The notes under the pieces were generated by a model that did not search any database, was not told the origin of the DNA, and saw only the letters and a program-made list of their open reading frames with translations. This document shows positions 1 through 64,000 of a stretch of 64,000 nt of DNA, one piece after another. Origin of the DNA: Nitrospirota bacterium (lineage in GTDB: Bacteria; UBA2233); assembly GCA_011620345.1 (NCBI GenBank), contig WOZJ01000015.1, forward strand, positions 112-64,111. The letters are read 5' to 3'. How positions within the stretch are numbered: position 1 is the first letter of the stretch; each line of letters begins with the position of its first letter. A program made the translations under genes and the position numbers.

Positions 1-120
1 AAGACAAAGCGGGTGTTCCGCGTGAATCTCAAGCTCGTGCGCGGAAGGGTACAAGGAAGGGTGGCCAACTACAAGGTTTGCACACGCTGCATCAAGGCCT
101 TCAAGATCGAAAAGCTGTAG
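1..120 (+). CDS. rpmB: 50S ribosomal protein L28, 3' part (truncated by window edge)
   Basis: Frame 1 translated by hand: KTKRVFRVNLKLVRGRVQGRVANYKVCTRCIKAFKIEKL*. Matches the L28 C-terminus with its CxxC zinc motif. Not in the ORF track. Confidence 0.85.
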   Translation, partial: KTKRVFRVNLKLVRGRVQGRVANYKVCTRCIKAFKIEKL

Positions 121-435
121 CCCTTAAAAAACGACTACCTCCAAGGGGCGTCTCTGGGCTCCGAGGTATAAGAATCTTCGAGCAGTCGGCCGCCCAAGCT
201 CTTGAGCATGCAGCCTGGACCACGCTTTAGCCTTGCGTCCCCGCCATTATCGAACAGAGTTATTGCCGACGGATGACACCCCCCTTGGCTCGATGTGGGG
301 ATGGCGTTGGACCAAGGGTCTTGAGCGATTGCGCGTAGTAATAATGGGCAATCGCAAGCATCCCGCTACAGCTACTAGGCTACAGCTATGAGATTAGCCC
401 TAAAGCCCTGTTGGCCTTAAGGCCCCTTTCTTGAC

Positions 436-1869
436 CTAATCAAGCGGCCCGCTGCCTTTTGCGCGGATGAAGGCGATCGCTTCTTGAAGCCGCTTAAGAG
501 CTCTTGACTTGCCCATGGCCGCGATTACCTCGAAGATGCCAGGGGATACGGTGCCGCCTGTCAACGCCACGCGCGCAGGCTGAGCAAGCTCCCCTAAAGA
601 AAGCCCGTAGGCCTCTAGCACCCCAGAAAACGCACGCTTGGCAGCCTCCTCATCGAGCTTTTCTATCTGCTGCAGATTTTCCTTCAGAGCTTCCAGGGCG
701 GACAAGATTTCCGGCCTCAAGTAGCGCTCGGACGCCCTCGGCTCGTACTCCACGTTTTGCGCGTAGTAAAAGCCTATCCAGTCCGCCATCTCGACGAGCG
801 TTTTGGAGCGTTCCCTGAGCGTGTCGATCCTCCCCCAGAGCTCAGGCCCGTTGTCGGCCTCGATCCCTCTTTCCTTCATGAAGGGCAACAGCCTACCCGC
901 GATTTCTTGAACTGGGATGGACTTCATGTAGACATGGTTCAACCAAAGGAGCTTTTGCGGGTTGAACACAGCAGGGGATTTGCCCACGTCTTCGAGCCGG
1001 AACTTCTGGACAAGCTCTTCAAAGCTGAACACCTCCTGGTCGCCGTGCGACCATCCGAGCCTGGCCAGGTAATTGACGAGCGCCTGCGGAAAATACCCCG
1101 TCTCCTTGTAGGCCTGAACGCTTGTCGCCCCGTGGCGCTTGGACAGGCGCTGACGGTCGGCGCCAAGAATCATGGGCACATGGGCGAACTTTGGGGTTGC
1201 AAGCCCGAGCGCTCCGTAGAGTAAGACCTGCTTGGAGGTGTTGACGAAATGGTCGTCTCCCCGGACGACGTGGGTAATCCCCATCTCGTAATCGTCCACG
1301 ACGACACAGAGGTTGTAGGTGGGACTTCCATCCGAGCGGAGCAAGACAAAATCTTCGAGCTCTTCGTTTGCAAACCTAGCAGGCCCCTTGACGATGTCCT
1401 CAAACGTCGTCTCGCCTTCCTTGGGCGTCTTGAACCTCAAGGCATAGGGTGCACCCCCAAGCTCTCTTTCTGAACGCCCATCCCTGCAGGTGCCAGGGTA
1501 TTTTGGGGGCTTTCTAGCCTTCATCTGCGCCTTCCTGGCGGCTTCGAGCTCTTCTTGGCTACAATAACACCTATAGGCTTTGCCCTCCTCAAAGAGCCTT
1601 AGGGCATACTCTCGATATATTTCGATGCGCTTCGACTGGTGGGCGATTGTCTCTCCGTAGTAGTCTAGCCCGAGCCAGTTGAGCGCTTCCAGAATGTTCT
1701 GGGTATACACCTCGCTCGAGCGCTCGAGGTCGGTGTCCTCGATCCTTAAAAGGAACTCCCCTTTGTGTTGTAGCGTAAAAAGGACGTTGAACAACGCCGT
1801 CCTCGCCCCCCCGATGTGTAGGTAACCCGTGGGCGAAGGGGCAAAACGTGTCCGTACTGGGCTTTTCAT
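436..1869 (-). CDS. gltX: Glutamate--tRNA ligase
   Basis: RTRFAPSPTGYLHIG (HIGH motif), RIEDTD, RLSKRHGA (KMSKS-like); 477 aa. Confidence 0.97.
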   Translation of the reverse strand: MKSPVRTRFAPSPTGYLHIGGARTALFNVLFTLQHKGEFLLRIEDTDLERSSEVYTQNILEALNWLGLDYYGETIAHQSKRIEIYREYALRLFEEGKAYRCYCSQEELEAARKAQMKARKPPKYPGTCRDGRSERELGGAPYALRFKTPKEGETTFEDIVKGPARFANEELEDFVLLRSDGSPTYNLCVVVDDYEMGITHVVRGDDHFVNTSKQVLLYGALGLATPKFAHVPMILGADRQRLSKRHGATSVQAYKETGYFPQALVNYLARLGWSHGDQEVFSFEELVQKFRLEDVGKSPAVFNPQKLLWLNHVYMKSIPVQEIAGRLLPFMKERGIEADNGPELWGRIDTLRERSKTLVEMADWIGFYYAQNVEYEPRASERYLRPEILSALEALKENLQQIEKLDEEAAKRAFSGVLEAYGLSLGELAQPARVALTGGTVSPGIFEVIAAMGKSRALKRLQEAIAFIRAKGSGPLD

Positions 1870-1875
1870 GTTGGC

Positions 1876-2574
1876 CTATCGGGTCTTGATTTTAATACCC
1901 GAGGGGGTAATGCCTATATTCAGCCAATCCATCGGATGGGCCATGCCTTCGACCTTGATGATCCGCATTTCGCGCTTTTCTTCGATTTGACGGAAGGAGA
2001 GGACATTCTGTGCATATTTTTCGAGCGCTTGCCTGAATTTATCGAACTCCTGCGACCCTTCTTGGCCCGAGAGTAGGATTAGCACGTTCGTCCCGGCAAA
2101 AAACGCGAGGTTGTTCAGCCAGGCAAGCCACTCTCCAAGCTCACGCCCGGAAAATAGCCCCAGCGTGCTTGCACAAAGATCGCCCACAACGAGCCTTTTG
2201 GGCGCCTTTTCTGCAAAATACTCCCGAATCTCTTGGAGCTGGGCGTAGGGGAAGTACGCCACCCCTTTTAGCTTGGGGAACGGAAAAAAGTGAGGGAAGG
2301 ATTGCAGCGCCCAAAGGTGGCCCTCTTCGATGGCCGCCTCGGCATCCAAGCCGAGAACTTCCAAGTAACGGACCAGCCAGGGGTAGGGGCGGTCAAAAAG
2401 ATGGTACGCGCAAGGCTCCCCGCTATCCAGCCCGGCCTTCAGAAATTGCATCCCAAACAGGCTCTTACCGACTCCAGGCCCGCCGTACGCCAGCGTCAGC
2501 GTGCCTTCGGGGATTCCACCCCCAAGCGTACGGTCAAGCTCAACGATTCCAGTTTGCGTCAAATTCGGCATCAT
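1876..2574 (-). CDS. RecA-superfamily ATPase, single-domain KaiC/RAD55/GvpD-like
   Basis: TGIVELDRTLGGGIPEGTLTLAYGGPGVGKS (Walker A) and a C-terminal REMRIIK..GITPSGI motif. Start moved to ATG 2574 behind an AAGGA SD; the ORF track begins at 2670. Confidence 0.85.
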   Translation of the reverse strand: MMPNLTQTGIVELDRTLGGGIPEGTLTLAYGGPGVGKSLFGMQFLKAGLDSGEPCAYHLFDRPYPWLVRYLEVLGLDAEAAIEEGHLWALQSFPHFFPFPKLKGVAYFPYAQLQEIREYFAEKAPKRLVVGDLCASTLGLFSGRELGEWLAWLNNLAFFAGTNVLILLSGQEGSQEFDKFRQALEKYAQNVLSFRQIEEKREMRIIKVEGMAHPMDWLNIGITPSGIKIKTR

Positions 2575-2648
2575 GTCTTCCTTAAAGTTTGCCTTGTGTA
2601 TTCTCCGCCTCATTATAGCGCCTGGCCAACGCCCGCTCAACGCCGGAC

Positions 2649-3716
2649 CTAGCCTACGAGAATGCGCCAAAACAACCCTTCGTCCTTCGCCCGGCTAAGC
2701 AAGAACGCCGCGGTAAGCCCAAAGGGCCGAAGAAAGCGCCTCCCTAGCCCGGCAAGCGGCACCTGGAGCGCAAGCAACCCGCGTTGGGCGCGCTTGAGCG
2801 AGACAAGCCATTTTACACTGTCCTCGGCCTCGGCGCGCGCACCAGCAATGGCCAAGGCGGCCGCCTCGCCCGAGATGACGGCGGGCCCGATCCCCTCCCC
2901 TGTGAAATCGAGCGCCAACCCAGCCGCTTCGCCGGCCAGGAAGATGTTTTCGAAGGCAAACCCTCTGTAGCACAAATTGATCCCGCTCGAGCGAAACATC
3001 AAGGGCGTCGATGTTCCGAACGCAAGCGAAAGCTTACGCTGAAGGGCTTTCACATCCGGCCAGAAACGACGGCCCATAAGCGGGACGAACCCAAACCCTA
3101 CCTTAGCGTGAGCCTTTTGAGGGAAGAGGTAGGCATACCCAAAGGGAATCTCATCAAAGGCCCCGATCAACAATAGTGTACGGAATTCGCCCTGGACATC
3201 CGCCTGCCAAACGAGGCCCTCAAAGAACGGCATACCGAGGGATCGCCTAACCCTCGAGGTAAACCCGTCCGCTCCCACCAGGTACCGAAAACGAACCGCC
3301 TGGGGAGTGTTGCCAAGGTAGGCTACGCCTGTTTGCCTATCGACCCCCTTTAATGTGCAGCCCTCGTACAACCCGCCTCCCTTCTCCAAAAATTCCCTAA
3401 GCAACGCCTCGAGCCAGGCCCGCTTCGAAAAGGTCCGAACACTGGATGCCGGCAGGGGAAGCGTCTTTTCGAGCAACCGGCCATTTGAGGCTTGAACCCA
3501 AGCGATTCTAGACACCCGCCCATCGCCCGGCAGCGCCTCAAAAAGCGGATGATCCTGGAACCGGCGTGTAATTGCCTCCGCGCAGGGTTTGCATGCCAGC
3601 TCGACCGCTGTTTCCCTTTCCACGATAAGAGTTTTATAACCCTTTTTAATCAAAGTAAGCCCGCAGGCAAGGCCCGAAGGGCCAGCACCTACAATAACGG
3701 CATCCCACCGCTCCAA
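2649..3716 (-). CDS. FAD-dependent oxidoreductase, geranylgeranyl reductase family
   Basis: DAVIVGAGPSG Rossmann motif, KPCAEAI, VGADG, PFGYAYLFP (PxxYxWxFP-like) and LAGEAAG...GEGI; TTG start with AAGGGG SD. Confidence 0.85.
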   Translation of the reverse strand: MERWDAVIVGAGPSGLACGLTLIKKGYKTLIVERETAVELACKPCAEAITRRFQDHPLFEALPGDGRVSRIAWVQASNGRLLEKTLPLPASSVRTFSKRAWLEALLREFLEKGGGLYEGCTLKGVDRQTGVAYLGNTPQAVRFRYLVGADGFTSRVRRSLGMPFFEGLVWQADVQGEFRTLLLIGAFDEIPFGYAYLFPQKAHAKVGFGFVPLMGRRFWPDVKALQRKLSLAFGTSTPLMFRSSGINLCYRGFAFENIFLAGEAAGLALDFTGEGIGPAVISGEAAALAIAGARAEAEDSVKWLVSLKRAQRGLLALQVPLAGLGRRFLRPFGLTAAFLLSRAKDEGLFWRILVG

Positions 3717-3762
3717 GGGACAAATACCCCTTTTAGGTTAAATATCGCGCTCCATCGATGAT

Positions 3763-3792
3763 TTGACACCCCATAATCCGCCTTATTATAAT
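3763..3792 (+). promoter_or_regulatory. Sigma70-type promoter for dnaA
   Basis: Exact TTGACA (3763-3768), 18-nt spacer, exact TATAAT (3787-3792), about 180 nt upstream of dnaA. Confidence 0.75.
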
Positions 3793-3971
3793 GGTTCCCT
3801 GCTGAAAAAGCGACGGCCGGTGGGTAAGCGCCAGTAAAGCAGGTTACCATCAACGGCGGATGCAGGAAACCCTAGCGGAAAGTTAGGGTTCTACATGAGT
3901 TTTATATAATATTGTTATTATATACAGTATACCAAATCACCCCCCTGTAAACCAGCCGTGTTGGAAAAATC

Positions 3972-5303
3972 ATGAATCAGCCCGATACATTGGATCACCT
4001 TTGGGAAGAAGTCCGCCAACATCTAGACCAAATCATCGGAGGGCCTAACGTCGAACGATGGTTCCAAGCGGTCCGCCTCTTGTCGGTCAAAGAGGGAGTT
4101 TATTTACTGGAGGCCTCGCACCCCTACGCAAGGGATTGGATTCAGGCCAATTACCTGGAAATCCTGGAAAAAACCCTTCGCTCCAGGCTCGGCCACGACA
4201 TATCGATATCGATCACCGAGCCGTCCACGACACTCGAGGTGTTAGAATCCAGGAACGTTCAGGCCAAAGTAGCGAGCGGAAACCTGATCGACTGGTATCG
4301 GTTTGAGAGTTTTGTCGTCGGCCCTTCCAACCAACTCGCCCATGCCGCGGCCGTGGCCGTCTCGAACGCTCCAGGCAATCGGTACAACCCGCTGTTTTTC
4401 TATGGAGGAGTGGGCCTAGGAAAAACCCACCTAATCAACGCGATCGGCCATCGAATCCTTGAAAAATTCAGGAACTTCAAGGTGTATTTCATTTCTGCCG
4501 AACGGTTCATGAATGAGCTTGTGAACTCCATCCGAACTGACAGAATCGAGCAATTTCGTGAAAAATACCGCCAGGTTCACGTGCTCTTATTGGACGACGT
4601 CCAGTTTCTCGTCGGGAAGGAAAGAACCCAAGAAGAGCTATTCCATACGTTCAACACGCTTTATGAAACGAAACGTCAGATCGTGCTCACCTCAGATCGC
4701 TTCCCAAAGGATATTCAACAGCTCGACGAGCGCCTCCGTTCGAGGTTCGAATGGGGGCTTATCGCCGACATCAAGCTGCCGGACATGGAAACCCGCCTCG
4801 CCATCTTAAGGAAGAAGGCCCAAAGAGAGGGGATCGAGCTGCCGGACGATGTCGGGCTATACGTGGCAAAGCACATCAAGTCCAACATTCGAGAGCTCGA
4901 AGGCGCGCTCATCCGGGTGTATGCCCACAGCAACCTCACCGGAGAACGAATCACGCTCGAATCGGCAAGAGAAGCCTTGGCCGATACGAACGGTGGACTC
5001 CTGGAGTCCCAAGACATTTCCCTCGAGGCGGTGATCGATGCCGTGTGCCGCCACTTCGGCATCCGGGTATCGGAGATCAAGTCTAAAAAAAGGTCTTCAA
5101 GCATCCTGAAGCCCCGACAAGCGGCCATGTATCTCGCCAGGAAGGTTACCCAGGCAAGTTTACCCGAAATCGGCAAGATTTTTGGGGGCAAAGATCATAC
5201 GACCGTCATGCACGCCGTACGGGTCGTAGAGAAGATGATCGAAAAAGACGAAAAGCTCAAAGGAGCGATCGAGGCGATCGAGCGTGAGGTCCTTTCTCTC
5301 TAA
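3972..5303 (+). CDS. dnaA: Chromosomal replication initiator protein DnaA
   Basis: YNPLFFYGGVGLGKTHL, LLLDDVQF, RLRSRF, NIRELEGAL and domain IV GGKDHTTVMHA. Confidence 0.99.
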   Translation: MNQPDTLDHLWEEVRQHLDQIIGGPNVERWFQAVRLLSVKEGVYLLEASHPYARDWIQANYLEILEKTLRSRLGHDISISITEPSTTLEVLESRNVQAKVASGNLIDWYRFESFVVGPSNQLAHAAAVAVSNAPGNRYNPLFFYGGVGLGKTHLINAIGHRILEKFRNFKVYFISAERFMNELVNSIRTDRIEQFREKYRQVHVLLLDDVQFLVGKERTQEELFHTFNTLYETKRQIVLTSDRFPKDIQQLDERLRSRFEWGLIADIKLPDMETRLAILRKKAQREGIELPDDVGLYVAKHIKSNIRELEGALIRVYAHSNLTGERITLESAREALADTNGGLLESQDISLEAVIDAVCRHFGIRVSEIKSKKRSSSILKPRQAAMYLARKVTQASLPEIGKIFGGKDHTTVMHAVRVVEKMIEKDEKLKGAIEAIEREVLSL

Positions 5304-5304
5304 C

Positions 5305-5535
5305 TCCCTGTGGAAAACATGTGGAAAACCTGTGCATATCCTGTGAATCTCGAGTGCCCCTTCTGTGGAAAAAAAGATATCCACAAGACACCGAAGAGTT
5401 TTCCATAGCCTTTCCCCAGGCTCGAAACACCCAAAAGGGGGTCTGTCGAGCCCGTTTATCGATTTTTTCCCACTTTTCCACAGGCCCTTATTCTTCTTAA
5501 ATCTGTAATTATTTAAATACCTAAGAAGAAGAGAA
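5305..5535. other. Replication origin oriC (DnaA boxes plus DNA-unwinding element)
   Basis: Between dnaA and dnaN. Consensus boxes TGTGGAAAA at 5309, 5320 and 5364 and TTTTCCACA at 5474; near-matches TGTGCATAT 5331, ATATCCACA 5377 and TTTTCCATA 5399; then GGCC, CTT-ATT-CTT-CTT and an AT-rich tract at 5499-5519. Confidence 0.88.
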
Positions 5536-5586
5536 GGGATCCGAAAAACGATAAAACAAGAAAAAATATTAGCCAAGGAACAAGCC

Positions 5587-6759
5587 ATGCAATTCGACAT
5601 TTCCCGCAAAGAGCTCCTAGACAGTCTCGTACTCATCCAGCTCTCCGGCAAGGCCCGTCAGCCGAGCCCAATATCTCAGTTTCTCAAGATCGAGGCCAGC
5701 ACACCGGACTCCCTCACTCTATCTGCATGTGACCTTGAAATCTTCTTCAACGCCAGGGCAAACGCAGACATCGCCACAGAGGGAAGTTGCCTCTTGCCCG
5801 GGCGGAAGCTCTACGATCTCCTTCGGCACTTGCCCGAGGGACCAATTCGCTTTCTTCTCGAAGAGAACGCCTACGTCTCAATCCAATGCAAAAGCTGCCA
5901 TATCCGCCTTGCCGGCTCCTCTACAGAGGAGTTTCCCTCGTTCCCAGAGCCGCACAAAGAGGCCCAAGCAAGCCTCTGTCTACCGCTTGAAGACCTCTCG
6001 GACATGCTCAAGACGGTTCTATTTTGCGTCAACGAAACGGACGCTAGAACTGCCCTCACGGGGGTTCTCGTACAAACCGTTGTCTCCAAAAAAGACCCGT
6101 CTATCTACTACCTTCGAGCCGTTTCTAGTGACGGCCATCGTCTAGCCCTGAGCCAGGTCCCGCTAAAAAACTCTCCAACGGGCCTATTCCCAGAAAAGGG
6201 GGTTCTCCTGCCAAAAAGGGCATGCCAAGAAATCGTAAGGCTTTCGCAAAACAAAGAAGACCGGCTGAGCCCTATTTCTGTCGAATTCCTACCGTCCCTT
6301 GTCCGAGTTTTCACGGATAGGCTAAGGTTCATATCGCGATATGTCGAGGCATCCTTTCCCCCCTACCAAGCCCTCCTAGATAGGCCATCGGCCACGACTC
6401 GTGTTAAACTGAAGCGTCAGGTACTTTTGGACTCGCTCAAGCGATTCCAGGCGTTCACCTCGCCGCTCTACCCAGACCTTTCCTTCCAGTTTTCCCCTGA
6501 ATGCATCACTCTAAAAAGCTACAACCCGGAGGTGGGCGAGATGCGCGAAGAGATTCCCCTGAGCGAAAACCCTGGAGAGCCGCTTTTGATTTCCTTCAAC
6601 GCACGTTCCATGCTAGAATGTTTAATGGCTTTCCCAGGACAAGAAGTATGGATTTCGCTTTGGGGAAGAGAAGAGCCCACAATCCTTCGCTCTTTGCCGT
6701 TGAAGGAGCGGGGCGAGTTGCTTACGTTGATTATGCCCATGCAGGGCCCTGAGTCTTAA
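5587..6759 (+). CDS. dnaN: DNA polymerase III beta sliding clamp
   Basis: LSACDLEI, LPGRKLYD, SSDGHRL, ISFNARSMLE and C-terminal LIMPM; position after dnaA/oriC; sequence looks divergent. Confidence 0.93.
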   Translation: MQFDISRKELLDSLVLIQLSGKARQPSPISQFLKIEASTPDSLTLSACDLEIFFNARANADIATEGSCLLPGRKLYDLLRHLPEGPIRFLLEENAYVSIQCKSCHIRLAGSSTEEFPSFPEPHKEAQASLCLPLEDLSDMLKTVLFCVNETDARTALTGVLVQTVVSKKDPSIYYLRAVSSDGHRLALSQVPLKNSPTGLFPEKGVLLPKRACQEIVRLSQNKEDRLSPISVEFLPSLVRVFTDRLRFISRYVEASFPPYQALLDRPSATTRVKLKRQVLLDSLKRFQAFTSPLYPDLSFQFSPECITLKSYNPEVGEMREEIPLSENPGEPLLISFNARSMLECLMAFPGQEVWISLWGREEPTILRSLPLKERGELLTLIMPMQGPES

Positions 6760-6782
6760 CATGCAAGGATGCGCCTTTTCTC

Positions 6783-6857
6783 GGGCGGTTAACTCAGTGG
6801 TAGAGTGCCACCCTCACAAGGTGGAAGTGACTGGTTCGAACCCAGTACCGCCCACCA
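6783..6857 (+). tRNA. tRNA-Val(CAC)
   Basis: GGGCGGT...ACCGCCC acceptor stem, D-arm AACTCAGTGGTAGAGT, anticodon arm CCACC-CTCACAA-GGTGG, T-loop GGTTCGAA, encoded CCA; 75 nt. Confidence 0.96.
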
Positions 6858-6879
6858 CGTCCTAAAAAAACCGGCTCAC

Positions 6880-9800
6880 ATGCCCTTGATTCTCCAAAAC
6901 CGTACCCAGATCTTAATCCAGGGGGCCATAGCAAAGGCCTTCTTTACGGCAAAGCTTATCAAGGAGGCACCCGGAAAGGTCTACTTCATCGCCATCCAAA
7001 ACGCCCAAAGCCTCCGAAACTTCCTTAACCTTCTGAAGGTCTTTTTAGGGCCAGGCACTCCCATTGCAGCTGAAGGTGCCTTTATGTGGTTTGAAGGGAA
7101 AAACGAAATTGCCCGTGCTTGGTTCTTAAACCGCCTAGCCACACCCTCCTTAGGCGTGCTCTTTCTTCCCGACGAGCTTTTGAAGCAAAAACTTCCCAGT
7201 CCAGCGGCCTACCGCAAGCTTGTCCTGTCGCTCGAAACCGGCGCCAAGATAGGCCAGGAGCACGTACTCGAACTGCTCAAGAGTTGGGGCTATGATATGG
7301 CCTTCCAAGCGGCCATGCCGGGGCAAATGGCCAAACGCGGGGGAATTCTGGATGTCTTTCCCCCGGGAGAGGAAGGACCCCTAAGGTTCGATTGGTTTGG
7401 GGGAACGCTCGATTCCATCAGGCAATTCGATGCCGAAACCCAAAGAACTGTGGCAAAGCTAGGGCGTGTAACCCTCAGGCCGGCCCTCGTCCCTGCGGAA
7501 GCACAGGGCAGTTTTTTGTCCCACCTTCCGGCAGAAAGTGTACTCGTTGTGGAAAATGTGGAAAACCTTGTGGATAATCGCGACGAACCCGCAAAAAACC
7601 CCCATCCATTTAATTGTTTTACTGGCCATGTGACAGCATTCGGTCCTGTCCACCGCCAAGAGGTGCTTGGAATATCCAGGACCATTCGACCGAGAACCAA
7701 ACCTTTCGCATCATTGGTAATTACAGCGCCAAACCATACAGAAGGAAGCCTTAAAGGACGGCTTGTCGAGTGGGTTTCCGCACTCACCTCACAGGGTCTG
7801 CGTGCCGTTTTGCTTTTAAGAACCCAACCACAAGCCGAGCGGGCCTCTTACCTCCTAGGACAGGCCAAGATCTCTTGCCGCATTCAACCCGCTCTCTGTG
7901 ATGGGGCAAGCTCTCTCCGTGTGGATCAAGAGAAAGTCATCGCTCTCGTATGTCCGGTAGAAGAAACGGGCGAGGTTATCGAAGATGAAGGGTTGGCTTT
8001 TTTAACCGAGCAGGAGCTATTCGGGAAAAAGCGTGTCCAGGCAGCCCCAAAACACCGGGCCGATGGGCTCTTCTCGTTCAAAAATCTAAATGTCGACGAG
8101 CCTTTGGTCCATATTGAACATGGCATCGGGCTTTACCGTGGGCTAAAGGCTCTTACGGTCCTAGGGGTCGAGAAAGAGTTTATAGAGCTTCTTTACGCCA
8201 AGGGAGACAAACTGTTCATCCCTGTCGAAAAATCCGGCGTTTTGATGCGCTATTTGGGAGGAAATGGCCAAACCCTAGAGCTCGCTACCTTGGGGAGCAA
8301 GGAGTTTGAGAGGGCGACAACCAAAGCCAAGAAGCGTATCCTCGAAATGGCCCAAGACCTCGTTAAGGTTCAGGCAGAGCGGGACCTTGCCAAAAAAGAC
8401 CCCTACATCGTCGAAGAAGCGCTCCTTCGAGAGTTTGAATCGCTTTTTCCTTACGATGAAACCCCAGACCAATCCAAGGCCATCGAGGAGGTCTATAGAG
8501 ATCTTGAGTCTGAACGTCTGATGGACCGGCTCATCTGCGGCGATGCAGGTTATGGAAAGACCGAAGTAGCCATGCGCGCCGCGTTCAAGACCGTTCTTGC
8601 GGGAAAACAGGTTGCCATGCTTGCCCCCACAACAGTGCTTGCTTACCAACATCTCCAGACGTTTAAAGACCGCTTTCGCTCGTTTCCTGTACACATCGAA
8701 GGCCTGAGCCGCTTTAGCTCTCCAAAGGCCATACGCTCGGCAATCCGTGGGATCTCCGATGGAAAAGTGGACATCGTTATCGGAACTCACCGCATGCTCG
8801 AAAAGGATGTTACCTTCAAAAACCTAGGTCTTTTGGTGATTGACGAGGAGCAGCGGTTTGGTGTAACCCACAAAGAACGCCTCAAGCAGTTAAAGACCGA
8901 GGTGAACATCCTTAGCCTCTCGGCCACTCCAATCCCTAGGACGTTATACATGAGCCTGTCGGGGCTCAAAGACCTCTCGATTCTTCAAACGGCCCCCTCC
9001 GAGCGTCAGCTTATAGAAACAAGGCTCTTACCCTTTTCGGAAGGAGTCATCAAGGAAGCGATCGACAAAGAACTCCAGAGAAAAGGCCAGGTGTTCTTTG
9101 TGTATAACAGGATCGATGAGCTCGAAAAATTCGCCAAGTTCCTTTCTCTACGTTTTCCGAGTGCAAAAATCGGAGTTGGGCATGCTCGGATGGACGAGGC
9201 AGAGCTTGAGGCAGTCATGGTAGATTTTTTCACAGGGAAGTTGGATATCCTCGTTTCAACCTCTATCGTAGAGTCCGGGCTGGACATCCCGACAGCAAAC
9301 ACGATGATCGTTCATAGGGCGGATCTTTTCGGCCTTTCGCAGCTCTATCAGCTCAAAGGGCGAGTTGGCAGGTCCAAGCAAAAAGGCTATTTCTACCTGC
9401 TCGTCCCCCAAGAGTCTGCGTTGACCAAACATGCCCAGGATAGGATGGACGCCATCTTGGCACACGATACAATGGGATCGAGCTTCGAGCTTGCCGTCCG
9501 AGACCTCGAGGTTCGCGGGGCGGGCAATATCCTTGGCCGGGAGCAGTCCGGGGTAATCCAAGAAATTGGGCTCGAGATGTATTTTAAACTCCTAAAGGAT
9601 ACGCTAGAGAATCTATCAAAAAAAGAAAGCGAGAAGCCCTTCTGTTCGTTTGAGCCAGAGCTTAAGCTCGAGGCCGAGGCGCTAATTCCTGCCCACTACA
9701 TGCCAGAAGAAAGAGACAGGCTCTACCACTACAGGCAAATCGCCACGGCGCCAAGCGAGCAGACGCTCGAGCGTATCCTCGAAGAAATGAAAGACCTGTA

Positions 9801-10110
9801 CGGAGACCCGCCTCCAAAAGTTTTAACCTTACTCGAGTTAAGACGTACCGGGCTTCTTGCGCAGCAATTGGGCGTCCAGAAGGTTTCTCAAACCAAGCAT
9901 GAGCTTGTTTTTGAAGTCCATCCTGACTGCCAGAGCGCCTTCGGGGAGGCTTGCCTAGAGAGGCTTTCTATGGACAAGGATGTTCGTTTTTCTAAAGAAG
10001 GATGGATTTTTTTACGAAGGTATCCAGACGTTTCCGGGATTACTCAAGCTCGTCGAATGCTTGAACTCTGGATATCGTGGACAAACCACAAGGAGGCCTG
10101 TGTATCATGA
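6880..10110 (+). CDS. mfd: Transcription-repair coupling factor
   Basis: VHIEHGIGLY (RNAP-interacting domain), CGDAGYGKT, IDEEQRFGV, LSATPIPRTL, QLKGRVGRS, DLEVRGAGNILG. The track start at 6805 lies inside the tRNA, so ATG 6880 is used (no clear SD). Confidence 0.95.
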   Translation: MPLILQNRTQILIQGAIAKAFFTAKLIKEAPGKVYFIAIQNAQSLRNFLNLLKVFLGPGTPIAAEGAFMWFEGKNEIARAWFLNRLATPSLGVLFLPDELLKQKLPSPAAYRKLVLSLETGAKIGQEHVLELLKSWGYDMAFQAAMPGQMAKRGGILDVFPPGEEGPLRFDWFGGTLDSIRQFDAETQRTVAKLGRVTLRPALVPAEAQGSFLSHLPAESVLVVENVENLVDNRDEPAKNPHPFNCFTGHVTAFGPVHRQEVLGISRTIRPRTKPFASLVITAPNHTEGSLKGRLVEWVSALTSQGLRAVLLLRTQPQAERASYLLGQAKISCRIQPALCDGASSLRVDQEKVIALVCPVEETGEVIEDEGLAFLTEQELFGKKRVQAAPKHRADGLFSFKNLNVDEPLVHIEHGIGLYRGLKALTVLGVEKEFIELLYAKGDKLFIPVEKSGVLMRYLGGNGQTLELATLGSKEFERATTKAKKRILEMAQDLVKVQAERDLAKKDPYIVEEALLREFESLFPYDETPDQSKAIEEVYRDLESERLMDRLICGDAGYGKTEVAMRAAFKTVLAGKQVAMLAPTTVLAYQHLQTFKDRFRSFPVHIEGLSRFSSPKAIRSAIRGISDGKVDIVIGTHRMLEKDVTFKNLGLLVIDEEQRFGVTHKERLKQLKTEVNILSLSATPIPRTLYMSLSGLKDLSILQTAPSERQLIETRLLPFSEGVIKEAIDKELQRKGQVFFVYNRIDELEKFAKFLSLRFPSAKIGVGHARMDEAELEAVMVDFFTGKLDILVSTSIVESGLDIPTANTMIVHRADLFGLSQLYQLKGRVGRSKQKGYFYLLVPQESALTKHAQDRMDAILAHDTMGSSFELAVRDLEVRGAGNILGREQSGVIQEIGLEMYFKLLKDTLENLSKKESEKPFCSFEPELKLEAEALIPAHYMPEERDRLYHYRQIATAPSEQTLERILEEMKDLYGDPPPKVLTLLELRRTGLLAQQLGVQKVSQTKHELVFEVHPDCQSAFGEACLERLSMDKDVRFSKEGWIFLRRYPDVSGITQARRMLELWISWTNHKEACVS
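7548..7577. promoter_or_regulatory. Three tandem DnaA boxes within mfd
   Basis: TGTGGAAAA (7548), TGTGGAAAA (7557) and TGTGGATAA (7569), all matching TTWTNCACA on the minus strand. Confidence 0.65.
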
Positions 10111-11057
10111 AACGGACGTTGGCGCACCTAGTCGTGCTTTTTTTATTGATCCAAGGCGCATCGTTTGGTACAGAAGGAGTCCTTTACGACAGGATCGTTG
10201 CCAAGGTGGGTCCAGAAATAATTACCGAAGCAGAAATCAACAGAGTGCTCACCGAGGGGTTGCCCGACGAAAGAAGCGGTCTAAGCGACGAGGAGCTTCA
10301 AAAAAAGGCGCTTGAAAAGGCGATCGAGGAAAAGCTCATACTCTTGCGCGCTAGAGAGTTTGGGATCGAACCTACAGAAAAGGATATCGAGGCCAGCATC
10401 TCCTCGGTTATGGAGCGGACAGGGATGGACCAAAGAGAGTTCGAGGCCCTTTTGGCGAAGGAGGGCCTAACCCAAGAGGCTTATAGGCGTCAAATCAAGC
10501 TCCAAATCCTTCAAAACAGGATCCTGAACAGAGAGACGGCATCCGAGGGGACGCCAGATGACCATAGGCTTAAAGAGTACTACGAAACGCACAAAGAAGA
10601 GTTCCTGGAGCCTCCAAAAGTCCATTTGCGGCAGATCGTTCTTTTCACACCCAAAAGACTCTCGAAGGAAGATCTAGAGCAAAAGGCCGCTCTCATCCTG
10701 GAGATCAAAAAGAAGGTCCAGCAAGGGGAGGACTTTGCCGAGCTTGCGAAGCGTTATTCCGAGGACCCAACTGCTCAAAAAGGGGGGGATATCGGAGCAT
10801 TCGGCTCAGGCGAGCTCATGCCAGAGCTTGAAAAAGAGGTCGAGAATAGGTCGGCCGGAGAGTTGGTCGGCCCGTTCCGATCGAACCTAGGGTTCCACCT
10901 CGTCAAGGTTGAAAAAAAACTTCCTTCCTCCGTTTTGCCGTTCGAAGAAGTGAAGGATGCCGTAAAAAACAAGCTGTTGGCCGATACTCAGCAAGAAAGG
11001 TTCGATGATTGGCTTGCGAAGGCCAAGCAAGAAATTTACATCGAGGTGCTCAAGTAG
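10107..11057 (+). CDS. SurA/PrsA-like peptidyl-prolyl isomerase (parvulin domain)
   Basis: Signal peptide, DRIVAKVG..IT, FAELAKRYSED...GGDIG and GFHLVKV; ATGA overlap with mfd; AAGGAGG SD at 10090. Confidence 0.9.
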   Translation: MKRTLAHLVVLFLLIQGASFGTEGVLYDRIVAKVGPEIITEAEINRVLTEGLPDERSGLSDEELQKKALEKAIEEKLILLRAREFGIEPTEKDIEASISSVMERTGMDQREFEALLAKEGLTQEAYRRQIKLQILQNRILNRETASEGTPDDHRLKEYYETHKEEFLEPPKVHLRQIVLFTPKRLSKEDLEQKAALILEIKKKVQQGEDFAELAKRYSEDPTAQKGGDIGAFGSGELMPELEKEVENRSAGELVGPFRSNLGFHLVKVEKKLPSSVLPFEEVKDAVKNKLLADTQQERFDDWLAKAKQEIYIEVLK

Positions 11058-11064
11058 CGTACGA

Positions 11065-13838
<2,774 letters not shown>

Positions 13839-13842
<4 letters not shown>

Positions 13843-14156
13843 ATTTTTCCTTGCAGCATGAACGCGATGATCAACGCGTAAATCACGAGCGATTCGATCA
13901 AAGCCAGCGCGATGATCATGGGCACTTGAATACGTCCCGATGCCGAAGGGTTGCGAGCAATGCCGTCCAGCGCAGCCGTTGCGGCCCTGCCTTGGGCGAT
14001 GGCACCCCCAAACGCGGCGATGGCGATCCCGAACCCGGATGCCAAAGCAAGCGCCATTTTTGTCTGGCTCCCTTCTGCTCCTGCTTCTTGGGCGAAGGCG
14101 GGGGCCGCCGAGAACACGAGAATCGTCAAACCGAGCATGACAAGAAAACGAGCCAT
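13839..14156 (-). CDS. atpE: ATP synthase F0 subunit c with N-terminal extension
   Basis: GGAIAQG...ARNP...ALIESLVIYAL; GGAGG SD before ATG 14156. Confidence 0.95.
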
Positions 14157-14193
14157 AGCGACAACCTCCGGGTTGTTGTTGGTAGAGGACCTT

Positions 14194-14889
14194 TTAATGA
14201 TCATGGGTCGTGGATAGGGCGATGTAGATCGTCGAAAGCAGCGTGAAAACGAGCGCCTGGATAACGGCCACGAACGCCCCGAGCGCTATGAAAATCACGG
14301 GAATGCCGATGGGGATCAACCCCGAGAAAATCGATAGCACCATGTGGTCGCCGAACATGTTCCCCATCAAACGGACGGCGAGAGAAACGGGACGAACGAG
14401 GTGAGATAGGACTTCGATCGGAAACATAAGCCAAGAAAGAACCAAGATAGGGCCCATGAAGTGTTTCAGGTACGAGACCCCATTCTCCTTGAACCCGTAG
14501 GCGTTGTACATGACGAATACCACGAGGCTCATGCCGAAGTTGGTTGAGATGTTCGATGTGGGCGGGATGAACCCTGGAATCAGCCCGATCAGGTTTGAAA
14601 AGAGGATGTATAAAAACAGCGTCCCTAAAAGCGGGAGGTAATGCCTTGTCCTTTCCCCGATTATCTGCTCGGCCAGGCCGTCTACGAGCCCGACAAGCGC
14701 ATCGAACGTCTCTTCGAGACGAGGGGAACCTTTTGGTAAGGCGCGCGCTTCGAGGTTGCGCGTCCTTAGGTAATAGGCCAAGCTTAAGGACGAAAGAATA
14801 AGGAGCACGACCACCGAGCCGGCTACGTGCTCGGGTAGGGCGTTCAGCCCGGGGATCAAATGAACCCAAAGGATGCCGTGCTCTTCCAT
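14194..14889 (-). CDS. atpB: ATP synthase F0 subunit a
   Basis: LFSNLIGLIPG, PPTSN and RPVSLAVRLMGNMFGDH (essential Arg). Confidence 0.96.
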   Translation of the reverse strand: MEEHGILWVHLIPGLNALPEHVAGSVVVLLILSSLSLAYYLRTRNLEARALPKGSPRLEETFDALVGLVDGLAEQIIGERTRHYLPLLGTLFLYILFSNLIGLIPGFIPPTSNISTNFGMSLVVFVMYNAYGFKENGVSYLKHFMGPILVLSWLMFPIEVLSHLVRPVSLAVRLMGNMFGDHMVLSIFSGLIPIGIPVIFIALGAFVAVIQALVFTLLSTIYIALSTTHDH

Positions 14890-14894
14890 GAGGA

Positions 14895-15164
14895 TTACTC
14901 CTTCTTAAGCCCTTCTAAGAGCCCGTAAAAAACCCCTCCTGCCACAGGAAGGCTGAAACCAACGAGAAACCCTGCCGGATTGAGCCCCAGCTTCAAAAGG
15001 GCAACCCCCACGCAGCCCATGACTCCTACCTCCTTGAGTAAGAAGCCAAAGGCGACAAACCTGCTGACCTGGGCTTCCCCCCTCATAAGCCTAACGACAA
15101 AGCCCCTAAGAAGGGCAAGGTTTAAAAGACTAAGAAGGCTTCCGCAAAAAGCGGCCAGGATCAT
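14895..15164 (-). CDS. ATP synthase subunit I-like membrane protein
   Basis: Hydrophobic 89-aa ORF directly upstream of atpB; ATGA overlap with the preceding gene. Confidence 0.7.
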   Translation of the reverse strand: MILAAFCGSLLSLLNLALLRGFVVRLMRGEAQVSRFVAFGFLLKEVGVMGCVGVALLKLGLNPAGFLVGFSLPVAGGVFYGLLEGLKKE

Positions 15165-15382
15165 CCGTTCCCGTTATCCTCTTTCTGGACGAGCTTTGCG
15201 AGCGCGACGAAATCTCGAACGGCTGCGATAAGCCCCGCAATCAAGCCCAAAATAAAAAAAAGAGGGGCTTTGCCCGTCTTCATATCCAAAAAAGCACCAA
15301 ACAGAAGCCCTGCAATCAACTCCAAGGCCGCCTGTATGCTAAGCCCCCATGCAATCATAGCTTTCCTCGAAAGGAACGCCAC
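15161..15382 (-). CDS. AtpZ/AtpI-family small membrane protein
   Basis: GLLFGAFLD..TG..P.F.ILGLIAG pattern; first gene of the F0 operon. Confidence 0.8.
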   Translation of the reverse strand: MAFLSRKAMIAWGLSIQAALELIAGLLFGAFLDMKTGKAPLFFILGLIAGLIAAVRDFVALAKLVQKEDNGNG

Positions 15383-15533
15383 GGCAGCCCCTTTGGAGGT
15401 GTATATTTATAAAAGCAACGCCGTCTTTACAAGGTGAGCCTATACCCCTAGCGTATTCACGTTACCATAGCCTCTCTTTTTGCGTCAACAGATGCCAACA
15501 ATTAATTGCCCTTAGGCTTTACACGGGGATAAA

Positions 15534-16166
15534 ATGGCTGCTGGAGATATAAAGGAACTGGGAAGGAAAGTGGGGATCCGAATTACGAAAGTGTACACCC
15601 GCTACGGGGATAAGGGTTGGACTAGGCTGGCGGGAGGAAAGAAGGTATTTAAAGACCACAAAAGGGTGGCCGCCTACGGGACGCTCGACGAGCTCAACGG
15701 AATTTTGGGCATCGTTCTGGCGGTTTGTTCTGGTCAGGATGAAGGCTCGCAGGCCGAGCTCGTCGAACTGGTGGTATGGCTTCAAAACGAGCTGTTCGAC
15801 TTTGGCTCGGACATCGCAACTCCCCCCAAAGTGGCCGAAAATAGAGGCGTAAGGATCTTGGAGTTTCACGTTGAACGGCTCGAAGCCTCGATAGACAGGC
15901 TGAATGCCGAGCTAAAGCCCTTGGATTCGTTCGTGCTTCCTGGCGGGAGCCTGGCGGGAGCCTTTTTGCATCAGGCGAGGACGGTGGCGAGAAGGGCCGA
16001 AAGGATTCTAGTCGGGCTTTCAAAGGAGGAGCCCGTGAACGAGACGCACCTTAAATACATCAACCGGATGAGCGACCTTCTGTTTGTGATGGCTAGGTGG
16101 GCAAACAAAAGGCTTGGCGTTGCGGACGTTCTATGGCAACGAAAAGAAGGCCGTTCGTCTTTTTAA
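15534..16166 (+). CDS. PduO-type cob(I)alamin adenosyltransferase
   Basis: KVYTRYGDKG, RVAAYGTLDELN, FVLPGG, ARTVARRAER and YINRMSDLLFVMAR. Confidence 0.95.
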   Translation: MAAGDIKELGRKVGIRITKVYTRYGDKGWTRLAGGKKVFKDHKRVAAYGTLDELNGILGIVLAVCSGQDEGSQAELVELVVWLQNELFDFGSDIATPPKVAENRGVRILEFHVERLEASIDRLNAELKPLDSFVLPGGSLAGAFLHQARTVARRAERILVGLSKEEPVNETHLKYINRMSDLLFVMARWANKRLGVADVLWQRKEGRSSF

Positions 16167-17189
16167 TTAGACGATGCAGGTTTGCTTGTAGAGCCCGAAG
16201 TTCTCGAGGACGGCACCGGCGCCCAGGACAACGACAATAAGTGGCGATTTCACTCTTGCCACCTTCAGCCCTGTCGCTTTGTGGATGCGAAGATGCAGGT
16301 TCCTAAGGAGCGAACCTCCTCCAGCCAGGACGACGCCGTTCTCCATGATGTCGCCCGCTATCTCGGGCGAGGCGTAGGAGAGCCCCTTCAGCACCGATTC
16401 GACTATGGCGTTGACCGGGTCTTGGAGCGCCTCGAAAATATCCTTGTCCGTAATGCGGAACTCTCTAGGGACCCCCTCGATGACGTCTCTGCCGATGGTT
16501 GGCATCTCGACGGTATTAGGCAGCTGCACGGCAGAACCCAGCAGGATCTTGAGTTTCTCAGCCTCGAAAATGCCGATTTGAAGGCCGTAGCGCTTTCGGA
16601 TGTAGCGGGCGATCGCTTCGTCCATCTCGTCACCCGCAACCCTGAGTGATTCACTGTAAACCGTTGAGAACATCGAAATGACGGCGATCTCTGTCGTTCC
16701 GCCCCCGATGTCGACGATCATATGGCCCTTGGGCGTATGGACCGGGAGTTTCGCTCCGATCGCTGCGGCCATTGGCTCCTCGATCAGGTGGACCTCTTTG
16801 GCGGAAGCCTGTATTGCGGCGTCGATGACGGCCTTCTTTTCGACCTGCGTCGTGCCGGAAGGCACGCCGATCACCAGCGTGGGGCGAGTCAAGTGAAACC
16901 CGTGATTGACCATTTTAATGAAAGTGCGGACCATGAGGTTGGTCTTGTTAAAGTCCGCGATGACGCCGTCTTTCATGGGCCGGGCCGTCTCGACGTTTGG
17001 ATGGCTCTTTCCATAGAGCTTCTTGGCCTCGTTCCCTACGGCAAGAAGCCGAGGGGGTCTTACCTGAACGGCCACGATGGAAGGTTCGTTCAGCACGATC
17101 CCCGAACCTGGTGTGTAGATGAGGGTGTTCGCTGTCCCAAGGTCGATGGCATAGCCATGACGAAAGATTCTACGTAGAGAGCCTAGCAT
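16167..17189 (-). CDS. mreB: MreB-family actin-like protein (no mreCD nearby)
   Basis: AIDLGTANT, RPMKDGVIADF, IEEPMAAAIGA, VDIGGGTTE and LAGGGSLL; start moved to ATG 17189 (AGAAGGA SD). Confidence 0.93.
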   Translation of the reverse strand: MLGSLRRIFRHGYAIDLGTANTLIYTPGSGIVLNEPSIVAVQVRPPRLLAVGNEAKKLYGKSHPNVETARPMKDGVIADFNKTNLMVRTFIKMVNHGFHLTRPTLVIGVPSGTTQVEKKAVIDAAIQASAKEVHLIEEPMAAAIGAKLPVHTPKGHMIVDIGGGTTEIAVISMFSTVYSESLRVAGDEMDEAIARYIRKRYGLQIGIFEAEKLKILLGSAVQLPNTVEMPTIGRDVIEGVPREFRITDKDIFEALQDPVNAIVESVLKGLSYASPEIAGDIMENGVVLAGGGSLLRNLHLRIHKATGLKVARVKSPLIVVVLGAGAVLENFGLYKQTCIV

Positions 17190-17209
17190 ATTCCTTCTGT
17201 ACGCTTTGA

Positions 17210-18679
17210 TTAGCAATACTTTTTTTCATCATACACGACTTTGAACATGAGCGTGGGGGTGTTGGCCTCTCTTGGGCACTCAAATACTCTGCTTTGCCAA
17301 AAAATCTCAATCGCAAGCCTTTTTTCGAGCGTGTCTTTAAGTGAGGCCAAAAGGGGGAGGATCCGTTGACGGTAGAGCTTATCGAGATTGTCCCTTCCAT
17401 TCCTAGAAACGAACGCGAGCTCTTCAAGGCCTAAGCTGAACACGGCCGTTTCTTTGGATTGCAAGGTTCGGACCGTCTGAAAGAAGGCCCTCGTGAACGC
17501 AATGACCCGATAGTAGCCGTAAACCCTTACCAATTCCTTAAGCCCGGTAAGTCGAAGAGTAAGGATTTCAAACGGCCAGCCTTTTTGGAACATGTGCGTT
17601 ACAAAGGCCTCGAAGGCGAGGGTGTTCAATAGTTCCGTATAGGGATCTTTGAGGTGCAACGTTTGCACAAGGTGCATGTCGAGCAGCCTCCTTAAGAACT
17701 CCTTGCCTAAATGAACGGCAAGAAACATTTCTTTTGGCGGCAGAGGAGATGCCGAGAAAACACCGAGAATACCTTTCGTCTCCAAAGGGCCAGAAAGAGG
17801 AAGAAAGAGCGCATACCCGTTTGAGGGCGTGGAAACGTCCTCGGCAATGGCTGAGGTTTGGGATTGTGATAGGTTCACGTTGACGGGGCAGCCCTTTGAA
17901 AGTGCCATGCCTACAAGGGAATGCTCCATGTCAACCGATTCCGGCGGAAACGGGTTTAGCCCTCCAAACGTGTACACGTCCGAGTCTAACTCGGCCAAGG
18001 CTTTCGAAGGAAGCGTAAGGATGAATCCCATCCCATTAGGAAGGAAGCCGTCAAACCCGGCCTTGAGCGCGGCTAAGAGTGCAGCCTCGCCGGAGGCCTC
18101 TTCGAGCTTTTTTTGAATGTTCGCTAGCAGCTCCAAGTCTACGAGCGTGGATCCGTCCGGCTCGCTTGGCCCCTTGGCAGGTTTGGCCTGCAAGAGTTTT
18201 GGCAAAAACCGTGTCGCCTGGATGAGGAGCTTTTCTTTGGTCTTATGGATGTCGTACGCCTTGAGCGAGTCTAAGTAGAGTAACCAAAACGGCTCTTTGG
18301 CGTTGATGGGGGCAAGCAGGGCCGATTTAATCGTGGGCGCATACTTGTAGAGGCGGGTAAACCGCATCAACGTCTCGTCGCCGGCCGTAAAAAATACCGG
18401 CTTGCCCTGTTGCAAGGCAGCGAGGGAAGACGAAGGAAAGCCTTCAACAACGGCCTTCATGTTGAAATGCGGGGATAGGCTATGGGCGACAAACGGGGAG
18501 AAGCGCGACCCCTCAACCTTCAGGAGAGCAAGCGTATGTCCGTCCAGGGCGGAGTTAAAAAGCTCCAGGAAGGATTCGAGCGTCCTGGACAAGGTTATCC
18601 TCATCCGATGGTGTTCTTCCTTGCAACGAAGTTTTTCGTCTTTAATCGGCCTCAAAGAGGACTCCGTTCCCTTTTGCAT
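17210..18679 (-). CDS. GAF-like domain protein with a degenerate GGDEF-like C-terminus
   Basis: Two GAF-like segments (SALLAPI...LYLDS; SLVGMAL...ALFLPL...GILGV), then DPYTELLN...LKELVRVYGY...SLGLEEL. Start may be ATG 18604. Confidence 0.6.
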   Translation of the reverse strand: MQKGTESSLRPIKDEKLRCKEEHHRMRITLSRTLESFLELFNSALDGHTLALLKVEGSRFSPFVAHSLSPHFNMKAVVEGFPSSSLAALQQGKPVFFTAGDETLMRFTRLYKYAPTIKSALLAPINAKEPFWLLYLDSLKAYDIHKTKEKLLIQATRFLPKLLQAKPAKGPSEPDGSTLVDLELLANIQKKLEEASGEAALLAALKAGFDGFLPNGMGFILTLPSKALAELDSDVYTFGGLNPFPPESVDMEHSLVGMALSKGCPVNVNLSQSQTSAIAEDVSTPSNGYALFLPLSGPLETKGILGVFSASPLPPKEMFLAVHLGKEFLRRLLDMHLVQTLHLKDPYTELLNTLAFEAFVTHMFQKGWPFEILTLRLTGLKELVRVYGYYRVIAFTRAFFQTVRTLQSKETAVFSLGLEELAFVSRNGRDNLDKLYRQRILPLLASLKDTLEKRLAIEIFWQSRVFECPREANTPTLMFKVVYDEKKYC

Positions 18680-18857
18680 TCCACAAGGCCGGTCGTATTG
18701 TTATAATAGCATGCGGTCGGGGAAGCCAACCTACCCGTCGGCATTCCTGGCTCGCTTTTGGGCGTAGCGGCCGCCCTTAAGCCAAGCAGCCCACTATCCT
18801 CACCCAGCGTTGTTTGGCGTTGAATCTCCAAGATGAAATTCAAACCGGTGTGGCGCA

Positions 18858-20564
18858 ATGATCAAGACATGGGGAAGTTTGGCACTCAAGGGAGGCTTGC
18901 TCCCGTTCGTGGTTTTTACCCTCGCGTTTATTCTGTACTTTCCGTTCTTGGGACAAAGAGACCTATGGGCTCCAGACGAGCCTAGGTACGCAAGGGTTGC
19001 GGCCGAAATGCTCGAGCGTAAAGACTTCGTTCTTCCTCGTTGGAATGGCCAGGTATACACCCAAAAGCCCCCGTTGTTCTTTTGGAGCATCGCCTCGAGC
19101 GCGCGCGTCCTTGGCGGGCTGAACGAGTTTTCGGCAAGGGTACCCGTCGCTCTTTCGGCCTGCTTGCTTGCCGTAATCGTCTTCTTCCTGACGTTCGAGC
19201 TCGGCCAGCCCCCAAGAGTTGGGATTTTGGCCGCCGTTTGCTTTTTTAGTGTCCAAAAAATATTTTGGCAGGCACGGTTTGGCCAGATCGAGATGGTTTT
19301 GAACATGCTGATGTTTGGAGCCTTTTTGTGCCTTTTGAAGGGCTTGCGAACGAAAAACATGGCGCTTTGGGTTTCAGGAGGCGTGCTTTGCGGCCTAGCG
19401 ACGCTCACCAAAGGCCCGATCGGGCTCGTGTTTCCAGGGATATTCACGCTATTTGCGCTGCTCATCCTCGAAGGTAGGGCGTTTCCACGCATTCATTGGT
19501 GGCTGATAGCGGCTGTCGCCTACCTTGTTCCTATGTTGCCATGGATGATTTCCGTGCTCGCCGTTGCAGGTCCGGATTACTTGAGCCTTGTATTCCTAAA
19601 GCAGAGCTTTGGGAGGTATTTGGATCCATGGCACCACTACAAGCCTTTTTATTACTACCTGCTCGTGTTTATCCCCGGGTTTTTCCCGGCGACAGTCCTG
19701 CTTATACCCGGGCTGTTTCGAGGGTTTTGGGGCTCGCTCAAGGAGCACAAAAGGGCGCTGTGGGCTTCTGGTGGGATTGCGCTGTTCGTCCTGCTCTTCT
19801 TTTCGTTGAGCAAGGGCAAAAGGGATATTTACATCCTCCCCGCCTACATCGCCCTATGCCCCTTCGTTGCGATCCTCATGGATCAGGCGGCCAAAGAAGC
19901 CGACCGTTTTCGGGGGTTCTGGAGGGTCGTCTTTTTCTTCCAAACGCTCATGGCATGGCTCCTCGGCCTTGCGGGGGTTGTATTGTTGGTCGATGGCCTC
20001 CTTGGGCGGATCCCAAAAAACCCGTACGGGTCTTTTGAGGGCATCGTGTTGCTTTTGGCGGGCGTCTTGTTTGGGCTAAGCTCGAGGCTCAAAACTAGCC
20101 CCCCTGTACGCTTTTTGGCCCCCTACATCGCCTTTTCTTTCCTGCTGCACGGCTTTCTCCTTCCGCCGATCGACCGCTACAAGTCTGCCAAGCCCTTCGT
20201 CTTCATGCTAAAAAACCGCTTTGGGGACGATGTGGAACTTGCAAGCTTTGGGCCTCCAAACGTAGGGCTATTGTTCTACTTTGGCAAGAACATCCCCGTC
20301 TTTCGTGATGTCGATGGCCTTGGGGCGGTGGCCAAAAAAGACGGGCCAACCCGTCACCTTGTAGTCTGTTATGCCTCGGACTTCGAGAAGTTGCCCAAGA
20401 AGGAAGCCTTTATCCCAATCCTGAAAGGACGTATCGGGTCAAAAACCCTCATTGTCGGCAGCTATAGCCTCGAGGACGGCGCAAACGACCTCGTCTACGC
20501 CGATCCCGGCCATCAGCGCGTTTTTCTGGGCGGAGGAAAGGTGCTTCATGCGGGAGCCCTTTAG
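18858..20564 (+). CDS. ArnT/PMT-family (GT83/GT39) membrane glycosyltransferase
   Basis: PDEPRYA..A.EM, KPPLFFW, FSARVP, TLTKGPIG and many TM segments. Confidence 0.9.
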   Translation: MIKTWGSLALKGGLLPFVVFTLAFILYFPFLGQRDLWAPDEPRYARVAAEMLERKDFVLPRWNGQVYTQKPPLFFWSIASSARVLGGLNEFSARVPVALSACLLAVIVFFLTFELGQPPRVGILAAVCFFSVQKIFWQARFGQIEMVLNMLMFGAFLCLLKGLRTKNMALWVSGGVLCGLATLTKGPIGLVFPGIFTLFALLILEGRAFPRIHWWLIAAVAYLVPMLPWMISVLAVAGPDYLSLVFLKQSFGRYLDPWHHYKPFYYYLLVFIPGFFPATVLLIPGLFRGFWGSLKEHKRALWASGGIALFVLLFFSLSKGKRDIYILPAYIALCPFVAILMDQAAKEADRFRGFWRVVFFFQTLMAWLLGLAGVVLLVDGLLGRIPKNPYGSFEGIVLLLAGVLFGLSSRLKTSPPVRFLAPYIAFSFLLHGFLLPPIDRYKSAKPFVFMLKNRFGDDVELASFGPPNVGLLFYFGKNIPVFRDVDGLGAVAKKDGPTRHLVVCYASDFEKLPKKEAFIPILKGRIGSKTLIVGSYSLEDGANDLVYADPGHQRVFLGGGKVLHAGAL

Positions 20565-21494
20565 GGCCTCGTGGATGGGCGGAACGAGTACCCTTCCCTT
20601 GCCCAAAGGGGCCCATTTTAGGGGAGAATGGGCCTTGAGCGGGGAGAAGAGCCCGACGGTTTTCACGCCGAGCAGGCTCGCTAGGTGAAGAACCCCCGTT
20701 GAGGGGGCGACAAGAACACGGAAGCGCTTCAATACCGCGGCAAACTCTGACAGCTCCAGGCCGACGACTTTTATTGTGCGCGTGTCGGACTCACGCAGAA
20801 TCGTATCGAGCAGCCCCTCTTCAAGGGCCGAACCGGTCAGGACGGGCACGACCCTCCCTGTCGCCGTCAGGCGCTTCAGGAGCTTTACGTAGTTTGCAAG
20901 CGGCCAGTTGAGGGCGGACCCGCCAAAGCCCGGATGGATTCCGACCACGGGGCGGGAGGCCAAGATGGGGGCGAGTGTTTCAAAAAAGGAATCCGCGCCG
21001 TTCTTCTGAGATTCCGAGAAAGCTGCAGGAAGGGCATCGAACAGCTCTTTTGGGGAGGCTTCCTGGTGGCCCCCAAGCCTTTCTAAAAAGGCAAGAGCGA
21101 ATCTGCTTTCGTGGACTGGCGGATGAGAGCGGCGAAGAGAAACCTTTTTGTTGAACAACAGCCCGCTTGGCTTGTAGGCATAGCCCACCCGTACGGGGAT
21201 TTGAAGGAAGAACGAGGCAAGGGCGGCTTGAAAGGGCGCATAGACCGCCATGAGCGTATGCAGCCGCATTGACCGGAGGCCTTTGAGGGACTCCGAAAAG
21301 GGGCTGTTTCGCTCCATAGGAACCCACGAAACCCCTTCGATCGGTACAATCTTTGAAAGCCCTGCAACCTTCGGGTTTACGATCAAAATGACCCTACGGC
21401 TAGGAAAAGCGCGGCGGGTCGCTAAAACAAGAGGAAGCGTGAGGATCAAGTCTCCCAGCCCGTCGTTTCTAAGGATGCCTATCGCATTAGACAT
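20439..21494 (-). CDS. GT9 LPS heptosyltransferase-like glycosyltransferase
   Basis: RNDGLGDLILTLP, IHPGFGGS..NWP and STGVLHLAS; probable start MSNAIG at 21494. Confidence 0.88.
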   Translation of the reverse strand: MSNAIGILRNDGLGDLILTLPLVLATRRAFPSRRVILIVNPKVAGLSKIVPIEGVSWVPMERNSPFSESLKGLRSMRLHTLMAVYAPFQAALASFFLQIPVRVGYAYKPSGLLFNKKVSLRRSHPPVHESRFALAFLERLGGHQEASPKELFDALPAAFSESQKNGADSFFETLAPILASRPVVGIHPGFGGSALNWPLANYVKLLKRLTATGRVVPVLTGSALEEGLLDTILRESDTRTIKVVGLELSEFAAVLKRFRVLVAPSTGVLHLASLLGVKTVGLFSPLKAHSPLKWAPLGKGRVLVPPIHEALKGSRMKHLSSAQKNALMAGIGVDEVVCAVLEAIAADNEGF

Positions 21495-22263
21495 GTAGCA
21501 AGTCGGCGAGGGCATACCTTACCTTGAGGACGGGCCGAAGGGTCCGTATGCTCCAAAGAAGCCGCCTTTTTTGGGGAAACTCGTTTAAGTAGGCTTGGGA
21601 GAGCTTTGCAAAGAAAGACAAGGAGAACTCTTTTCCAAGGATCTTATTGGCCGACCTTTCCATCCGAATCAGCCCGTACGCTCTCTTGAGGCTGCGAATC
21701 GGCCTTTTGCGGGCTTTTGCCTTGTCGAAATCGACGACGATCAGAAAAACGACGCTCTTTTCCGTTTCCGTGCGAACGAGGAAATTGTTTAAGTTGAGGT
21801 CTTTGTGCTCTATGCCGGCATCATGGAGGCGAACGAGGGCGTTGGCAATTGCCCGCAAGATTGGGCCCTCTTGGATGGAGGCGTAGGCTTGGGGTAGGGG
21901 AACGAAGCCGTTGGCGTAGCGTGTAAGCAGCGCGCCCTTATATAGCGGGCCAAAAACGCGCTTTGTCGCCACTCCGAGGGGTTCAGGAACGCCAAACCCG
22001 AGACGCCTAAGGGTCTTGAGTACGTTGAATTCGTTGTGAAATCGGCTCTTGCCAAAGTAGAGGTCTTGAACGAGCCTCCCAAGTAGCCCTCCCCGTTTGT
22101 AAATCTTGATGAATACGGGTCCTTTTTGGCCCGATTCTTCCGCCAAAAAAAACCGCCCCTTTCCTTTTGTAGGGAAAGGGCGAATACCCGCCGGACAAGG
22201 CAATGAAGGCCGATCGAGCAATGCTTCCACCTTGGCGTAAAGCGAAGTCAGATTATTTCGCAA
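21487..22263 (-). CDS. Kdo/WaaP/InaA-family lipopolysaccharide kinase
   Basis: FIKIY, NEF.VL..L...G..VPEP, HKDLNLNN catalytic loop and VDFDKA; start uncertain (TTG 22263 chosen). Confidence 0.85.
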   Translation of the reverse strand: MRNNLTSLYAKVEALLDRPSLPCPAGIRPFPTKGKGRFFLAEESGQKGPVFIKIYKRGGLLGRLVQDLYFGKSRFHNEFNVLKTLRRLGFGVPEPLGVATKRVFGPLYKGALLTRYANGFVPLPQAYASIQEGPILRAIANALVRLHDAGIEHKDLNLNNFLVRTETEKSVVFLIVVDFDKAKARKRPIRSLKRAYGLIRMERSANKILGKEFSLSFFAKLSQAYLNEFPQKRRLLWSIRTLRPVLKVRYALADLLHV

Positions 22264-23365
22264 TGGCGTCTTCTTGAAGGAGGGCACGTATCCTTTCGAA
22301 CACCTCTTCCGGAGAAATGGATCGCATGCAGACGCGGGCAATGCATCCGCGATTCCTACAAGGAGCGCACGGCACTTTTTTGTATACTACCACCGAATCC
22401 TTGCCCATGGGGGCGTTGAGCAGAGGCTCGGATGGGCCAAACAGTGCTATAATGCGAACGGCCGTAAGACCAGCCAGGTGCATCGGCCCCGTGTCAGCCG
22501 TAACGAACACGTGGGCGAGCGAAAGCAGCGCCATAAGGCCCTTGAGCGATGTTTGGGGTGCGAGCACGGCCGAACCATTCGATGCTCTTTCGAGTTCGGC
22601 GGCCCCTTTAGCCTCCCCAGGCCCGTATACAATGCCGACGTACGCGCCTAGGTTCTTGTGCAGCATGGCCGCAAGCTTGGCGTAATACCCCAAAGGCCAA
22701 GCTTTGTAACGGCCTCGTTTTGAGACGAACGGGTTGAGGAGAATGACGGGGATATGCGCGGCCTTTCGATCGGCAAGCCCACGAAGAAAGGGCGCGAGGC
22801 GATTTCGCTCGCTTGCGTCCAAATCGAGCGAAATAGGCATAGCGGGGCGATCGAGATGTGGTAAGAAAGAAGGGGCGAGGCCTAAAGCTAAGTCCAGGTT
22901 CCTTTCGACCCTGGTCTGGCTGCTTGGAGAGGGGGCAATTTGGAGGTTCAAAAAAAGGTGGTTGAGTTCTCTTGTGAACTCCTTGGCGAACCCTGCCCTT
23001 AAAGGTGCCCCGGAGAGCCGTGCAATCAGCCCTGACTTAAGAATCCCGTGCATGTCGATGACAATCTCAAAGCGCTTTTTTCTTAGGTTTTTTATAAAAG
23101 CGAGCGTTTCCAAGAAGGTACGAACAGCCCAGAACGGACGTTTTGCAAGCGATGAAAGCCGCCTTCTCGGAAAGAGCAGCACTTCGTCCAAAATAGGACT
23201 TTTTTCGAGCAGCTTAAGCGAGTCCTCCTCGGTCATGTAGCAGAGCCTGGCTTCGGGCATGGAGGCTTTTAGAAGGGCTAGGGCTGGAAATGTCCGGACG
23301 ACGTCTCCGACAGCGCCAAGCCGGATGACCAGAATGCCGCCCCCCGACGCCTTCTTGTCTCTCAT
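22253..23365 (-). CDS. GT9 heptosyltransferase (WaaC/WaaF-like)
   Basis: IRLGAVGDVV, IDMHGILKS, KAWP, ADTGPMHLA and LFGPS. Confidence 0.92.
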   Translation of the reverse strand: MRDKKASGGGILVIRLGAVGDVVRTFPALALLKASMPEARLCYMTEEDSLKLLEKSPILDEVLLFPRRRLSSLAKRPFWAVRTFLETLAFIKNLRKKRFEIVIDMHGILKSGLIARLSGAPLRAGFAKEFTRELNHLFLNLQIAPSPSSQTRVERNLDLALGLAPSFLPHLDRPAMPISLDLDASERNRLAPFLRGLADRKAAHIPVILLNPFVSKRGRYKAWPLGYYAKLAAMLHKNLGAYVGIVYGPGEAKGAAELERASNGSAVLAPQTSLKGLMALLSLAHVFVTADTGPMHLAGLTAVRIIALFGPSEPLLNAPMGKDSVVVYKKVPCAPCRNRGCIARVCMRSISPEEVFERIRALLQEDAIAK

Positions 23366-23506
23366 AGCGAACGCCCCATGTTGCGGAGCTATTTTACTAT
23401 CTGTTAAGATCCATTTAGGCGGGTTGTAGGTTTTTCCCCAATAGGCCTGCCTTTATTGTACGTTGATTCGTGCAGCATTTAAAAGGAGGAACCAATTAGT
23501 CAGGCT

Positions 23507-24025
23507 GTGCCCCAAGATTCGGATTACCTATGGGTCAACGTAGCCAAGGAGCACGATGTCTACAGAGCAAGGTTCAAGGCGAAGCAGGCCTGCGAAAGCC
23601 TTGGGATGGGGTCGTACGAGGTTGCCATTGTCGAAACCAGCGTTTCGGAGCTTGGCTGGAACCTCGTGGTGCATGCTAAAGGCGGTATGCTCGGGTTCCG
23701 CTCCTTCAAAGATAGTTACCGTGTGGGGGGTATCAAAGATCGGGATTTTATTCGCACGCTTCGTTACAAGAACCGAAGCTTGATTCTCCATGAAGACAGC
23801 GAGATTCAAATCGAGGGGGTCGAGATTGTCAGCGTCGATAATGGCCCTGGAATCCTGGATATCGAGGTTGTTTTTTCAGAATCCTACGTCTCCAAAACCG
23901 GGCTTGGCCGTGGACTAAAAAGCGTCAAGGGCATGATGGACGAGTTCGCCATCCTATCGTCCCAGGGCAAAGGGGCGCTCATTTGGTGCAGAAAATGGGC
24001 CCGGATAAATCAGGTCTCTCCTTAA
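23507..24025 (+). CDS. RsbT-like anti-sigma/serine kinase (GHKL fold)
   Basis: VSELGWNLVVHA (N box), DNGPGI (G1), GLGRGL..VKGMMDEF and CRKW. Start is GTG 23507 or in-frame ATT 23495. Confidence 0.85.
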   Translation: MPQDSDYLWVNVAKEHDVYRARFKAKQACESLGMGSYEVAIVETSVSELGWNLVVHAKGGMLGFRSFKDSYRVGGIKDRDFIRTLRYKNRSLILHEDSEIQIEGVEIVSVDNGPGILDIEVVFSESYVSKTGLGRGLKSVKGMMDEFAILSSQGKGALIWCRKWARINQVSP

Positions 24026-24029
24026 CGTC

Positions 24030-24638
24030 GTGGCGCAAGAATCGGTACATACGAGAGATATCGGGGTTGTCCACCGCGCAAAGAAAGGAGAGCTCAAGAG
24101 TGGGGATGACTACCTCATCCATGACTTGGGCGAGAAACTCTTCGTTGCCGTCATAGACGGCTTGGGCCATGGCCCCAAGGCCAACGAGGCTGCCGTGACG
24201 ATAAAATCCGTCTTTAAAGAACAAATCGAGAAGGGCAACCTAGCCCTACCTATGCTGTTCGATCTTGCCCACAAGCGGGCCGCGGCGACACGCGGGGGAG
24301 TGGTGGGAGCGGCGCTCGTCGATTATGCGAGGAAGCGCATTTCGTTTTTGGGGGTGGGCAATATCGCGATGAAATGCGTCGGAAAGAATGGCAACGAAAG
24401 CCCTTTAAGCGTGGATGGGATTGTCGGCTACACGATGGACCGGAAAAAACTTCAAGACCTCCCGTTCGAAGAGGGACAAGTTCTTATCATGCATTCGGAC
24501 GGCGTCTCGGAACGCTACGGAACGGCGTTTGTCCGAGAGAACTCCAGCCTTCCCATGCAGGAACTGGTCGAAAAAGTTGTGGATGGCTTCGGCAGGGCCG
24601 ATAGGGACGACGTGACGTTCCTCGCCATCAAACTCTAG
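24030..24638 (+). CDS. RsbX-like PP2C/SpoIIE serine phosphatase
   Basis: SGDD, VIDGLGHG, GVGNI, HSDGV and DDVT metal-binding motifs. Confidence 0.88.
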   Translation: MAQESVHTRDIGVVHRAKKGELKSGDDYLIHDLGEKLFVAVIDGLGHGPKANEAAVTIKSVFKEQIEKGNLALPMLFDLAHKRAAATRGGVVGAALVDYARKRISFLGVGNIAMKCVGKNGNESPLSVDGIVGYTMDRKKLQDLPFEEGQVLIMHSDGVSERYGTAFVRENSSLPMQELVEKVVDGFGRADRDDVTFLAIKL

Positions 24639-25318
24639 CGCTCGATCACCTCTGCCCCTTTGGGCGGCCGAAAACGAAACAGGCCGGCGGAAAGTTTTTC
24701 GTTCCATTTTAGGTTTGAGAAGCGAAGGGCCGTTTGATTCCCAAAATAATCCAGCATGACGATGCCTTGAATCGTATCCCCGCTGGAGGAGAGGTACAAG
24801 GTCAGCTTCTTTAGTGGCATGTCCGTAGCGCGTTTTGGGGCAAGCCCAAGCTTGAGCTCGTTTGGCCCCTCATCGAGCGATACGACCTCGAAAGAGTTTC
24901 TTAGGCTCCCAGCGCCTAAAAGCAATGCGAGGGGGGTTTTGTAAAGCGTATCCTCGCTTAGGCTAGTTTTAAGCACCTGCGTTCCGGATTCGGCGGGCTC
25001 GAGCATCCATAGCGTGGCTCCATCGCTGACGATGACCTTTTTGGGGTCCGAGTCATACTCCCATCGCATCTTTCCGGGCAGGTAGAAGAAGAATCTTCCA
25101 TTCTCTCGGAAATCCCTTTTGCCTTGACTTACTCTTTTCGTGACCTGCAAAAAGTTTCCTTGAATTGTCCGTATGGTCTTATAGCGCTGTTCCAGCCGTC
25201 CGAGCGCACTCTCGAGGCGGTCGATGTCCACTTCCGCCCTTGAAGGGGCATGCAACCCGGGCATAAGTAGGATCAGGAACGATGCAACGACAAAAAAGAA
25301 AGCCTTACCCCGTTTCAT
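24635..25318 (-). CDS. lolA: Outer-membrane lipoprotein carrier LolA
   Basis: Signal peptide, [14 protein letters not shown]...IVSDG.TLW and [10 protein letters not shown]; downstream of ftsK. Confidence 0.88.
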
Positions 25319-27431
25319 GGTCTACCCCGGCCTTTGCAATCAGAACTTCTCTAGGTTTTCCAGGTTCGGATTCTTTGGAGACGATCCCGTCCAACTCCAT
25401 CCGCTCGAGCATTCTTGCCGCGCGGTTGTACCCGACACGCAAATGCCGCTGAATGAGCGACACCGAGGCTTTTCTGAGCCTTGTCACCAGCTCGAGGGCC
25501 TCGTCGTAGCGTTCCTCGTGAAGGCCGTTCGTGGACGTGTCCGAATCGTCTGGCCCTTCTAGGAGGGTTCTCCGCTTGATTCGATCAAACAGGTGAAAAT
25601 CGCAAGGGAGCTGATCTTTCCAGTGAACTACCACCCGTTCGATGTCGTTTTCTGGAATATAGCAGCCATGGAGCCGAAAGAGGCTCGAGGCATCCGGCGG
25701 AAGGAAGAGCATATCGCCTTTGCCCAAGAGCGCTTCTGCGCCGATCTGATCGAGAATCGTGCGGGAATCGGGCCTACTCGCCACCTGCAGCGCTACCCTG
25801 CAAGGAAAATTGGCCTTGATGAGTCCCGTGATGATGTCCACGCTCGGCCTCTGCGTAGCGACGATCAAGTGGATCCCGGAGGCCCGGGCCATTTGAGCGA
25901 GCCGGATAAGTGGTTCTTCAACGTGTTTGCCCTCGGACATGATCAGGTCGGCAAGCTCATCGATCACGACGACGAGTCTTGGCAAGGGTGCGAATTCGCG
26001 CTCTTGCCGGGAAAACTCCCGGGCGATGTCGGAATCAGGAGCGGCACTGCCAAGCCTAAGGACAGACTGGTTGAACGCATGCAGGTGTTTTGCCTTAAGC
26101 AGCTTCAGGAGCTGGTAGCGCTCATCCATTTCCATCAACAATGCCTTGAGCATGAACACGGCTTCTTTGGGCTCGATAACGACCGGGCTGAACAGGTGCG
26201 GCAGCTCCTCGAAATGGGAAAACTCTAGGCGCTTCGGGTCGATCAGGACGAGCCTCAGCTCGGCCGGGGAAAGGCGAATCATGAGGCTCACGATCATCGT
26301 GTTGAGCGCGACAGACTTGCCGGAGCCGGTAGCCCCGGCTACGAGCAGGTGTGGTGCCTTGGCCAAATCTACGACTACGGGGCGGCCCTGGACGTCTTGG
26401 CCGAGTGCCAAGGCTAGGTCGCAGGATGCGTTCAGGAAGGCTTTCGTCATGGCAACGGCCCCGAAATACACGGTTTGCCTTTCGGGGTTTGGGACTTCGA
26501 TCCCGATCGTCGCCTTTCCCGCCTCCGGCCCTCGGACACGGATCGACCCAACTCTTAGGATTCTCGCGATGTCTGGAGCAAGCCCGGTGATTCTGCTGAT
26601 TTTCACCCCGGAGGGGATTTCCAGCTCGAACACCGTAATGACGGGGCCGACCGTAAAGCCGGACACCCTTGCAGAGATTCCGAAACTCTCGAGCGCGTCT
26701 TCGGTAGCGCGGGCGAAGATTTCCATCGTTTCTCGATCCTGGGCCGTCTGCCTCTCTTCTGCGTCTCCAGACGTGAGCAGAAAAGGCGAGGGAGGTTTGG
26801 CCTTGGAGGGCGCCGGGGTTTTCGGGGCCGAACCTTCCTCATGGTTCGAAGCCTTATCGAGGTCTGGTTCCTTGGAGGATTTGACGAGCTTGAGCTTGGG
26901 CGATGGGGCAGGTTCTTGATCTTCCTTAAGCTTAAGCTTCTGGTCGAGGAGTCTTGCCTCAACAAGGCTTGCATTGGGTTGGCCTTGCGCAAGCACGATT
27001 TTCTCCTGCTCCATGGGCGCAGATGGGAGGTCTTCGGGTTCTTTCGGGGCTGCCTTTTTGAGCGCCACGGCAAGGAATGCGTATCCCCAGGCCAGGCAAG
27101 AGAAAAACGCGGCGGCCCCGACAAAGGATCTTGGCGCCAACGAGCCAAGAAACTCTCCAAGGGTAAGGCCGAGCCGGCCGACCGCCGGCTCCTTAAGCCC
27201 TATCGTGCTTAAGGCAATCAGCAGGCTGATCGATGTCGAAAGGGCGGAAAGCAAGAGGGTTGGGGACGCAAACGGCAACCCAAGCGCCAGGACAAGCAGG
27301 GCGATCGGGCCGCCCATCCATCCGAACATTTCCTTCCAAAGCCCGCTCAAGGGCAAAGAAAGGCCGGGGAAGGCCCAGCCAAGGAACGCATAGGCCCCGA
27401 TCGAGAGGGCGACCGCTTTGATGTGGCGCAT
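25305..27431 (-). CDS. ftsK: DNA translocase FtsK/SpoIIIE
   Basis: N-terminal TMs, P-rich linker, [35 protein letters not shown] and gamma domain GYNRAAR. Confidence 0.96.
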
Positions 27432-27437
27432 TTCAAA

Positions 27438-29075
27438 TCAACCGTTCAGGATAACGGGAAGGATGAGAGGCCTCTTGTTGAGCGTTTTTTGGAAGAAGCG
27501 CTTAAGCTTCTTTCGTACGCTTTCCTTTAAGGCGTCGGGGTCTTTGAAGGCTTGAGGGCCGAGAGATTCTACGGTTTCTTCGAGGATTTTTCTGGCCTTG
27601 AAGAGGTGGTCACCGCTGCTTCCGTTCAGAAAACCGCTGGAAACGAGCTCGAAGAGCGTCTCCACTTCCCTCGTTTTGTCGTTGAGGTTGATCAAGACGA
27701 CCACAATCCCTTCGTTCGAGAGAATCCGCCTTTCTTTGAGCGTCTGCGGGTCGATGTCGGCAAGAAGCTTGCCTACGGCCGGAATCCTGCCTACCGGTAC
27801 GGTGCCCAGCTGCTCGGTTCCTTCTTTGCTGACCGCGAAGCGCTCGCCGTCGAGCGCATAGATCAACCGTTCCTTGGGGACTCCCGTCTCGAGCGCAAGT
27901 TCCAAGTGCTGCTTGAGGTGGCGGATCTCGCCGTGGATAGGCATAAAGTACCGCGGCTTAACGAGTTCGAGCATCAGCCGTTGATCTTCCCTGGCTCCAT
28001 GTCCGGAGGCGTGAACTTTTGCGTCGCGTCCGTAGACCGCGTTTGCACCCTGAGCGTAAAGGCCGTTGATGACCTCGTACACCTGGCGCTCGTTGCCGGG
28101 GATGATCCTGGAGGAGAATACAACCGTATCGCCTTCCTCGATAACGATCGAGCGGTGGGCCTTGTTTGTGATGGCCCTTAGCACGGCCTGAAACTCCCCT
28201 TGAGAACCAGTCACGAGGGCGACTACCTCTTGGGGCTTGAGGGATCGAATCGCGCTTTCATGGACCCATAGGCCTACCGGGAGGCGCAAATATCCAAGCT
28301 CTACGGCCGTTTGCAGGTTGTTCAGCATGCTTCTTCCGCAAACGGCCACTTTTCTGCCGAAACGCTCTGCAAGCTCGAACACCTGTTGAATTCTCGGAAT
28401 GTGCGAGGAGAACGTCGTAAAGACGATCTTGCCCGTTGCCTTTTCGAAAATCGGCTCGAGGGCGGGCAAAACCTCCGCTTCGGACGGAGTGAACCCCTCT
28501 ACTTCTATGTTTGTCGAGTCGCTGAGCATCAAAAGCACCCCTTCCTCACCAAGCGCTGCAAACCGCTCCTTGTCGAAAGGGGGCCCTTGTGTTTTAAAGT
28601 CAGACGTATGAACGACCATGCCGGCCGGGGTTTTGATGGCCAGCGCAAGCGAACCAACGATCGAGTGGGCGACAGAGACAAACTCGATATCGAACGGGCC
28701 GACTTGGACCTTGTCTCCGGCGTTCACTCTTTTTAAGAGCCCTTGAGGACTCGCGTTATGCTCTTTGAGCCTGCTTGTGATCAAGGCCAGCGTGAAGTCC
28801 GTCCCGTAGACAGGGACGCCAAGCTCCCTGAAAAAATAAGGGATTGCCCCTATATGGTCTTCGTGCCCGTGCGTGGCCACGATCGCCAACAGCTTCGGGC
28901 CGTCTTCGAACAGGTATTGCGGGTCTGGCAAGTAGGCATCGATCCCGTAGCAGGGTTCGCTCGAGAACATCTGGCCGAAATCGATCAGCACGGCCTCCCC
29001 TTTGTACTCGAGTACCAAGGCGTTGATTCCGATCTCGCCCAACCCCCCCAACGGGGTAACGATGACACGTTCCAT
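27438..29075 (-). CDS. rnj: Ribonuclease J
   Basis: PLGGLGEIG.N, THGHEDHIG, HTSDFK, TGSQGE, HASGHG and PIHGE. Confidence 0.96.
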   Translation of the reverse strand: MERVIVTPLGGLGEIGINALVLEYKGEAVLIDFGQMFSSEPCYGIDAYLPDPQYLFEDGPKLLAIVATHGHEDHIGAIPYFFRELGVPVYGTDFTLALITSRLKEHNASPQGLLKRVNAGDKVQVGPFDIEFVSVAHSIVGSLALAIKTPAGMVVHTSDFKTQGPPFDKERFAALGEEGVLLMLSDSTNIEVEGFTPSEAEVLPALEPIFEKATGKIVFTTFSSHIPRIQQVFELAERFGRKVAVCGRSMLNNLQTAVELGYLRLPVGLWVHESAIRSLKPQEVVALVTGSQGEFQAVLRAITNKAHRSIVIEEGDTVVFSSRIIPGNERQVYEVINGLYAQGANAVYGRDAKVHASGHGAREDQRLMLELVKPRYFMPIHGEIRHLKQHLELALETGVPKERLIYALDGERFAVSKEGTEQLGTVPVGRIPAVGKLLADIDPQTLKERRILSNEGIVVVLINLNDKTREVETLFELVSSGFLNGSSGDHLFKARKILEETVESLGPQAFKDPDALKESVRKKLKRFFQKTLNKRPLILPVILNG

Positions 29076-29236
29076 AATGCGCTAGGGCGGTTCTCCTACG
29101 GAAGTTCTAATATAGGTTTTATAGTACCAACGAACACGGGTGCTAGGCAACAACGGCGTTGTCCGTCCCGCGACCGGACGGCAATGTCGACCGCTTTGCT
29201 GTAGGCAATGGGACAATTTCCTGGCATTTGTCTTGA

Positions 29237-29245
29237 TGGTATAAT
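29237..29245 (+). promoter_or_regulatory. Extended -10 promoter element for the sugar porter
   Basis: TG-G-TATAAT 55 nt upstream of ATG 29300; -35 region poor. Confidence 0.45.
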
Positions 29246-29299
29246 CAGGTTCCCCTGCATGTTTTAATGATTAAGCCGACTTGTCAAAAGGGAGTACGC

Positions 29300-30646
29300 A
29301 TGCAAAAGAAAAAACACGCGCAGACAAGCTTTCTTCTGGCCGCACTGGCCGGGCTCCTTTTTGGCTACGATACGGGCGTGATTTCCGGGGCGCTGTTGTT
29401 CATCAAGCGGGAGTTCGTTGTAAGTCCGCTCCTTGAAGGGGTGATCGTTGCCGCGGTTTTACTCGGCTGCCTTATAGGCGTCTCCGTTGGAATGCCGTTG
29501 GCGCAGAGGTTCGGCAGGAGGGCCACGCTGTTTCTTAGCGCCGTCGTCTTCATCGTGGGGACGATTGCTTGCACGTTTGCCCTGGATATTGCCTGGCTGA
29601 TTGCCGCTCGCTTGATTTTAGGGCTTGCAATCGGGATATCTTCAATGTGTGCCCCCGTTTACCTGGCCGAGCTTGCGCCTGCGGGTGTCAGGGGAAGGCT
29701 CGTCACGCTCTTTCAGCTTTGCATTACCTTGGGAATCCTTACTGCGTACCTCGTCGACTTGCTGCTAGCACCCCATTGGCGGGGCATGTTCTTTGTGGGC
29801 GTTGTTCCCGCCATGATCTTGCTGATTGGCATTTTGCCCAGCCCAGAAAGCCCTAGATGGCTTCTGTCCAAAGGGAGGGAGGACAAGGCTTGGGAGGTGT
29901 TGCTGCGCGTCCGGAGCACAAAGAAAGAGGCGAAAAGGGAGCTGGTCGACATCAAAGAAAGCCTGGCGCACCAGCAAGGGGGGCTTGGAACGCTCCTTAA
30001 GACCCATCTTCGGGTGGCGCTGGCGATCGGCGTCCTTTTGGCCTTTTTCCAGCAAGTGACCGGGATTAACGCCGTGATTTACTTTGCACCATCGATTTTC
30101 AAGGCCGCCGGGTTTGGATCGGACCTTGGCGCGCTTCTTGCGACCGTCGGGGTGGGGGTAATCAACGTCCTGGCCACGATCGCCGCGCTTTACGCCATCG
30201 ACCGGCTGGGTCGGCGTTACCTTTTGCTACTCGGTCTTTCTGGGATGATCGTTACGTTGAGCGCGCTTGCCGTAGGGTTTTGGATAGGCCAGGGAGGGTT
30301 TCTCGCCCCGCTGACGGTTGCAAGCGTTCTTATGTACATCATGTTCTTCGCGATTGGCCTAGGGCCGGGCTTTTGGCTTCTGGCCGCAGAAATATTCCCT
30401 TTGGAAGTGCGCTCGCTAGGCATGGGCTTAGCTACGCTGGCCAACTGGGGCTCGAACCTCGTGGTGTCGCTTACCTTCCCGATGCTGCTCCATTCCTTAG
30501 GCGGAGCGGGTGTCTTTTCTCTCTACGCGTTTTTCTCTGTCATTGCCTGGGTGTTCATTAAGGGCTACGTTCCGGAGACGAAAGGAAAGACGCTCGAAGA
30601 AATCGAGGCTTACTGGCTGGGGTTCAATCGACAGACGAAGCTTTAG
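29300..30646 (+). CDS. MFS sugar porter (GalP/XylE-like)
   Basis: GLLFGYDTG, RFGRR, PESPRWL, QQVTGINAVIY, DRLGRR and PETKGKTLEEI; AAGGGAG SD. Confidence 0.95.
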   Translation: MQKKKHAQTSFLLAALAGLLFGYDTGVISGALLFIKREFVVSPLLEGVIVAAVLLGCLIGVSVGMPLAQRFGRRATLFLSAVVFIVGTIACTFALDIAWLIAARLILGLAIGISSMCAPVYLAELAPAGVRGRLVTLFQLCITLGILTAYLVDLLLAPHWRGMFFVGVVPAMILLIGILPSPESPRWLLSKGREDKAWEVLLRVRSTKKEAKRELVDIKESLAHQQGGLGTLLKTHLRVALAIGVLLAFFQQVTGINAVIYFAPSIFKAAGFGSDLGALLATVGVGVINVLATIAALYAIDRLGRRYLLLLGLSGMIVTLSALAVGFWIGQGGFLAPLTVASVLMYIMFFAIGLGPGFWLLAAEIFPLEVRSLGMGLATLANWGSNLVVSLTFPMLLHSLGGAGVFSLYAFFSVIAWVFIKGYVPETKGKTLEEIEAYWLGFNRQTKL

Positions 30647-30738
30647 GATGAAGGGACGGTTTAGACCCCTCTTGGAGCGATACCGGCGCGAGGTTCGTCG
30701 TTGAGGGCTGGCAAGGCTTAGGCGCGGCAGTGTCCCGT

Positions 30739-32403
30739 CTAAGCGCCCTGCTCTCTGTAAGTGCCGAATACGGCCCTTAGGGTATCCGAAATCTCGCCCA
30801 CGGAGGCATAGGCCTCTACCGCCTCGAGGATCGAAGGCATAATGTTTTCGCCCGCCCTAGCCGTCTTGGAGAGCCTCTCTAGGGCCTCCAAAGCCTTACT
30901 GTCCCCTCTTGATGCCTTGATTTGTGAAAGTCTTTCGATTTGTCCGCGTTCGAGCTCGGGGTCTACCCGAAAGACGGCGATTTTGAGGTCTTCCTCTTCC
31001 TCAAAGGCGTTCATGCCCACGACGATCTCGCGTTTTTCTTCGAGGGCCCTTTGGTAGGCATACGCGCTTTCCTCGATTTTTCGCTTGATGAACCCGGATT
31101 CGATGCACTCGAGGACCGAGCCCCTATCTTCGACCTCCCTCATCAACTTCCTTGTCTTGCGCTCGAGCGCATCCGTGAGCGCTTCGATGGCGAAGCTTCC
31201 GCCAAAGGGGTCGATCGTGTCCGTCAGGTGGGTTTCGTTCGCGATCACCTGCTGGGTACGTAGCGCAAGCTTGACGGAAGCTTCGCTTGGCAGCCCTAGC
31301 GCTTCGTCCATGGAGTTCGTATGGAGCGACTGACACCCCCCCAATACGGCCGCGAGCGCCTGGATCGTGATGCGGACGACGTTGTTCTCGATCTGCTTGG
31401 CCGTAAGCGTGGAACCCGCCGTCTGCACATGGAAGCGCATCATGAGCGAACGGGGGTCTTTGGGGGCGTAGCGCTCCTTTATGAGCCTCGCCCATAGACG
31501 CCTTGCAGCCCGGAACTTGGCAATTTCCTCCAAGAGGGCGTTGTGCGCGTTGAAGAAGAACGAAAGCCTCGGGGCGAACGAGTCGATCGTAAGGCCCGCC
31601 TGGATCGCCGCCTCGACGTAGGCCAGGCCGTTTAAGAGCGTGTAGGCGATTTCCTGCGCGGCCGTGGAACCGGCCTCCCTGATGTGGTAACCGGAAATGG
31701 AGATCGTGTTGAATTTTGGGCAGGTGTCTCTGGCGAACGCGAAGATGTCCGTGATGATTTTAAGCGAGGGCTTGGGCGGGAAGATGTAGGTCCCGCGCGC
31801 GATATACTCCTTGAGGATGTCGTTTTGAATCGTGCCCTGAAGGCGCTCGGTCGCAATCCCCTGCTTCTTGCCGACGGCGATGTACATGGCGAGCAGGATG
31901 GCCGCCGTGGCGTTGATCGTCATGGAAGTCGAGACCTCCCCCAAGGGGATGCCATCGAAGAGTACCTCCATGTCAAAGAGCGTGTCGATCGCCACGCCGA
32001 CCTTCCCGACCTCTCCTTTGGCGAGCGGATGGTCGGAATCGTAGCCCATCTGCGTGGGCAGGTCAAACGCCACGCTGAGCCCAGTCTGGCCCTTGGAGAG
32101 CAGGTAGCGGTAGCGAGCGTTCGTTTCCTTGGCCGTCCCGAACCCGGCGTACTGGCGCATTGTCCAGGGCCTTCCCCTGTACATCGTGGGGTATACCCCC
32201 CTAGAGAACGGGAACTCGCCCGGGAAGCCGATGTCTTCGAGGTAGGGCTTGTTCAGCGTATCGAGCGGAGTGTAGAGCGGCTCGATGGGCAAAGAGCTTG
32301 CCTCGAAGCGCGCCTGGCGCTCCTTGAGCGCCCTTGCGGTGGTTTCGTAACGATCCTTGGCCTCTTGGAGCTTACTTGGGTCTTCTTTCCAGTATCCTGC
32401 CAT
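30739..32403 (-). CDS. Methylmalonyl-CoA mutase, substrate-binding subunit (no B12-binding domain)
   Basis: [10 protein letters not shown] (Tyr, MCM-type), [30 protein letters not shown] and [11 protein letters not shown]; 554 aa. Confidence 0.93.
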
Positions 32404-32417
32404 CGTGTTGCTGCCTT

Positions 32418-32951
32418 TTAGGGTAAGGCGGTTGCCTGGCCGATTGTGATGAGGGGGGCCTTGCCCTCGAGGGCCTGGCCTTCCTGGGCAAAAATCTTTA
32501 AAACTACCCCCTCGATCGGGCTCTTGAGCTCGTTTTCCATCTTCATCGCCTCGATGACGGCGAGCCCTTGGCCTTTTTCCACCTTCTCACCCTTGGCGAC
32601 CAAGACGGCAACGACCTTTCCGGGCATGGGGGCCGTAACCGTAACCTCCCCCCCCTGTGCGGCCGCTCCTTCTTTGGCTTGCTGTAACAGCGCTTCTCGC
32701 TCGTCCAGGACGGAGACAATCAAGGGCTCATTCCCGAAATGCAGTTCAATATCGCCGTTTTGAATATCGCAGTCGAACTCGTAGACCCTCGTTCCCACGA
32801 TCACGCTGAAGCAGTTGGGCTCTACTCTGTGGGCATCGAGCTCGATTGTTCGTCCGTCTTCGAACCGGACGAGAACCCTGGCCAGCCCCAACCCGGGCTT
32901 TTCGACCTCCAGGCGTTGTTTAAGCGCGTTGAGCCGAACGATGTACCCCAT
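32418..32951 (-). CDS. Biotin carboxyl carrier protein
   Basis: APMPGKV and EAMKMENE biotinylation motif. Confidence 0.92.
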
Positions 32952-32953
32952 GG

Positions 32954-34465
32954 CTAGCGTAGAGCCTTCCAGGGGGTGTAGCGCCAAAACGAGGCCTGGG
33001 CGCCAGCGGCTCGGCGTTGTCCAAGCCCTCTTTGGATCTGTTCTTGACGAAACCTTACCGTGGCCGCCGTGGCCAGGATCACGTCCTCGGGAGGTAGCTC
33101 TTTCTCGGACTCCTCTTTGAGCTCAGGCCAGTGGGTATCCAGGAAGCGGGTATCGTAATCGCCCGTTTGAAAGGCTTTGGATTGGATGACGTCCAAAAGA
33201 AACGAGACGTTCGAGCGGATTCCACGGATTTTGAGTTCGCCAAGCGCGCGCACCATTCGTTTTATCGCTAGCGGCCGAGTTTCGTCCCAGACAATGAGCT
33301 TGGCGATGATTGGATCGTAATAGATGGGCACTTTGGCGCCCTCGAACACGCCGGAGTCCAGCCGGACGAACGGGCCTCCGGGTACACGGAACGAGCGGAT
33401 GAGCCCGGGCGAGGGCAGAAAGCCGTTGTCCGGGTCCTCGGCGTAGATACGGCACTCGATCGCGTGGCCCTTGCCCTTGATATTAGGCTGGTCGAGGCTC
33501 AAGCGCTCCCCCCTGGCGATTGCGACCTGCATACGGACAAGGTCAACCCCGAGGATCGCTTCGGTGATGGGGTGCTCGACCTGAAGCCGGGTGTTCATCT
33601 CGAGGAAGTAGAAGTTGCGGTTTTCGTCCACGAGGCACTCGATCGTACCAGCGCCCTCGTAGCCCACGGCCTTGGCCGCGCGCACGGCCATCTCGCCCAT
33701 CCTCTCGCGCATCGTATCATCGAGCACTACGCTCGGGGTTTCTTCGATGACCTTCTGGTGGCGGCGTTGCATCGAGCACTCTCTCTCGAGCAAGTGGAAC
33801 GTGTTGCCGAACGTGTCTGCAATGACTTGGATTTCAATATGTCTCGGCTTGGAAACGAGCTTTTCAAGGTAGACATCGCCATCGCCGAAGGCCTGCAAGG
33901 CCTCCGAGGCGGCAGACCGAAACGCCGAGGCCAGGTCATTCATGCCTTCGGCGATGCGCATGCCTTTTCCGCCCCCGCCTGCCTTAGCCTTGATGAGCAG
34001 AGGGTATCCCGTCTTCTCTGCGAGGCGCTGAACCTCTTCAAGCGTCCGGACGGGCTCGAGCGTCCCGGGAATGACGGGTACCCCGGCCTCCGTCATTAAC
34101 TGCCTGGCCGTCGTTTTATGGCCCATCTTGCGGATTGCCTCTGGCTTTGGGCCGATAAATACGATTCCTTCTTCTTCTAAGCGTTCCGCGAACTCCGGAT
34201 TTTCTGCCAAGAACCCGTAGCCCGGGTGAATGGCCTGCGCTTTTGTTTTTCTGGCCGCCGCCAGTATCTTTTCGACGTCTAGGTAGGTTTCCCTAGAGGT
34301 CGTTCCTTCAAGCCCTACCGCCTCATCGGCCATGCGCACGTGCAGGCTGTGCCTGTCGGGCTCGGAGAAGACGGCTACGGAGGCGACTCCCATCTCTTTG
34401 AGCGTTCGGATGATTCGCGCGGCGACTTCGCCACGGTTGGCGATCAGGACTTTTTTTATGTTCAT
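32954..34465 (-). CDS. Acyl-CoA (propionyl-CoA) carboxylase, biotin carboxylase subunit
   Basis: KVLIANRGE, HPGYGFLAEN, GGGGKGM, LEMNTRLQVEHP and YYDPIIAKL. Confidence 0.95.
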   Translation of the reverse strand: MNIKKVLIANRGEVAARIIRTLKEMGVASVAVFSEPDRHSLHVRMADEAVGLEGTTSRETYLDVEKILAAARKTKAQAIHPGYGFLAENPEFAERLEEEGIVFIGPKPEAIRKMGHKTTARQLMTEAGVPVIPGTLEPVRTLEEVQRLAEKTGYPLLIKAKAGGGGKGMRIAEGMNDLASAFRSAASEALQAFGDGDVYLEKLVSKPRHIEIQVIADTFGNTFHLLERECSMQRRHQKVIEETPSVVLDDTMRERMGEMAVRAAKAVGYEGAGTIECLVDENRNFYFLEMNTRLQVEHPITEAILGVDLVRMQVAIARGERLSLDQPNIKGKGHAIECRIYAEDPDNGFLPSPGLIRSFRVPGGPFVRLDSGVFEGAKVPIYYDPIIAKLIVWDETRPLAIKRMVRALGELKIRGIRSNVSFLLDVIQSKAFQTGDYDTRFLDTHWPELKEESEKELPPEDVILATAATVRFRQEQIQRGLGQRRAAGAQASFWRYTPWKALR

Positions 34466-34478
34466 CGGCCTGTCCGGG

Positions 34479-36044
<1,566 letters not shown>

Positions 36045-36332
36045 ACGCGGGCACCTTTTGATTGATTTAGGGTCGATTTCTTCTTGAACTCATAATAAAC
36101 GTTTTGTAAAGGCGTGTCAAAACGCCATACCATTTGATTGGGTTGCCGGCTTATGGAGCAAAAATACCAACGGCTCGGGCTCAAAGAGCTAGGCCTTTCT
36201 TGGCTGGGATAGAAAACGGAAATTCTTTCGAGATAGGCTTAGGTTGGCCAAAGCGGCGGGCTTCAAGCGTAACTTTTGGAATGGTATGATACGGATGCTG
36301 CATCGTCCTTCAAAAAAAGTGGGGTGCGTTTT

Positions 36333-37115
36333 ATGGGCATACGCAGGTGGTGCGTGGCATTTTTGGCGTCGCTTACCTTTCTTTTGGGCATAGGCCCTGC
36401 AACCGCTCAGGACGTTGGGGTCTATGCGGCCGCAGATCTGCAGCTTGCCATGCGCTCGCTGATCCAAGCGTTCGAACAAGAAAACCCGCAAGCCCACGTC
36501 AAGGTAACTTTCGGTTCGTCTGGCAAGGGCTACGCCCAGCTTGCCTCTGGAGCGCCCCACGATTTGTTTTTCTCGGCCGACATGGATTACGCAGAAAGGC
36601 TCGCACAAAAAGGCCTTACGCTTACCAAACCGAAACCCTACGGCCTAGGAAGGCTCGTCGTTTGGAGCCTGAGCGGCTCACAGGTTGATGTTTCCAAGGG
36701 GCTCGACGTGCTCCTTGCGCCAACAATCAAAAAGATCGCGATCGCCAACCCCGAGCACGCCCCCTACGGAAGGGCGGCCAAGGAAGCGCTGGAGAAAGCC
36801 GGGATGTGGGAGAGGGTTAAAAATAAGCTGGTCATCGCCGAGAACATCTCCCAGGCCGCCCACTACGCGCTAAGCGGGGCGGCAGAGGTGGGCCTTATTG
36901 CCCTGCCGCTCGCCTTGGAGGGTGAGCTTGCCCAAAAGGGGCGCTACGCCTTGGTTCCAGAGGAGCTTCACCGGCCGCTTATCCAAGGGTTCGTCGTCAT
37001 GAAACGGGCCGGAAACAACCCGGCGGCACTTCACTTTGCCGAGTTCATCGGATCGTCAAAGGCAAGGGAAGTTTTTTCTCGCTATGGGTTTGTGCTGCCC
37101 CCACTGGTTCCATGA
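36333..37115 (+). CDS. modA: Molybdate ABC transporter substrate-binding protein
   Basis: Signal peptide, AAADL, FGSSG, DLFFSAD, IAIANPEHAPYG and ENISQA; ATG 36333 chosen. Confidence 0.93.
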   Translation: MGIRRWCVAFLASLTFLLGIGPATAQDVGVYAAADLQLAMRSLIQAFEQENPQAHVKVTFGSSGKGYAQLASGAPHDLFFSADMDYAERLAQKGLTLTKPKPYGLGRLVVWSLSGSQVDVSKGLDVLLAPTIKKIAIANPEHAPYGRAAKEALEKAGMWERVKNKLVIAENISQAAHYALSGAAEVGLIALPLALEGELAQKGRYALVPEELHRPLIQGFVVMKRAGNNPAALHFAEFIGSSKAREVFSRYGFVLPPLVP

Positions 37116-37522
37116 ACCGAGTCCAAGGCCGCATCCTTGGGATCGAAGCGAGCGATGGCGTGTCGCTCGTGGACATCGAAACGGGCGGTGGAGCGATTTC
37201 TGCCGTTATTTTGGAAACGCCGGAAAGCTCGGAGTATATGAGACTTGGCGCCGAGGTGTACGTTTTGTTTAAAGAGACAGAGGTGGCGCTAGGCCTGGAT
37301 GCGGGCAAGATGAGCTACCTGAACGTGTTCGACGGGAAGGTCTCTGGCATGAGGTGTGGGCGGGTTCTTGCAGAAGTTGTCGTTTGGACGGCGGCGGGAG
37401 AAATCGTTTCCATCATTACGAAGCGCTCGTTCGAGAGGCTTGGCTTGAAAGAAGGGGCCAGGGTGAAGGCGGTCATCAAATCGACCGAGGTCGCGCTGCA
37501 GGGCCTTGGGGTACCATCATGA
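37112..37522 (+). CDS. Tandem TOBE-domain (molbindin-like) protein
   Basis: Two OB/TOBE repeats ending FKETEV and IKSTEV; SIIT..S..RLGL..G. Confidence 0.85.
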   Translation: MNRVQGRILGIEASDGVSLVDIETGGGAISAVILETPESSEYMRLGAEVYVLFKETEVALGLDAGKMSYLNVFDGKVSGMRCGRVLAEVVVWTAAGEIVSIITKRSFERLGLKEGARVKAVIKSTEVALQGLGVPS

Positions 37523-38181
37523 ACCTTACCCCGTTTTTTTTGACGTTCAAGCTGGCACTTTGTGCGACCGTCATTTTGACCGCAATAGGAATACCTGCCG
37601 CCCTTTGGCTGGCAAACAGGCGCTCGTTGCTCGCAAGCGGGCTCGAGGCCTCCGTTGCCCTGCCGCTCGTTTTGCCCCCTAGCGTGCTAGGGTTCTACCT
37701 CTTGCTCATGTTCCGCGCCGACGGGCCTTTCGGTGCAGTCTGGGAACGGTTTTTCGGGCATCCGCTCGTGTTTAACTTTGAAGGGCTTGTCCTTGCCTCG
37801 GTCGTGTTCGGGCTTCCTTTTATGGTCCAGCCGCTGGTTGCCGGCGTTCGCTCCATCCCGAAAGAGCTTATCGAGGCGAGCACCACGCTTGGCAAGCCTT
37901 GGTGGACGACGCTCGTCCGTGTCGTGTTGCCCAACATGAAGGCTTCGATCCTGACGGGCTGCGTGCTGGCGTTTGCCCATGCCGTAGGCGAGTTCGGCGT
38001 CGTCCTTATGGTCGGCGGGAACATCGAGGGAGAGACCCGCGTGGTGTCGCTTGCCATCTACGACGCCGTCGAAGCGCTCGATTACCGATCGGCCCATGTC
38101 TACGCCTCGGTGTTGTTCGCATTTTCGTTCTTGACGCTGCTTGCCGTGTACCGGGTCAACAGGAGGTTTTTTTCGGCATGA
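37519..38181 (+). CDS. modB: Molybdate ABC transporter permease
   Basis: LPLVLPPSVLGFYLL, FAHAVGEFG and GGNIEGETR; the track's N-terminal extension was discarded. Confidence 0.94.
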   Translation: MNLTPFFLTFKLALCATVILTAIGIPAALWLANRRSLLASGLEASVALPLVLPPSVLGFYLLLMFRADGPFGAVWERFFGHPLVFNFEGLVLASVVFGLPFMVQPLVAGVRSIPKELIEASTTLGKPWWTTLVRVVLPNMKASILTGCVLAFAHAVGEFGVVLMVGGNIEGETRVVSLAIYDAVEALDYRSAHVYASVLFAFSFLTLLAVYRVNRRFFSA

Positions 38182-39110
38182 TCGAAGCCCACCTCGAAAA
38201 AGACCTGTTCGGGGCTTCCGGCCCATTCCGTCTGAGTGTGAATTTTCGCGTTGATGACGGCCAATGTGTCACGTTCTACGGGCCGTCTGGTGCTGGCAAA
38301 ACGACCATTCTTCGGATGCTCGCAGGCCTGGAGACGCCGCAGGAAGGCTTTATTAGCGTAAACGGCGAATTATGGTTCGATGCAAGAAAGCGAGTCCTCC
38401 TTCCTTCCCGCAAGCGAAGAGTCGGGTTTGTGTTTCAATCTTACGCCCTGTTCCCGAACATGACGGTTGGTGAGAACGTCGCTTATGCGATGCAGAAAAC
38501 GTCAGCAGTAAAACTTGAGGACTTGTTGGATTTGGCAGGCATCCTCGAGCTAAAAGACCGTTACCCGAGCACGCTCTCCGGAGGCCAGCAGCAGCGCGTC
38601 GCGCTTATTCGGGCGATCTCCAGGGAGCCCATGATTCTTTTGCTGGACGAGCCGCTCAGCGCGCTAGATGTCTCAACGCGACTCGAGCTTCAAGACGAAA
38701 TTCTTAGAATCCACAGGCTTCTTGGTGCCGCAACGATTCTCGTAAGCCACGACAAGCAAGAGGTGTTCCGGATGGCGGACATGGTCCTTAGCATCAAAGA
38801 GGGCCGCATTCATGCGGAGGGCAGTCCAAGGGAGGTCTTCTTCAAGCGGCGCTTCTCCCCCAAGTTTGCCGTAACAGGCAGGGTGCTGGCGATCGAAAGG
38901 GCCGATATTGTCTTCCGTGCGTTTGTGTCGACCGGTACGGAAATGTTGCAGGTCATCCTTGGAGAACGCGATGCCAAACGTTTCAAACCGGGCGATGAGG
39001 TGCTCGTCGCCTCGAAGGCGTTCAACCCGATGCTTTTACCGCTCTTTGAACCTTTCGAGACGAAAGAGCTCCGGCAGGTATGCCAGGCTGGGGTTGGGTA
39101 CATAGATTAA
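38178..39110 (+). CDS. modC: Molybdate ABC transporter ATPase
   Basis: GPSGAGKT, LSGGQQQR, LLLDEP and VSHD; ATGA overlap with modB. Confidence 0.9.
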   Translation: MIEAHLEKDLFGASGPFRLSVNFRVDDGQCVTFYGPSGAGKTTILRMLAGLETPQEGFISVNGELWFDARKRVLLPSRKRRVGFVFQSYALFPNMTVGENVAYAMQKTSAVKLEDLLDLAGILELKDRYPSTLSGGQQQRVALIRAISREPMILLLDEPLSALDVSTRLELQDEILRIHRLLGAATILVSHDKQEVFRMADMVLSIKEGRIHAEGSPREVFFKRRFSPKFAVTGRVLAIERADIVFRAFVSTGTEMLQVILGERDAKRFKPGDEVLVASKAFNPMLLPLFEPFETKELRQVCQAGVGYID

Positions 39111-39740
39111 ATGGGCTACTTGAAAAGAATCGCGCTTATACCCGTCAAAAACTTCCGTACTGCCAAAAGCAGGCTTGCTGGCGTGCTTTCGCTTGGAGAG
39201 CGCCAAACGCTCGCTAACTGGATGTTTTGGAGGGTCCTTGGCCAGATTCGGCGCTCCGGGCTGTTCTCGGAAGCCGTGGTCCTCTCTAAGGGTTCCTTGC
39301 TTCAGGACTCCAAAGAGGGCTTTCCCGTGCACGTCGTCGAGCAAGACCCAAAGCTAGGGCTCGAAGAGGCGCTGAATGCCTACTTTTTAGAGAGCCCTTG
39401 GGCGGGGTTCGAGCATTTCCTTTTGCCCGCCGATTTGCCACTTCTCTCCCAAAGAGATTTTTGGGGTTTGATGCTTTGCCTTAAGAAAGAAGGCGCCGAG
39501 GGGCTCTTGGTCCCCTCGATGGACGGCAGGGGGACGAACGGGGTTTATCTAAAGAACCCCTCCGGCCAAAGGTTGGCCTTTGGCACGGACAACAGCCTTT
39601 CTGTTAACCGGGCAAGGCTCGAGCGTTCCGGGGTTCATCCTGGAACTTACTACAGCCTTGGGTTTGCCCTCGATGTGGATACAGAAGAAGACCTCCTGTG
39701 GGCCTTACACAACGGCCTTCCTTTCAGGGGGCTGGTGTAG
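39111..39740 (+). CDS. cofC: 2-phospho-L-lactate/PEP guanylyltransferase (F420 pathway)
   Basis: IPVK...AKSRLA..LS..ER, PADLP, DGRGTN, FG and DVDTEEDL. Confidence 0.9.
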   Translation: MGYLKRIALIPVKNFRTAKSRLAGVLSLGERQTLANWMFWRVLGQIRRSGLFSEAVVLSKGSLLQDSKEGFPVHVVEQDPKLGLEEALNAYFLESPWAGFEHFLLPADLPLLSQRDFWGLMLCLKKEGAEGLLVPSMDGRGTNGVYLKNPSGQRLAFGTDNSLSVNRARLERSGVHPGTYYSLGFALDVDTEEDLLWALHNGLPFRGLV

Positions 39741-39746
39741 GGACGT

Positions 39747-40502
39747 ATGGAAGTCCGTTTTATCGGCATTCCCCATCCATCCGATATCGAGGCTGGCGTT
39801 TCGTTGGTCAAGGAAGCCCTCGAGGCCTCGAGGCAGCAAGGGTATGAACCCAAAAAAGGGGCGATCATTGTCGTCAAGCTCAAGGCAATCTCCAAGGCGT
39901 TGGGCCTTTGGCTGGACACAAGCTCACTCGTGCCCTCGGCGTTTGCCCTTGCCCTTGCTGACCTCACGGGCAAAGACCCGGGGCTTACCGAGGCGATCCT
40001 AATGCACGCAAAGCGCCTCGTTCGCGCCAAGGAAGGGGTTCTCCTAGTGGAGACAAAATCGGGCATTGTTTGCGCCAACGCCATGCTTGACCGCTCAAAC
40101 ACGGGCCGGGGGCCAGAGTGGGTCCTGTGCCCGCCAGAAGACATCGATGCCGAGGCCAAGCGCTTTGGGGTCGCGCTTTCAGGGCTATTGGGCTTCCATA
40201 TTCCAGTGATTGTTTCGGATACGCTTGGCAGGCCCTTTCGGCTCGGCCAAACGGACGTTGCCGTGGGCCTTTGGGGGCTTGATCCTTTCTTTGATATGCG
40301 CGGGCGAAAGGACGACTACGGCTACCTCCTTAAAGACACCTGTATCGCGCTCGCCGATGAGCTCGCCGCAGGCGCGGAGCTGGCCTGCGGAAAGACAAAG
40401 GGAGTGCCTTTTGTTTGGGTAGAAGGGGTAACGTACGAAGAAAACCAGGAGGGTTCGGCAAGGCAGCTTGAACGTCCCTCCCATAAAAATCTTTTCCCAT
40501 GA
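39747..40502 (+). CDS. cofE: Coenzyme F420-0:gamma-glutamyl ligase
   Basis: KAISKA.G, GIVCANA..D.SN, VSDTLGRPFRLGQTDVA.G, D.RG.KD.YG and ADELAAGAEL..GK. Confidence 0.9.
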   Translation: MEVRFIGIPHPSDIEAGVSLVKEALEASRQQGYEPKKGAIIVVKLKAISKALGLWLDTSSLVPSAFALALADLTGKDPGLTEAILMHAKRLVRAKEGVLLVETKSGIVCANAMLDRSNTGRGPEWVLCPPEDIDAEAKRFGVALSGLLGFHIPVIVSDTLGRPFRLGQTDVAVGLWGLDPFFDMRGRKDDYGYLLKDTCIALADELAAGAELACGKTKGVPFVWVEGVTYEENQEGSARQLERPSHKNLFP

Positions 40503-41866
40503 CGGCAGTGAACACTGAAGCGCTCCCTTGGCCGCCCGAGAAACTTTTCAAAGAGCTAGAGCCTACCTTTGATGTTTCTTTGAAGCGGCTACAAAGCGGG
40601 CTTACGCTCGCCCATATCCACGACAACAAGAACGTTCGCGCCTGGGTGCGCGTCCAGTTTGCCCACGGCTCGTGTTCGGAGACGCCCGAGAACAACGGCG
40701 TGACACACCTGCTCGAGCACATGCTGTTTCGGGGCTGCGAACGTTACAAGGAGCCCTCCGACCTCGAAGCCGCATTCGAGGCGATCGGCGGGATGGCGAA
40801 CGCCTTCGTGGACGCGGAGCGTACGTGCTTCCATGCCCACTGCCATCCAAAGTTCCTCTTGGAGGCCCTCGGCATCTTCCAGGCCATGTTCGAAGCTCCG
40901 CTCTTTAAGGGCCTCGAGACCGAAAAACGGGTTATTCTCCAGGAGATTCTCGAGGACAAGAACGAGCAGGGCGAAGAGATTGACCCCGAGAATCTCCTGT
41001 ACGGGTTGATGTTTCCGGGTTCAAGCCTTGCCCTTCCGATTGCAGGAAGCCAGGCCAACATTGAACGGTTTACCAAAAAAGATTTGACTGCCAGGCTTAA
41101 AGAGCTCCTCGTCCCGGAAGGCACGCTCGTGACGGTGAGCGGAGACATAGGCTTCGAGGCGCTCGAGGCGTTCCTAAGCGATGGCTTCCCATTGCCCACT
41201 GCCAGGGCACGAGGCCCGTATGTCCTTGGCGACATGCCCACATCCGAGGGCTCGAAGCTCCTTATCCGCCACAACCCCCAAAGCCAGTTCGAGGTATGCA
41301 TGGGCTTTCAAGCTCCTGGCCCAAAATGTCAGGACGTGCTCAAGCTCCCGATCGTGCAACGCCTGCTCGCGGGTATGGGCAAGTCTATCCTCACAAGGCG
41401 GCTTAGGGAGGAAAAGGGGCTTGTCTACAGCTTGGATGCTTCCTTCAGCCTCCACAAAGGCGTAGGCGTCTTTCTCATCGAGTTTGCTACCTCGAAAGAG
41501 ACGCTCTTGGAAGCTATAGATACGCTGCTTTGCGAGCTGGCCCAATTCAAGGCGCAAGAAGTTCCCTGCGAGCTCTCGGATATGGCCAAGTTAAGCTGCC
41601 TCTATGACCTTTACTTCGAGCAGGACAGCCCGGAGAACGTGCTTGAGCACGTTTCCAGGGCCGTTCTGTTTGGAGTCCCGTGGCAGCCAAATACGTTTTA
41701 TCGTGCACTGCTCGAAACGACCCGTATGGATATCCAATCGCTTGCCAAGCGCCTTTTTTCCAAAAAAAACCTTCATCTCGTCATGGTCGGCCCATCGCTT
41801 ACTGGCTCGGACGACCTCAAAAGGGCTATACTAGAAAAAATTGACCAAGCCTTCCAGAATGAGTAG
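40499..41866 (+). CDS. M16 (pitrilysin) family zinc peptidase
   Basis: Inverted zinc motif GVTHLLEHMLFRG, NAF, EKRVILQEI and LREEKGLVY. Confidence 0.93.
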   Translation: MTAVNTEALPWPPEKLFKELEPTFDVSLKRLQSGLTLAHIHDNKNVRAWVRVQFAHGSCSETPENNGVTHLLEHMLFRGCERYKEPSDLEAAFEAIGGMANAFVDAERTCFHAHCHPKFLLEALGIFQAMFEAPLFKGLETEKRVILQEILEDKNEQGEEIDPENLLYGLMFPGSSLALPIAGSQANIERFTKKDLTARLKELLVPEGTLVTVSGDIGFEALEAFLSDGFPLPTARARGPYVLGDMPTSEGSKLLIRHNPQSQFEVCMGFQAPGPKCQDVLKLPIVQRLLAGMGKSILTRRLREEKGLVYSLDASFSLHKGVGVFLIEFATSKETLLEAIDTLLCELAQFKAQEVPCELSDMAKLSCLYDLYFEQDSPENVLEHVSRAVLFGVPWQPNTFYRALLETTRMDIQSLAKRLFSKKNLHLVMVGPSLTGSDDLKRAILEKIDQAFQNE

Positions 41867-41869
41867 CGT

Positions 41870-42577
41870 ATGATCGCCGTTGGTGTCAGTCTTTTGGCCT
41901 ACGTGGCCTTCGTTGTTTTGCTGCATGCCGTACTGGGCTGGGGGACCGTCGTTAGCCTGCTTGCTTCGCTTCTTCCTGCGCTTGCAGCCTTTGCGCTTAT
42001 CGGCCGCGTCGCTTCAAAGAGGCTCAAAACGCTGATCGATGCCGCCACAAACCAGGTCAAGAAAGGCAGCCTCGACAGGGCCGTGCAAACGCTAAAAGCG
42101 GACCAGGGGCTCAAAAGGCTTCACCCGCTCGTTGCAGGCCAAATCAACGCCTACCTAGGCATGCTGCTCTACATGCGAAGGGACTACGACGAGGCTGCAC
42201 AATACCTCAAGAAGGTACGGGTAGCCCACTGGAGCCCGAAGGTCATGCTGGCGATGGTCTACTTCAGAAGGCGTCAGACGGCCAAGATGGAGCAATCGCT
42301 CAAACGTACGCTTCGGTTCTACCGAAAAGAGCCGTTCATCTACGCCATCTATGCCTGGGCGCTCCAGAAGGCGGGCCAACGCGAGAAGGCCGTCTTGGTG
42401 CTCGAAAGGGGAATAAAGGCGCTTGGGAAGGACGAGCGGCTTTCAAGGGCTCTCGAGAACGTCAAGCAAGGAAAGCCAATCAAGATGTCTCGTTACGGTG
42501 AGCTTTGGTACCAGTTCGGGTTTGAGAGGCCCCCGGCCCAGCCTCATCATTCCTTCCGAAGAAAACCGAACGCCTGA
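41870..42577 (+). CDS. Membrane-anchored TPR-like hypothetical protein
   Basis: Two N-terminal TM helices, helical repeats (YLGMLLY..RDYDEA) and C-terminal YGELWYQF. Confidence 0.65.
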   Translation: MIAVGVSLLAYVAFVVLLHAVLGWGTVVSLLASLLPALAAFALIGRVASKRLKTLIDAATNQVKKGSLDRAVQTLKADQGLKRLHPLVAGQINAYLGMLLYMRRDYDEAAQYLKKVRVAHWSPKVMLAMVYFRRRQTAKMEQSLKRTLRFYRKEPFIYAIYAWALQKAGQREKAVLVLERGIKALGKDERLSRALENVKQGKPIKMSRYGELWYQFGFERPPAQPHHSFRRKPNA

Positions 42578-42587
42578 GGGTTATCCA

Positions 42588-43517
42588 TTGTTTCCAACGC
42601 CCGGCATTTCCCTGGCCAGGCTTTTTCTCTGGGCACGCCTCACGCTCGTCGCGCTCGGGATCGTCGGCTTCCTGGTGCTTGGCGTTCGGCTCGTTCGGAC
42701 CATTTTGGCCCCCATTCCCAGGGTTGATGTTCGGGCCTCTGGGCTCTCCGGCGCAACCCCGCTGCCTTCCTTGCCCAACGCTCCGCTCCTGGGTGCTAGA
42801 AAGCCCGTAGAAGACCTTGCCAAAGTCTTTTTGGTATCCAAGAGCCTGGATGTAGCCCTTGAAACGAGGGGACATTCCCCAGGGCAGGGTTTAAGCACAT
42901 CGTCTGAGCCCGGAGGGATCGGCGAAAAGCTGGGAATCAAGCTGTCGGGGACGGTTTCAGGGCCTCAAGCGCTTTCCTATGCCGTCATCCTGGATGAGTC
43001 TAAGGCCGAAGAAGCGCCTTACAGGGTAGGGGATACAATCAAGGGGGCCAAAGTCGTAGCGATCGAACCGCTCCAGGTCATCTTAGAGCACGAAGGGAGA
43101 AGGCAGGCGCTAAAAATGGAGTTCGATTTCGAGCAGTCGTGGGTTTTCAAAGAAGCGCCCCCGAAAATGCAGGATGAAAGGAAGCAGGAAGGTTCCGGCA
43201 GCGCGCTTACGATTCCACGGCAGGAAATCGAGAAGGAACTGGCCAGCCCGGATCGTGTCGCTCGTGAGGCAACCATGTTGCCAGCGTTCAAATCCGGAAG
43301 GCCGAACGGCTTCATGATCCTTAACGTTTCCAGGGGCTCCGTTTTTTCTAAGCTTGGGCTTTTAGACGGCGATATCCTTCAATCGGTCAACGGCCAGCCC
43401 GTAAATGAGGGCTTTACGCTTGCATCCTTGCTAGCGGACCTCAACCAGAAGGGTGAGGCTATGCTTGCGATTGAGCGGAACCTTTCTCCCCTGCGGTTGA
43501 ACGTGAAGCTCCGCTAG
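42588..43517 (+). CDS. gspC: Type II secretion system protein C (HR plus PDZ domains)
   Basis: One TM helix, KLSGTV...YAVI...Y.VGD.I.GA.V..I and PDZ LGL..GD.L.SVNG; start uncertain (TTG 42588). Confidence 0.8.
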   Translation: MFPTPGISLARLFLWARLTLVALGIVGFLVLGVRLVRTILAPIPRVDVRASGLSGATPLPSLPNAPLLGARKPVEDLAKVFLVSKSLDVALETRGHSPGQGLSTSSEPGGIGEKLGIKLSGTVSGPQALSYAVILDESKAEEAPYRVGDTIKGAKVVAIEPLQVILEHEGRRQALKMEFDFEQSWVFKEAPPKMQDERKQEGSGSALTIPRQEIEKELASPDRVAREATMLPAFKSGRPNGFMILNVSRGSVFSKLGLLDGDILQSVNGQPVNEGFTLASLLADLNQKGEAMLAIERNLSPLRLNVKLR

Positions 43518-44394
43518 GGTTGGAGTTTGAATAGAACAGCCACTTCAAGAAGGCCCGTGCCTGCTTAAGCGTTACAGGAACCTCTGGCCATGAAAGGCCC
43601 TTTTGCCGCTTGAGGCTTGAAAACGGCTTGCCCACATAAGGAAGCCTGAGGTTGGCCTTCTTTAGCAGGCCTTCATCCCGAAGCAGGCTATCCGACGGGC
43701 CCTCTGCCAGCACTTGTCCCTTGTCCAAAAGATAAACCCTATCGAGGAAGGACGCGGCAAGGTCCAAGTTGTGGGTCGTAACGACTACGGCAATATTGGA
43801 GCTCTTGGCAAGCTTTTTCAAAATTCTCATGACAGCTACTTCGCCCGCCGGGTCGAGCCCCTGGGTCGGCTCGTCTAGGATCAGCACGCTCGGGTCCATG
43901 ACAAGGAGTCCCGCGATGGAGAGCCGCTTCATCTCTCCAAAGCTTAGCGTGCGAACAAGCCTTTCTTCGAAACCTTCGAGCCCTACACGCTTGAGCGCGT
44001 TGAGCGCGCGCCCTTTGGCTTTTAGGGGGTCTACCCCAAGGTTTTTGGGGCCAAACAGTACGTCCTCTAGCACGCGGAACTCGACGACCTGATCGTTGGG
44101 GTTCTGGAAAACGAGACCCAACGTCCTGTAGAGCTCGCTATTTTTGTAGTTTTGGAGCGGCCTATCTTTGAGCCAAACCTCCCCTTGGTTTGGAGTCAAA
44201 AGACCCGAAAGGGCCCGAATGAGCGTCGTCTTTCCAGCGCCGTTCTTTCCGAGAATGCCTACGGCCTCCCCCGCACGAACGAAAAAATTGACTCCGCGAA
44301 GGGCGAAGCCCTTGGAAGTGTAGGCGTAGCCTAGATTGATGGCCGACAGCACGGGGCCTGGCGTTTCCTCTACAAGAGCCACGAAAGCGTCCAC
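43459..44394 (-). CDS. ECF transporter ATPase (CbiO/EcfA)
   Basis: GKNGAGKT, VFQNPNDQV, LSFGEMKR, ILDEPT and LRLP tail; GTG start at 44394 or 44382. Confidence 0.9.
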   Translation of the reverse strand: MDAFVALVEETPGPVLSAINLGYAYTSKGFALRGVNFFVRAGEAVGILGKNGAGKTTLIRALSGLLTPNQGEVWLKDRPLQNYKNSELYRTLGLVFQNPNDQVVEFRVLEDVLFGPKNLGVDPLKAKGRALNALKRVGLEGFEERLVRTLSFGEMKRLSIAGLLVMDPSVLILDEPTQGLDPAGEVAVMRILKKLAKSSNIAVVVTTHNLDLAASFLDRVYLLDKGQVLAEGPSDSLLRDEGLLKKANLRLPYVGKPFSSLKRQKGLSWPEVPVTLKQARAFLKWLFYSNSNPSGASRSTAGEKGSAQSQA

Positions 44395-45053
44395 ATTCCG
44401 AAGAACATGAAAAAAGCTACGGCCGCTGCGCCTATTGAAGGTGCGGGCGGCTCTTGGGGGTACAATTTGCCGCCTACGCAACGGACCTTCATGGTATCCT
44501 CGAGGGCGAGTGCTCTGTCGAACGCGTAGGATAAAACCTGCCCTCCAAGCGCCCCCAAGGAATGAGCCCATCCTGAAAGCCCCCGGTAGCCGAGCCGGAC
44601 ACGTTGCGCTTGTCCAACTTCATGGCCCTTGGTTCTCAAATCGTGAGCAAAGCGTGAGGCAAGCAGTAGCGTATCGAGCAAAAAAACGGGCAACCGAAAG
44701 GGGGCGAGCGCCTGCAAAGTCTCTTGAAGCTGGCCATTAGCCATAAGGGGCATTGCCCAAGTGCAGATCGCAAGCACACGGCCTGCAAGGACGGTCCCAT
44801 CGGCGATGCCGCCGTTTCCAGGAGAAAGCCAAACCCGGACCGCGACAAGGCCGAGGGCAACGAATGCAGGGCCGGCAAGCCTTATGCCGATATGTCGAAC
44901 GTTCATGCCAGAAACCAAACAAAGCCCTAGCCCTATCACGAAGGCGACCCCCAAAAACGCGGGATTCGAGCTCAAAAGGAACAGGCATGCGAGCGCAAAG
45001 AACAACAGCACCCGAAACCTCCCCCCTTTGTCAAGGAAGAAAAAGGGCATCAT
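44370..45053 (-). CDS. ECF transporter transmembrane T component (CbiQ/EcfT)
   Basis: Hydrophobic; ALAPFRLP, AQRVRLG and AFDRA..L..TMKVR. Confidence 0.85.
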   Translation of the reverse strand: MMPFFFLDKGGRFRVLLFFALACLFLLSSNPAFLGVAFVIGLGLCLVSGMNVRHIGIRLAGPAFVALGLVAVRVWLSPGNGGIADGTVLAGRVLAICTWAMPLMANGQLQETLQALAPFRLPVFLLDTLLLASRFAHDLRTKGHEVGQAQRVRLGYRGLSGWAHSLGALGGQVLSYAFDRALALEDTMKVRCVGGKLYPQEPPAPSIGAAAVAFFMFFGMWTLSWLL

Positions 45054-45153
45054 TAAGGCGGGTTCCATCCTTTCCGTATCGCTTTTATAATGTGTCCATA
45101 TTTTGGGGGGAAGCATAGCGTTGGCCCGGGATCGAATCGTTCTAGAGCGGAGA

Positions 45154-46308
45154 TCAAAGGGATCCTTCCCCTTTGGGAAAAGAGCGGTCAAGGCCTATTG
45201 AGCTCCGAAGCCTGGCAAGTCTGTCCGCCGCTTCGCCGAACGTTGGGTCGAGCATGACAACCTTCTCTAGCTCGGCGATGGCTTGGTCTGTTTCAGAGAG
45301 CGCCTCATGAGCGAGGGCAAGCTCGTAGTGAGTGCCTATGAATTGACTTATCGTCAAGCTGGAAAGCGCGGCAAGCGCAGAAAGAACCCCTTTCGACTTG
45401 TCGTAGTCTTCCTTAGCCTTGTATACCATGGCCTTCAGATAAAGCATCTCGAAGCGGTTTTGGGCGTTGTCTTCGCAGCGCTCGAGCGTTGCGAGCGCTG
45501 CATCAAAAAGTCCCATGTCATGGTAGGCCGTAGCGAGCGCGTAGGCGGCGCTTTGGTCTTGGGCGATTCGTGGTGAGGTATATTGTTTGAATTGCTCGAA
45601 AATCTGCTCAAAGCTGACCGGCTGACCGCACGCTAAGCCCTCAAAACCCGGCTTTCCTTGAAGGGCTTGGATGAAAGATTGGCAATCCGGATGGTCGGAG
45701 GACGCAATCGCCTCAAAAGCCCTGCCCTTTAGCGTTTCGTCCAGCGAGAAATCCGTTCCGAGCCCTCTGAGTAAATGAGCGATCCAGTCCGGTTTGTTCT
45801 TGAGCAGCGCCTGAGCAATGAATAGGCCTGCGTAGTGCTCCGCCTTTCCATGATCTCCAAGCTCAAGGCACAGGCGAACGAGCTGAAAGGCCGCCTGTCC
45901 TGGCTTGTCTGCCAAGAAGGTCATTTTCCAGAGGACTTCGGGCATATGCCTTCGTTCCGAGGCCGCATCTAAAAGCTCCAACGCTCGGCGGAAGTAGGGC
46001 TGGGCTTCGAAGCCAAACCCTTTCTCTTGAAGGTAGGTTCCGGCCATCGAAAGATAACGCCATTCGTTAGGGGCAAGCCTTGCCGCCTTCTTGATGTAGG
46101 CGATGGCCTCGGAAAGGAACCCCCTGCCGTGGTGAATGTCCGCGATCTGAGCGAATAGGCTGGCGGCCGAGTTGAACTTTTTCCGCTCTTCGTAAAGCTC
46201 GGCCAATTCTTTGAGCACGGCTATGTTCTTGGGGTCTTCATGAAGACGCCTGTTGAGCGTCTTTTCTTTGGAGCCCGAGCCAGCGTACCCTATCAGCCTA
46301 AAAATCAT
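45154..46308 (-). CDS. Tetratricopeptide-repeat protein
   Basis: TPR patterns at both termini (ELAELY...AA..F; YALATAYHDMGLFDAA; HYELALAHE..ETDQAI). Confidence 0.8.
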   Translation of the reverse strand: MIFRLIGYAGSGSKEKTLNRRLHEDPKNIAVLKELAELYEERKKFNSAASLFAQIADIHHGRGFLSEAIAYIKKAARLAPNEWRYLSMAGTYLQEKGFGFEAQPYFRRALELLDAASERRHMPEVLWKMTFLADKPGQAAFQLVRLCLELGDHGKAEHYAGLFIAQALLKNKPDWIAHLLRGLGTDFSLDETLKGRAFEAIASSDHPDCQSFIQALQGKPGFEGLACGQPVSFEQIFEQFKQYTSPRIAQDQSAAYALATAYHDMGLFDAALATLERCEDNAQNRFEMLYLKAMVYKAKEDYDKSKGVLSALAALSSLTISQFIGTHYELALAHEALSETDQAIAELEKVVMLDPTFGEAADRLARLRSSIGLDRSFPKGEGSL

Positions 46309-47663
46309 CGCTCAATCGCACTCCAGAGACGGTGGAATTCTTTGAAGAAGCCTGTATGATAAGAGCCTTCGGCAAAAGCTTCCCCATTGAGGATCGCCTG
46401 GCATAGCTCTTTGTTAGTGCAAATGCCCTGGATATCGAGCTCTTCGAGCGCCACAAGGAGTTTGATGCGTGCATCCTCACGGGTGGGTCCGTGCACGATC
46501 AGCTTGCCGATCATGCTGTCGTAATAGGATGGCACATCTAGCCCGGCCCGAAGGTAGGTATCGAAACGAACGCCGATCCCTCCCGGTACGAAGAGCCCCG
46601 CAATCTTACCCGGCGAAGGGGTTAGCTTTTTAGGGTCGACGGCGTTGATGCGCGCCTCGATGGCATGGCCGCTTAGGGATACGGAATGCTGGTTGATGGA
46701 AAGGGGCATGCCCATCGCCACGCGGACCTGCTCCTTGACCAAGTCGAGACCCGTGACCATTTCGGTCACTGGGTGCTCCACCTGGATGCGCGTGTTCATC
46801 TCCATAAAATAAAAGCGGTCTTGCTTGTCTACAAGGAACTCGACCGTGCCGAGGCTTGCATACCGAAGCGCTTCCCCAGCCCGTATGGCCGTTTTGCACA
46901 GGGCTTTTCGCGTCTTGTCGGACAATCCGGGGGAGGGTGCCTCTTCGAGCAATTTCTGATAGTTGTTTTGAATAGAGCAGTTCCGCTCGAAGAGATGGAC
47001 GAGGTTCCCGAAATGATCTCCTACGATTTGAACCTCGACATGCCTTGCGTCCTCGATCAAACGCTCTACGTAAAGCTCGTTGTCGCCGAAGGCGGCCTTT
47101 ACCTCGGCCTGGGCGCTCAAGAAGGCGTTGGTGAACGCAAGCGGGTCCTCGACCCGCTTCATTCCTTTTCCCCCCCCGCCTAGCGCCGCCTTCAAGATGA
47201 CAGGAAACCCTATCCGGCTGGCCTCTTCGAAGGCTTGCCTTGGGTCCTTGATGCCCCTTTCGCTGCCTTCGACCACAGGGATGCCCCTTCGTTTCATGAT
47301 GGCCCGCGCGCGAATCTTGTTCCCCATCAATCGGATGGCCCTCAAGGAAGGCCCGATAAAATGGATTCCGGCGCTTTGGCAGATCTCTCGAAAATGCGCG
47401 TTTTCCGCGAAGAACCCGTAGCCAGGATGAATTGCGTCGGCATGCGTGATCTCTGCCGCCGCTATGATGGCCTTTTCGTTTAGGTAGCTGTCCTTGGCGG
47501 GCCCGGGGCCGATGCACACGGCCTCGTCGGCTAAGCGTACATGGGGGGCGTCCTTGTCGGGCTCGGAGAACACGGCCACGCTTTGGAGTCCCATCTCCTT
47601 GAGTGTACGGATGATTCTGAGCGCAATCTCGCCACGGTTTGCAACGAGGACTTTTTGGAACAC
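46305..47663 (-). CDS. accC: Acetyl-CoA carboxylase biotin carboxylase
   Basis: KVLVANRGEIA, HPGYGF, GGGGKGM, EMNTRIQVEHPVTE and YYDSMIGKL; follows accB. Confidence 0.96.
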   Translation of the reverse strand: MFQKVLVANRGEIALRIIRTLKEMGLQSVAVFSEPDKDAPHVRLADEAVCIGPGPAKDSYLNEKAIIAAAEITHADAIHPGYGFFAENAHFREICQSAGIHFIGPSLRAIRLMGNKIRARAIMKRRGIPVVEGSERGIKDPRQAFEEASRIGFPVILKAALGGGGKGMKRVEDPLAFTNAFLSAQAEVKAAFGDNELYVERLIEDARHVEVQIVGDHFGNLVHLFERNCSIQNNYQKLLEEAPSPGLSDKTRKALCKTAIRAGEALRYASLGTVEFLVDKQDRFYFMEMNTRIQVEHPVTEMVTGLDLVKEQVRVAMGMPLSINQHSVSLSGHAIEARINAVDPKKLTPSPGKIAGLFVPGGIGVRFDTYLRAGLDVPSYYDSMIGKLIVHGPTREDARIKLLVALEELDIQGICTNKELCQAILNGEAFAEGSYHTGFFKEFHRLWSAIER

Positions 47664-47681
47664 GCCTTTCTTCCCGGGTTT

Positions 47682-48167
47682 TTATGCTGGGATCGGCTCT
47701 AGCTCGAACAACGGCGTACCAAAACCCACGGGCTTTCTGTCATCTACGAGCACCTTGAATACCCTTCCTGTCACGTCCGATTCGATCTCGTTCATGATTT
47801 TCATCGCCTCGATAATGCACACAACCTGCCCTTTATGGATGATCTCGCCTACTTCTACGTAAGGCTTTGCCTCCGGGGCGGGAGAGCGGTAAAACGTCCC
47901 TACCATCGGCGAGGTGATCGTAAGCGCCTTAGGTTTTTCCTGGGCGGGAAGTTGCCCGGCTTGCGCCTCGGACGAGGGCGTTTCCGGCCGGATTCGCTCG
48001 ATTCGTCTTTCCGGATGGGGCAATGCCTCAAAACCGGATCGCTTCAAGGATACCTTTTCCCCTTCCCGTTCGAGCGAAAACTCGACGATGTCCGTAGACA
48101 GAACCCATTCTAGAAGCTCCCGGAGGCGATCAAAGGGGCAGGGTGTCGTCGGCGTCGGCGTATCCAT
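47682..48167 (-). CDS. accB: Acetyl-CoA carboxylase BCCP
   Basis: SPMVGTFYRSP and IIEAMKIMNEI. Confidence 0.96.
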   Translation of the reverse strand: MDTPTPTTPCPFDRLRELLEWVLSTDIVEFSLEREGEKVSLKRSGFEALPHPERRIERIRPETPSSEAQAGQLPAQEKPKALTITSPMVGTFYRSPAPEAKPYVEVGEIIHKGQVVCIIEAMKIMNEIESDVTGRVFKVLVDDRKPVGFGTPLFELEPIPA

Positions 48168-48175
48168 AGCGATCC

Positions 48176-48739
48176 CTACTTTGCCCGTTCGATGTACATG
48201 CCGGTTCTCGTGTCCACCCGAAGCACTTCGCCCTGCTCGATGAACAAAGGAACCTGGACGACGAGCCCCCCTTCGAGCGTTGCGGGCTTTGTGCCGCCCT
48301 GGGCCGTGTCTCCCCGAACGCCCGGCTCGGCCTCTACCACCTTAAGCTCGACGAAGGTGGGAATCTCGATCGTCAACGGGTCTGTCCCCAAGAATAACGC
48401 GCGGACTTCCATGCCTTCTTTCAGGTAGAAGCGCTTATTCCCCAGCACGGAAAAAGGGATACTGAACTGCTCGTAGGTCTCCATATCCATGAACATTGCG
48501 CTTTCGCCCTCTAAATACAAGCATTGTAGTGGCTTCTCGGAGAAATCCCCCCCCTCGAAACGCTCACCAGAACGGAATGTTTTGTCCAGAACATTATCGC
48601 TTTTTAAGCCTCTTAATTTTGTTCGGACGAACGCGCCTCCCTTGCCGGGTTTGACGTGCTGGAAGTCGATTATTTCGAAGGGCTGCCCCTCGATCAGGAG
48701 CTTCAGCCCCTTCCGGAAGTCGCTGGTCGCTAGGCTCAT
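48176..48739 (-). CDS. efp: Translation elongation factor P
   Basis: HVKPGKGGAF.R, PGVRGDT...KPA.LE.G and VPLFI; ATG 48739. Confidence 0.97.
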   Translation of the reverse strand: MSLATSDFRKGLKLLIEGQPFEIIDFQHVKPGKGGAFVRTKLRGLKSDNVLDKTFRSGERFEGGDFSEKPLQCLYLEGESAMFMDMETYEQFSIPFSVLGNKRFYLKEGMEVRALFLGTDPLTIEIPTFVELKVVEAEPGVRGDTAQGGTKPATLEGGLVVQVPLFIEQGEVLRVDTRTGMYIERAK

Positions 48740-49215
48740 GACATGTCCTCTTTCTTTTTCTTGTTTTGAATCTTGCACGCTATGTACTCGAGCGCAAGGA
48801 TGTATCCCCAAACGCCAAGTCCCATGATCCGTCCCTTGACGACATCGGAGATCGTAGAGACATGCCGGAAAGACTCCCTGGCGTAGGGGTTGCTTAAATG
48901 GACCTCGATAGCTGGGGTTTGGGCGGCCAACAGGGCATCCCGGATCGCGATGGAGGTATGCGTGTAGGCGCCGGGGTTAATGACCAACCATGCCACCCCT
49001 TCCGCGGGAAGGGCTTGGATACGCGCTATGATCTCTCCTTCATGGTTGGACTGAGCGTGCGAAAGCTCCAGTCCCAAGCTTTTGGCCCTTTCTTGCAGCT
49101 CGGCCTTCATTTGTGCGTAAGTTTGGGTGCCATACACCCGAACCTCCCGGTTGCCGAGGAGGTTCAAGTTCGGGCCGTCGATTACGGCAATCCTTCGGTC
49201 CGCAGCGTTTTCCAT
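48736..49215 (-). CDS. aroQ: Type II 3-dehydroquinate dehydratase
   Basis: GPNLNLLG.RE...YG, QSNHEGE, INPGAYTHTS and EVHLSN. Confidence 0.97.
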   Translation of the reverse strand: MENAADRRIAVIDGPNLNLLGNREVRVYGTQTYAQMKAELQERAKSLGLELSHAQSNHEGEIIARIQALPAEGVAWLVINPGAYTHTSIAIRDALLAAQTPAIEVHLSNPYARESFRHVSTISDVVKGRIMGLGVWGYILALEYIACKIQNKKKKEDMS

Positions 49216-50285
49216 AGGTCAACAAGCTCCTCGATGGCGATAGGTTCAATCCGGACGGACCCGATACGGTCGAGCAGGACGAACCGGACCTTCGCGCCTT
49301 GCTTTTTCTTGTCGAGCGAAAGCAGCCTTTTCATCCGGTCGGGGTGAATGCTTGGCGGTTTCGTAGGCAAGCCAAGCGCCTTGAGCGATTCTTTGACCCT
49401 AGCGTACGCATCTTTCGTTGTACTGCCTATCCGGTAGGCCACCGCGGCTTCTACGAGCATTCCAAGACCAACGGCCTCCCCATGCAGAAAGGTCTTGTAG
49501 TGCGCATGTGCCTCGAAGGCATGGCCGAAGGTGTGGCCGAAGTTTAGTACGGCACGCAGGTTCGCCTCTCTTTCGTCTTGCTCCACGATGGCCTTTTTAT
49601 GCAGGATGCTGGCCTGGATTACCTTTGCCATCGCATCAGGGTCCATCCTGAGCAAGGCTTGTGCGTTCGAGACGATGAACTCAAAGAACGGCTCGTCTTG
49701 AATCATACCGTATTTTAGGACCTCTGCAAGCCCTGCGATGTACTCTCTTTTAGGGAGAGTGGAAAGATACTCCGTATCGATCAGTACGCCGCTCGGCTGC
49801 CAGAAGGCCCCTAGGGCGTTTTTCGCCTGCTTGAGGTCTATCGCCACCTTTCCCCCGATGCTTGCATCTACCCCGGCCAAGAGGGTCGTAGGAATCATGA
49901 CAAACGGAACCCCCCTTTGGTAGGTGGCCGCGACGAACCCGGCCAAGTCTCCCACAACTCCGCCCCCGAACGCGACGAGCGCCCAGCCGCGGTCTGCACC
50001 GAAATAGAGCAGCTTTTGGGCCACGCTTGCGTACACATCGAGCGTCTTGGCCCTTTCTCCTGCGGGGACGACGATGAGCTTTGGTTTCTTGGATAAATCT
50101 TTGATTAATTGGGCGTATAAGGGCTCTAACCATAGCTTGGCCAGGTGGCGGTCGGTCACGATGGCCAAGGGCCTTTGCTCGAGGCATTCCTCGAGGAACG
50201 CGGCAATTTTGTCCCTCACCCCTTGCCCTAAGACAATAGGATAGGTGCCGCCCTTTGTGGTTACGTCAATGCGCGTGATTTCCAT
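49182..50285 (-). CDS. aroB: 3-dehydroquinate synthase
   Basis: GGGVVGDLAGF, PTTLLA.VDASIGGK and LNFGHTFGHA.E. Confidence 0.97.
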   Translation of the reverse strand: MEITRIDVTTKGGTYPIVLGQGVRDKIAAFLEECLEQRPLAIVTDRHLAKLWLEPLYAQLIKDLSKKPKLIVVPAGERAKTLDVYASVAQKLLYFGADRGWALVAFGGGVVGDLAGFVAATYQRGVPFVMIPTTLLAGVDASIGGKVAIDLKQAKNALGAFWQPSGVLIDTEYLSTLPKREYIAGLAEVLKYGMIQDEPFFEFIVSNAQALLRMDPDAMAKVIQASILHKKAIVEQDEREANLRAVLNFGHTFGHAFEAHAHYKTFLHGEAVGLGMLVEAAVAYRIGSTTKDAYARVKESLKALGLPTKPPSIHPDRMKRLLSLDKKKQGAKVRFVLLDRIGSVRIEPIAIEELVDLWKTLRTEGLP

Positions 50286-50787
50286 TTTTTCTCGTCAGGC
50301 CGATGATGTTAAGGATTTCCAAGGCCACCTCACGGGGAACTCGCCCGTCCGTGGTTACCCGGTACTTCGCGAGTGCTTCGTAAAGGGGCGTTCTTTGTAG
50401 GTACAGCTCGTTTGCACGCGCATGGCTTCTCCAAAGTGGACGTTTCGTGTCGTTTAAGAGCCGAGCCTTGATCGTGTCGAACGAAGCCTCCAGGTATACG
50501 GTGTAGGGCAAGGGTTCGATCAGCGCGCGGGCTTCTTCGCTCGTAACCACCCCACCGCCGGAGGCGATCACAACGCCGTCTTCTTGAAGCGCGGCTTGAA
50601 GCGCCCTGACCTCTTTTTTCCGAAAGTAAGGCTCGCCGTGTTCTTGAAAGATCGCTTGGATATTAAGCCCCTCTTTGGCCTCGATTCGCGCATCCAGGTC
50701 GACAAACCTGAACCCCGACAGCCTGGCAAGGATTCGGCCGACGGAGCTCTTTCCGGCCCCCATGAACCCGAGGAGAAGGATGCGCAT
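50266..50787 (-). CDS. aroK: Shikimate kinase
   Basis: LLGFMGAGKS, DLD, GEPYFR and ASGGG; ATG 50787. Confidence 0.95.
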   Translation of the reverse strand: MRILLLGFMGAGKSSVGRILARLSGFRFVDLDARIEAKEGLNIQAIFQEHGEPYFRKKEVRALQAALQEDGVVIASGGGVVTSEEARALIEPLPYTVYLEASFDTIKARLLNDTKRPLWRSHARANELYLQRTPLYEALAKYRVTTDGRVPREVALEILNIIGLTRKNGNHAH

Positions 50788-51037
50788 ACCTTGCCCTGGT
50801 TTTTGACCTATCAGTTTACCATACACCGAAAGAAGAAACCGGCGCTATCCCTGAAGGGCAAGAACCTAGGCTTTCTTGGGTAGGCTTAAGGAAACAAAAA
50901 AAAGTGATTCTTTTGGCATGGCATGCCAAGACCTTAGTCAGTGCAGCTTCTTCGTCCCTGGCTTACTCTTTGGCGGGTGTATCGAAAAAACAGCAGGTTC
51001 TTCGTACCGAACTAAGGAAGGGGCTTGAGCGTCAGAA

Positions 51038-51063
51038 GGGGACGGCGGACCTGCGCCGTCCCC
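51038..51063 (-). terminator. GC-rich hairpin, probable terminator downstream of the micro-ORFs
   Basis: GGGGACGGCG-N6-CGCCGTCCCC, a perfect 10-bp stem 15 nt after the 40-aa ORF stop. The minus-strand tail is only TTCT, so the U-tract is weak. Confidence 0.6.
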
Positions 51064-51078
51064 TCGGATCGAAAAGGG

Positions 51079-51201
51079 CTAGAAAGGCTGAACCATAGGC
51101 TGCGACGGGCTCTTGCCGCCGGCCGGGCAAGCTTGGCCGGTACCCATGGTAGAAACAATCCCAAGGAAACCCAGGGCTAAGGCTACAAGCGTTTTCTTCA
51201 T
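51079..51201 (-). CDS. 40-aa secreted micro-protein (not in ORF track)
   Basis: MKKTLVALALGFLGIVSTMGTGQACPAGGKSPSQPMVQPF*; AAGGAGA SD; n/h/c signal-peptide layout. Confidence 0.7.
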   Translation of the reverse strand: MKKTLVALALGFLGIVSTMGTGQACPAGGKSPSQPMVQPF

Positions 51202-51301
51202 GGCTCTCTCCTTGAAGGGGGCGTTTAAGGACAATTTATACCTACTTAAGTTCTATCCCTCTACACCCCAACGTGTCAAGAGAGCCAGTATGCCGCTTTT
51301 T

Positions 51302-51445
51302 TTACAAGCCGAAAGGCCCCTGTGGCCCGCCCTTTTTTTGTCCTGGCGGGATACCTTGCCCCGGCGGAATGCCCTGTCCGGGCGGAATGCCTTGGCCTGG
51401 CGGGCCGAAAGCGACGCTAGGACCTTTCTTCGTAAGCTTAAGCAT
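51302..51445 (-). CDS. 47-aa PPGQGI-repeat micro-protein (not in ORF track)
   Basis: MLKLTKKGPSVAFGPPGQGIPPGQGIPPGQGIPPGQKKGGPQGPFGL*; AAGGAGG SD 7 nt before ATG; repeat units differ only at synonymous positions. Confidence 0.8.
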   Translation of the reverse strand: MLKLTKKGPSVAFGPPGQGIPPGQGIPPGQGIPPGQKKGGPQGPFGL

Positions 51446-51484
51446 GGCGTGCCTCCTTTTGTTTTTGGGTGAAACCCATTAAGG

Positions 51485-51919
51485 CTAACTTAACTTCTCA
51501 AGCGCCTTCAAAAAGGACCCATGGTGCTCTTTTTCGTCCGATAAGATGTCTTCAAAAATCTCCTGGATCTTGGAAAGCCCCTCTTTCCCGGCTGTCTCTG
51601 CGATCCGGGGGTAGAGCTCCAAGGCGCCTTCCTCGGCTTTGACATCCAGCTCGATCATTTCTTTGATTGTCTTGCCCACGATGACGGGCGGGTCCGGCTG
51701 TGTGGGTAACTCGCCTCCAAGCTTGCGGAACGCCTCGGCGATCTCCTCGGCATGCTCCATCTCTGCCATGGCAATCTTTCGGAACAGCTTGCGGGCCTCT
51801 GGCCCCTCTTCCTTTGGGGTGGCAATGTGGTGCCACATGTACTGGATAGAGCCCTGAAGCTCGCTTGCCAGGGCTTGATAAACCATGTCCATTAGTTCTT
51901 TCGAGGCTTGTTGCGTCAT
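51485..51919 (-). CDS. Ferritin-like (bacterioferritin/rubrerythrin fold) diiron protein
   Basis: ASEL..SIQY, AEMEHAE (ExxH), KAEEGA..LY and DEKEH (ExxH); ATG 51919 with AAGGGG SD. Confidence 0.88.
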   Translation of the reverse strand: MTQQASKELMDMVYQALASELQGSIQYMWHHIATPKEEGPEARKLFRKIAMAEMEHAEEIAEAFRKLGGELPTQPDPPVIVGKTIKEMIELDVKAEEGALELYPRIAETAGKEGLSKIQEIFEDILSDEKEHHGSFLKALEKLS

Positions 51920-52033
51920 GGCTTCCCCTTTTTGTTCAACGACCGGCACAATCTAAGTTTATCCCAAAAAAAGAGATGAAGTCCAAGCCGAACCCTCTTA
52001 GCCCCGGAGGGGCGGCGGCCTCGTTGGAATGCC

Positions 52034-53101
52034 TCATAGAAAATCGGACGCGATGGCGTCTTGCTCTTTGAGGAGCCTTTGTTTTTCCGAATCAGGAAGG
52101 AAGGCGGCAAGGATAGAGTTTTTAGCGAGCGTGGACACGTCCCATGCGCTCATGTCTAAAGCCTCGGCGCTTTGGAGGTAGTTTTCCAGCAAATAGCCGC
52201 CAAAATAGGCCGGGTCGTCCGAGTTGACCGTGACCAAGATCCCAAAATCCAAAAGCCGCTTTAGGTTGTGCTCCGTAAGCGACGGGAACACCCTTAACCT
52301 TACGTTGGAAAGCGGACAGACGCTCAAAGGGATCCGGCGGGCCTTGATCTCTTCCATTAGCTCCGGGTCTTCTTCCGAGCGCACGCCGTGGTCAACCCTA
52401 AGCACCTTGAGCTCGCTTAGCGCCTCTCTGACGTAGCCCGCCGGCCCTTCCTCGCCCGCGTGCGCGACAGGCAGAAACCCTTCTTCCCTGGCCTTGGCAA
52501 ACACCCGGCGGAACTTGGACGGCGGGTTGCCCGCCTCGCTCGAATCGAGGCCAACGCCAAGAATTGCCTTTTTGTAGGGAAGGGCCTGTTTTAGCGCTTC
52601 AAAGGCCTCCTGCTCGCTCAAATGGCGCAAAAAGCAAAGGATGAGCGCAACCGAGAGGCCAAGCTTGTTCTCGGCATCTTTGGCCGCCTCGAGAAGCCCT
52701 TCGATTACGGACGCGAAGGGAACCCCGCGGGAGGTATGCGCCTGGGGGTCGAAGAAGACCTCGGCCCGGACAATGTTCTCTTCGCTGGCCTTTTGAAAGT
52801 AGGCCATAGCCAGCTCGTAGAAGTCTTGCTTGGTCTTCAGGACCGCAAGCCCTTGGTAGTAAAGCTTAAGGAAGTCCTCCAGGTTGGAGAAGTTGTACGC
52901 CTCCTTCAGGGCCTCTGGCGTTTTGTAGCCAAGCGCTACGGCGTTCTTTTTGGCCAACCTAAAGACCATCTCTGGCTCGAGCGTTCCTTCGATGTGCAGG
53001 TGGATCTCGGCCTTGGGCATGGCCTTAAGGAAGTTTTGCATGACATCGCGGTCCATCCGCTTGGAAAGGGGGCTTTCTTTTGGTGTCGCCTTGGGTTCCA
53101 T
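52034..53101 (-). CDS. Adenine/adenosine deaminase (amidohydrolase add family, adenine-type)
   Basis: PKAEIHLHIEG, FFDPQAHT, AHAGEEG, RVDHGV, VCPLSN and NSDDPAYFGG. Confidence 0.92.
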   Translation of the reverse strand: MEPKATPKESPLSKRMDRDVMQNFLKAMPKAEIHLHIEGTLEPEMVFRLAKKNAVALGYKTPEALKEAYNFSNLEDFLKLYYQGLAVLKTKQDFYELAMAYFQKASEENIVRAEVFFDPQAHTSRGVPFASVIEGLLEAAKDAENKLGLSVALILCFLRHLSEQEAFEALKQALPYKKAILGVGLDSSEAGNPPSKFRRVFAKAREEGFLPVAHAGEEGPAGYVREALSELKVLRVDHGVRSEEDPELMEEIKARRIPLSVCPLSNVRLRVFPSLTEHNLKRLLDFGILVTVNSDDPAYFGGYLLENYLQSAEALDMSAWDVSTLAKNSILAAFLPDSEKQRLLKEQDAIASDFL

Positions 53102-53133
53102 GGTTTCCTTTGGTGTGTTGTGGGTGTTCCTGC

Positions 53134-55632
53134 TTACAAGAAAAGCTCAAGCGTCCCTGCTTGAGCGGGAATCTCCAGATCGCTCGATCCCTCTGACCTC
53201 GAAACCGGGACGGGCCTACCTTGAAAATGTGCGGACGAAAGCGCTTTGCCGTATACTTTCAGGTGGAAGCGCTTTGGCAGGGCATACGACCCAGATTGTG
53301 TAATCGCTACCGAAAGCCCGCCTGGTGTCCGCGCGAGCTGAAAATCGAACGCGTTGTAGGGGCTTTTCGTTGTCTGGCCATCGTCTATGTAAAAAAAAGA
53401 GTGCCCATCGGAGGCCTCGACGGGGGGATAAACCTCAAGCGTTGCCGTCTCGCCCGCGATTACCGAGACGTGCTGACCCTCTTGCATCGTGGGGATGACG
53501 CTTCCTTCCTTGATGAACAAGGGTAGTGTCCCAAGCGGCGCGCTCACGTAGTGCAGCGCCTGCCCCGAGAAGGTTCCCTTGGTTGCATGATCGTACCACA
53601 CGCCCTTGGGCAGGTACACGTAGCGGCCCTGGGCTCCCGGTTCGAGCACGGGCGCCACGAGCAGCGAATCGCCTACAAGGAATGCATCGTCCATGCTGTA
53701 CGTGGCGGGGTCGTCCTGGTAGGCGTACACGAGAGGGCGAAGGATAGGCTCGCCCGTCGTGGAAGCCTTAAAAAAGGCGCTGTAGAGGTAGGGCAGAAGC
53801 CTGTAGCGCAACCCGATCGCTTTGCGGATGAGTTCGGTATAGGGCTCGCCGAATACCCAAGGCTCTTGATCGTAGCTGCCCCGGTTCGTGTGGTTACGCA
53901 TGAGCGGGATGAGTGCGCTCGCTTCGTACCAGCGAACGAGCAGCTCGGGGGTAGGCGATCCCTCGAACCCCCCGATGTCCGACCCGACAAAAGGAACTCC
54001 AGACAGACCCATATTGAGGAACATTGGGTTTTGAAGCCTCAGATGAGGAAAGCTGGAGGTGTTGTCCCCTGTCCAAACGGCCGCGTAGCGTTGCACACCG
54101 CTGAAGCCGGCCCTAGAGAGTAAAAAGGGCCTTTTGGGGGACTGAAGAGCTTGAACGCCCTCGTAGCTCGCCTTTACCATAAGCAGCCCAAAAACGTTGT
54201 GCATCTTCTTGTGGCTGGAAATCAGCCCGGAATCGTCGAACATCACCCCGTCGTCCATCGTCTTGCCTGGGACGTCGAACACGGCGGGCTCGTTCATGTC
54301 GTTCCAGAACCCGTCAATGCCGGCATCCACAAGCCCTCGATAAAGCCCGCCCCACCATTCGCGCACGTCCTTTCGCGAAAAATCAGGGAAAACGCAGTTG
54401 CCAGGCCAGACCTTGCCGATGTAGAGCCCCCCATCCGGGTACTTAAGGAACGCATCCCGCTCGATCCCTTCCTTGAACACGCTGTATCCTGGGTCCACTT
54501 TCACTCCCGGGTCGATCATGCTTACCGCTTTCATGTCCATGGCATGAAGCGATTGTGTAAGCCCGGGAAGGTCTGAAAAGCGGGATTTGTCCCAGGTAAA
54601 AACCCGGTAGCCGTCCATGTAGTGGATGTCGAGCCAAACGACGTCCGTCGGAATGCGTTCTTGCCTTGCCCTTTTGGCGATGTCCAATACCTCGTTGTCG
54701 GGGTAGTAGCTGTAGCGGCACAACATGTGCCCCAGGGCCCAGGAGGGCGGCATGGGCATCGTGCCCGTCAGTGTCGCGTACCTACGGGCCACGTCGGGCA
54801 CCTTTGGGCCTGCAAGGAGGTACAAGTCTAGCTCGCCCCCTTCGGTCTGCACCCTATAGCGGTCTTCGAACTCCTTTCCAAGGTCGAAGTGGGTACGGTA
54901 GGAGTTGTCCAAAAACATTCCGAACGCAACGCCTTTTTTGAGTCCGATCAGGAATGGATGGGATTGGTAGAGTGGGTCATCGCCCGGTCCATAGCCAAAC
55001 GCGTCCGTGTTCCACATTTGGGTGTAGGTATGGCGCAAGTCGAGCCCGAGCGCCTTCTCGCCCAGCCCGTAAAAATGCTCGTCGTAGCCTAGCTTGAGCG
55101 TCAAAAGCACCGAATGGCCTTCCTCGGGTTCCAAAGGGGGCAAGGCTTCGGTGGAGGGCGCGTTTGGTAACGAGGCTTGTTTTTGCACGACGCTGCCAAT
55201 AGGCTTTAGGACGGCGTCTTCCCAGCTCAAGGGGGCAAACTCTTCGATCAGGACGTTGCCTTTTTGGTCTTCCACCCTAAGGCCCGGCTTGTGCCTTGTG
55301 AAGACAACGGCGAGGCTTTCGACGGCTAGCCGGACCTCCGAGGCGTTCTGCTCGATTCGGTAAGGGGCGCCTTTTGGCTTGAACCCCTCCTTTAGCGAGT
55401 AGGATGTATTTTTCAAAAAATTTCCACCTACGCCTAGCCGGACCCTGAGAATGCCCGGCTCGATCGCCTCCACCCAAACCGTTGCGTTGCTTAATGCCAC
55501 CTCCATCCCCACGCCCGTGTCCCGAACGCCCGTTACAGGTCCAAGCTCGTAGGCGTTCAGGTCAAAAGGCAAGAAGGCGCAGCAGACAGCCAACGCAAGC
55601 GTCAGAGCGGCGGATTTTTGCAACCAAGGCAC
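53134..55632 (-). CDS. GH31 alpha-glucosidase with signal peptide
   Basis: YGLGE, LYQSHPF, WLDIHYM, WNDMNEP (nucleophile), WTGDN (acid/base) and DIGGF; GTG start with AGGAG SD. Confidence 0.93.
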   Translation of the reverse strand: MPWLQKSAALTLALAVCCAFLPFDLNAYELGPVTGVRDTGVGMEVALSNATVWVEAIEPGILRVRLGVGGNFLKNTSYSLKEGFKPKGAPYRIEQNASEVRLAVESLAVVFTRHKPGLRVEDQKGNVLIEEFAPLSWEDAVLKPIGSVVQKQASLPNAPSTEALPPLEPEEGHSVLLTLKLGYDEHFYGLGEKALGLDLRHTYTQMWNTDAFGYGPGDDPLYQSHPFLIGLKKGVAFGMFLDNSYRTHFDLGKEFEDRYRVQTEGGELDLYLLAGPKVPDVARRYATLTGTMPMPPSWALGHMLCRYSYYPDNEVLDIAKRARQERIPTDVVWLDIHYMDGYRVFTWDKSRFSDLPGLTQSLHAMDMKAVSMIDPGVKVDPGYSVFKEGIERDAFLKYPDGGLYIGKVWPGNCVFPDFSRKDVREWWGGLYRGLVDAGIDGFWNDMNEPAVFDVPGKTMDDGVMFDDSGLISSHKKMHNVFGLLMVKASYEGVQALQSPKRPFLLSRAGFSGVQRYAAVWTGDNTSSFPHLRLQNPMFLNMGLSGVPFVGSDIGGFEGSPTPELLVRWYEASALIPLMRNHTNRGSYDQEPWVFGEPYTELIRKAIGLRYRLLPYLYSAFFKASTTGEPILRPLVYAYQDDPATYSMDDAFLVGDSLLVAPVLEPGAQGRYVYLPKGVWYDHATKGTFSGQALHYVSAPLGTLPLFIKEGSVIPTMQEGQHVSVIAGETATLEVYPPVEASDGHSFFYIDDGQTTKSPYNAFDFQLARTPGGLSVAITQSGSYALPKRFHLKVYGKALSSAHFQGRPVPVSRSEGSSDLEIPAQAGTLELFL

Positions 55633-55715
55633 CCGGTTTTGCTCCTATTGTATGGTAACGTGGTTTTTACTCAATTCTACCGAACAATGCAGACATCCCG
55701 TCAAGGAGCTTCTCT

Positions 55716-57194
55716 ATGGAAGTGTTCCACGGCCTCGTCGAGCGCTTCGATATCAGGGCGCTGAACACGCTTTTTGGTTATTTCTGCATCTTGAGCGTTT
55801 TGCTGCTCCTTGGCAAGCTCTTGCGGGGAAGCTCCAAACTTCTTCAGGCCGGGCTCATTCCGGCCAGCATGATCGGGGGGTTCCTCGGGCTCGCGCTCGG
55901 GCCCTACGGCCTTGGCAAGGCGCTAGGGGCGGTTTGGCCAGGCATCGAAGGGGGGCTTGCCCAAGTCACTCTAGGGATCTCCAAGCTGCCCGTTCGGCTG
56001 ATCGACGTGGTATTCGCCACGATGTTTTTAGGGGTTGCGATTCCGAGCCCTAGGGCCATCGTGAGGGCTTCGGCAGGGCAGCTCGCGTTTGCCATGCTGA
56101 TCGGCGGGCCGATGCAGTACGTGGTCGGCGCGCTCATCACGGCGGGTATCTTGATCCCCTTGTTTCACGTAGACCCGACGTTTGCCGTGTTCATCGAGGT
56201 GGGCTTCTGCGGGGGGCCTGGAACGGCCGCCGGAATGGCGCAGGCATTCAAGGAAGGCTACGGGGAGCTTGGATGGGCATTCCCCGACGGCGCCGATTTG
56301 TTGTTCGCCACGGCAACGATCGGAATTTTGACGGCTACAATTGTCGGGATGGCGCTGGTTCGCCTAGCCATAAAAAGGGGCTTCGTCAAGAACCCCGCAG
56401 GCGGCCTTGATGGAGAGACAGACCCTTTGGCGCACCCATGGATTCTCCCAAAGGAATCCAGGTACTCGATCGCTAGCGCAACCGTCTCGCCCGTTTCGAT
56501 CGAGCCGCTCGCGCTGCACATGGCGCTCGTGTTCGTGGCGATGCTTTTTGGCTACGCGCTCGATGCCGGGCTTTCGTTGGTTGGGAGCGGCCTTGCTTTA
56601 CTTACAGGAAAGACGCTCGTTGGCGTCGCGTTCGATGCCGTCCCCACGTTTCCTTTGACGATGCTTGGCGGGCTCTTCTTGCAGCTTGGGCTGACGAAAG
56701 CGGGTATGGCCGAAATCGTGGACAAGGACACGCTAGAGCGCATCCAGGGCGCTTCGCTCGAGTTTCTGGTCGTCGCGGCGATCGCGAGCATCAACCTGCC
56801 CGTTCTCGCCAAGTATTTTTTGCCGCTTTTGGTGCTCATTACGCTGAGTGTAGCGTTCATTACCCTCGGAACGCTTTATTTTGGCCCTAGGATTTTTAAA
56901 CAGGCCTGGTTTGAGCGTTCGATCGTGGAGTTCGGGATGCAAACGGGCGTAGCGGCAATGGGGTTGATGCTGCTTCGTGTCGTCGACCCCAGGTTCAAAT
57001 CGGGAGCCATCGAGAGCTTCGGCTTGAAGCAGATAATCTACGAGCCGTTCTTCGGCGGCGGGTTTGTTACTGCCATGGCCCCGCTGTTGGTCCTCGTTTT
57101 GGGCCTTCCTTGCTTTGCGGCCGTGATGTTTGGCCTAAGCGCCCTCGTCGTCGGCCTATGGTGGCTTTTTGAAGGGCGAAAGCTCGCTAGGTGA
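55716..57194 (+). CDS. Sodium/glutamate symporter (GltS/ESS family)
   Basis: IPASMIGG, FCGGPGTAA and FGMQTG..AMG.MLL...DP. Confidence 0.85.
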   Translation: MEVFHGLVERFDIRALNTLFGYFCILSVLLLLGKLLRGSSKLLQAGLIPASMIGGFLGLALGPYGLGKALGAVWPGIEGGLAQVTLGISKLPVRLIDVVFATMFLGVAIPSPRAIVRASAGQLAFAMLIGGPMQYVVGALITAGILIPLFHVDPTFAVFIEVGFCGGPGTAAGMAQAFKEGYGELGWAFPDGADLLFATATIGILTATIVGMALVRLAIKRGFVKNPAGGLDGETDPLAHPWILPKESRYSIASATVSPVSIEPLALHMALVFVAMLFGYALDAGLSLVGSGLALLTGKTLVGVAFDAVPTFPLTMLGGLFLQLGLTKAGMAEIVDKDTLERIQGASLEFLVVAAIASINLPVLAKYFLPLLVLITLSVAFITLGTLYFGPRIFKQAWFERSIVEFGMQTGVAAMGLMLLRVVDPRFKSGAIESFGLKQIIYEPFFGGGFVTAMAPLLVLVLGLPCFAAVMFGLSALVVGLWWLFEGRKLAR

Positions 57195-58932
57195 GCTTTC
57201 GTACCCTGTCCGCGATCACTGTCATGACGATCTTCTCACGGTTGGGTTCACCCTTGATGATCGAAGAGGCAAACTTGCGTGCCTGCTCGAACGTGATTTT
57301 TGGCGGCATTGGGGGCTCGAAGGGGTCTATCTTGGCCTCCAAGAGGGCGGGGCCAGGGCATCCTAGGAACTCATCGAGCGTGCTCTCGAGCTTTTCCGAG
57401 GCCTCGAGCTTCATCCCTACGGCACCGCAGGCGATGGCGAACATCGAGAAATCCATCGTCTCTAATTCGCAGCCATACTCTGGGTTGCCCAAAAAGGCCA
57501 TTTGCTCCCACTTGATCATCCCGAGCGTGTCGTTTTTAAACACCACCACCTTGATGGGCAGCTTGTATTTCACGGCCGTGACGAACTCCCCCATGAGCAT
57601 ACTGAACCCCCCATCCCCGACGATCGCCAAAGAGAGCCGGTCCGGATGGGCGATTTGTGCCGCAAGCGCGTAGGGCAGCGCGTTGGCCATGGATGCGAGC
57701 GTCCCCGAGACAGAGTGCATCTGGCCTTGCTTGACAGGCATATGCCTGGCCCACCATGTCGTGATCGTTCCCGAATCGCATGAGACGATGGAGGTTTCAG
57801 GCAAGCGTTTGGCAAGCTCGTGCGCAAGGGCCTGGGGTTTGACCGGGTTGACCCGCCACTTTCCCTCGTCTTCGATGGACTTTCTCCAGTGCGCCATCTT
57901 CTTTTGCGCCTCTTTTAGAAACTTTCCGTCCGTATCGGGCTCGGCTAGCTCCGTAAGCGCGGCAAGAATGGGCTTCGAGTCCCCTACAAGGCCCACCTCG
58001 ATGGGGTAGCGAAGCCCGATCCTTGCGGGGTCTCGGTCGATTTGGATTGCCTTGGCCTGTCCTGGCCTGGGCAAGAACTCCATGTAGGGAAACGAAGAGC
58101 CGACGATCAAAAGCGTATCGCACGCTTCCATGATTTCTTGAGACGGCCTCGTCCCTAATAGCCCTAGCTGGCCTGTCGTATATGGGCTATCGTCCGGCAA
58201 CACGGCCTTGCCCAAAAGCGCCTTGGCCACGGGGGCTTGCCGCTTCCTAGCGAACGCCTCCAGCTCGTAAGCTGCGTGCAACGCCCCCTGTCCAGCCAAA
58301 ATGGCCGTTTTCTTGCCGGCATTGATAATGGCGGCGGCATCCTTGAGCGCCTCCGCTTGGGGCATGGTCGCCGCATGCCCAAGCCCTGGAAGCGAATGGT
58401 TCGGGACATTCCGGAAAGAACGCAGAAGCTTTACGTTTGCTTCCTGGATATCTACCGGAATGGTGATATGGGCCGGCCCCTTTCGGCTGAGCGCCGTCCG
58501 GATTGCTAAATCCAGGACGTTCTCGAGGTGTGCAGGCCCCATGACTCGTTCGTTGTACACGCACGCATCCTCGAACACCCGGTCAAGGGCAACGTCTTGC
58601 TGGACGCGCATGCTGATCAAGTCGTGGAACTGAAGGCCCGTGATGGCGAGTACAGGCTGGGAATCAAGCCTGGCATCGTAGACGCCGTTGAGCAAATGGA
58701 TACCGCCTGGTCCCGAAGTAGCCAAACAAACCCCGATCCGCCCGGTATACTTTGCGTAAGCGCACGCCATGAACCCGGCCGATTCCTCGTGGCGGACCTG
58801 GATGAAGCGAATCTTATCTTTCCTGCCCCTCAAGGCCTCCATGATCGGGTTAATTCCGTCTCCTGGAAGCCCGAAGAGCGTATCCACGCCCCAGGCAATC
58901 AGGCCTTCTACAAGGACATCCGCCGTGTTCAT
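57187..58932 (-). CDS. ThDP-dependent pyruvate oxidase/dehydrogenase (PoxB/CidC-like)
   Basis: FGLPGDGIN, RHEE.A.F.A, SGPGGIHLLNG.YDA and GDGGFSM...N. Confidence 0.93.
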   Translation of the reverse strand: MNTADVLVEGLIAWGVDTLFGLPGDGINPIMEALRGRKDKIRFIQVRHEESAGFMACAYAKYTGRIGVCLATSGPGGIHLLNGVYDARLDSQPVLAITGLQFHDLISMRVQQDVALDRVFEDACVYNERVMGPAHLENVLDLAIRTALSRKGPAHITIPVDIQEANVKLLRSFRNVPNHSLPGLGHAATMPQAEALKDAAAIINAGKKTAILAGQGALHAAYELEAFARKRQAPVAKALLGKAVLPDDSPYTTGQLGLLGTRPSQEIMEACDTLLIVGSSFPYMEFLPRPGQAKAIQIDRDPARIGLRYPIEVGLVGDSKPILAALTELAEPDTDGKFLKEAQKKMAHWRKSIEDEGKWRVNPVKPQALAHELAKRLPETSIVSCDSGTITTWWARHMPVKQGQMHSVSGTLASMANALPYALAAQIAHPDRLSLAIVGDGGFSMLMGEFVTAVKYKLPIKVVVFKNDTLGMIKWEQMAFLGNPEYGCELETMDFSMFAIACGAVGMKLEASEKLESTLDEFLGCPGPALLEAKIDPFEPPMPPKITFEQARKFASSIIKGEPNREKIVMTVIADRVRKLT

Positions 58933-58958
58933 AGGCTTTTGTTTTCCTCCGAAGTTTT

Positions 58959-59432
58959 TTATGGCCTTACGTAGGCGTATCCCTCGCTTTGTTTCCGGAT
59001 CACCTCGACGACCCCAGCCGGCACGACCTGGATAAACCCAGGCAGCGACGCCTGCTCCACATGGAAGGCATTCAGCGCGTTTCGGCAGGCCACGAACCGG
59101 ACACCGCGGGAGTTGAGAGCCTCCATCCTTGATGTCAGCGATGGATCAAGAAAGCCCTTGACCGCTTCTGCGTTGCCGACGATCTCCAGCTTGGCTTTTT
59201 CCTCGCCTACCTCGTACAGGATATTCTCAAGGTTGGTGAGCGCAAGGCTCCATTTTGCCGCCTCGTCGACGTGGAACACCGCCATGAGGCCTTCTTGCTG
59301 CTTCAAAGCCCCTTCCTCGGCATTTCCCTTTGAGGACTTAGGGCCGTACAGCAGGCAAAAGGTTGCCACAATGCCCAGCACGCGGGCCAGCCTTCTTATG
59401 ACCCGGGCACCTTGCCCGACTCGCCTAAACAT
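58959..59432 (-). CDS. DsrE/DUF1791-family protein, possibly exported
   Basis: VFHVD...[13 protein letters not shown] and VPAGVVE...Q..GYAYVRP. ATG 59432 overlaps the glnA stop; start uncertain. Confidence 0.8.
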
Positions 59433-60837
59433 CGTAGTACAGAGCGAATTCGTAAGGGTGCGGGCGTAGCCTGATTTGGTCCACTTCAATCTTGCGCTTG
59501 TAGTCAAGCCAGGTTTCGATCACGTCCTGGGTGAAGACGTTACCTTTCAAAAGGAACGCATGATCGGCCTCGAGCGCGTCGAGGGCCTCTTCGAGCGAGG
59601 CGGGCATTTTAGGAACGCCTTCGAGCTCCTCAGGGGAAAGGGCGTAGATGTCCTTGTCTAAAGGGCTACCGGGCTCGATCCGGCTCTGGATGCCGTCAAG
59701 TCCCGCCATGAGCAGTGCGGCGAAGGCGAGGTAGCCGTTGCACGACGGGTCCGGGAATCGCACCTCAATCCGCTTGCTCTTGGGGGAGGTGGAATACATC
59801 GGGATGCGGATCGAGGCCGAGCGGTTGCGTGAGGAATACGCCAAATTGACGGGCGCCTCGAACCCCGGGACGAGCCGCTTAAAGCTGTTGGTGGTCGGGT
59901 TGGTGAGCGCAGCCAGCGCGGCCGCGTGCTTTAATATTCCGCCGATGTAGAACATGGCGATTTCGGAGAGCCCTCCGTACCCATCGCCCGAGAACAAGTT
60001 CTTTCCTCCCGCCCAGATGCTCTGGTGACAGTGCATTCCAGAGCCGTTATCGCCGAACAGCGGCTTTGGCATGAACGTTACGGTTTTGTTGTGCCTCGCG
60101 GCCACGTTCTTAATGACATACTTAAACCACATGAGCATGTCGCCCATCTCTACGATGGGGGAAAAGCGCATGTCGATCTCGCATTGCCCGCCGGTGGCCA
60201 CCTCGTGGTGCTGCGCTTCGATCCGGATGCCGACCTGCTCCATAATCCTGCACATTTCGGTCCGTATGTCCTGGGTCTTGTCGGACGGCGGGACGGGAAA
60301 GTATCCCTCTTTGTAGCGGGGCTTGTAGCCAAGGTTGGGGCGCTCTTCACGGCCCGTGTTCCATCGACCCTCAATAGAATCCAGGGAGTAGAAGCCGAAG
60401 TTCGGCCCCTGGTCGAAGCGGACGTCATCAAAGAGGAAAAATTCCGGCTCCGGACCGAAGTAGGCCGTATCGCCGATCCCGATCGACTTTAAGTAGGCCG
60501 CCGCCTTCTTGGCGATGTTCCTTGGGTCGCGGCTGTAGGGCTCGTGGGTAATTGGATCGACGATGTCGCAGATCAGGCTCAAGGCAGGGCCCGCCAGGAA
60601 AGGGTCCATGACGGCCGTGTTGGGGTCGGGGATGACGAGCATGTCGGAGGCATGGATGGGCTGCCAGCCGCGGATAGAAGAGCCGTCAAACCCGAACCCT
60701 TCTTCAAAGGTACTCTCTTCGAGCTCGTAGATGGGGACGCTGAAATGTTGCCACATTCCGACGAAATCGAGGAATTTGAGGTCCACCATCATGGCGGAAT
60801 GCTTTTTTGCGTACTCGAGTACCTCTTTTGGCTCCAT
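59425..60837 (-). CDS. glnA: Glutamine synthetase type I
   Basis: [48 protein letters not shown] and adenylylation Tyr (KDIY). Confidence 0.99.
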
Positions 60838-60913
60838 GCGGACTCCTTTCTGGGGATCTTATCTGGGGATTTTAGGCTATGGTTACAACCTCCAAAGAAA
60901 CGACCTTGTAGGG

Positions 60914-61261
<348 letters not shown>

Positions 61262-61286
61262 TCATCCCGTTTTTAGGGCGTTTCTG

Positions 61287-62042
61287 TTAATGCGAAAGGC
61301 GCTTTTTGGCAATATATATTGCCACAAACACGCTTATTCCACAAACGGATAAAAAAAGCAAGAATGCAGCCACAGGGAAGCCTAAGCGTTGTCCCATGGC
61401 GAACCTAGCCACTTCGATCGCCTGGAACAACGGGGAGAGAAAAACGACACGTCTAAACCGCTCGCCGAACGCGTCCGCAGGGAAGAATACGCCCGAGAAC
61501 AAAAAAAGCGGGGCGACGATCAGGCTGAAGAAGTACGAAAAGAAATCGTAGCTCTTGGCCATCATGGACGTAAGGAACGACAGCGAGGCGATGAACAACC
61601 CGAAGAGAAAATTTACGGAGAGCTGCAAAACCAAGCTTTTGAGCGATGGAACGAGCCCGATCACGAAGAACACACCGAGCATGCATCCGGCCGCGAGTAG
61701 CCCCTTGAATGCCCCCCAAAAGATTTCTCCAAGCGCAAGCTCCCAGGCAAGAACGGGCGTGTATAGGATGGCATCGAAGGTTCCTTGCCTAGCCAGCCTG
61801 GTGTAGGTCGAGAAGGTGCACTCGTATGCGCTCGTGTACAAGCAGGCCGATAAGGCCAACCCCGGCGCCACGAATTCAAGGTAGGAGAGCTCGCCGATCT
61901 TAGGCATGAATCGTCCCAGCCCATAGCCGAAGGCAAAGATGTACAGCACTGGCTCGCCGACGTTTCCTACGAGCGAGGCGAACCAATACCTTTTCCAAAC
62001 CCTGAAATGACGAAGAAAAACCTTTAGGAACCCCAACGGCAC
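61287..62042 (-). CDS. ABC-2 type exporter permease (NodJ-like)
   Basis: EPVLYIFAFGYGLG, YLEFVAPG and PLFLFSGVFFP. Confidence 0.9.
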   Translation of the reverse strand: MPLGFLKVFLRHFRVWKRYWFASLVGNVGEPVLYIFAFGYGLGRFMPKIGELSYLEFVAPGLALSACLYTSAYECTFSTYTRLARQGTFDAILYTPVLAWELALGEIFWGAFKGLLAAGCMLGVFFVIGLVPSLKSLVLQLSVNFLFGLFIASLSFLTSMMAKSYDFFSYFFSLIVAPLFLFSGVFFPADAFGERFRRVVFLSPLFQAIEVARFAMGQRLGFPVAAFLLFLSVCGISVFVAIYIAKKRLSH

Positions 62043-62998
62043 TACATTACCCTCTCTTGGCCGTTTCCAAGCAACTTGAAGTAGACATCTTCAAGCGTGG
62101 GCTCACGCTTAAAGATGCGGACAGATTTTAACCCCTCGAGCCACCCCTTTAGCCCGTCCTTGAGGCCTTCCTTGAGGTAAAGTCTTACGGTGTCTGCGAC
62201 GATCTCTTTTTGTCCTTTAGGAAGTGGGACGCCATCGAACAACTCTTTGATTCGTCCTTTTGGGGCGACCAGTTCGATCACCAGCTCGCCAGTATAGTGC
62301 ATCACGAGCGTTTCAGGGGAGCCTTCGGCGATCTTTAGGCCCTTGTCCAGGATGATCGCCCGGTCGGCCAGGATGTTCGCCTCTTCCAGATAATGGGTCG
62401 TAAGAAGGATGCACACGCCCAGGGCCTTGATTCGCGATATGGCCTCCCAGATGTCCCTCCTCGAAAACGGGTCGAGCCCCGTGGTCGGCTCGTCCAAGAT
62501 GAGCACCTTGGGGTTGTGAACGAGCGCCCGCGCGATTAAAAGCCGCCTTCGCATTCCCCCCGAAAGCGCATCGATGGGCTCTTTGGCGTAGGCCTTAAGC
62601 CCTAGAAACTCGAGCCATTCAAGGGCGCTTGAGAGCGCCTCTTTCCTGGGAATGCCGTAATAAGAGGCGTAAGTGATGAGGTTTTCCAAAACGCCCAGCT
62701 CGGTATCGAGAGAATCCGCTTGGGGGGCGACACCTAGGCTAGCCTTGGCAAGCCTAGGATTCCGTTGAAGGTCCATTCCAAGGATGGAAACATTCCCTTC
62801 GGTGGGCCTTACGAACCCGCAGAGCACATGAAGGGCAGTCGTCTTGCCCGCCCCGTTCGGGCCAAGCAGGGCGACACACTCTGAAGCCTCGATAAGAAGG
62901 TGAAAATTTTCGAGCGCAAGCCTCGCGCCGTAAACCTTTGTTATGCGCTCCATCCGGACGATTGGAGCCTTGGAGTGGGAAGCTCTCTCGGAATACAT
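62042..62998 (-). CDS. ABC exporter ATP-binding protein (NodI-like)
   Basis: GPNGAGKT, LSGGMRRRL, LDEPTTGLDP, TTHY and TLEDVY. Confidence 0.93.
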   Translation of the reverse strand: MYSERASHSKAPIVRMERITKVYGARLALENFHLLIEASECVALLGPNGAGKTTALHVLCGFVRPTEGNVSILGMDLQRNPRLAKASLGVAPQADSLDTELGVLENLITYASYYGIPRKEALSSALEWLEFLGLKAYAKEPIDALSGGMRRRLLIARALVHNPKVLILDEPTTGLDPFSRRDIWEAISRIKALGVCILLTTHYLEEANILADRAIILDKGLKIAEGSPETLVMHYTGELVIELVAPKGRIKELFDGVPLPKGQKEIVADTVRLYLKEGLKDGLKGWLEGLKSVRIFKREPTLEDVYFKLLGNGQERVM

Positions 62999-63308
62999 AA
63001 AATACGCAAGGTCTGCCAGTGGATGATTTCTACCTTAACACAAACCAAAGACGCTTGGAAACGCACGGGGCTTTCCTGCCGGATAGCGCGCACCGGCAAG
63101 CTTCTCATTTTCCCGTCTTGCAAAATGGTATGCGAGGCATGCCTTGTCCAAGGGGGGATTGTTGGTATCGGCCAAGGGTGTTGCGCAAGCGTTCAAGCGT
63201 ATAAACGTTGGATTGATACAACGCGATGATGCTAAGCTAGTTTTCGTCCAAACGACAGAAATCAAGCCGATTCTGCAAAAACGGCATCCACGACCAAAGA
63301 GGAACGGG

Positions 63309-64000
63309 ATGGCTCAAGAAAAGAACGTGGGCTTGGGCTTACACGGCTCAGAAAAGGCTCAAGGGCCAGATGGGGTCCTGACAGAACAGAAGGTTGAGGG
63401 CATGAGTTTTCTTGCAGGGCGATGGCCCCTTGAGCCTGCCAAGCCTACCTTGATCTTCCTACACGGCGCGGCCTTGAGCGGCGGCATATGGGAAGGCCAG
63501 CTCGTGGCGCTTACGGATATCGCCAACACGTTGGCCCTCGACCTTCCTGGCCACGGGAAGAGTGCAGGACCTGGCAAGGAAACGATCGAAGACTACTCCC
63601 GTTCGGTCGTGGGGTTTCTTGATCGCTTGCAAGTGCCAAGGCCCGTACCTTGCGGCTTGAGCATGGGCGGCGCTATCGTTCAGCATCTTCTTTTGAGCCA
63701 CCCCGGCCGCTTCCTTGCGGGCATCCTCGTCAACACGGGAGCGAAGCTCAAGGTGGCACCCTTGGTCTTCGAGGCGATCCAGAAAGACTTTGCTCGGTTC
63801 CCCTTGATGATCTGCAAAACTGGCCTGTCCCAAAAAAGCGGCCCGGAGGTATTTAAGAGGGTTCGGGCTTGCGTGCAATGCGTCCCCGAGGTAGCGCTTG
63901 GCGACTTCCTGGCGTGTGATCGCTTCGATGTCCGGCATGAGCTGCCGACAATCGAAGCTCCCGTTTTGGTGTTAAGCGCCTCCGAAGACGTGCTCACCCC
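63309..64000 (+). CDS. Alpha/beta-fold hydrolase, 5' part (runs off window)
   Basis: Hand translation: LIFLHGAA...W..Q, ALDLPGHGKS and nucleophile elbow GLSMGG. Not in the ORF track because no stop falls inside the window. Confidence 0.9.
   Translation, partial: MAQEKNVGLGLHGSEKAQGPDGVLTEQKVEGMSFLAGRWPLEPAKPTLIFLHGAALSGGIWEGQLVALTDIANTLALDLPGHGKSAGPGKETIEDYSRSVVGFLDRLQVPRPVPCGLSMGGAIVQHLLLSHPGRFLAGILVNTGAKLKVAPLVFEAIQKDFARFPLMICKTGLSQKSGPEVFKRVRACVQCVPEVALGDFLACDRFDVRHELPTIEAPVLVLSASEDVLT

Follow-up and report, generated by a model that had tools for sequence, protein, structure and literature searches.

To our knowledge, DnaA-box clusters lying outside the origin of replication, namely datA and DARS in Escherichia coli and the clusters of Bacillus subtilis, have been described in no more than a few model bacteria. 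The extra-origin clusters named in the literature cited here are intergenic (PMC3245932, PMC5742627, PMC10950094). B. subtilis has six of them, all origin-proximal and located in intergenic DNA, and they presumably restrain initiation (PMC3245932). The datA locus of E. coli, also intergenic, requires an IHF site between its boxes (PMC5742627, PMC10950094). In the core of DARS1 and DARS2, box I points the opposite way to boxes II and III, which gives a head-to-head contact (PMC5742627). Furthermore, bipartite origins made up of oriC1 and oriC2 have been described in Helicobacter pylori (PMC3479198) and in B. subtilis (PMC3245932).

Here, we describe three DnaA boxes packed within the mfd gene of a Nitrospirota bacterium. 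Judging from the sequence, what is new is that an extra-origin DnaA-box cluster is embedded in coding DNA and freezes the codons that it covers; the cluster type itself is known.

The triple box in mfd and the neighbouring origin

The window, i.e. the whole stretch of 64,000 nucleotides that was analysed, carries the following features around the site (G001, L036 and L037 are relatives presented in the next section):

3972 to 5303, + strand: dnaA (Pfam Bac_DnaA, Bac_DnaA_C and DnaA_N)
5304 to 5586, no strand: oriC in the dnaA-dnaN spacer (283 bp)
5587 to 6759, + strand: dnaN (Pfam DNA_pol3_beta, all three domains)
6783 to 6857, + strand: tRNA-Val(CAC) gene (ARAGORN and Rfam), 690 bp upstream of the triple and transcribed toward it
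6880 to 10110, + strand: mfd, transcription-repair coupling factor (Pfam UvrB_inter, CarD_TRCF_RID, DEAD, Helicase_C and TRCF)
7537 to 7547, no strand: AGTGTACTCGT, a conserved stretch of 11 nt that extends the site 5' of box 1
7548 to 7556, - strand: DnaA box 1, TTTTCCACA, invariant in G001, L036 and L037
7557 to 7565, - strand: DnaA box 2, TTTTCCACA, abutting box 1 and invariant in all relatives
7569 to 7577, - strand: DnaA box 3, TTATCCACA, 3 bp past box 2, a consensus match
10077 to 11057, + strand: gene of a surA-like PPIase, co-directional with mfd and overlapping it
11005 to 13842, + strand: uvrA, co-directional with the surA-like gene and overlapping it

From 7548 to 7577, the + strand reads TGTGGAAAA-TGTGGAAAA-CCT-TGTGGATAA. 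On the - strand, this corresponds to three perfect matches to TTWTCCACA, which is stricter than TTWTNCACA. The boxes are arranged head-to-tail, with starts 9 and then 12 bp apart (0, +9, +21). Since the 21 bp between their starts amount to two helical turns, boxes 1 and 3 share a helix face. The triple lies 670 nt into mfd and encodes V-V-E-N-V-E-N-L-V-D-N. This re-reading agrees with the preliminary description, which had reported three co-oriented DnaA boxes in mfd about 2 kb from oriC, spelling VVENVENLVDN. Codon numbers depend on the start of mfd. A listed ORF of 1101 aa beginning at 6805 runs through the tRNA-Val(CAC) gene; because it traverses the tRNA, and because the proteins of two relatives (P0001 and P0002) are 1076 aa long, the start was corrected to the ATG at 6880 (1076 aa), which makes the boxes codons 223-233.

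The extension at 7537-7547 is not a consensus box. We conjecture that, at 11-bp phase, this stretch might form a fourth, weak DnaA site (xGTGxAxxx). Reading this extension as a DnaA-trio was also tried and did not fit.

The first box of oriC begins 6 nt past the dnaA stop codon and opens a left array with an 11-bp phase (5309, 5320, 5331 and 5342, the last two being the weaker TGTGCATAT and TGTGAATCT). Additional boxes are found at 5364 and 5377. A further box at 5474-5482 is oppositely oriented and is followed by GGCCC, by TTATTCTTCTT, which is DnaA-trio-like, and by an AT-rich run up to dnaN. In the alignment, this architecture (box, GC cluster, trio-like motif) is kept in all four lineages compared below, and the dnaA-dnaN origin looks complete and self-sufficient by itself. 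Upstream of dnaA, there are no boxes able to serve as a second origin arm. The triple is located 2,066 bp rightward of the oriC box nearest the unwinding region (5474-5482), so that oriC and the triple flank dnaN and tRNA-Val. The triple had initially been seen as a mimic of the left edge of oriC, which reads TGTGGAAAA-CA-TGTGGAAAA-CC-TGTGCATAT (5309-5339). The orientation is indeed the same in both places, but the box starts follow an 11/11-bp phasing at the edge and a 9/12-bp one in mfd. The mimicry is therefore only approximate.

The order dnaA-oriC-dnaN-tRNA-Val-mfd-surA is common to all lineages; tRNA-Val is also found in L036 and L037, where mfd, the surA-like gene and uvrA follow each other as they do here. 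Since these last three genes overlap and are co-directional, they probably form one transcription unit. The dnaN/tRNA and tRNA/mfd gaps are 23 and 22 nt long. The genome is compact and has almost no spacer near the origin, which probably explains why the site is embedded in coding DNA. This case suggests that scans limited to intergenic regions miss replication-control sites in compact genomes. As a separate observation, the minimum of the cumulative GC skew falls near 7.9 kb, nearer the triple than the dnaA-dnaN spacer, with a signal of only tens of bases across 1.5 kb that is too coarse for placing the replication start.

The window contains 10 TTWTNCACA sites versus 2.5 expected, and none of 100 shuffles reached 10. 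The genome (1.80 Mb in 72 contigs, 96.8% complete) was scanned as a whole and has no excess of boxes, with 56 loose and 21 strict boxes where base composition predicts 65 and 18, respectively. Seven of the 21 strict boxes are gathered within the 2.27 kb spanning the origin and the mfd site (P about 6e-16), and the remaining 14 are dispersed singletons. At least three boxes per 100 bp are encountered at the origin and at the mfd site only. Hence, the triple is the sole DnaA-box cluster outside the origin in this genome. About 4e-7 strict triples within 30 bp are expected per genome. Both this expectation and the density scan, which had been proposed as a check, bear out the early statement that three boxes in 30 bp are improbable by chance.

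Conservation of the site in relatives

The codon alignment includes four mfd genes: that of the present genome (G000), that of a congener, 'Nitrospirae bacterium UBA2233' (G001, Mfd 91% identical), and those of a Logan contig (L036, Mfd 82% identical) and of an ENA contig (L037, Mfd 51% identical, mfd GC content of 35% versus 52% here). L036 and L037 came from a search of 5.8 billion proteins. The relatives are all metagenome-derived and, together with the present genome, amount to only four full lineages and two partial ones. The lineage is isolated: besides the congener, the genome collection contains nothing nearer than 'same domain'. Scans with Mfd returned UBA2233 only among genome contigs and distant RecG-like matches only among metagenome contigs, and when proteins were searched again with the most divergent member as query, no additional clade members came up. 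The organism occurs at oil-field and sediment sites, and no RNA-seq run was found to contain it.

In G001, L036 and L037, the triple is present at identical codons and with the same 9/12 spacing. No other stretch of 30 or 42 nt in the 3.2-kb mfd gene, the helicase motifs included, is as conserved as the island that contains it: 39 of its 42 nt are invariant across the four genes, and the longest invariant run of mfd has 20 nt (TTGTGGAAAATGTGGAAAAC). Third positions are invariant in 13 of the 14 island codons, versus 17.6% gene-wide (P 1.8e-9). Between this genome and L037, the same codon is used at only 33.6% of identical, degenerate residues. Given the peptide and the codon usage of L037 (GTG accounts for 15% of Val codons), the three boxes would be obtained with P 1.7e-4. 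The extension at 7537-7547 is identical across the four lineages but for one base, and the probability of its codons AGT-GTA-CTC, given the codon usage of L037, is 3.9e-3. Since codons are identical where synonymous sites are otherwise saturated, selection acts on the DNA, not on the protein.

The few replacements in the island point in the same direction. Valine becomes leucine (GTT to CTT), leucine becomes phenylalanine (CTT to TTT) and aspartate becomes glutamate (GAT to GAA), and every one of these three changes keeps the box base or exchanges one consensus form for another. For instance, the D to E change (GAT to GAA) turns box 3 into TTTTCCACA in L036 and L037, which still matches the consensus. 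The flanks of the triple are unconserved among the four lineages. Furthermore, at least two more diverged metagenome lineages match over the core alone, at about 7537-7586 and with 3-4 changes; outside it their sequences are dissimilar, yet translate as Mfd-like. Mixed-strain metagenome contigs break precisely at the island. The triple is even more conserved than the left array of oriC, in which one or two bases are changed in each of the L037 boxes that correspond to 5309 and 5320.

In the protein, similarity to solved Mfd structures ends with the UvrB-interaction domain, about 20 residues ahead of the island. The AlphaFold model (mean pLDDT 76.8) places the island on a strand (221-224) and a short helix (227-231), at the edge of a low-confidence segment (232-269); the pLDDT is 65 at residues 221-230 and about 41 thereafter. 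At the aligned position, 12 distant Mfd proteins have a hydrophobic strand and, after it, a helix of variable sequence that is often DEPxR-like, and none of these 12 has a VENVEN motif. No box cluster was found in 28 distant mfd loci. Codons 223-233 belong to a variable strand-helix region following the UvrB-interaction domain. This location implies that the boxes sit where Mfd tolerates them and impose the local peptide.

These data bear directly on a coding coincidence, in which the VEN-VEN-L-VDN repeat would be required by the Mfd of this clade and would spell DnaA boxes by chance. The peptide is kept in four lineages and boxes 1 and 2 resemble a 9-nt tandem duplication, as such a coincidence would have it. 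However, it leaves the frozen synonymous positions and their two low P values unaccounted for, and replacements are tolerated only where box bases survive. Moreover, the motif stands in place of the DEPxR-type sequence usual in other Mfd, next to a variable segment modelled with low confidence. The coincidence is thus extremely improbable and in effect refuted. The preliminary description had envisaged that VENVENLVDN might prove a conserved Mfd motif with varying codons; the opposite is found, i.e. a peptide absent from the 12 distant proteins and codons that are identical in the clade. It had proposed a coding-embedded DnaA titration or regulatory site, or else a distal arm of an extended origin; the core of this proposal, selection on the DNA, is borne out by the frozen codons. 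In this deep uncultured lineage, a single cluster dictates protein sequence despite a large divergence and a 17-point GC shift, and would be a clear-cut case in nature of a DNA-binding site taking precedence over coding.

Probable recognition by DnaA and candidate roles

Domain IV of the DnaA encoded here aligns to the E. coli 1J1V chain. It keeps the positions equivalent to R399, P423, D433, H434, T435 and H439, which we take to be the base-contact residues of E. coli DnaA domain IV (Fujikawa et al. 2003). The 9-mers found in mfd are the same as the boxes filling the adjacent origin. Moreover, of 399 other genomes, 21 contain a single copy of the abutting head-to-tail pair TGTGGAWAATGTGGAWAA, whereas the reversed control is found in 3. 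Twelve of these loci were examined; in most of them this pair is found among several other boxes, and it adjoins dnaA in the three loci whose genes were read (G024, G043 and G051). For instance, the dnaA-dnaN origin of G024 displays box-N3-box-box-N3-box immediately past the dnaA stop codon. In three other genomes (G291, G136 and G401), the box-box-N3-box module is an isolated intergenic site located just past coaX. Since the module is also found in an origin and at intergenic sites, the 9/12 triple would be a reusable DnaA-binding unit that is not specific to mfd. Altogether, the 41-nt element at 7537-7577 is very probably a selected DnaA-binding element. As a compact 9/12-bp triple that recurs in other lineages, it would also be a simple, synthesisable test object for packed DnaA assembly.

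As an overall explanation, we consider it rather probable that 7537-7577 acts in cis as a DNA element kept by purifying selection, is bound by DnaA and serves initiation control. That initiation control is its main role, as a sink or as an origin arm, is a view that our analysis would hold with about even confidence. Whichever nucleotide it carries, DnaA would bind the triple with high affinity. The triple might then be an origin-proximal DnaA sink, duplicated seconds after firing and acting by titration or by datA-like control. Pure titration would be weak since three boxes accommodate only a few DnaA molecules. In E. coli, transcription through datA impairs datA function (PMC5742627), and the mfd triple lies in a transcribed gene, which counts against a role of this kind. 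The site might also be an anchor that is bridged to the left array of oriC through a loop containing dnaN and the tRNA gene, a layout that can be compared with that of bipartite origins. Neither an AT-rich unwinding element nor a conserved DnaA-trio was found beside the triple. Since synteny is invariant, proximity to the origin is inseparable from residence in mfd.

Transcriptional control, as the role of the element, seems fairly unlikely to us. It could take the form of a roadblock, DnaA on the triple stalling or regulating transcription of the tRNA-Val-mfd-surA-uvrA unit and thereby tying the expression of genes for transcription-coupled and excision repair to DnaA status; this form, the main rival to initiation control, we hold to be possible but unlikely. 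The triple lies 670 nt into a string of co-directional, overlapping genes, as expected for such a device. In E. coli, guaB contains an intragenic DnaA box and the uvrB promoter region has DnaA boxes; in B. subtilis, there is a precedent for roadblock repression assisted by Mfd. [quoted passage not shown] Mfd frees stalled RNA polymerase, so that it could even feed back on its own transcript. However, the usual solution for such a regulation would be a promoter site, and the same module is intergenic in another lineage and within the origin in a third.

A more elaborate proposal, which we find doubtful, makes the triple a growth- and replication-sensing valve in this tRNA-led unit, with polymerase evicting DnaA and a self-referential Mfd loop. 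RNA polymerase coming from the tRNA-Val promoter would evict parked DnaA, and free DnaA at the origin would track transcription flux. Conversely, DnaA would stall polymerase in mfd, and Mfd would then terminate its own transcript, so that the loop would couple replication initiation with transcription-coupled repair (mfd-uvrA). Still further from our preference, it is very unlikely that the island serves a purpose other than DnaA binding to DNA, i.e. that it is an RNA element (an mRNA 'rDnaA box' or a structure), an internal promoter or the site of another protein. The 11-nt extension at 7537-7547 goes beyond what three boxes explain and would suit such a purpose. A DnaA-RNA interaction has been proposed for E. 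coli (PMC10989985), but here the consensus structure is weak and leaves most of the island without base pairs, and there is no Rfam match apart from the tRNA. Likewise, a sigma-70-like TGGAAA-N17-GATAAT (9/12 match) overlaps the boxes in this genome, but its -10-like hexamer becomes GAAAAC in L037, so that the match is unconserved. Moreover, the 9-mer that makes up the island, in exactly three copies, is the one with which the adjacent origin is filled, which argues against all these variants.

Comparison with known DnaA-box systems

Considered as a DnaA-bound element of initiation control, the mfd cluster shares with those of B. subtilis a location outside the origin but near it, and the B. 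subtilis ones are thought to hold DnaA. Unlike these intergenic clusters, it is a compact and perfect 30-bp triple in coding sequence and the only one of its genome.

Several features recall datA of E. coli. The essential boxes of datA are co-oriented head-to-tail (PMC5742627), as are the three mfd boxes, all located on the - strand. In addition, both sites are downstream of a tRNA gene, datA being crossed by tRNA read-through transcription (PMC10950094). In contrast to datA, the mfd triple is inside a gene, and the 300 bp to its left and to its right contain no IHF-like site (WATCARNNNNTTR) in all four lineages. The DARS1/DARS2 core of E. coli also has three closely spaced DnaA boxes (PMC5742627). 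Membership of the DARS group was considered and rejected, the mfd boxes being all co-oriented whereas box I of DARS is inverted.

As in bipartite origins, whose clusters stand 1-2 kb from each other, there are two box clusters around a replication gene, here about 2 kb apart. However, the separator consists of dnaN and a tRNA gene instead of dnaA. The second cluster is, moreover, intragenic and devoid of an unwinding element, whereas the dnaA-dnaN part is equipped with boxes of its own, with a trio-like motif and with an AT-rich region.

Finally, the mfd triple resembles the roadblocks at asnC and at datA box 2 (PMC10950094) in placing DnaA boxes within a transcription unit. These two are single boxes with no deep codon-level conservation reported, whereas the mfd site is a triple that has stayed frozen throughout a deep lineage.

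Start of mfd and surroundings of the origin

The long open reading frame that begins at 6805 carries a false N-terminal extension (MPPSQGGSDWFEPSTAHH...), which is the translated tRNA-Val(CAC) gene, and the true start of mfd is 6880 (window 6783-6879). The same false extension is found in the database protein P0003. In the congener G001, an ATA codon (Ile; L031 5902-5904) stands where the ATG of mfd would be expected; either mfd starts elsewhere in this genome or the assembly is erroneous at the ATA.

Upstream of dnaA (window 3720-3971), no DnaA box was found even with one mismatch allowed. The usual autoregulatory or upstream origin box cluster seems to be absent at this position. Along the contig, cumulative GC skew reaches its lowest value at about 7900, within mfd near the three predicted DnaA boxes and not in the dnaA-dnaN spacer, a signal that is too coarse to be interpreted.

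The conserved stretch in metagenomes

The organism is found in metagenomes from oil-field, hydrocarbon, marine-sediment and soil samples. In four runs (X2, X11, X13 and X18), contigs break at the conserved stretch that includes the triple (window 7537-7586) where several strains co-occur, because this stretch is the only one that the diverged strains have in common.

Similar box arrangements in other genomes

In G024, the box array begins directly 3' of the dnaA stop codon, and the left edge of the origin (L051 5791-5832) reads box-N3-box-box-N3-box, with 12/9/12 spacing. This shows that the 9/12 module (box-box-N3-box) occurs within a bona fide dnaA-dnaN origin. In another lineage, a pair of abutting DnaA boxes lies inside an ORF encoding a 614-aa membrane protein (G097, L038 1501-1518); this pair could be either a second example of coding-embedded boxes or a chance occurrence.

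Furthermore, a triple of identical architecture, TGTGGATAA TGTGGATAA CTT TGTGGATAA, lies 2 nt past the coaX stop codon in G291 (L050 7703-7732), and triples of the same architecture are carried by G136 (L042) and G401 (L052). These three genomes form a small lineage unrelated to the window organism, and the coaX-side triple is the sole box set within 15 kb. Each whole genome also yields three to four separate strong matches to the DnaA ATPase domain, on different contigs, and may encode several DnaA paralogues.

In L050, a tRNA gene (8351-8441, minus strand) lies about 620 bp from the coaX-side triple and is transcribed toward it. This layout echoes the tRNA-datA arrangement of E. coli and, likewise, the position of tRNA-Val upstream of the mfd triple.

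Follow-up and report, generated by a model that had tools for sequence, protein, structure and literature searches.

Which circumstance places two genes of F420 side-chain synthesis directly behind a molybdate importer? In the window (the whole 64,000-nucleotide stretch of DNA analysed here), a cofC-like gene and cofE continue a molybdate ABC operon on the same strand, an arrangement that could reflect a working link between molybdenum and F420, enzymes turned to another cofactor, or the rearrangement of ordinary genes.

The gene string and its junctions

Gene names in the string were assigned by Pfam and NCBIfam profiles (Table 1).

Table 1. Genes and spacer of the molybdate–F420 string, in window coordinates.
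Feature	Coordinates	Strand	Evidence
modA	36333..37115	+	TIGR01256 187.5 bits (cut-off 62.5), PF13531 199.9 bits; periplasmic molybdate-binding protein
Mop/molbindin	37112..37522	+	TIGR00638 81 bits (cut-off 55), PF03459 TOBE, 2 stretches
modB, ABC permease	37519..38181	+	TIGR02141 modB_ABC 228.8 bits (cut-off 182.6)
modC, ABC ATPase	38178..39110	+	PF00005 116 bits; TIGR02142 212.7 bits (cut-off 285)
cofC-like guanylyltransferase	39111..39740	+	PF01983 61.5 bits (cut-off 22); TIGR03552 99.9 bits (cut-off 105)
Spacer GGACGT, 6 nt, cofC/cofE	39741..39746	+	Read from sequence
cofE	39747..40502	+	PF01996 157.2 bits (cut-off 25); TIGR01916 186.4 bits (cut-off 180.65)
M16 (insulinase-type) peptidase	40499..41866	+	PF00675 88 bits, PF05193 63 bits
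TPR-repeat protein	41870..42577	+	Several TPR Pfam families; 3 nt past M16 gene

As an earlier, sequence-only reading of this DNA had stated, the modC stop codon TAA (39108–39110) directly abuts the cofC start codon ATG (39111–39113), and the cofE ATG at 39747 lies 6 nt past the cofC stop codon TAG (39738–39740). The latter two genes share one reading frame, with only this stop codon and the 6 nt between them. The modA stop and Mop start overlap in ATGA, the Mop gene having such overlaps at both its 5′ and its 3′ end; modC starts at ATG 38178, in a 4-nt overlap with the modB stop (a correction to the modC start given earlier); and the cofE stop and the start of the peptidase gene again overlap in ATGA. 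From modA to the TPR gene, the seven consecutive junctions measure −4, −4, −4, 0, +6, −4 and +3 nt. Genome-wide, about 49% of same-strand neighbour pairs can lie no more than 10 nt apart, a value to be read as a rough upper bound.

An assembly artefact at the modC–cofC junction is excluded by unitigs from three independent metagenome studies, which bridge positions 39110/39111, and by a second species of the genus (congener G001), which has the same modC-cofC-cofE-M16 order. The cofC–cofE spacer carries a 1-nt deletion at 39743 in one contig each of two metagenomes. Simple scans of the gene string for terminators and for sigma-70-like sites gave none above shuffled expectation, and an Rfam search of 35800–43800 gave no match, hence no riboswitch, including a Moco riboswitch upstream of the modA operon.

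The molybdate importer and the molybdoenzymes of the genome

ModA (with a signal-peptide-like N-terminus after ATG 36333) and ModB score above their equivalog cut-offs and the ATPase gene is adjacent; ModC itself is under its equivalog cut-off (TIGR02142) and is named from context. The Mop protein is cytoplasmic, with two TOBE domains, and would bind molybdate, as judged by its family. The gene set is that of modABC operons with Mop (TIGR01256, TIGR02141, TIGR00638), from which the window differs in that the molbindin gene lies between modA and modB and the string runs on into F420 genes. The four genes would encode a molybdate ABC importer of the ordinary high-affinity kind, together with a molbindin, supplying the molybdoenzymes of the host, of which the genome encodes three: two of the DMSO-reductase family and one of the XDH family with XdhC. 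The best match to a formate dehydrogenase alpha subunit among them is sub-threshold (247 bits, cut-off 666). No FrhB-like gene lies beside a Mo subunit anywhere in the genome, the arrangement sought for an F420-reducing formate dehydrogenase of the FdhAB type, and the end of contig C70, on which one of the FrhB-like genes lies, overlaps no further contig end; on these grounds we rejected the idea that an F420-dependent formate dehydrogenase links Mo and F420.

We also considered whether the CofC-like protein might be, or stand in for, the Mo-cofactor enzyme MobA. Its PF12804 score (22.1 bits) is under the cut-off of 27, and such a substitution is needless because the genome holds a separate MobA-like gene, adjoining MoaC, and a MocA-like gene, adjoining XdhC.

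The remainder of the F420 pathway

The sequence-only reading had described cofD and cofGH as missing. They are indeed absent from the window, but they are present in the same 1.8-Mb genome, where cofD (TIGR01819, 320 bits, cut-off 257), cofG (TIGR03550, 411 bits, cut-off 213) and cofH (TIGR03551, 462 bits, cut-off 374) match contigs C28 and C70 only and not C4, the contig of the window. The apparent lack of cofD is therefore a window-boundary effect; F420 synthesis would be complete but dispersed, its gene set being spread over at least three loci. A genome search for F420-dependent enzymes, which that reading had proposed, finds one LLM oxidoreductase (TIGR03617, 411.8 bits) and two FrhB-like proteins, one encoded directly after cofH and the other beside IOR/LutB-like genes. 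Fno (TIGR01915) was not found in the genome.

C70, which carries cofG and cofH, is just 4.2 kb long, and we asked whether it is a mis-binned contaminant. Three observations speak against this. Its composition is typical (TNF distance 0.0191, null 0.0183 ± 0.003). It shares an exact 55-nt end overlap with contig C32, which is 97% identical to a congener contig of about 90 kb. The relatives of CofH stand at 95, 90, 82 and 80% identity and then at 56%, a ladder parallel to those of CofC and CofE; intermediate relatives are 64–67% identical in CofC, 85% in CofE and 90% in CofH, the last on a 171-kb contig. Since the match of C32 runs exactly to the point where the congener contig ends, the lack of cofH in the congener bin is an assembly gap.

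For the step leading to the saturated lactyl side chain, we looked for a dehydro-F420-0 reductase, either an FbiB C-terminal domain or FbiE, or for another source of the lactyl group; no gene could be assigned to it, which counts against an ordinary pathway. CofE has no FbiB-type C-terminal domain, and a tblastn search of the genome with FbiB matches the CofE part alone. Two stand-alone nitroreductases match TIGR03553 weakly (41–42 bits, cut-off 249), and an MJ0144-type gene, tried as a candidate side-chain reductase, was set aside in the absence of any TIGR00736 match in the genome.

CofC keeps its ligands and has a longer substrate loop

The cofC-like gene is present in a single copy, and tblastn finds no second, canonical cofC or cofE elsewhere in the genome. 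The protein passes the PF01983 cut-off and misses the TIGR03552 equivalog cut-off by 5 bits, and its best PDB matches are 7P97 (E 3.7e-13) and 2I5E. The metal- and substrate-binding residues of Mtb-FbiD are K17, D116, T148, G163, S166, D188 and D190 (PMC8764529), and residues of this type are all present in the window protein, which in an alignment of 35 sequences keeps the invariant K19, D108, G141, N143, G158, S162, D188 and D190, with T142 within the GTN motif. The window protein thus shares its Mg-binding Asp residues, as well as the Lys, the GTN Thr, the Gly and the Ser, with Mtb-FbiD and with the Mycetohabitans CofC of 3PG-F420 synthesis (7P97; PMC8764529). In the substrate loop, the roles assigned to two residues are those of a diagnostic Gly and a carboxylate-binding Ser (PMC8764529). 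The window protein has Gly at the diagnostic position (the 2-PL/PEP type), unlike the Ser of 3-PG enzymes; its Gly-to-Ser loop is one residue longer than in the Mycetohabitans and Mtb proteins, owing to a lineage-specific insertion between G158 and S162 in the same 35-sequence alignment. The cofC dN/dS against the congener is 0.25. A scan of metagenome contigs for CofC loci gave just two matches, short and distant.

CofE is strongly divergent and under purifying selection

CofE, also encoded by a single copy, belongs to a divergent clade and passes its TIGR01916 cut-off narrowly. We scored the active-site columns SK.EG, NAG[VI]D.SN, D[TS].GR and ADE, and the motif substitutions that had been reported from the letters (KALG for KAEG, NAMLD for NAG(V/I)D) are real. 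At position 52, 79 of the 80 homologues compared from other phyla carry E and the remaining one Q, and at position 113 all 80 carry G. The window protein instead has the hydrophobic residues L and M at these near-invariant positions of the active-site region, M113 standing two residues before the invariant Asp115. Across 149 cluster representatives neither column is strictly invariant, position 52 being E in 119 and position 113 G in 142. Altogether, CofE is changed at eight columns with a conservation of 95% or more (D39A, E52L, L58T, I100L, G113M, L129P, S136E and A209G), as against no such deviation in CofD; among the 80 homologues, the number of deviations at columns of this conservation has a median of 0 and never exceeds 3. 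In contrast to these changes, S49, K50, G53, D115, S117, N118, D158, G161, R162, R165, D204 and E205 are retained.

In the tree, the stem branch of the clade is 1.44 long, whereas every other inner branch is at most 0.55, and among 1.84 billion cluster representatives the relatives of this CofE reach at most 43% identity. No other CofE in the sample, which covers 14 phylum-level groups, diverges as far, yet purifying selection acts on this one: the changes are kept in relatives at 85–97% identity, cofE has a dN/dS of 0.15 against the congener, and the cofC/cofE range of 0.15–0.25 is like that of adjacent genes. This strong divergence is the sole real oddity of the locus.

The AF2 model (pLDDT 89) places CofE in the CofE family fold, with a Foldseek TM of 0.85 and E of 7.7e-25 to 2PHN; the next unrelated match has E of about 1. 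As modelled, it resembles the Archaeoglobus fulgidus enzyme (AfCofE; PDB 2PHN, 2G9I, 7ULD-7ULF, 8G8P), at about 31% identity and with D115, S117, N118, D158, G161, R162 and R165 (window numbering) common to both, but AfCofE E47 and G107 (alignment-derived numbering) correspond to L52 and M113, and six further conserved columns are altered in the window protein. A 2024 study of CofE gives no role for E47 or G107. Family membership predicts that the enzyme adds L-glutamate to F420-0 with GTP.

Gene order across relatives

The nearest-relative sample comprises 39 other genomes that share only the domain, the congener alone being closer, and the description of this lineage as an unexpected place for F420 is fair against that sample. 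Across the 80 CofE loci sampled in other phyla, genes for ModA, Mop or ModB never occur within 6 kb of cofE; cofD is near cofE in 49 of these loci and cofC in 31, and the prevailing order is cofD-cofC-cofE. Clusters of this kind in Acidobacteriota, Chloroflexota, Rokubacteria and Bathyarchaeia (loci L021-L100) hold the same three enzyme families as the present genome and, like the window, have cofC immediately upstream of cofE and a CofE without the FbiB nitroreductase domain; in the window, however, the molybdate ABC operon takes the upstream place of cofD, which is on another contig. Because CofC-CofE fusion proteins exist elsewhere (P0324, P0325, P0328, P0338, P0348, P0382 and P0415), cofC–cofE is a recognised unit. 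The fusions have the domain order of the window, whereas the window genes are unfused and the window CofE is 37–42% identical to them.

The adjacency to the mod genes is therefore lineage-specific and does not speak for coupling of Mo and F420: an order shared with one congener alone is unusual, but it does not point to a functional link kept by selection across lineages. The two known species of the genus have both kept it, which agrees weakly with selection for linkage, though they are close kin. It had been proposed that the locus would be ordinary if the pathway were complete elsewhere and the mod–cof order widespread; cofD, cofG and cofH are present, but the order recurs in one congener and nowhere among the 80 loci.

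Weighing the explanations

The probable explanation, in our judgement, is an ordinary molybdate importer and a dispersed but complete F420 pathway, joined by a lineage-specific rearrangement. The cofC–cofE pair would be the usual two-gene side-chain module, in which CofC would use GTP to activate the phosphate of the C3 acid for the F420 side chain and CofE would attach the gamma-glutamyl tail. In this deep-branching lineage with its compact genome, the F420 loci would have come to lie apart (cofC–cofE here, cofD on a second contig, and cofG/cofH on a third contig that also has an FrhB-like gene), and a rearrangement would have put cofC–cofE directly behind modC. The resulting translationally coupled, same-strand string from modA and mop through modB, modC, cofC, cofE and the M16 peptidase gene to the TPR gene probably has its transcription start in the intergenic region before modA. 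Co-regulation of F420 synthesis with Mo uptake through such co-transcription is possible, with the adjacency as its whole support, and the adjacency itself would probably follow no specific Mo/F420 logic. Ordinary F420 synthesis is assumed rather than demonstrated, because CofE is divergent and CofC is 5 bits under its cut-off with an insertion in its loop. The sequence-only reading of the locus as a whole is partly supported: what it saw in the letters stands, whereas most of its interpretation does not.

It seems unlikely that F420 side-chain synthesis is co-expressed with molybdate uptake to serve a Mo/W enzyme that uses F420, such as an F420-linked formate dehydrogenase-like enzyme or an FrhB-coupled molybdoenzyme. 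The tight, polycistron-like string conserved in the congener, the presence in the genome of three molybdoenzymes alongside a pair of FrhB-like F420-binding subunits, and the sub-threshold match to a formate dehydrogenase alpha subunit all favour it. However, closely packed genes are the norm in the genome, the string also holds a peptidase and a TPR gene unlinked to either cofactor, none of the 80 CofE loci elsewhere is linked to ModA, Mop or ModB genes, the FrhB-like genes adjoin cofH and IOR/LutB-like genes instead of Mo subunits, the C70 end overlaps no further contig end, and no word starting with 'molybd' occurs in the F420 review PMC8498797. We consider it similarly doubtful that CofC and CofE have been neofunctionalised to build a modified deazaflavin side chain in place of canonical F420-n, with a change in the C3 acid, the activating nucleotide, the amino acid or the tail length. 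The proposal that the pair was repurposed is right in that CofE is a true outlier, and the eight changes set against an unaltered CofD, the long stem, the constraint on those changes, the insertion in the CofC loop and the separation of cofC–cofE from cofD all point the same way; but these are the sole cofC and cofE of a genome with canonical cofD, cofG and cofH and F420-dependent enzymes, the fold and most invariant columns of CofE are retained, E52 and G113 vary elsewhere in the family, and CofC keeps every listed substrate and metal ligand. That remodelled enzymes make a non-canonical deazaflavin cofactor and that its synthesis is co-expressed with molybdate uptake is a combination to which we give an equally low probability. 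Still less probable is that C70 is mis-binned and that the organism, without FO synthase, scavenges FO and finishes it with CofC, CofD and CofE. Such salvage would suit the shortness of C70 and the congener bin, which has cofC, cofD and cofE and no cofH or FrhB-like match; the composition of C70, its overlap with C32, the 97% congener match of C32 and the CofH relatives tell against it.

Significance

With this genome, another deep-branching bacterial lineage without cultured members joins the carriers of a full F420 gene set, and the case illustrates that pathway genes 'missing' from one window can be a window-boundary effect. The link between Mo and F420 would be important only if co-regulation were demonstrated. 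The CofE clade offers a practical lead, both on the need for AfCofE E47 and G107 in glutamylation and on a further F420 variant besides 3PG-F420; were the enzymes indeed remodelled, the product would be a non-canonical deazaflavin cofactor in an almost unstudied phylum of oil-field and sediment habitats. The lineage itself occurs in oil-field, hydrocarbon, sediment, soil and sludge metagenomes.

A molybdate-transport gene string that runs into cofC and cofE

The ORF listing and profile scans identified eight genes on the same strand, in which genes for molybdate transport run into a CofC-like guanylyltransferase gene, cofE and genes for an M16 peptidase and a TPR protein. Read from the sequence, four junctions (modA/mop, mop/modB, modB/modC and cofE/M16) are ATGA overlaps, the TAA of modC is followed directly by the ATG of cofC with no spacer, and spacers of 6 nt and 3 nt lie between cofC and cofE and between the M16 and TPR genes, respectively; the coordinates and junctions described by the sequence-only reading are right.

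Genes of the mod–cof string in the window
Gene or product	Position	Strand	Evidence
modA	36333-37115	+	TIGR01256, 187.5 bits
Mop/molbindin, two TOBE domains	37112-37522	+	profile scans
modB	37519-38181	+	TIGR02141, 228.8 bits
modC	38178-39110	+	profile scans
CofC-like guanylyltransferase	39111-39740	+	PF01983, 61.5 bits; TIGR03552, 99.9 bits (cut-off 105)
CofE	39747-40502	+	PF01996, 157 bits; TIGR01916, 186.4 bits (cut-off 180.65)
M16 peptidase	40499-41866	+	profile scans
TPR protein	41870-42577	+	profile scans

The mod–cof junction is not an assembly artefact, because unitigs of three independent metagenome studies bridge modC and cofC, and because the order modC-cofC-cofE-M16 is also present in G001, the only congeneric genome, whose CofE is 94% identical. 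A 1-nt deletion polymorphism at window position 39743, carried by one contig in each of two metagenomes (marine sediment and hydrocarbon), falls in the cofC–cofE spacer, outside both coding frames. Metagenome depth rises up to 30-fold at 38544-38730, with many loose ends, in a bin that includes the conserved ABC-signature part of modC (38573-38605); this peak is cross-mapping of ABC ATPases from other organisms and no feature of the locus.

The remaining F420 genes and the users of F420 and molybdenum

The window lies on contig C4 of a 1.80-Mb genome (G000; 72 contigs, 96.8% complete). A family search of this genome places cofD, which had been thought missing, on contig C28 (320 bits; cut-off 257), and the FO synthase genes cofG (411 bits; cut-off 213) and cofH (462 bits; cut-off 374) on contig C70, with an FrhB-family gene directly 3' of cofH. 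Since C70 is only 4.2 kb long and the G001 bin, which has cofC, cofD and cofE, yields no match to cofH, cofG or FrhB, we tested whether C70 belongs to G000. Its GC content is 55.2%, and its tetranucleotide distance (0.0191) is typical of random 4.2-kb pieces of G000 (0.0183 ± 0.003), 33% of which are equally far or farther. C70 begins with the same 55 nt with which contig C32 ends, and C32:1-2365 matches the terminal part of a ~90-kb G001 contig (C54, L110) at 97% identity; since the G001 contig stops exactly there, the absence of cofGH from G001 comes from assembly or binning, and gene loss is not implied. The identities of successive CofH relatives (95, 90, 82 and 80%, then 56%) parallel those of CofC (99, 90, 84 and 66%, then 38%) and CofE (97 and 85%, then 45%). 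Composition, contig ends and the CofH series together point to an F420 gene set that appears complete yet dispersed in G000.

Users of both cofactors are present. For F420 these include an F420-dependent LLM oxidoreductase (TIGR03617, 411.8 bits; cut-off 278) and two FrhB-like proteins; for molybdenum, two DMSO-reductase-family enzymes and one XDH-family enzyme, the latter accompanied by XdhC and a MocA-like cytidylyltransferase. Through the 55-nt overlap, the C70 genes (L014: cofG, cofH and the FrhB/FpoF-like gene) join a Hyf/Ech-type complex-I-like cluster on C32 (L109:268-7367) of HyfB, NuoH-like, HyfE-like, HyfF, NuoD-like and NuoB-like genes. With an FpoF-like F420-binding subunit next to complex-I-like genes, this bacterium may have an Fpo-like F420H2 dehydrogenase. 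The second FrhB-like gene, on contig C61 (L015:7040-12407, minus strand), is flanked on one side by an indolepyruvate:ferredoxin oxidoreductase alpha-like gene and on the other by LUD-domain and LutB-like (lactate-utilisation type) genes, which are unusual partners for an F420-binding subunit.

Adjacency of the mod and cof genes

The sequence-only reading had proposed either that F420 synthesis is co-regulated with molybdenum uptake in an unexpected lineage or that CofC and CofE serve another cofactor, and had reasoned that the locus would be ordinary if cofD and cofGH lay elsewhere in the genome and many relatives shared the mod–cof order. The former genes were found, but the order was not: it is present in G001 and in none of 80 foreign CofE loci from 14 phylum-level groups, searched with the window proteins over as much of ±6 kb as each contig covered. 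None of the 80 has ModA, Mop or ModB, and the "ModC" matches are generic ABC ATPases without partners; cofD occurs in 49 and cofC in 31, mostly in the order cofD-cofC-cofE. In one locus (Rokubacteria, L069:6994-8094), the only such case, cofE is closely followed by a gene for an M16-like peptidase, which scores 79 bits against the M16 protein of the window; this is probably a coincidence. The cofC–cofE pair is itself a recognised unit, because, of eight long CofE cluster representatives scanned, seven (P0324, P0325, P0328, P0338, P0348, P0382 and P0415) are CofC–CofE fusions, whereas the two genes in the window are unfused yet in frame; the eighth, P0423, joins an F420_oxidored (Fno-like) domain to CofE.

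The string is probably co-transcribed. Promoter-like and terminator-like sites inside it are at or below shuffled expectation. It is equally tight onward into the peptidase and TPR genes, and gaps of ≤10 nt are possible for about half of the same-strand neighbour pairs in G000 (an ORF-based, rough upper bound). No Moco riboswitch was found for the string. An F420-type formate dehydrogenase as the link is unsupported, because no FrhB-like gene of G000 adjoins a molybdenum subunit gene, and the CofC-like protein is not needed as the organism's MobA, since separate MobA-like (adjoining moaC) and MocA-like genes are present. The sequence-only interpretation is partly supported: lineage and neighbourhood are unusual, but cofD is present, coupling of molybdenum and F420 is unsupported, and the adjacency gives no evidence of a functional link. 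The arrangement is most simply explained by a rearrangement specific to this lineage, whose genome is compact. The locus is a known kind of F420 gene set in an unusual neighbourhood, and its interest rests on its divergent CofE.

A divergent CofE

The CofE substitutions noticed earlier are real. Position 52 is Leu here and Glu in 79 of 80 homologues, and position 113 is Met here and Gly in all 80; Met113 lies two residues ahead of Asp115, an invariant residue aligned with Asp109 in the A. fulgidus enzyme. Across the wider family, Glu52 occurs in 119 and Gly113 in 142 of 149 representatives, and the Leu–Met combination in none. At columns conserved to ≥95%, the window CofE has eight deviations (D39A, E52L, L58T, I100L, G113M, L129P, S136E and A209G), whereas the other 80 sequences have at most 3 (median 0); counted in this way, CofD has 0 and CofC has 1. 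In a maximum-likelihood tree, the window CofE, its congener and the 85% relative form a clade whose stem measures 1.44 substitutions per site, all other inner branches being ≤0.55. Outside the protein's own cluster, the nearest of 1.84 billion cluster representatives is 43% identical. Decay of CofE is opposed by dN/dS against G001 (cofE 0.15, cofC 0.25, modC 0.21 and M16 0.19), which indicates purifying selection, by a CofE-type predicted fold (pLDDT 89; TM 0.85 to 2PHN), and by retention of the majority of invariant columns.

All the PEP- and Mg-binding residues that PMC8764529 lists for Mtb-FbiD are retained in the window CofC, in which the stretch from the diagnostic Gly158 to the carboxylate-binding Ser162 is lengthened by one residue. 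The FbiB C-terminal domain for a saturated lactyl group is absent, two stand-alone nitroreductases match the FbiB-type domain only weakly, and the search found no MJ0144-type gene. The divergence of CofE, the extra CofC residue and the lack of an evident lactyl-group source therefore raise the idea of an altered F420 side chain or tail in this lineage, which we consider improbable.

The bacterial F420 holders in a 2021 review (PMC8498797), whose text contains no word beginning "molybd", are Actinobacteria, Chloroflexi, Proteobacteria, Acidobacteria, Firmicutes, Nitrospinae, Rokubacteria, Tectomicrobia and Dadabacteria. Of the 40 genomes in the nearest-relative sample, 39 share no rank below domain with G000, the congener being the sole closer one, and near-identical DNA occurs in metagenomes of 10 studies, from oil-field, hydrocarbon, marine-sediment, soil and sludge samples.

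Follow-up and report, generated by a model that had tools for sequence, protein, structure and literature searches.

A mini-bacterioferritin-like gene and two adjacent micro-protein genes in the candidate phylum UBA2233

Mini-bacterioferritins (mBfr) are cage-forming ferroxidases that were described in 2026 (Wissink et al., Commun Biol, PMC13168243), and what they do in the cell, which redox partner serves core-iron release, and whether they bind DNA are listed there as unknown. No micro-protein is known to be associated with any mBfr described to date. Stalling at PPG motifs and its relief by EF-P are established (PMC5021804). In this study, we analysed a stretch of 64,000 nt (the window) from an uncultured, deep-branching bacterium of the candidate phylum UBA2233, in which a ferritin-like gene, a repeat-peptide ORF, and a signal-peptide ORF (peptide 3) lie in this order between add and aroK and are followed by a GC hairpin (Table 1). 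The initial annotation had reported three co-oriented genes with Shine-Dalgarno (SD) sequences between adenine deaminase and aroK and a hairpin at their end. The ORFs, the SD sequences, the Pfam matches of the neighbours (A_deaminase PF00962, 2.8e-88; shikimate kinase PF01202, 1.8e-43), and the predicted fold all agreed with this description. Read from the DNA, the SD-like sequences were GGGGAAG for mBfr, AAGGAGG for the repeat peptide, 7 nt ahead of its ATG, and AAGGAGA for peptide 3. The mBfr-like gene has a further open start, a GTG upstream at 51949.

Table 1. Coordinates of the features of the locus in the window
Feature	Position	Strand	Remarks
mBfr-like ferritin gene, 144 aa	51485..51919	-	ATG start; PF00210 9.7e-21, PF02915 4e-15
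47-aa repeat micro-protein, MLKLTKKGPSVAFGPPGQGIPPGQGIPPGQGIPPGQKKGGPQGPFGL	51302..51445	-	directly after mBfr in seven loci
40-aa exported/membrane micro-protein (peptide 3, predicted), MKKTLVALALGFLGIVSTMGTGQA/CPAGGKSPSQPMVQPF	51079..51201	-	kept in five loci
GC-rich hairpin ending the unit	51038..51063	-	sequence reading plus MFE and centroid folds
100-nt spacer, repeat ORF to peptide 3	51202..51301	-	block CTCTTGACACG.TGGGGT... common to the window, L002, and L021
114-nt add-mBfr spacer	51920..52033	-	probable site of the mBfr promoter

We compared the ferritin-like protein with known structures. Its best sequence match in the PDB was mini-bacterioferritin 9qq4 (phmmer, 9.6e-17; 32% identity). 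The AF2 model (pLDDT 93.3) contained helices at residues 7-33, 40-66, 85-112, and 116-143 and nothing else, predicting a monomer that is a bare four-helix bundle without E helix, BC helix, or N- and C-terminal tails (residues 7-143 of 144 covered). In the Foldseek comparison, 9qq4 and 9qq5 gave the top TM-score normalised by target length (0.92-0.93, rmsd 1.4-1.5 A), and Bfr and DpsL chains scored 0.73-0.86. The view that the locus matches no recognised system therefore does not extend to this protein, which is closest to the mini-bacterioferritin family (PDB 9qq4). The full E/ExxH/E/ExxH diiron set noted in the initial annotation was present: E20, E53/H56, E96, and E129/H132 were invariant in 22 aligned homologues (alignment A2), as were the supporting Tyr27 and Tyr103.

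The protein resembles Mper-mBfr (PDB 9qq4/9qq5) in its bundle of about 140 aa, the six ferroxidase ligands, both Tyr residues, the haem Met, and the His. The diiron ligands and Tyr residues listed above align to Mper E16, E49/H52, E91, E124/H127, Y23, and Y98, respectively. The predicted haem-ligand Met54, invariant in the 22 sequences, aligns to Mper Met50 (Met52 in the paper's alignment), and the nearly invariant His31 aligns to Mper His27 (the dimer-interface His29 of the paper). The 12-mer signature Gly34, however, is not kept: the window protein and each of the four close relatives have Lys36 here (ATPKEEG / ATSKEEG / ATSKKEA), with a Gly 3 residues later, whereas distant homologues and the paralogue in the same genome keep Gly at this A-B-loop position. 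It differs from Mper-mBfr further in that Leu17/Ile32 replace the propionate-binding Arg13/Tyr28, the Pro-rich BC loop has gained one residue, and the C-terminus is extended by about 5 residues. The Gly34-to-Lys change, the BC-loop insertion, and the longer C-terminus are the clade's own features. The ferritin gene of the locus is a diverged copy of a mini-bacterioferritin-like gene, with a putative 12-mer-type, haem-Met-bearing diiron ferroxidase as its product.

The repeat peptide has the form (PPGQGI)3, with four PPG motifs in 24 residues, and contains no Asp, Glu, Cys, or His. Across the loci, 37 of its 47 columns were invariant, and the add, mBfr, and aroK products of the same genomes were only 57-79% identical, that is, below the repeat peptide. 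Its dN/dS was 0.02-0.07 with saturated synonymous sites (pS 0.33-0.85), and nearly all substitutions fell at third codon positions. The constraint spans all 47 positions and not the PPG motifs alone, and the choice of Pro codon varies freely from lineage to lineage. The three DNA repeat units within the window ORF also differ at third codon positions only, indicating selection on the peptide and not on DNA or RNA. In strain-level contigs, the 100-nt spacer carried 8 substitutions in 30 nt, whereas the repeat ORF carried none. On this substitution pattern, the repeat ORF is a real, translated gene, and purifying selection on it is very strong along its entire length.

Chance open frames, or a DNA/RNA repeat element, would account for the short length and low complexity of the micro-ORFs and for the antisense frame that is open in several genomes. 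We consider this explanation extremely improbable, since divergence confined to third positions and identical peptide repeats already contradict it. The third-position pattern, the low dN/dS of the repeat peptide, and the low pN/pS of peptide 3 place both micro-ORFs far beyond chance. The antisense frame changes its residues and is interrupted in L021, and it was rejected as the true gene. A repeat element or known RNA was likewise rejected, given the synonymous differences between repeat units and the lack of an Rfam family (best 16.4 bits against a 37-bit cut-off); the RNA-structure z-score at the locus was -1.16, and no alternative-pairing structure was identified. We also rejected the repeat ORF as a read-through extension of mBfr: the two share a frame in the window, L025, and L021, but the window has tandem TAG..TAA stops between them, and L022 and L023 have the repeat ORF in another frame.

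Neither Pfam nor NCBIfam matched the repeat peptide. No homologue outside the lineage was found by word-indexed search or by literature strings, and degenerate DNA patterns of the peptide, run against GTDB genomes and JGI metagenomes, came back empty outside the lineage. An HMM search of 1.8 billion representatives returned a spurious Bacteroidota repeat protein, a low-complexity match, and nothing else. There is one entry for the peptide among 5.8 billion protein clusters; gene callers have mostly missed this gene.

We then examined gene order around the homologues. The repeat ORF lay directly downstream of mBfr in all seven loci of close mBfr homologues (71-94% identity), starting 39 nt past the mBfr stop in the window; the spacing was 29-39 nt in six loci and about 110 nt in L022, with no hairpin in between. 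This adjacency held in L021, L035, and L037, where everything past the hairpin is replaced. Neither micro-ORF accompanied mBfr homologues at 52% identity or less, nor the second mBfr copy (a canonical paralogue) in the same genome. The expectation that ferritin homologues carry such micro-ORFs thus held for the repeat peptide in the close loci and failed at greater distance. No mBfr-peptide co-occurrence was found outside the lineage, and an HMM search of 1.8 billion representatives gave no fusion protein or other Rosetta-stone link. These results show that the locus is a lineage-specific unit of UBA2233. A functional link between peptide and mBfr is a possibility suggested by their close, co-oriented, conserved adjacency. 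The synteny comes from a narrow, sparsely sampled lineage in which add and GH31 are equally syntenic, and it is the only ground for the link, which counts against a partnership.

It is possible, though doubtful, that both micro-proteins are independent of mBfr and that their adjacency reflects conserved gene order in a shallow lineage. The repeat peptide would then be a small, basic, disordered protein with a different target, for instance nucleic acid, the ribosome, or the envelope, and peptide 3 would be a tiny exported peptide or lipopeptide. Consistent with this, the GH31-add-mBfr order is as conserved as the mBfr-peptide order although the functions are plainly unrelated, peptide 3 can be lost without loss of the others, its RNA occurs without mBfr RNA, and partners of this kind do not accompany mBfr outside the lineage. 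Arguing against independence are the 29-39 nt between mBfr stop and repeat ORF in six of the seven loci, with neither hairpin nor promoter call between them, and the survival of the mBfr-peptide block, with peptide 3 where present, through rearrangement of the downstream region.

We tentatively favour a reading in which the repeat peptide is a lineage-specific basic accessory peptide of the acidic mBfr and is made only with the help of EF-P. The peptide would be co-transcribed with mBfr, as suggested by the spacing, its own SD sequence, and the lack of a hairpin between them, and would act as an intrinsically disordered, basic, Pro/Gly-rich accessory factor on the acidic mBfr shell. As a trans-acting tail, it might tether, plug, or tune the mBfr cage, resembling the Lys-rich tails that Dps carries in cis and that are absent from mBfr. 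The two charges are complementary, about +4.5 for the peptide and -11 per subunit for the strongly acidic mBfr-like shell, which we count for the accessory-peptide reading. Because four PPG motifs occur in 24 residues, synthesis should depend on EF-P, so that the amount of peptide would track translational capacity. When a read-through mBfr-linker-peptide chain was modelled with AF2, the peptide was disordered (pLDDT 35-45) and did not dock, an uninformative result that lends the reading no support. We regard as unlikely the further proposal that the (PPGQGI)3 peptide is a dedicated, EF-P-throttled tail or partner of a 12-mer mBfr that serves in pore gating, as a DNA or membrane tether, or in iron-release control; if true, such a peptide would couple iron or oxidative-stress buffering to translational capacity.

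The PPG motifs also bear on a regulatory alternative, in which the repeat ORF would be a device that gauges EF-P: PPG stalling under limiting EF-P would alter mRNA fate or read-through into aroK-aroB-aroQ-efp-accBC, with feedback on efp. No other open frame of the genome reaches four PPG, and efp lies about 2.5 kb downstream and co-oriented in the window, after aroK, aroB, and aroQ, and in L022. A hairpin follows the micro-ORFs and abuts the stop codon in L023. Without EF-P, PPG stalls uncouple transcription and translation and alter termination (PMC5021804). The aroK-led order also begins in L002, L023, and L036, where the sequence compared ends before efp. In L021, L035, and L037, however, a convergent trx follows (then SIS in L021), no aroK or efp occurs within 10 kb, and the peptide is perfectly conserved nonetheless. 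The ORF follows a full-length gene instead of lying in a 5' leader, and peptide 3, a strong hairpin, and 250 nt separate it from aroK in the window. Furthermore, all 47 positions are constrained while the Pro codons vary, and a ribosome stalled at the last PPG, 12 codons ahead of the stop, would be too distant to cover the L023 hairpin. An EF-P gauge seems improbable.

The hairpin itself differs among relatives. In the window, it reads GGGGACGGCG-CAGGTC-CGCCGTCCCC (minus strand, 51063-51038), with a 10-12 bp stem, a 6-nt loop, and no U-tract, and it was not called in a terminator scan of the window. L002 shares the stem but not the loop, an unrelated, perfect 15-bp hairpin stands at the same place in L021 ahead of the convergent trx, and the L023 hairpin is GGAGG-GCCAT-CCTCC right at the repeat-peptide stop. 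A promoter scan of the window called no consensus promoter. The mBfr promoter likely lies in the add-mBfr spacer, which contains the block TTG(G/A)ACTTCATCTC-T6-GGGATAA in the window, L025, and L036 and part of it in L021 and L035. Within the 100-nt spacer, TTGACA-18-TAGAAC, found by eye, may be a weak candidate promoter.

Peptide 3 consists of an MKK n-region, a 17-residue hydrophobic core, an invariant Cys25, and a conserved 16-aa tail. It is conserved among the window, L025/L036, L021, and L035; its pN/pS is about 0.3 for the whole ORF and drops to 0.06-0.15 over the 16 codons of the C-terminal tail. Cys25 directly follows the hydrophobic core, and the -3 to -1 residues (G-Q-A or G-H-T) are non-canonical relative to the lipobox [LVI][ASTVI][GAS]-Cys. 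Pfam and NCBIfam gave no match for this one-Cys peptide, and homology search recovered the same locus in relatives only. In L022 and L023, peptide 3 is deleted save for a relic of its last codons, and mBfr and the repeat peptide are intact. The three-gene system proposed in the initial annotation thus stands as real, tightly spaced, co-oriented genes, but the loss of peptide 3 from two loci means that it is not obligate. The relic lies in the +1 frame behind the repeat ORF and, on the unlikely reading of an EF-P-throttled mBfr partner, could even mean that a frameshift product linked to PPG stalling is made in these two loci.

Metatranscriptomes contained mBfr RNA in one sample (a 190-nt contig, 51712-51901) and peptide-3 RNA without mBfr in another, which hints at separate or processed transcripts for the two genes. 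The peptide-3 contig (211 nt, 93% identity) spans 51054-51264, reaches 20 nt upstream of the start site predicted from TTGACA-18-TAGAAC, and its word depth exceeded that of the glnA contig from the same relative. None of the metatranscriptome contigs covered the repeat ORF; this, like the peptide-3 RNA without mBfr RNA, counts against the accessory-peptide reading. Together, these results indicate that peptide 3 is a real, expressed, and dispensable micro-protein, predicted to be exported or membrane-anchored.

That a diiron protein lies beside two short peptides, one bearing a leader-like signal, is the only point in favour of a RiPP-like peptide-modification module, an encapsulin system, or a Bfd-type ferritin-partner system, and we judge these very unlikely. 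The suggestion of a peptide-modification module was not borne out: the protein is closest to a cage-forming ferroxidase with a haem Met and not to a substrate-binding diiron oxygenase, and no radical-SAM, YcaO, LanM, protease, or transporter gene lies nearby. The initial annotation had seen no encapsulin gene or cargo motif, and this extended to the whole genome (1.8 Mb, 96.8% complete), in which a search limited to PF04454 found none, while it detected the family in 3 control genomes. The EncB/ferrit_encaps NCBIfam scores of the mBfr-like protein were far below the cut-offs. An encapsulin cargo was thus rejected, as PF04454 is absent and mBfr ends with helix D and has no targeting tail. Lacking Cys, the repeat peptide cannot be a Bfd-type [2Fe-2S] electron carrier, and a Bfd-like partner was also rejected.

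The pairing of one diverged mBfr copy with an invariant, always-adjacent micro-protein provides a concrete candidate for an mBfr partner. As a missed gene, the 47-aa peptide is a clear case, being the most conserved gene of its neighbourhood, and its four PPG motifs predict an extreme natural EF-P client, which might find use as a stall reporter. Even without a link to mBfr, the locus would add two new families of orphan micro-proteins from a candidate phylum that has barely been sampled.

Several known systems share single aspects with this locus. Compared with a RiPP cluster, the neighbours are GH31, add, aroK, aroB, aroQ, and efp (trx and SIS in L021), with no modifying enzyme. The Bacillus cotJA-cotJB-cotJC genes encode two small proteins and a ferritin-like/Mn-catalase protein. 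Our locus resembles them in combining, in three genes, one ferritin-fold diiron or dimanganese protein with two small proteins. It differs in its reversed gene order and in showing no sequence similarity; the Pfam Coat_F match (E 0.088) is below threshold, and the host is a diderm and not a spore-former. The Bfr and Bfd pair similarly places a haem-type bacterioferritin beside a small gene (<70 aa); Bfd, however, is a four-Cys [2Fe-2S] protein, whereas the repeat peptide has neither Cys, His, nor a domain match. In common with Salmonella mgtL and EF-P-dependent PPX stalling (cadA/CadC), the repeat ORF is short and rich in Pro codons, contains PPG, one of the motifs that require EF-P (PMC5021804), and is followed by a hairpin and, in the window and L022, further on by efp. 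Unlike mgtL-type leader ORFs, it lies outside a 5' leader, is conserved as a whole peptide, and is kept where no efp follows. The Lys-rich N-terminal tails of Dps also combine a 12-mer-type shell with a flexible, basic Gly/Pro/Lys segment; the Dps tail is part of the subunit, whereas here the segment would be a separate 47-aa product and a putative partner.

Every gene in this region of the window lies on the minus strand. The initial annotation described three co-oriented ORFs with Shine-Dalgarno (SD) sequences, a closing hairpin and add and aroK as flanks. We re-read the ORFs, SDs and hairpin in the sequence, which confirmed this observation as accurate; its interpretation was partly supported. 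A purine-rich SD-like sequence precedes each of the three ORFs, that of the repeat peptide being AAGGAGG, 7 nt upstream of the ATG. The predicted RNA fold is dominated by the hairpin, which lacks a U-tract and was not called by a terminator scan. The spacer before aroK is unusually long for a compact genome, its minus strand carries the palindrome TTGGCATGCCATGCCAA with T8 9 nt further on, and an Rfam search of it gave no match. The genome comprises 1.8 Mb in 72 contigs and is 96.8% complete. Of the species genomes, a single one, deposited as "Nitrospirae bacterium UBA2233", belongs to the same genus, and all others are no closer than "same domain". Near-identical DNA was seen in oil-field, hydrocarbon, sludge, soil and sediment metagenomes.

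Features of the locus in transcription order, followed by other genes discussed
Feature	Coordinates	Strand	Remarks
GH31 glycosidase		minus	first in transcription order
Adenosine/adenine deaminase (add)	52034-53101	minus	PF00962, 2.8e-88
Ferritin-like gene (mBfr)	51485-51919	minus	144 aa
Repeat-peptide ORF	51302-51445	minus	47 aa
Peptide-3 ORF	51079-51201	minus	40 aa
GC-rich hairpin	51063-51038	minus	spacer follows
Spacer before aroK	50788-51037	minus	250 nt
aroK	50266-50787	minus	PF01202, 1.8e-43
aroB, aroQ		minus	after aroK
efp (EF-P)	48176-48739	minus	after aroK
glnA (glutamine synthetase)	59425-60837		
Second mBfr copy (L029)	G000:C43:2870-3307		145 aa
Distant mBfr gene, L030/L031	3001-3420		oxygen/iron stress cluster
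Distant mBfr gene, L032	3001-3414		oxygen/iron stress cluster
Distant mBfr gene, L033	3001-3411		oxygen/iron stress cluster

We compared seven loci of the lineage: the window, L002/L025 and L036 (mBfr 94% identical to that of the window), L021 and L035 (about 78%), and L022 and L023 (71-72%). The results showed that the next ORF after mBfr encodes the same 47-48-aa repeat peptide in 7/7 loci, with 37 of 47 alignment columns invariant. The add, mBfr and aroK proteins are 57-79% identical between the same genomes, making the repeat peptide the best conserved gene of its neighbourhood. Its nucleotide alignment follows a "two conserved, one free" codon pattern over the full length, and Nei-Gojobori counts gave 12-31 synonymous versus 2-11 non-synonymous differences (pS 0.33-0.85; dN/dS 0.02-0.07 where dS was finite). 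Within one genome, the three 18-nt repeat units differ at third codon positions only, indicating that selection acts on the peptide rather than on the repeat as DNA or RNA. Strain-level contigs carry no change in the ORF versus eight in 30 nt of adjoining spacer. The repeat ORF is a genuine, remarkable gene. Its product contains 12 Pro, 13 Gly, 5 Lys and no acidic residue (pI 10.6), and no other open frame in the genome has four PPG motifs. The antisense frame was rejected as a gene: it is open, but its residues change (Cys/Trp, Ile/Met) and it is interrupted in L021. The repeat ORF is in frame with mBfr in three lineages (window 51446-51484, L025:3433-3474, L021:4442-4477), with TAG-CCT-TAA between the two ORFs in the window and L025, and one TAA in L021; in L022 and L023 it is out of frame.

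Searching 5.8 billion protein clusters with the repeat peptide matched one protein, from the same lineage, and an HMM of six repeat-peptide sequences found no credible match among 1.8 billion representatives. Of 185,579 species genomes, only the UBA2233 genome matched a degenerate DNA pattern for PPGQGIPPGQGIPPG; JGI metagenomes gave no match to it, and a literature string search found no occurrence. Judged by these searches, the repeat peptide is an orphan restricted to the lineage.

It is established that ribosomes stall at PPG and that this affects the coupling of transcription to translation (PMC5021804). The four PPG motifs could sense EF-P, the translation factor relieving such stalls, upstream of efp. 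This minor alternative is improbable: L021, L035 and L037 show full conservation of the peptide with no gene in the same orientation behind it and no efp inside 10 kb, the ORF is not in a 5' leader, constraint falls on every residue and not on PPG alone, and Pro codons drift freely across lineages. We retain the weaker prediction that repeat-peptide synthesis must be strongly EF-P-dependent. The EF-P of the window has the loop VKPGKGGAF, with the tip Lys as in lysine-modified types.

Comparison of the loci makes a functional connection between mBfr and the repeat peptide plausible. It is supported by tight spacing (29-39 nt in six loci, without an intervening hairpin), a closing hairpin (in every lineage, with sequences unrelated between lineages), block integrity (kept though the downstream region is swapped for trx-SIS in L021, L035 and L037), clade specificity (the peptide goes with the diverged mBfr copy) and complementary charges. 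Against it, this is a shallow lineage in which synteny is just as strong for add and GH31, and neither a fusion nor co-occurrence was found outside the lineage. Ignoring the natural in-frame stops, we also modelled a single mBfr-linker-peptide chain with AF2; the peptide was disordered, which gave the link no support. We tentatively favour a role in which the repeat peptide would be an accessory factor of mBfr.

Peptide 3, MKKTLVALALGFLGIVSTMGTGQA-CPAGGKSPSQPMVQPF, is kept in five loci, with conservative changes in its hydrophobic part and an invariant tail, CPAGGKSPSQPMV (pN/pS about 0.3 overall, 0.06-0.15 in the tail). It may act as a signal peptide that frees a Cys-initiated peptide of 16 aa, be a tiny lipoprotein whose lipobox is non-canonical, or stay uncleaved as a membrane anchor. 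In a freshwater metatranscriptome, a 211-nt contig (93% identical) spans exactly 51054-51264. It encodes the same tail; three of its changes are synonymous and three are conservative or terminal. Over 20 kb of the window, only one more contig of this sample aligned in full; it lies in glnA and has lower word depth, so peptide-3 RNA seems abundant in this sample. The glnA contig (235 nt, 97% identity; sample X26) indicates that a close relative of the organism is transcriptionally active there. No mBfr RNA assembled from the freshwater sample, and a wastewater metatranscriptome gave the reverse, mBfr RNA without peptide-3 RNA; either a separate promoter or a stable hairpin-protected 3' fragment may account for this split.

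L022 and L023 have lost peptide 3, indicating that the three genes do not form an obligate set. A last-codon relic follows the stop of the repeat peptide directly and is in the +1 frame (L022:4690-4726, L023:3000-3040), reading FKGPSQPMVQAL plus stop in L022 (8/11 residues match the window; differences mostly synonymous) and the more decayed KPLAQALW plus stop in L023. Neighbouring genes share only 77-79% identity between these two loci, and a neutral remnant dating from before their split would be expected to have faded. Either peptide 3 was deleted recently and independently in each locus, or its tail is still being made, for example via a +1 frameshift. The three-gene system proposed initially reduces to a conserved pair, mBfr and the repeat peptide, with peptide 3 as an optional addition. 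Both micro-ORFs are genuine genes, as conservation, dN/dS (repeat peptide) and pN/pS (peptide 3) show, and both are lineage-restricted and previously unrecognised.

The genome carries a second, canonical mBfr copy, 47% identical to that of the window, with no micro-ORF beside it. It retains the A-B loop Gly and lies between a 699-aa thioredoxin-domain (DUF255-like) gene and an acyl-CoA dehydrogenase gene, the latter starting 4 nt after it. More distant homologues (40-52% identity), from Nitrospirota, Methanoperedens and Bathyarchaeota, neighbour cytochrome bd, desulfoferrodoxin, VIT1, several rubrerythrins, flavodiiron protein, rubredoxin and Fur, a context that fits an iron or oxygen-stress role. 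In L032 a small neighbour of another kind, a 54-aa Cys-rich ORF (CxxC...CC), lies 20 nt after mBfr.

The window protein matched Pfam Ferritin (9.7e-21) and Rubrerythrin (4e-15), and all NCBIfam models scored far under their cut-offs. Its nearest solved structure was 9qq4 (E 9.6e-17), the Ca. Methanoperedens mini-bacterioferritin. In that protein, bare four-helix bundles assemble into a 12-mer shell that has a canonical diiron ferroxidase site and holds six coprohaems between subunits, ligated by Met (PMC13168243). The window protein retains E20, E53, H56, E96, E129 and H132, as well as Tyr27, Tyr103, Met54 and His31, all invariant or nearly so among 22 aligned homologues. The AF2 model (pLDDT 93.3) has four helices and no other element, and superposed best, normalised by target length, on 9qq4/9qq5 (TMt 0.92-0.93, rmsd 1.4-1.5 A). 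In contrast, the proposed signature Gly34 is replaced by Lys36 in the window clade, which also has one inserted residue in a Pro-rich BC loop and a C-terminus that is slightly longer. From the 9qq4 match, retained ligands, superposition and failed signature, we call the protein mBfr-like, closest to the mini-bacterioferritin family; it probably represents a divergent subclade with a putative 12-mer state and haem binding. The initial annotation matched the locus to no recognised system; the mBfr family to which the ferritin-like protein is closest has recently been described.

What the first reader, a model, noticed from the sequence alone, without database searches (positions are those of the whole stretch)
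51302..51445. Unannotated 47-aa (PPGQGI)n micro-protein: four PPG ribosome-stall motifs upstream of the efp operon
Seen: a minus-strand ORF with a perfect AAGGAGG SD, 39 nt after the ferritin-like gene, encoding PPGQGI three times plus PPGQ. Codons per unit are CCG CCA GGC CAA GGC ATT / CCG CCC GGA CAG GGC ATT / CCG CCG GGG CAA GGT ATC / CCG CCA GGA CAA. Every difference is synonymous on this strand, while the plus-strand reading changes residues (I/M, C/W), which points to selection on this peptide. Established: PPG is one of the strongest EF-P-dependent stalling motifs. Seen: efp lies about 2.6 kb downstream on the same strand, with a strong hairpin (51038-51063) in between. Inference, three alternatives: (a) an EF-P-activity sensor or attenuation peptide; (b) a RiPP-like or structural polyproline substrate or partner of the adjacent diiron protein, since some ferritin-fold diiron enzymes such as MiaE and Coq7 are hydroxylases; (c) a low-complexity scaffold peptide.
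Basis: partly seen in the sequence, partly recalled or inferred. Interest (0 to 1): 0.8.

Follow-up and report, generated by a model that had tools for sequence, protein, structure and literature searches.

The report
Conserved orphan PPG-repeat micro-protein beside mini-bacterioferritin
A 47-residue, lysine-, glycine- and proline-rich protein that gene finders miss is a real gene, kept almost unchanged in one small lineage of anaerobic Nitrospirota and always sitting just behind a mini-bacterioferritin-like gene; it is not a sensor for the nearby efp gene, and its job is still unknown.

Summary
ORF47 (51302-51445, minus strand) has an AAGGAGG Shine-Dalgarno sequence, an ATG start and (PPGQGI)3PPG.

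I found nine alleles. All lie directly downstream of a mini-bacterioferritin-like (mBfr-like) gene.
- Over a 42-codon core, 39 third-codon positions vary, but only 6 first or second positions do.
- pN/pS is 0.03-0.08 at near-saturated pS. The same comparison gives 0.14 for accC and 0.23 for the mBfr-like gene.
- The core is 90-93% identical where EF-P is 80% identical.
- Conservation includes the C-terminal KKGGPQGPFGL tail, and the repeat number never changes.

So the finished peptide is the selected product, not an RNA and not merely a stall site.

The EF-P-sensor idea is not supported. One lineage (L006) keeps ORF47 without aroK-efp downstream. In the window, another ORF, a strong hairpin and aroK's own promoter lie between ORF47 and efp. 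The neighbour looks like a cage-forming ferroxidase rather than a hydroxylase, and no RiPP enzymes are nearby.

No homologue exists outside this lineage in 1.8-5.8 billion proteins.

My best guess, which is inferred, is a basic, disordered partner of the acidic mBfr-like cage whose synthesis depends on EF-P.

A second small ORF (ORF40) follows ORF47, and its ribosome-binding site is masked by a stem supported by covariation.

The parts
51302..51445 (-). ORF47: a 47-aa basic Gly/Pro-rich micro-protein. Layout: variable N-terminus, KKGP-x-I/V-A-x-G, (PPGQGI)3PPG, then Q/H-KKGGPQGPFGL.
   Evidence: Nine alleles; 6 of 42 core residues vary, against 39 of 42 third-codon positions; pN/pS 0.03-0.08.
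51452..51458 (-). Shine-Dalgarno sequence AAGGAGG, 6 nt before the ORF47 ATG.
   Evidence: Also present in relatives: AAGGAG in L007, GGGGGG in L006, AAGGAG(G/A) in L001 and L002.
51338..51403 (-). 18-nt tandem repeat array encoding (PPGQGI)3PPGQ, which contains four PPG motifs.
   Evidence: TRF: period 18, 3.7 copies, 79% matches. The repeat number is identical in all 9 alleles.
51485..51919 (-). Mini-bacterioferritin-like diiron four-helix-bundle gene (144 aa), probably co-transcribed with ORF47.
   Evidence: Best solved relative is 9qq4 (Mper-mBfr, E 1e-16). All six ferroxidase ligands, the haem-binding Met54 and His31 are present. No terminator-like structure in the 39-nt spacer.
51278..51290 (-). 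5' strand of a long-range stem. It begins 14 nt after the ORF47 stop codon.
51198..51210 (-). 3' strand of that stem. It covers the last 3 nt of the ORF40 Shine-Dalgarno sequence, the spacer and the AUG.
   Evidence: 12 pairs; 98% of cells paired in 5 alleles against 52-65% in register-shift controls; 2 compensatory changes.
51079..51201 (-). ORF40: a 40-aa ORF with a signal-peptide or membrane-anchor N-terminus and a conserved tail, CPAGGKSPSQPMVQ. It is an accessory gene, present in some lineages only.
   Evidence: Removed by two different deletions in L007 and L008.
51038..51063 (-). Conserved G+C-rich hairpin after ORF40; likely the end of the transcription unit. No U tract follows it.
   Evidence: The stem is conserved and the loop varies; -25.4 kcal/mol, z -3.4.

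Best explanation
ORF47 is a genuine, translated gene, and its finished 47-residue peptide is the functional product. It is the last or second-to-last cistron of a short operon headed by a mini-bacterioferritin-like gene.

The peptide has five Lys and no Asp or Glu. It has no hydrophobic segment or signal peptide, so it is presumably cytoplasmic, and it is predicted to be extended or disordered. In a polyproline-II conformation the hexapeptide repeat would give three faces: Pro/Gln, Pro/Gly and Gly/Ile.

The most likely mode of action, which is inferred and not shown, is stoichiometric binding in trans to the acidic mBfr-like cage encoded just upstream. It could act as a clamp or collar at subunit contacts or at the negatively charged three-fold pores. 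It could also supply the Lys-rich tail that mini-bacterioferritins lack and Dps proteins carry.

Because it has four PPG motifs in 22 residues, its output should depend steeply on EF-P. That is a property of its synthesis, not evidence that it reports to the efp operon.
For: SHOWN
- The sense frame is under very strong purifying selection. In 9 alleles, variable columns number 4, 2 and 39 at codon positions 1, 2 and 3. pN/pS is 0.03-0.08 at pS 0.54-0.81, against accC 0.14, mBfr 0.23 and aroK 0.36 for the same genome pair.
- The core is 38-39 of 42 identical where EF-P is 80%, AccC 84% and mBfr 71% identical.
- Shine-Dalgarno sequence, start and stop are conserved. The wobble-aligned antisense frame has twice as many variable residues and no conserved start.
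- The C-terminal tail after the last PPG is conserved through multi-step synonymous changes; Leu appears as TTG, CTA, CTT and CTC.
- The repeat number is fixed in all alleles.
- There is no RNA-structure signal inside the ORF; the covariation term is +1.39.
- ORF47 follows the mBfr-like gene in every locus of the clade with >=71% identity, 20-39 nt behind it in four lineages and 110 nt in L007, whatever lies downstream.
- No terminator-like structure separates the two genes.
- Charge is complementary: ORF47 has 5 K/R and 0 D/E, while mBfr has 28 D/E and 17 K/R.
- AF2 gives no secondary structure, pTM 0.15.

SUGGESTIVE
- mBfr proteins of the ORF47 clade alone have lost Gly34 and the Arg61-Glu127 dimer-dimer salt bridge, and have gained one loop residue (residue roles from PMC13168243).
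- That paper reports a negatively charged C-terminal three-fold pore, and lists the function and DNA binding of mBfr as unknown.
Against: - There is no direct evidence of translation. The only RNA found is one 190-nt metatranscriptome contig over the mBfr-like gene.
- The link to mBfr rests on adjacency within one narrow, largely syntenic lineage. GH31, ada and mBfr also stay together, so it is in effect one evolutionary event.
- The clade-specific mBfr substitutions are likewise a single event.
- Nothing tests binding. The peptide could act on a different conserved target.
- Relatives of mBfr at about 50% identity have no such ORF, so mBfr proteins in general do not need it.
Confidence: 0.5

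Rival explanations
1. A conserved micro-protein with a target unrelated to the mBfr-like protein, for example the ribosome, nucleic acid or another conserved machine. On this view its position behind mBfr is only inherited gene order.
For: - Such extreme conservation of a disordered basic peptide, higher than EF-P and AccC, is typical of ligands of very conserved macromolecules.
- The whole GH31-ada-mBfr block is syntenic in this lineage, so adjacency carries little weight.
- L007 has a 110-nt spacer containing a TTGACA, which may be its own promoter.
Against: - The spacing to mBfr is tight, 20-39 nt, with no terminator in four of five lineages.
- The breakpoint in L006 lies after ORF47 and ORF40, not between mBfr and ORF47.
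- Charge is complementary, and the mBfr interface changes are clade-specific.
Confidence: 0.27
2. A cis-acting upstream ORF. Its EF-P-dependent translation would control ORF40 by opening, or failing to open, the stem that masks ORF40's ribosome-binding site (translational coupling).
For: - A 12-bp stem pairs a segment beginning 14 nt after the ORF47 stop with ORF40's Shine-Dalgarno sequence, spacer and AUG.
- It is kept in 5 of 5 alleles, with 2 compensatory changes: 98% of cells paired against 52-65% in slid controls.
- PPG stalls relieved by EF-P can change downstream expression in reporters (PMC5021804).
Against: - ORF40 and the stem were deleted twice independently, in L007 and L008, yet ORF47 stays 90% identical there. 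This cannot be the function that keeps ORF47.
- The conserved C-terminal tail and fixed repeat number are not needed for coupling.
- A terminating ribosome would reach only about 10 nt past the stop, short of the stem.
- It may be a secondary role in lineages that have ORF40.
Confidence: 0.12
3. An EF-P activity sensor or attenuation peptide that regulates the downstream aroK-aroB-aroQ-efp operon.
For: - Four PPG motifs on the same strand, 2.56 kb upstream of efp.
- The linkage is seen in the window, L002, L007, L008 and L255.
- Engineered PPG or polyproline motifs affect Rho-dependent and intrinsic termination in delta-efp E. coli.
Against: - L006 keeps an intact ORF47 with no aroK-efp downstream.
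- In the window, ORF40, a -25 kcal/mol hairpin, a variable 105-nt indel and aroK's own extended -10 lie in between.
- The ORF47-aroK interval is not homologous among lineages.
- Pro-Pro codon pairs drift freely.
- Residues after the last stall site are conserved.
Confidence: 0.04
4. A RiPP precursor, or a proline-rich substrate hydroxylated by the adjacent diiron protein.
For: It is a small ORF next to a diiron four-helix-bundle protein, and there is a weak sub-threshold COQ7 Pfam hit (E 0.004, 17 bits against a cut-off of 23.5).
Against: - The neighbour matches bacterioferritin and mini-bacterioferritin, with ferroxidase ligands and the haem-binding Met.
- No radical-SAM, YcaO, lanthipeptide, P450, protease or exporter genes lie within about 6 kb in any locus.
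- There is no hypervariable core; the whole peptide is invariant.
Confidence: 0.04
5. Not a gene. The conservation would reflect an antisense ORF, a DNA repeat or an RNA element.
For: Gene callers skipped it in L006 and L008 and called another frame in L007. The wobble-aligned antisense frame is open in all alleles.
Against: - 39 of 42 wobble positions vary, so nucleotide-level constraint is excluded.
- The antisense frame has 12 variable residues against 6, and its start and length differ in each lineage.
- There is no covariation support for an RNA structure and no Rfam match.
Confidence: 0.03

Closest known systems
Small accessory proteins encoded next to bacterioferritin genes: Bfd (bacterioferritin-associated ferredoxin; cited in PMC13168243 ref. 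12) and the rubredoxin-2 partner of Desulfovibrio Bfr (the latter from my own knowledge)
   Same: A gene of about 50-70 codons directly adjacent to, and probably co-transcribed with, a haem-type ferritin-family gene. Proposed to act by binding the cage.
   Different: ORF47 has no Cys and, in most alleles, no His. It cannot carry an Fe-S or rubredoxin centre or transfer electrons. It shows no sequence similarity and is predicted to be disordered.
Lys-rich N- or C-terminal tails of Dps and DpsL 12-mers (described in PMC13168243)
   Same: A flexible, lysine-bearing segment associated with a 12-mer ferritin-like cage. Mini-bacterioferritins lack such tails.
   Different: Here it would be a separate polypeptide rather than a tail, with a rigidly conserved Pro/Gly repeat. 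No DNA-binding evidence exists.
EF-P-dependent polyproline elements used for regulation: the CadC PPPIP copy-number control (PMC8129111) and PPG or polyproline motifs that uncouple transcription from translation in reporters (PMC5021804)
   Same: It contains PPG, a motif whose translation stalls without EF-P. Four copies should make output steeply dependent on EF-P.
   Different: There is no conserved attenuator and no conserved target gene. Residues beyond the stall sites are conserved. Pro codon pairs are not conserved. Linkage to efp is broken in one lineage.
Elastomeric beta-turn or PPII repeat proteins: HMW glutenin PGQGQQ, elastin VPGVG, spider-silk GPGQQ (own knowledge; PPGQG occurs in a glutenin paper)
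   Same: A P-G-Q-G-containing short tandem repeat rich in Pro, Gly and Gln, and predicted to be non-globular.
   Different: Only 3.7 repeats, bacterial and cytoplasmic, with Lys-rich flanks. The resemblance is compositional, not homologous.
Collagen-like (Gly-X-Y)n and the (PPG)10 model peptides
   Same: It contains PPG triplets.
   Different: Gly does not occur at every third residue; Ile occupies that position in alternate triplets. A collagen triple helix is therefore excluded.

Membership tests
EF-P-sensing leader or attenuation peptide | Strong EF-P-dependent stall motif in the ORF | tested here: met
   Four PPG motifs. PPG is described as EF-P-relieved in PMC5021804.
EF-P-sensing leader or attenuation peptide | The ORF lies in the leader of the regulated gene, with a conserved terminator/antiterminator or RBS-masking structure that ribosome position controls | tested here: not met
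   For aroK-efp: the intervening DNA is not conserved, aroK has its own promoter, and L006 lacks aroK-efp. For ORF40, an RBS-masking stem exists, but ORF40 is dispensable.
EF-P-sensing leader or attenuation peptide | Selection acts on the stall or tunnel segment only; the finished peptide is dispensable | tested here: not met
   The tail KKGGPQGPFGL after the last PPG is conserved through synonymous change.
EF-P-sensing leader or attenuation peptide | Stalling and downstream expression respond to EF-P in vivo | not testable with these tools
   Needs toeprinting, Ribo-seq or reporters.
Mini-bacterioferritin (the neighbour gene; PMC13168243) | Six canonical ferroxidase ligands | tested here: met
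   E20, E53, H56, E96, E129 and H132, from the alignment to 9qq4; invariant in A1.
Mini-bacterioferritin (the neighbour gene; PMC13168243) | Haem-binding Met52 and His29 | tested here: met
   M54 and H31.
Mini-bacterioferritin (the neighbour gene; PMC13168243) | Gly34 in the A-B loop | tested here: not met
   The aligned residue is K36, or S/P-K elsewhere in the ORF47 clade. The relatives that lack ORF47 have Gly.
Mini-bacterioferritin (the neighbour gene; PMC13168243) | Bare four-helix bundle without N- or C-terminal extensions | tested here: met
   144 aa, aligning end to end with the 139-aa 9qq4 chain.
Mini-bacterioferritin (the neighbour gene; PMC13168243) | 12-mer cage assembly | not tested
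   It would need a multimer prediction or an experiment. The Arg61-Glu127 contact is replaced by Ala and Lys here.
Collagen-like triple helix | Gly at every third residue | tested here: not met
   In G-P-P-G-Q-G-I-P-P, Ile falls on every second Gly position.
RiPP precursor | Cognate modifying enzyme, protease or exporter in the gene cluster | tested here: not met
   The neighbours are a TPP enzyme, a Glt symporter, GH31, adenosine deaminase, mBfr, aroK/B/Q, efp and accB/C.
Bfd or rubredoxin-type ferritin partner | Cys ligands for an Fe-S or Fe centre | tested here: not met
   No Cys in any allele.
Any described protein or RNA family | Significant match to Pfam, NCBIfam, PDB or Rfam | tested here: not met
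   Searches gave none. Searches of 5.8 billion and 1.84 billion proteins found only P0001, which belongs to the same lineage.

The most novel reading that the evidence does not exclude
ORF47 is a new kind of ferritin-cage accessory. It would be a detachable, three-repeat polyproline-II peptide that binds the mBfr-like 12-mer, for example one repeat per subunit around a negatively charged three-fold pore, with its Lys pairs as anchors. In that way it would gate iron traffic or cage assembly. Because of its four PPG motifs, its abundance would be set by EF-P activity, which would tie iron and oxidative-stress handling to translational capacity.
Probability: 0.2. Interest if true: 0.75.

Novelty: categorically new. 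Interest (0 to 1): 0.55.

Why it matters
Mini-bacterioferritins were defined only in 2026, and their physiological role, partners and DNA binding are listed as unknown (PMC13168243). A micro-protein more conserved than EF-P, always encoded right behind one clade of them, is a concrete candidate partner that can be tested with a synthetic peptide.

The case also shows how gene callers miss, or mis-frame, short low-complexity ORFs. The pipelines skipped it in L006 and L008 and called the wrong frame in L007, so protein-database searches under-report such families.

It would also be a natural substrate with four strong EF-P-dependent motifs in 22 residues, which is useful for studying EF-P dependence outside model organisms.

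The label "categorically new" refers to the protein family, which has no detectable relative or described analogue. It does not refer to a demonstrated mechanism.

Tried and rejected
1. Relaxed DNA pattern for any (PPGxGx)2PPG in the metagenome and genome collections. It gave more than 120 hits in each. On screening, all were unrelated low-complexity stretches in G+C-rich genomes.
2. Exact (PPGQGI)2 pattern. It found only UBA2233 among genomes and nothing in the JGI metagenomes, although a JGI contig (L254) does carry the gene. That collection is therefore incomplete for this purpose.
3. Exhaustive phmmer. The only extra hit, P0025, is a 1,555-aa repetitive surface protein and is spurious.
4. 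PDB search with the peptide. It gave only an insignificant nucleoprotein match, E 0.37.
5. AF2 of the peptide alone. No structure was predicted, pTM 0.15.
6. Folding the natural in-frame mBfr-spacer-ORF47 stretch.
7. Read-through fusion of mBfr and ORF47. The two are in frame in the window (two stops between) and in L006 (one stop), but out of frame in L007 and L008. Rejected.
8. RNA structure within the ORF. No covariation support. No Rfam match.
9. RNA-seq evidence. One metatranscriptome contig covers only the mBfr-like gene.
10. Other PPG-dense ORFs in the window. None.
11. Literature search for the motif. Nothing relevant.

Full report
OBSERVATION

The minus-strand ORF at 51302-51445 encodes MLKLTKKGPSVAFGPPGQGIPPGQGIPPGQGIPPGQKKGGPQGPFGL. 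AAGGAGG (51452-51458) lies 6 nt before the ATG, and the ORF starts 39 nt after the stop of a ferritin-like gene (51485-51919). Tandem Repeats Finder reports an 18-nt period with 3.7 copies at 51338-51403. Pfam, NCBIfam, Rfam and PDB give nothing for the ORF.

An ORF of this size is unremarkable on its own in this G+C-rich DNA. The question is whether it is conserved as a protein.

RELATIVES

The exact peptide is on one short ENA contig (L001). A Nitrospirota MAG, UBA2233 (L002; taxonomy), has a 94% identical ferritin-like gene followed by the same ORF.

A protein-database search with the peptide found only one other cluster, P0001. That is misleading, because gene callers miss this ORF. When I fetched contigs that carry more diverged ferritin-like relatives, ORF47 homologues appeared in every locus of the >=71% identity clade:
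- L006 (78% identity), L008 (72%) and L007 (71%);
- L254, L255 and L256.

The pipelines had not called the gene in L006, L008 or L255/L256, and had called an overlapping wrong frame in L007.

Relatives at about 50% identity lie in oxidative-stress clusters and have no such ORF. These clusters include Fur, rubrerythrin, flavodiiron protein, rubredoxin, cytochrome bd, desulfoferrodoxin and VIT1.

An exhaustive phmmer search of 1.84 billion representatives added only a spurious repetitive surface protein. DNA-pattern scans added nothing. ORF47 is therefore an orphan confined to one lineage. DNA runs that hold the locus come from oil-field, hydrocarbon, sediment, sludge and soil metagenomes.

SELECTION

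Across nine alleles (eight distinct DNA sequences), the 42-codon core from KKGP to FGL has 4, 2 and 39 variable columns at codon positions 1, 2 and 3. Only six residues vary, all conservatively: S/G, V/I, F/L/Y, Q/H, Q/H and P/H.

Pairwise pN/pS is 0.03-0.08 at pS 0.54-0.81. For the window-L007 pair the corresponding values are:

| Gene | pN/pS |
|---|---|
| accC | 0.14 |
| mBfr-like gene | 0.23 |
| GH31 | 0.27 |
| ada | 0.33 |
| aroK | 0.36 |

In identity terms, the core is 90-93% identical where EF-P is 80% and AccC 84% identical.

The only other frame that tolerates these changes is the wobble-aligned antisense frame. It has twice as many variable residues, and its start and length differ in each lineage.

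RNAalifold finds no covariation support inside the ORF. With nearly every wobble position varied, nucleotide-level constraint is excluded.

Three further points matter for mechanism:
- The tail after the last PPG (KKGGPQGPFGL) is as conserved as the repeat; the terminal Leu is encoded by TTG, CTA, CTT or CTC.
- The repeat number is the same in all alleles, although the DNA is a tandem repeat.
- Pro-Pro codon pairs drift freely, including CCC-CCC and CCU-CCU. In E. coli, codon-pair choice tunes pause strength (PMC8129111).

Selection is therefore on the complete peptide.

THE NEIGHBOUR GENE

The closest solved relative of the neighbour is 9qq4 (E 1e-16). This is the mini-bacterioferritin of Ca. 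Methanoperedens, a 12-mer cage with coprohaem at dimer interfaces and a bare four-helix bundle. Its function and DNA binding are listed as unknown (PMC13168243).

The window protein keeps all six ferroxidase ligands, the haem-binding Met and His29, and has no extensions. The five proteins of the ORF47 clade differ from ten relatives without ORF47 in four ways:
- Gly34 is replaced.
- Arg61 becomes Ala, Thr or Val.
- Glu127 becomes Lys, which abolishes a dimer-dimer salt bridge described in that paper.
- There is one extra residue in the B-C loop.

The protein is acidic (28 D/E against 17 K/R), whereas ORF47 has five Lys and no acidic residue. AF2 predicts no secondary structure for ORF47.

WHAT LIES DOWNSTREAM

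In the window, L001, L002, L006 and L255/L256, ORF47 is followed by ORF40 (51079-51201 in the window). ORF40 has a hydrophobic N-terminus and a conserved tail, CPAGGKSPSQPMVQ. A conserved G+C hairpin follows it.

The ORF47-ORF40 spacer folds stably (-35.3 kcal/mol, z -3.3). Its outer stem pairs 51278-51290, which begins 14 nt after the ORF47 stop, with 51198-51210, which covers part of ORF40's Shine-Dalgarno sequence, the spacer and the AUG. In five alleles, 98% of cells pair, against 52-65% in register-shifted controls, and there are two compensatory changes. With only five sequences the support is moderate.

A conserved TTGACA block lies in the loop. It may be an internal promoter that would produce an unmasked ORF40 mRNA.

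ORF40 and this stem were removed by two different deletions, in L007 and L008, without any relaxation of ORF47.

aroK-aroB-aroQ-efp-accB-accC follows in the window, L002, L007, L008 and L255. In L006, thioredoxin, SIS and other genes follow instead.

INTERPRETATION

What is shown: ORF47 is a protein-coding gene under very strong purifying selection on its whole length, and it is always located just behind one clade of mBfr-like genes.

What is inferred:
- It is co-transcribed with that gene. The spacer is short and has no terminator, but the only RNA evidence covers the mBfr-like gene alone.
- It acts in trans, most plausibly on the acidic cage.
- Its yield depends on EF-P.

The EF-P-sensor reading fails on synteny (L006), on the lack of any conserved attenuator, and on conservation beyond the stall sites. 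Reporter work shows that PPG can in principle affect downstream transcription (PMC5021804).

A cis role towards ORF40 is possible where ORF40 exists, but it cannot explain why ORF47 is retained.

The RiPP and hydroxylase-substrate readings lack the necessary enzymes and do not fit the neighbour's ferroxidase signature. A collagen-like structure is excluded by the Gly spacing.

VERDICT

The headline interpretation, an efp sensor, is not supported. The "partner of the adjacent diiron protein" alternative remains the best available hypothesis, and it is unproven.

This is a new, narrowly distributed micro-protein family of unknown function. I rate it of moderate interest, mainly as a testable candidate partner for the newly defined mini-bacterioferritins.

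Noticed in passing
window 51079-51201 (-); L002 5719-5841; L006 6717-6839; L255 about 2720-2842: ORF40 is a second unannotated small ORF (MKKTLVALALGFLGIVSTMGTGQACPAGGKSPSQPMVQPF). It has a GGAG Shine-Dalgarno sequence, a signal-peptide-like or membrane-anchor N-terminus and an almost invariant tail, CPA(G/D)GKSPSQPM(V/I)Q. It has no family match. It has been lost by two different deletions, in L007 and L008.
   Followed up: partly
window 51278-51290 paired with 51198-51210 (-): A long-range stem masks ORF40's Shine-Dalgarno sequence, spacer and AUG. It has two compensatory changes among five alleles. A conserved TTGACA block (about 51274-51279) in its loop may be an internal promoter.
   Followed up: yes
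window 50869-50973: A 104-105-nt insertion/deletion polymorphism lies between the hairpin and the aroK promoter. It is present in the window, L001 and L255, and absent in L002 and in one contig of run X6. It contains the palindrome TTGGCATGCCATGCCAA followed by a T-run.
   Followed up: no
window 51485-51919 (-); alignment A1: mBfr-like proteins of the ORF47 clade have lost Gly34 and the Arg61-Glu127 inter-dimer salt bridge (A63 and K130 here). They have also gained one B-C-loop residue, compared with relatives that lack ORF47.
   Followed up: partly
L010 5434-5598: In a 52% identical relative (GCA_964539375.1), the position behind the mBfr-like gene is occupied by a 54-aa Cys-rich ORF (CQIC...CCGK). 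That ORF lies in a cluster with Fur, rubrerythrin, a flavodiiron protein and rubredoxins. It may be a redox partner, which would be analogous in position but not in chemistry.
   Followed up: no
L007 6583-6726; L006 6478-6621; L008 2847-2999: Automatic gene calling skipped ORF47 or chose an overlapping wrong frame. In L007 the called 47-aa product is an artefact that ends in the leftover ORF40 tail, GPSQPMVQAL. Protein databases therefore under-represent this family.
   Followed up: yes
window 51827-51868: Contigs of 2.5-4 kb in runs X1, X3 and X6 match only this 42-nt stretch of the mBfr-like gene (the IQYMWHH region), with 5 mismatches, and then diverge. They are probably a paralogous ferritin-family gene in co-occurring organisms.
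   Followed up: no
window 50813-50821 (-): The extended -10-like TGGTAAACT before aroK is conserved in L001, L002 and L255, and reads TGTTAGACT in L007. This is consistent with an independent aroK promoter.
   Followed up: partly
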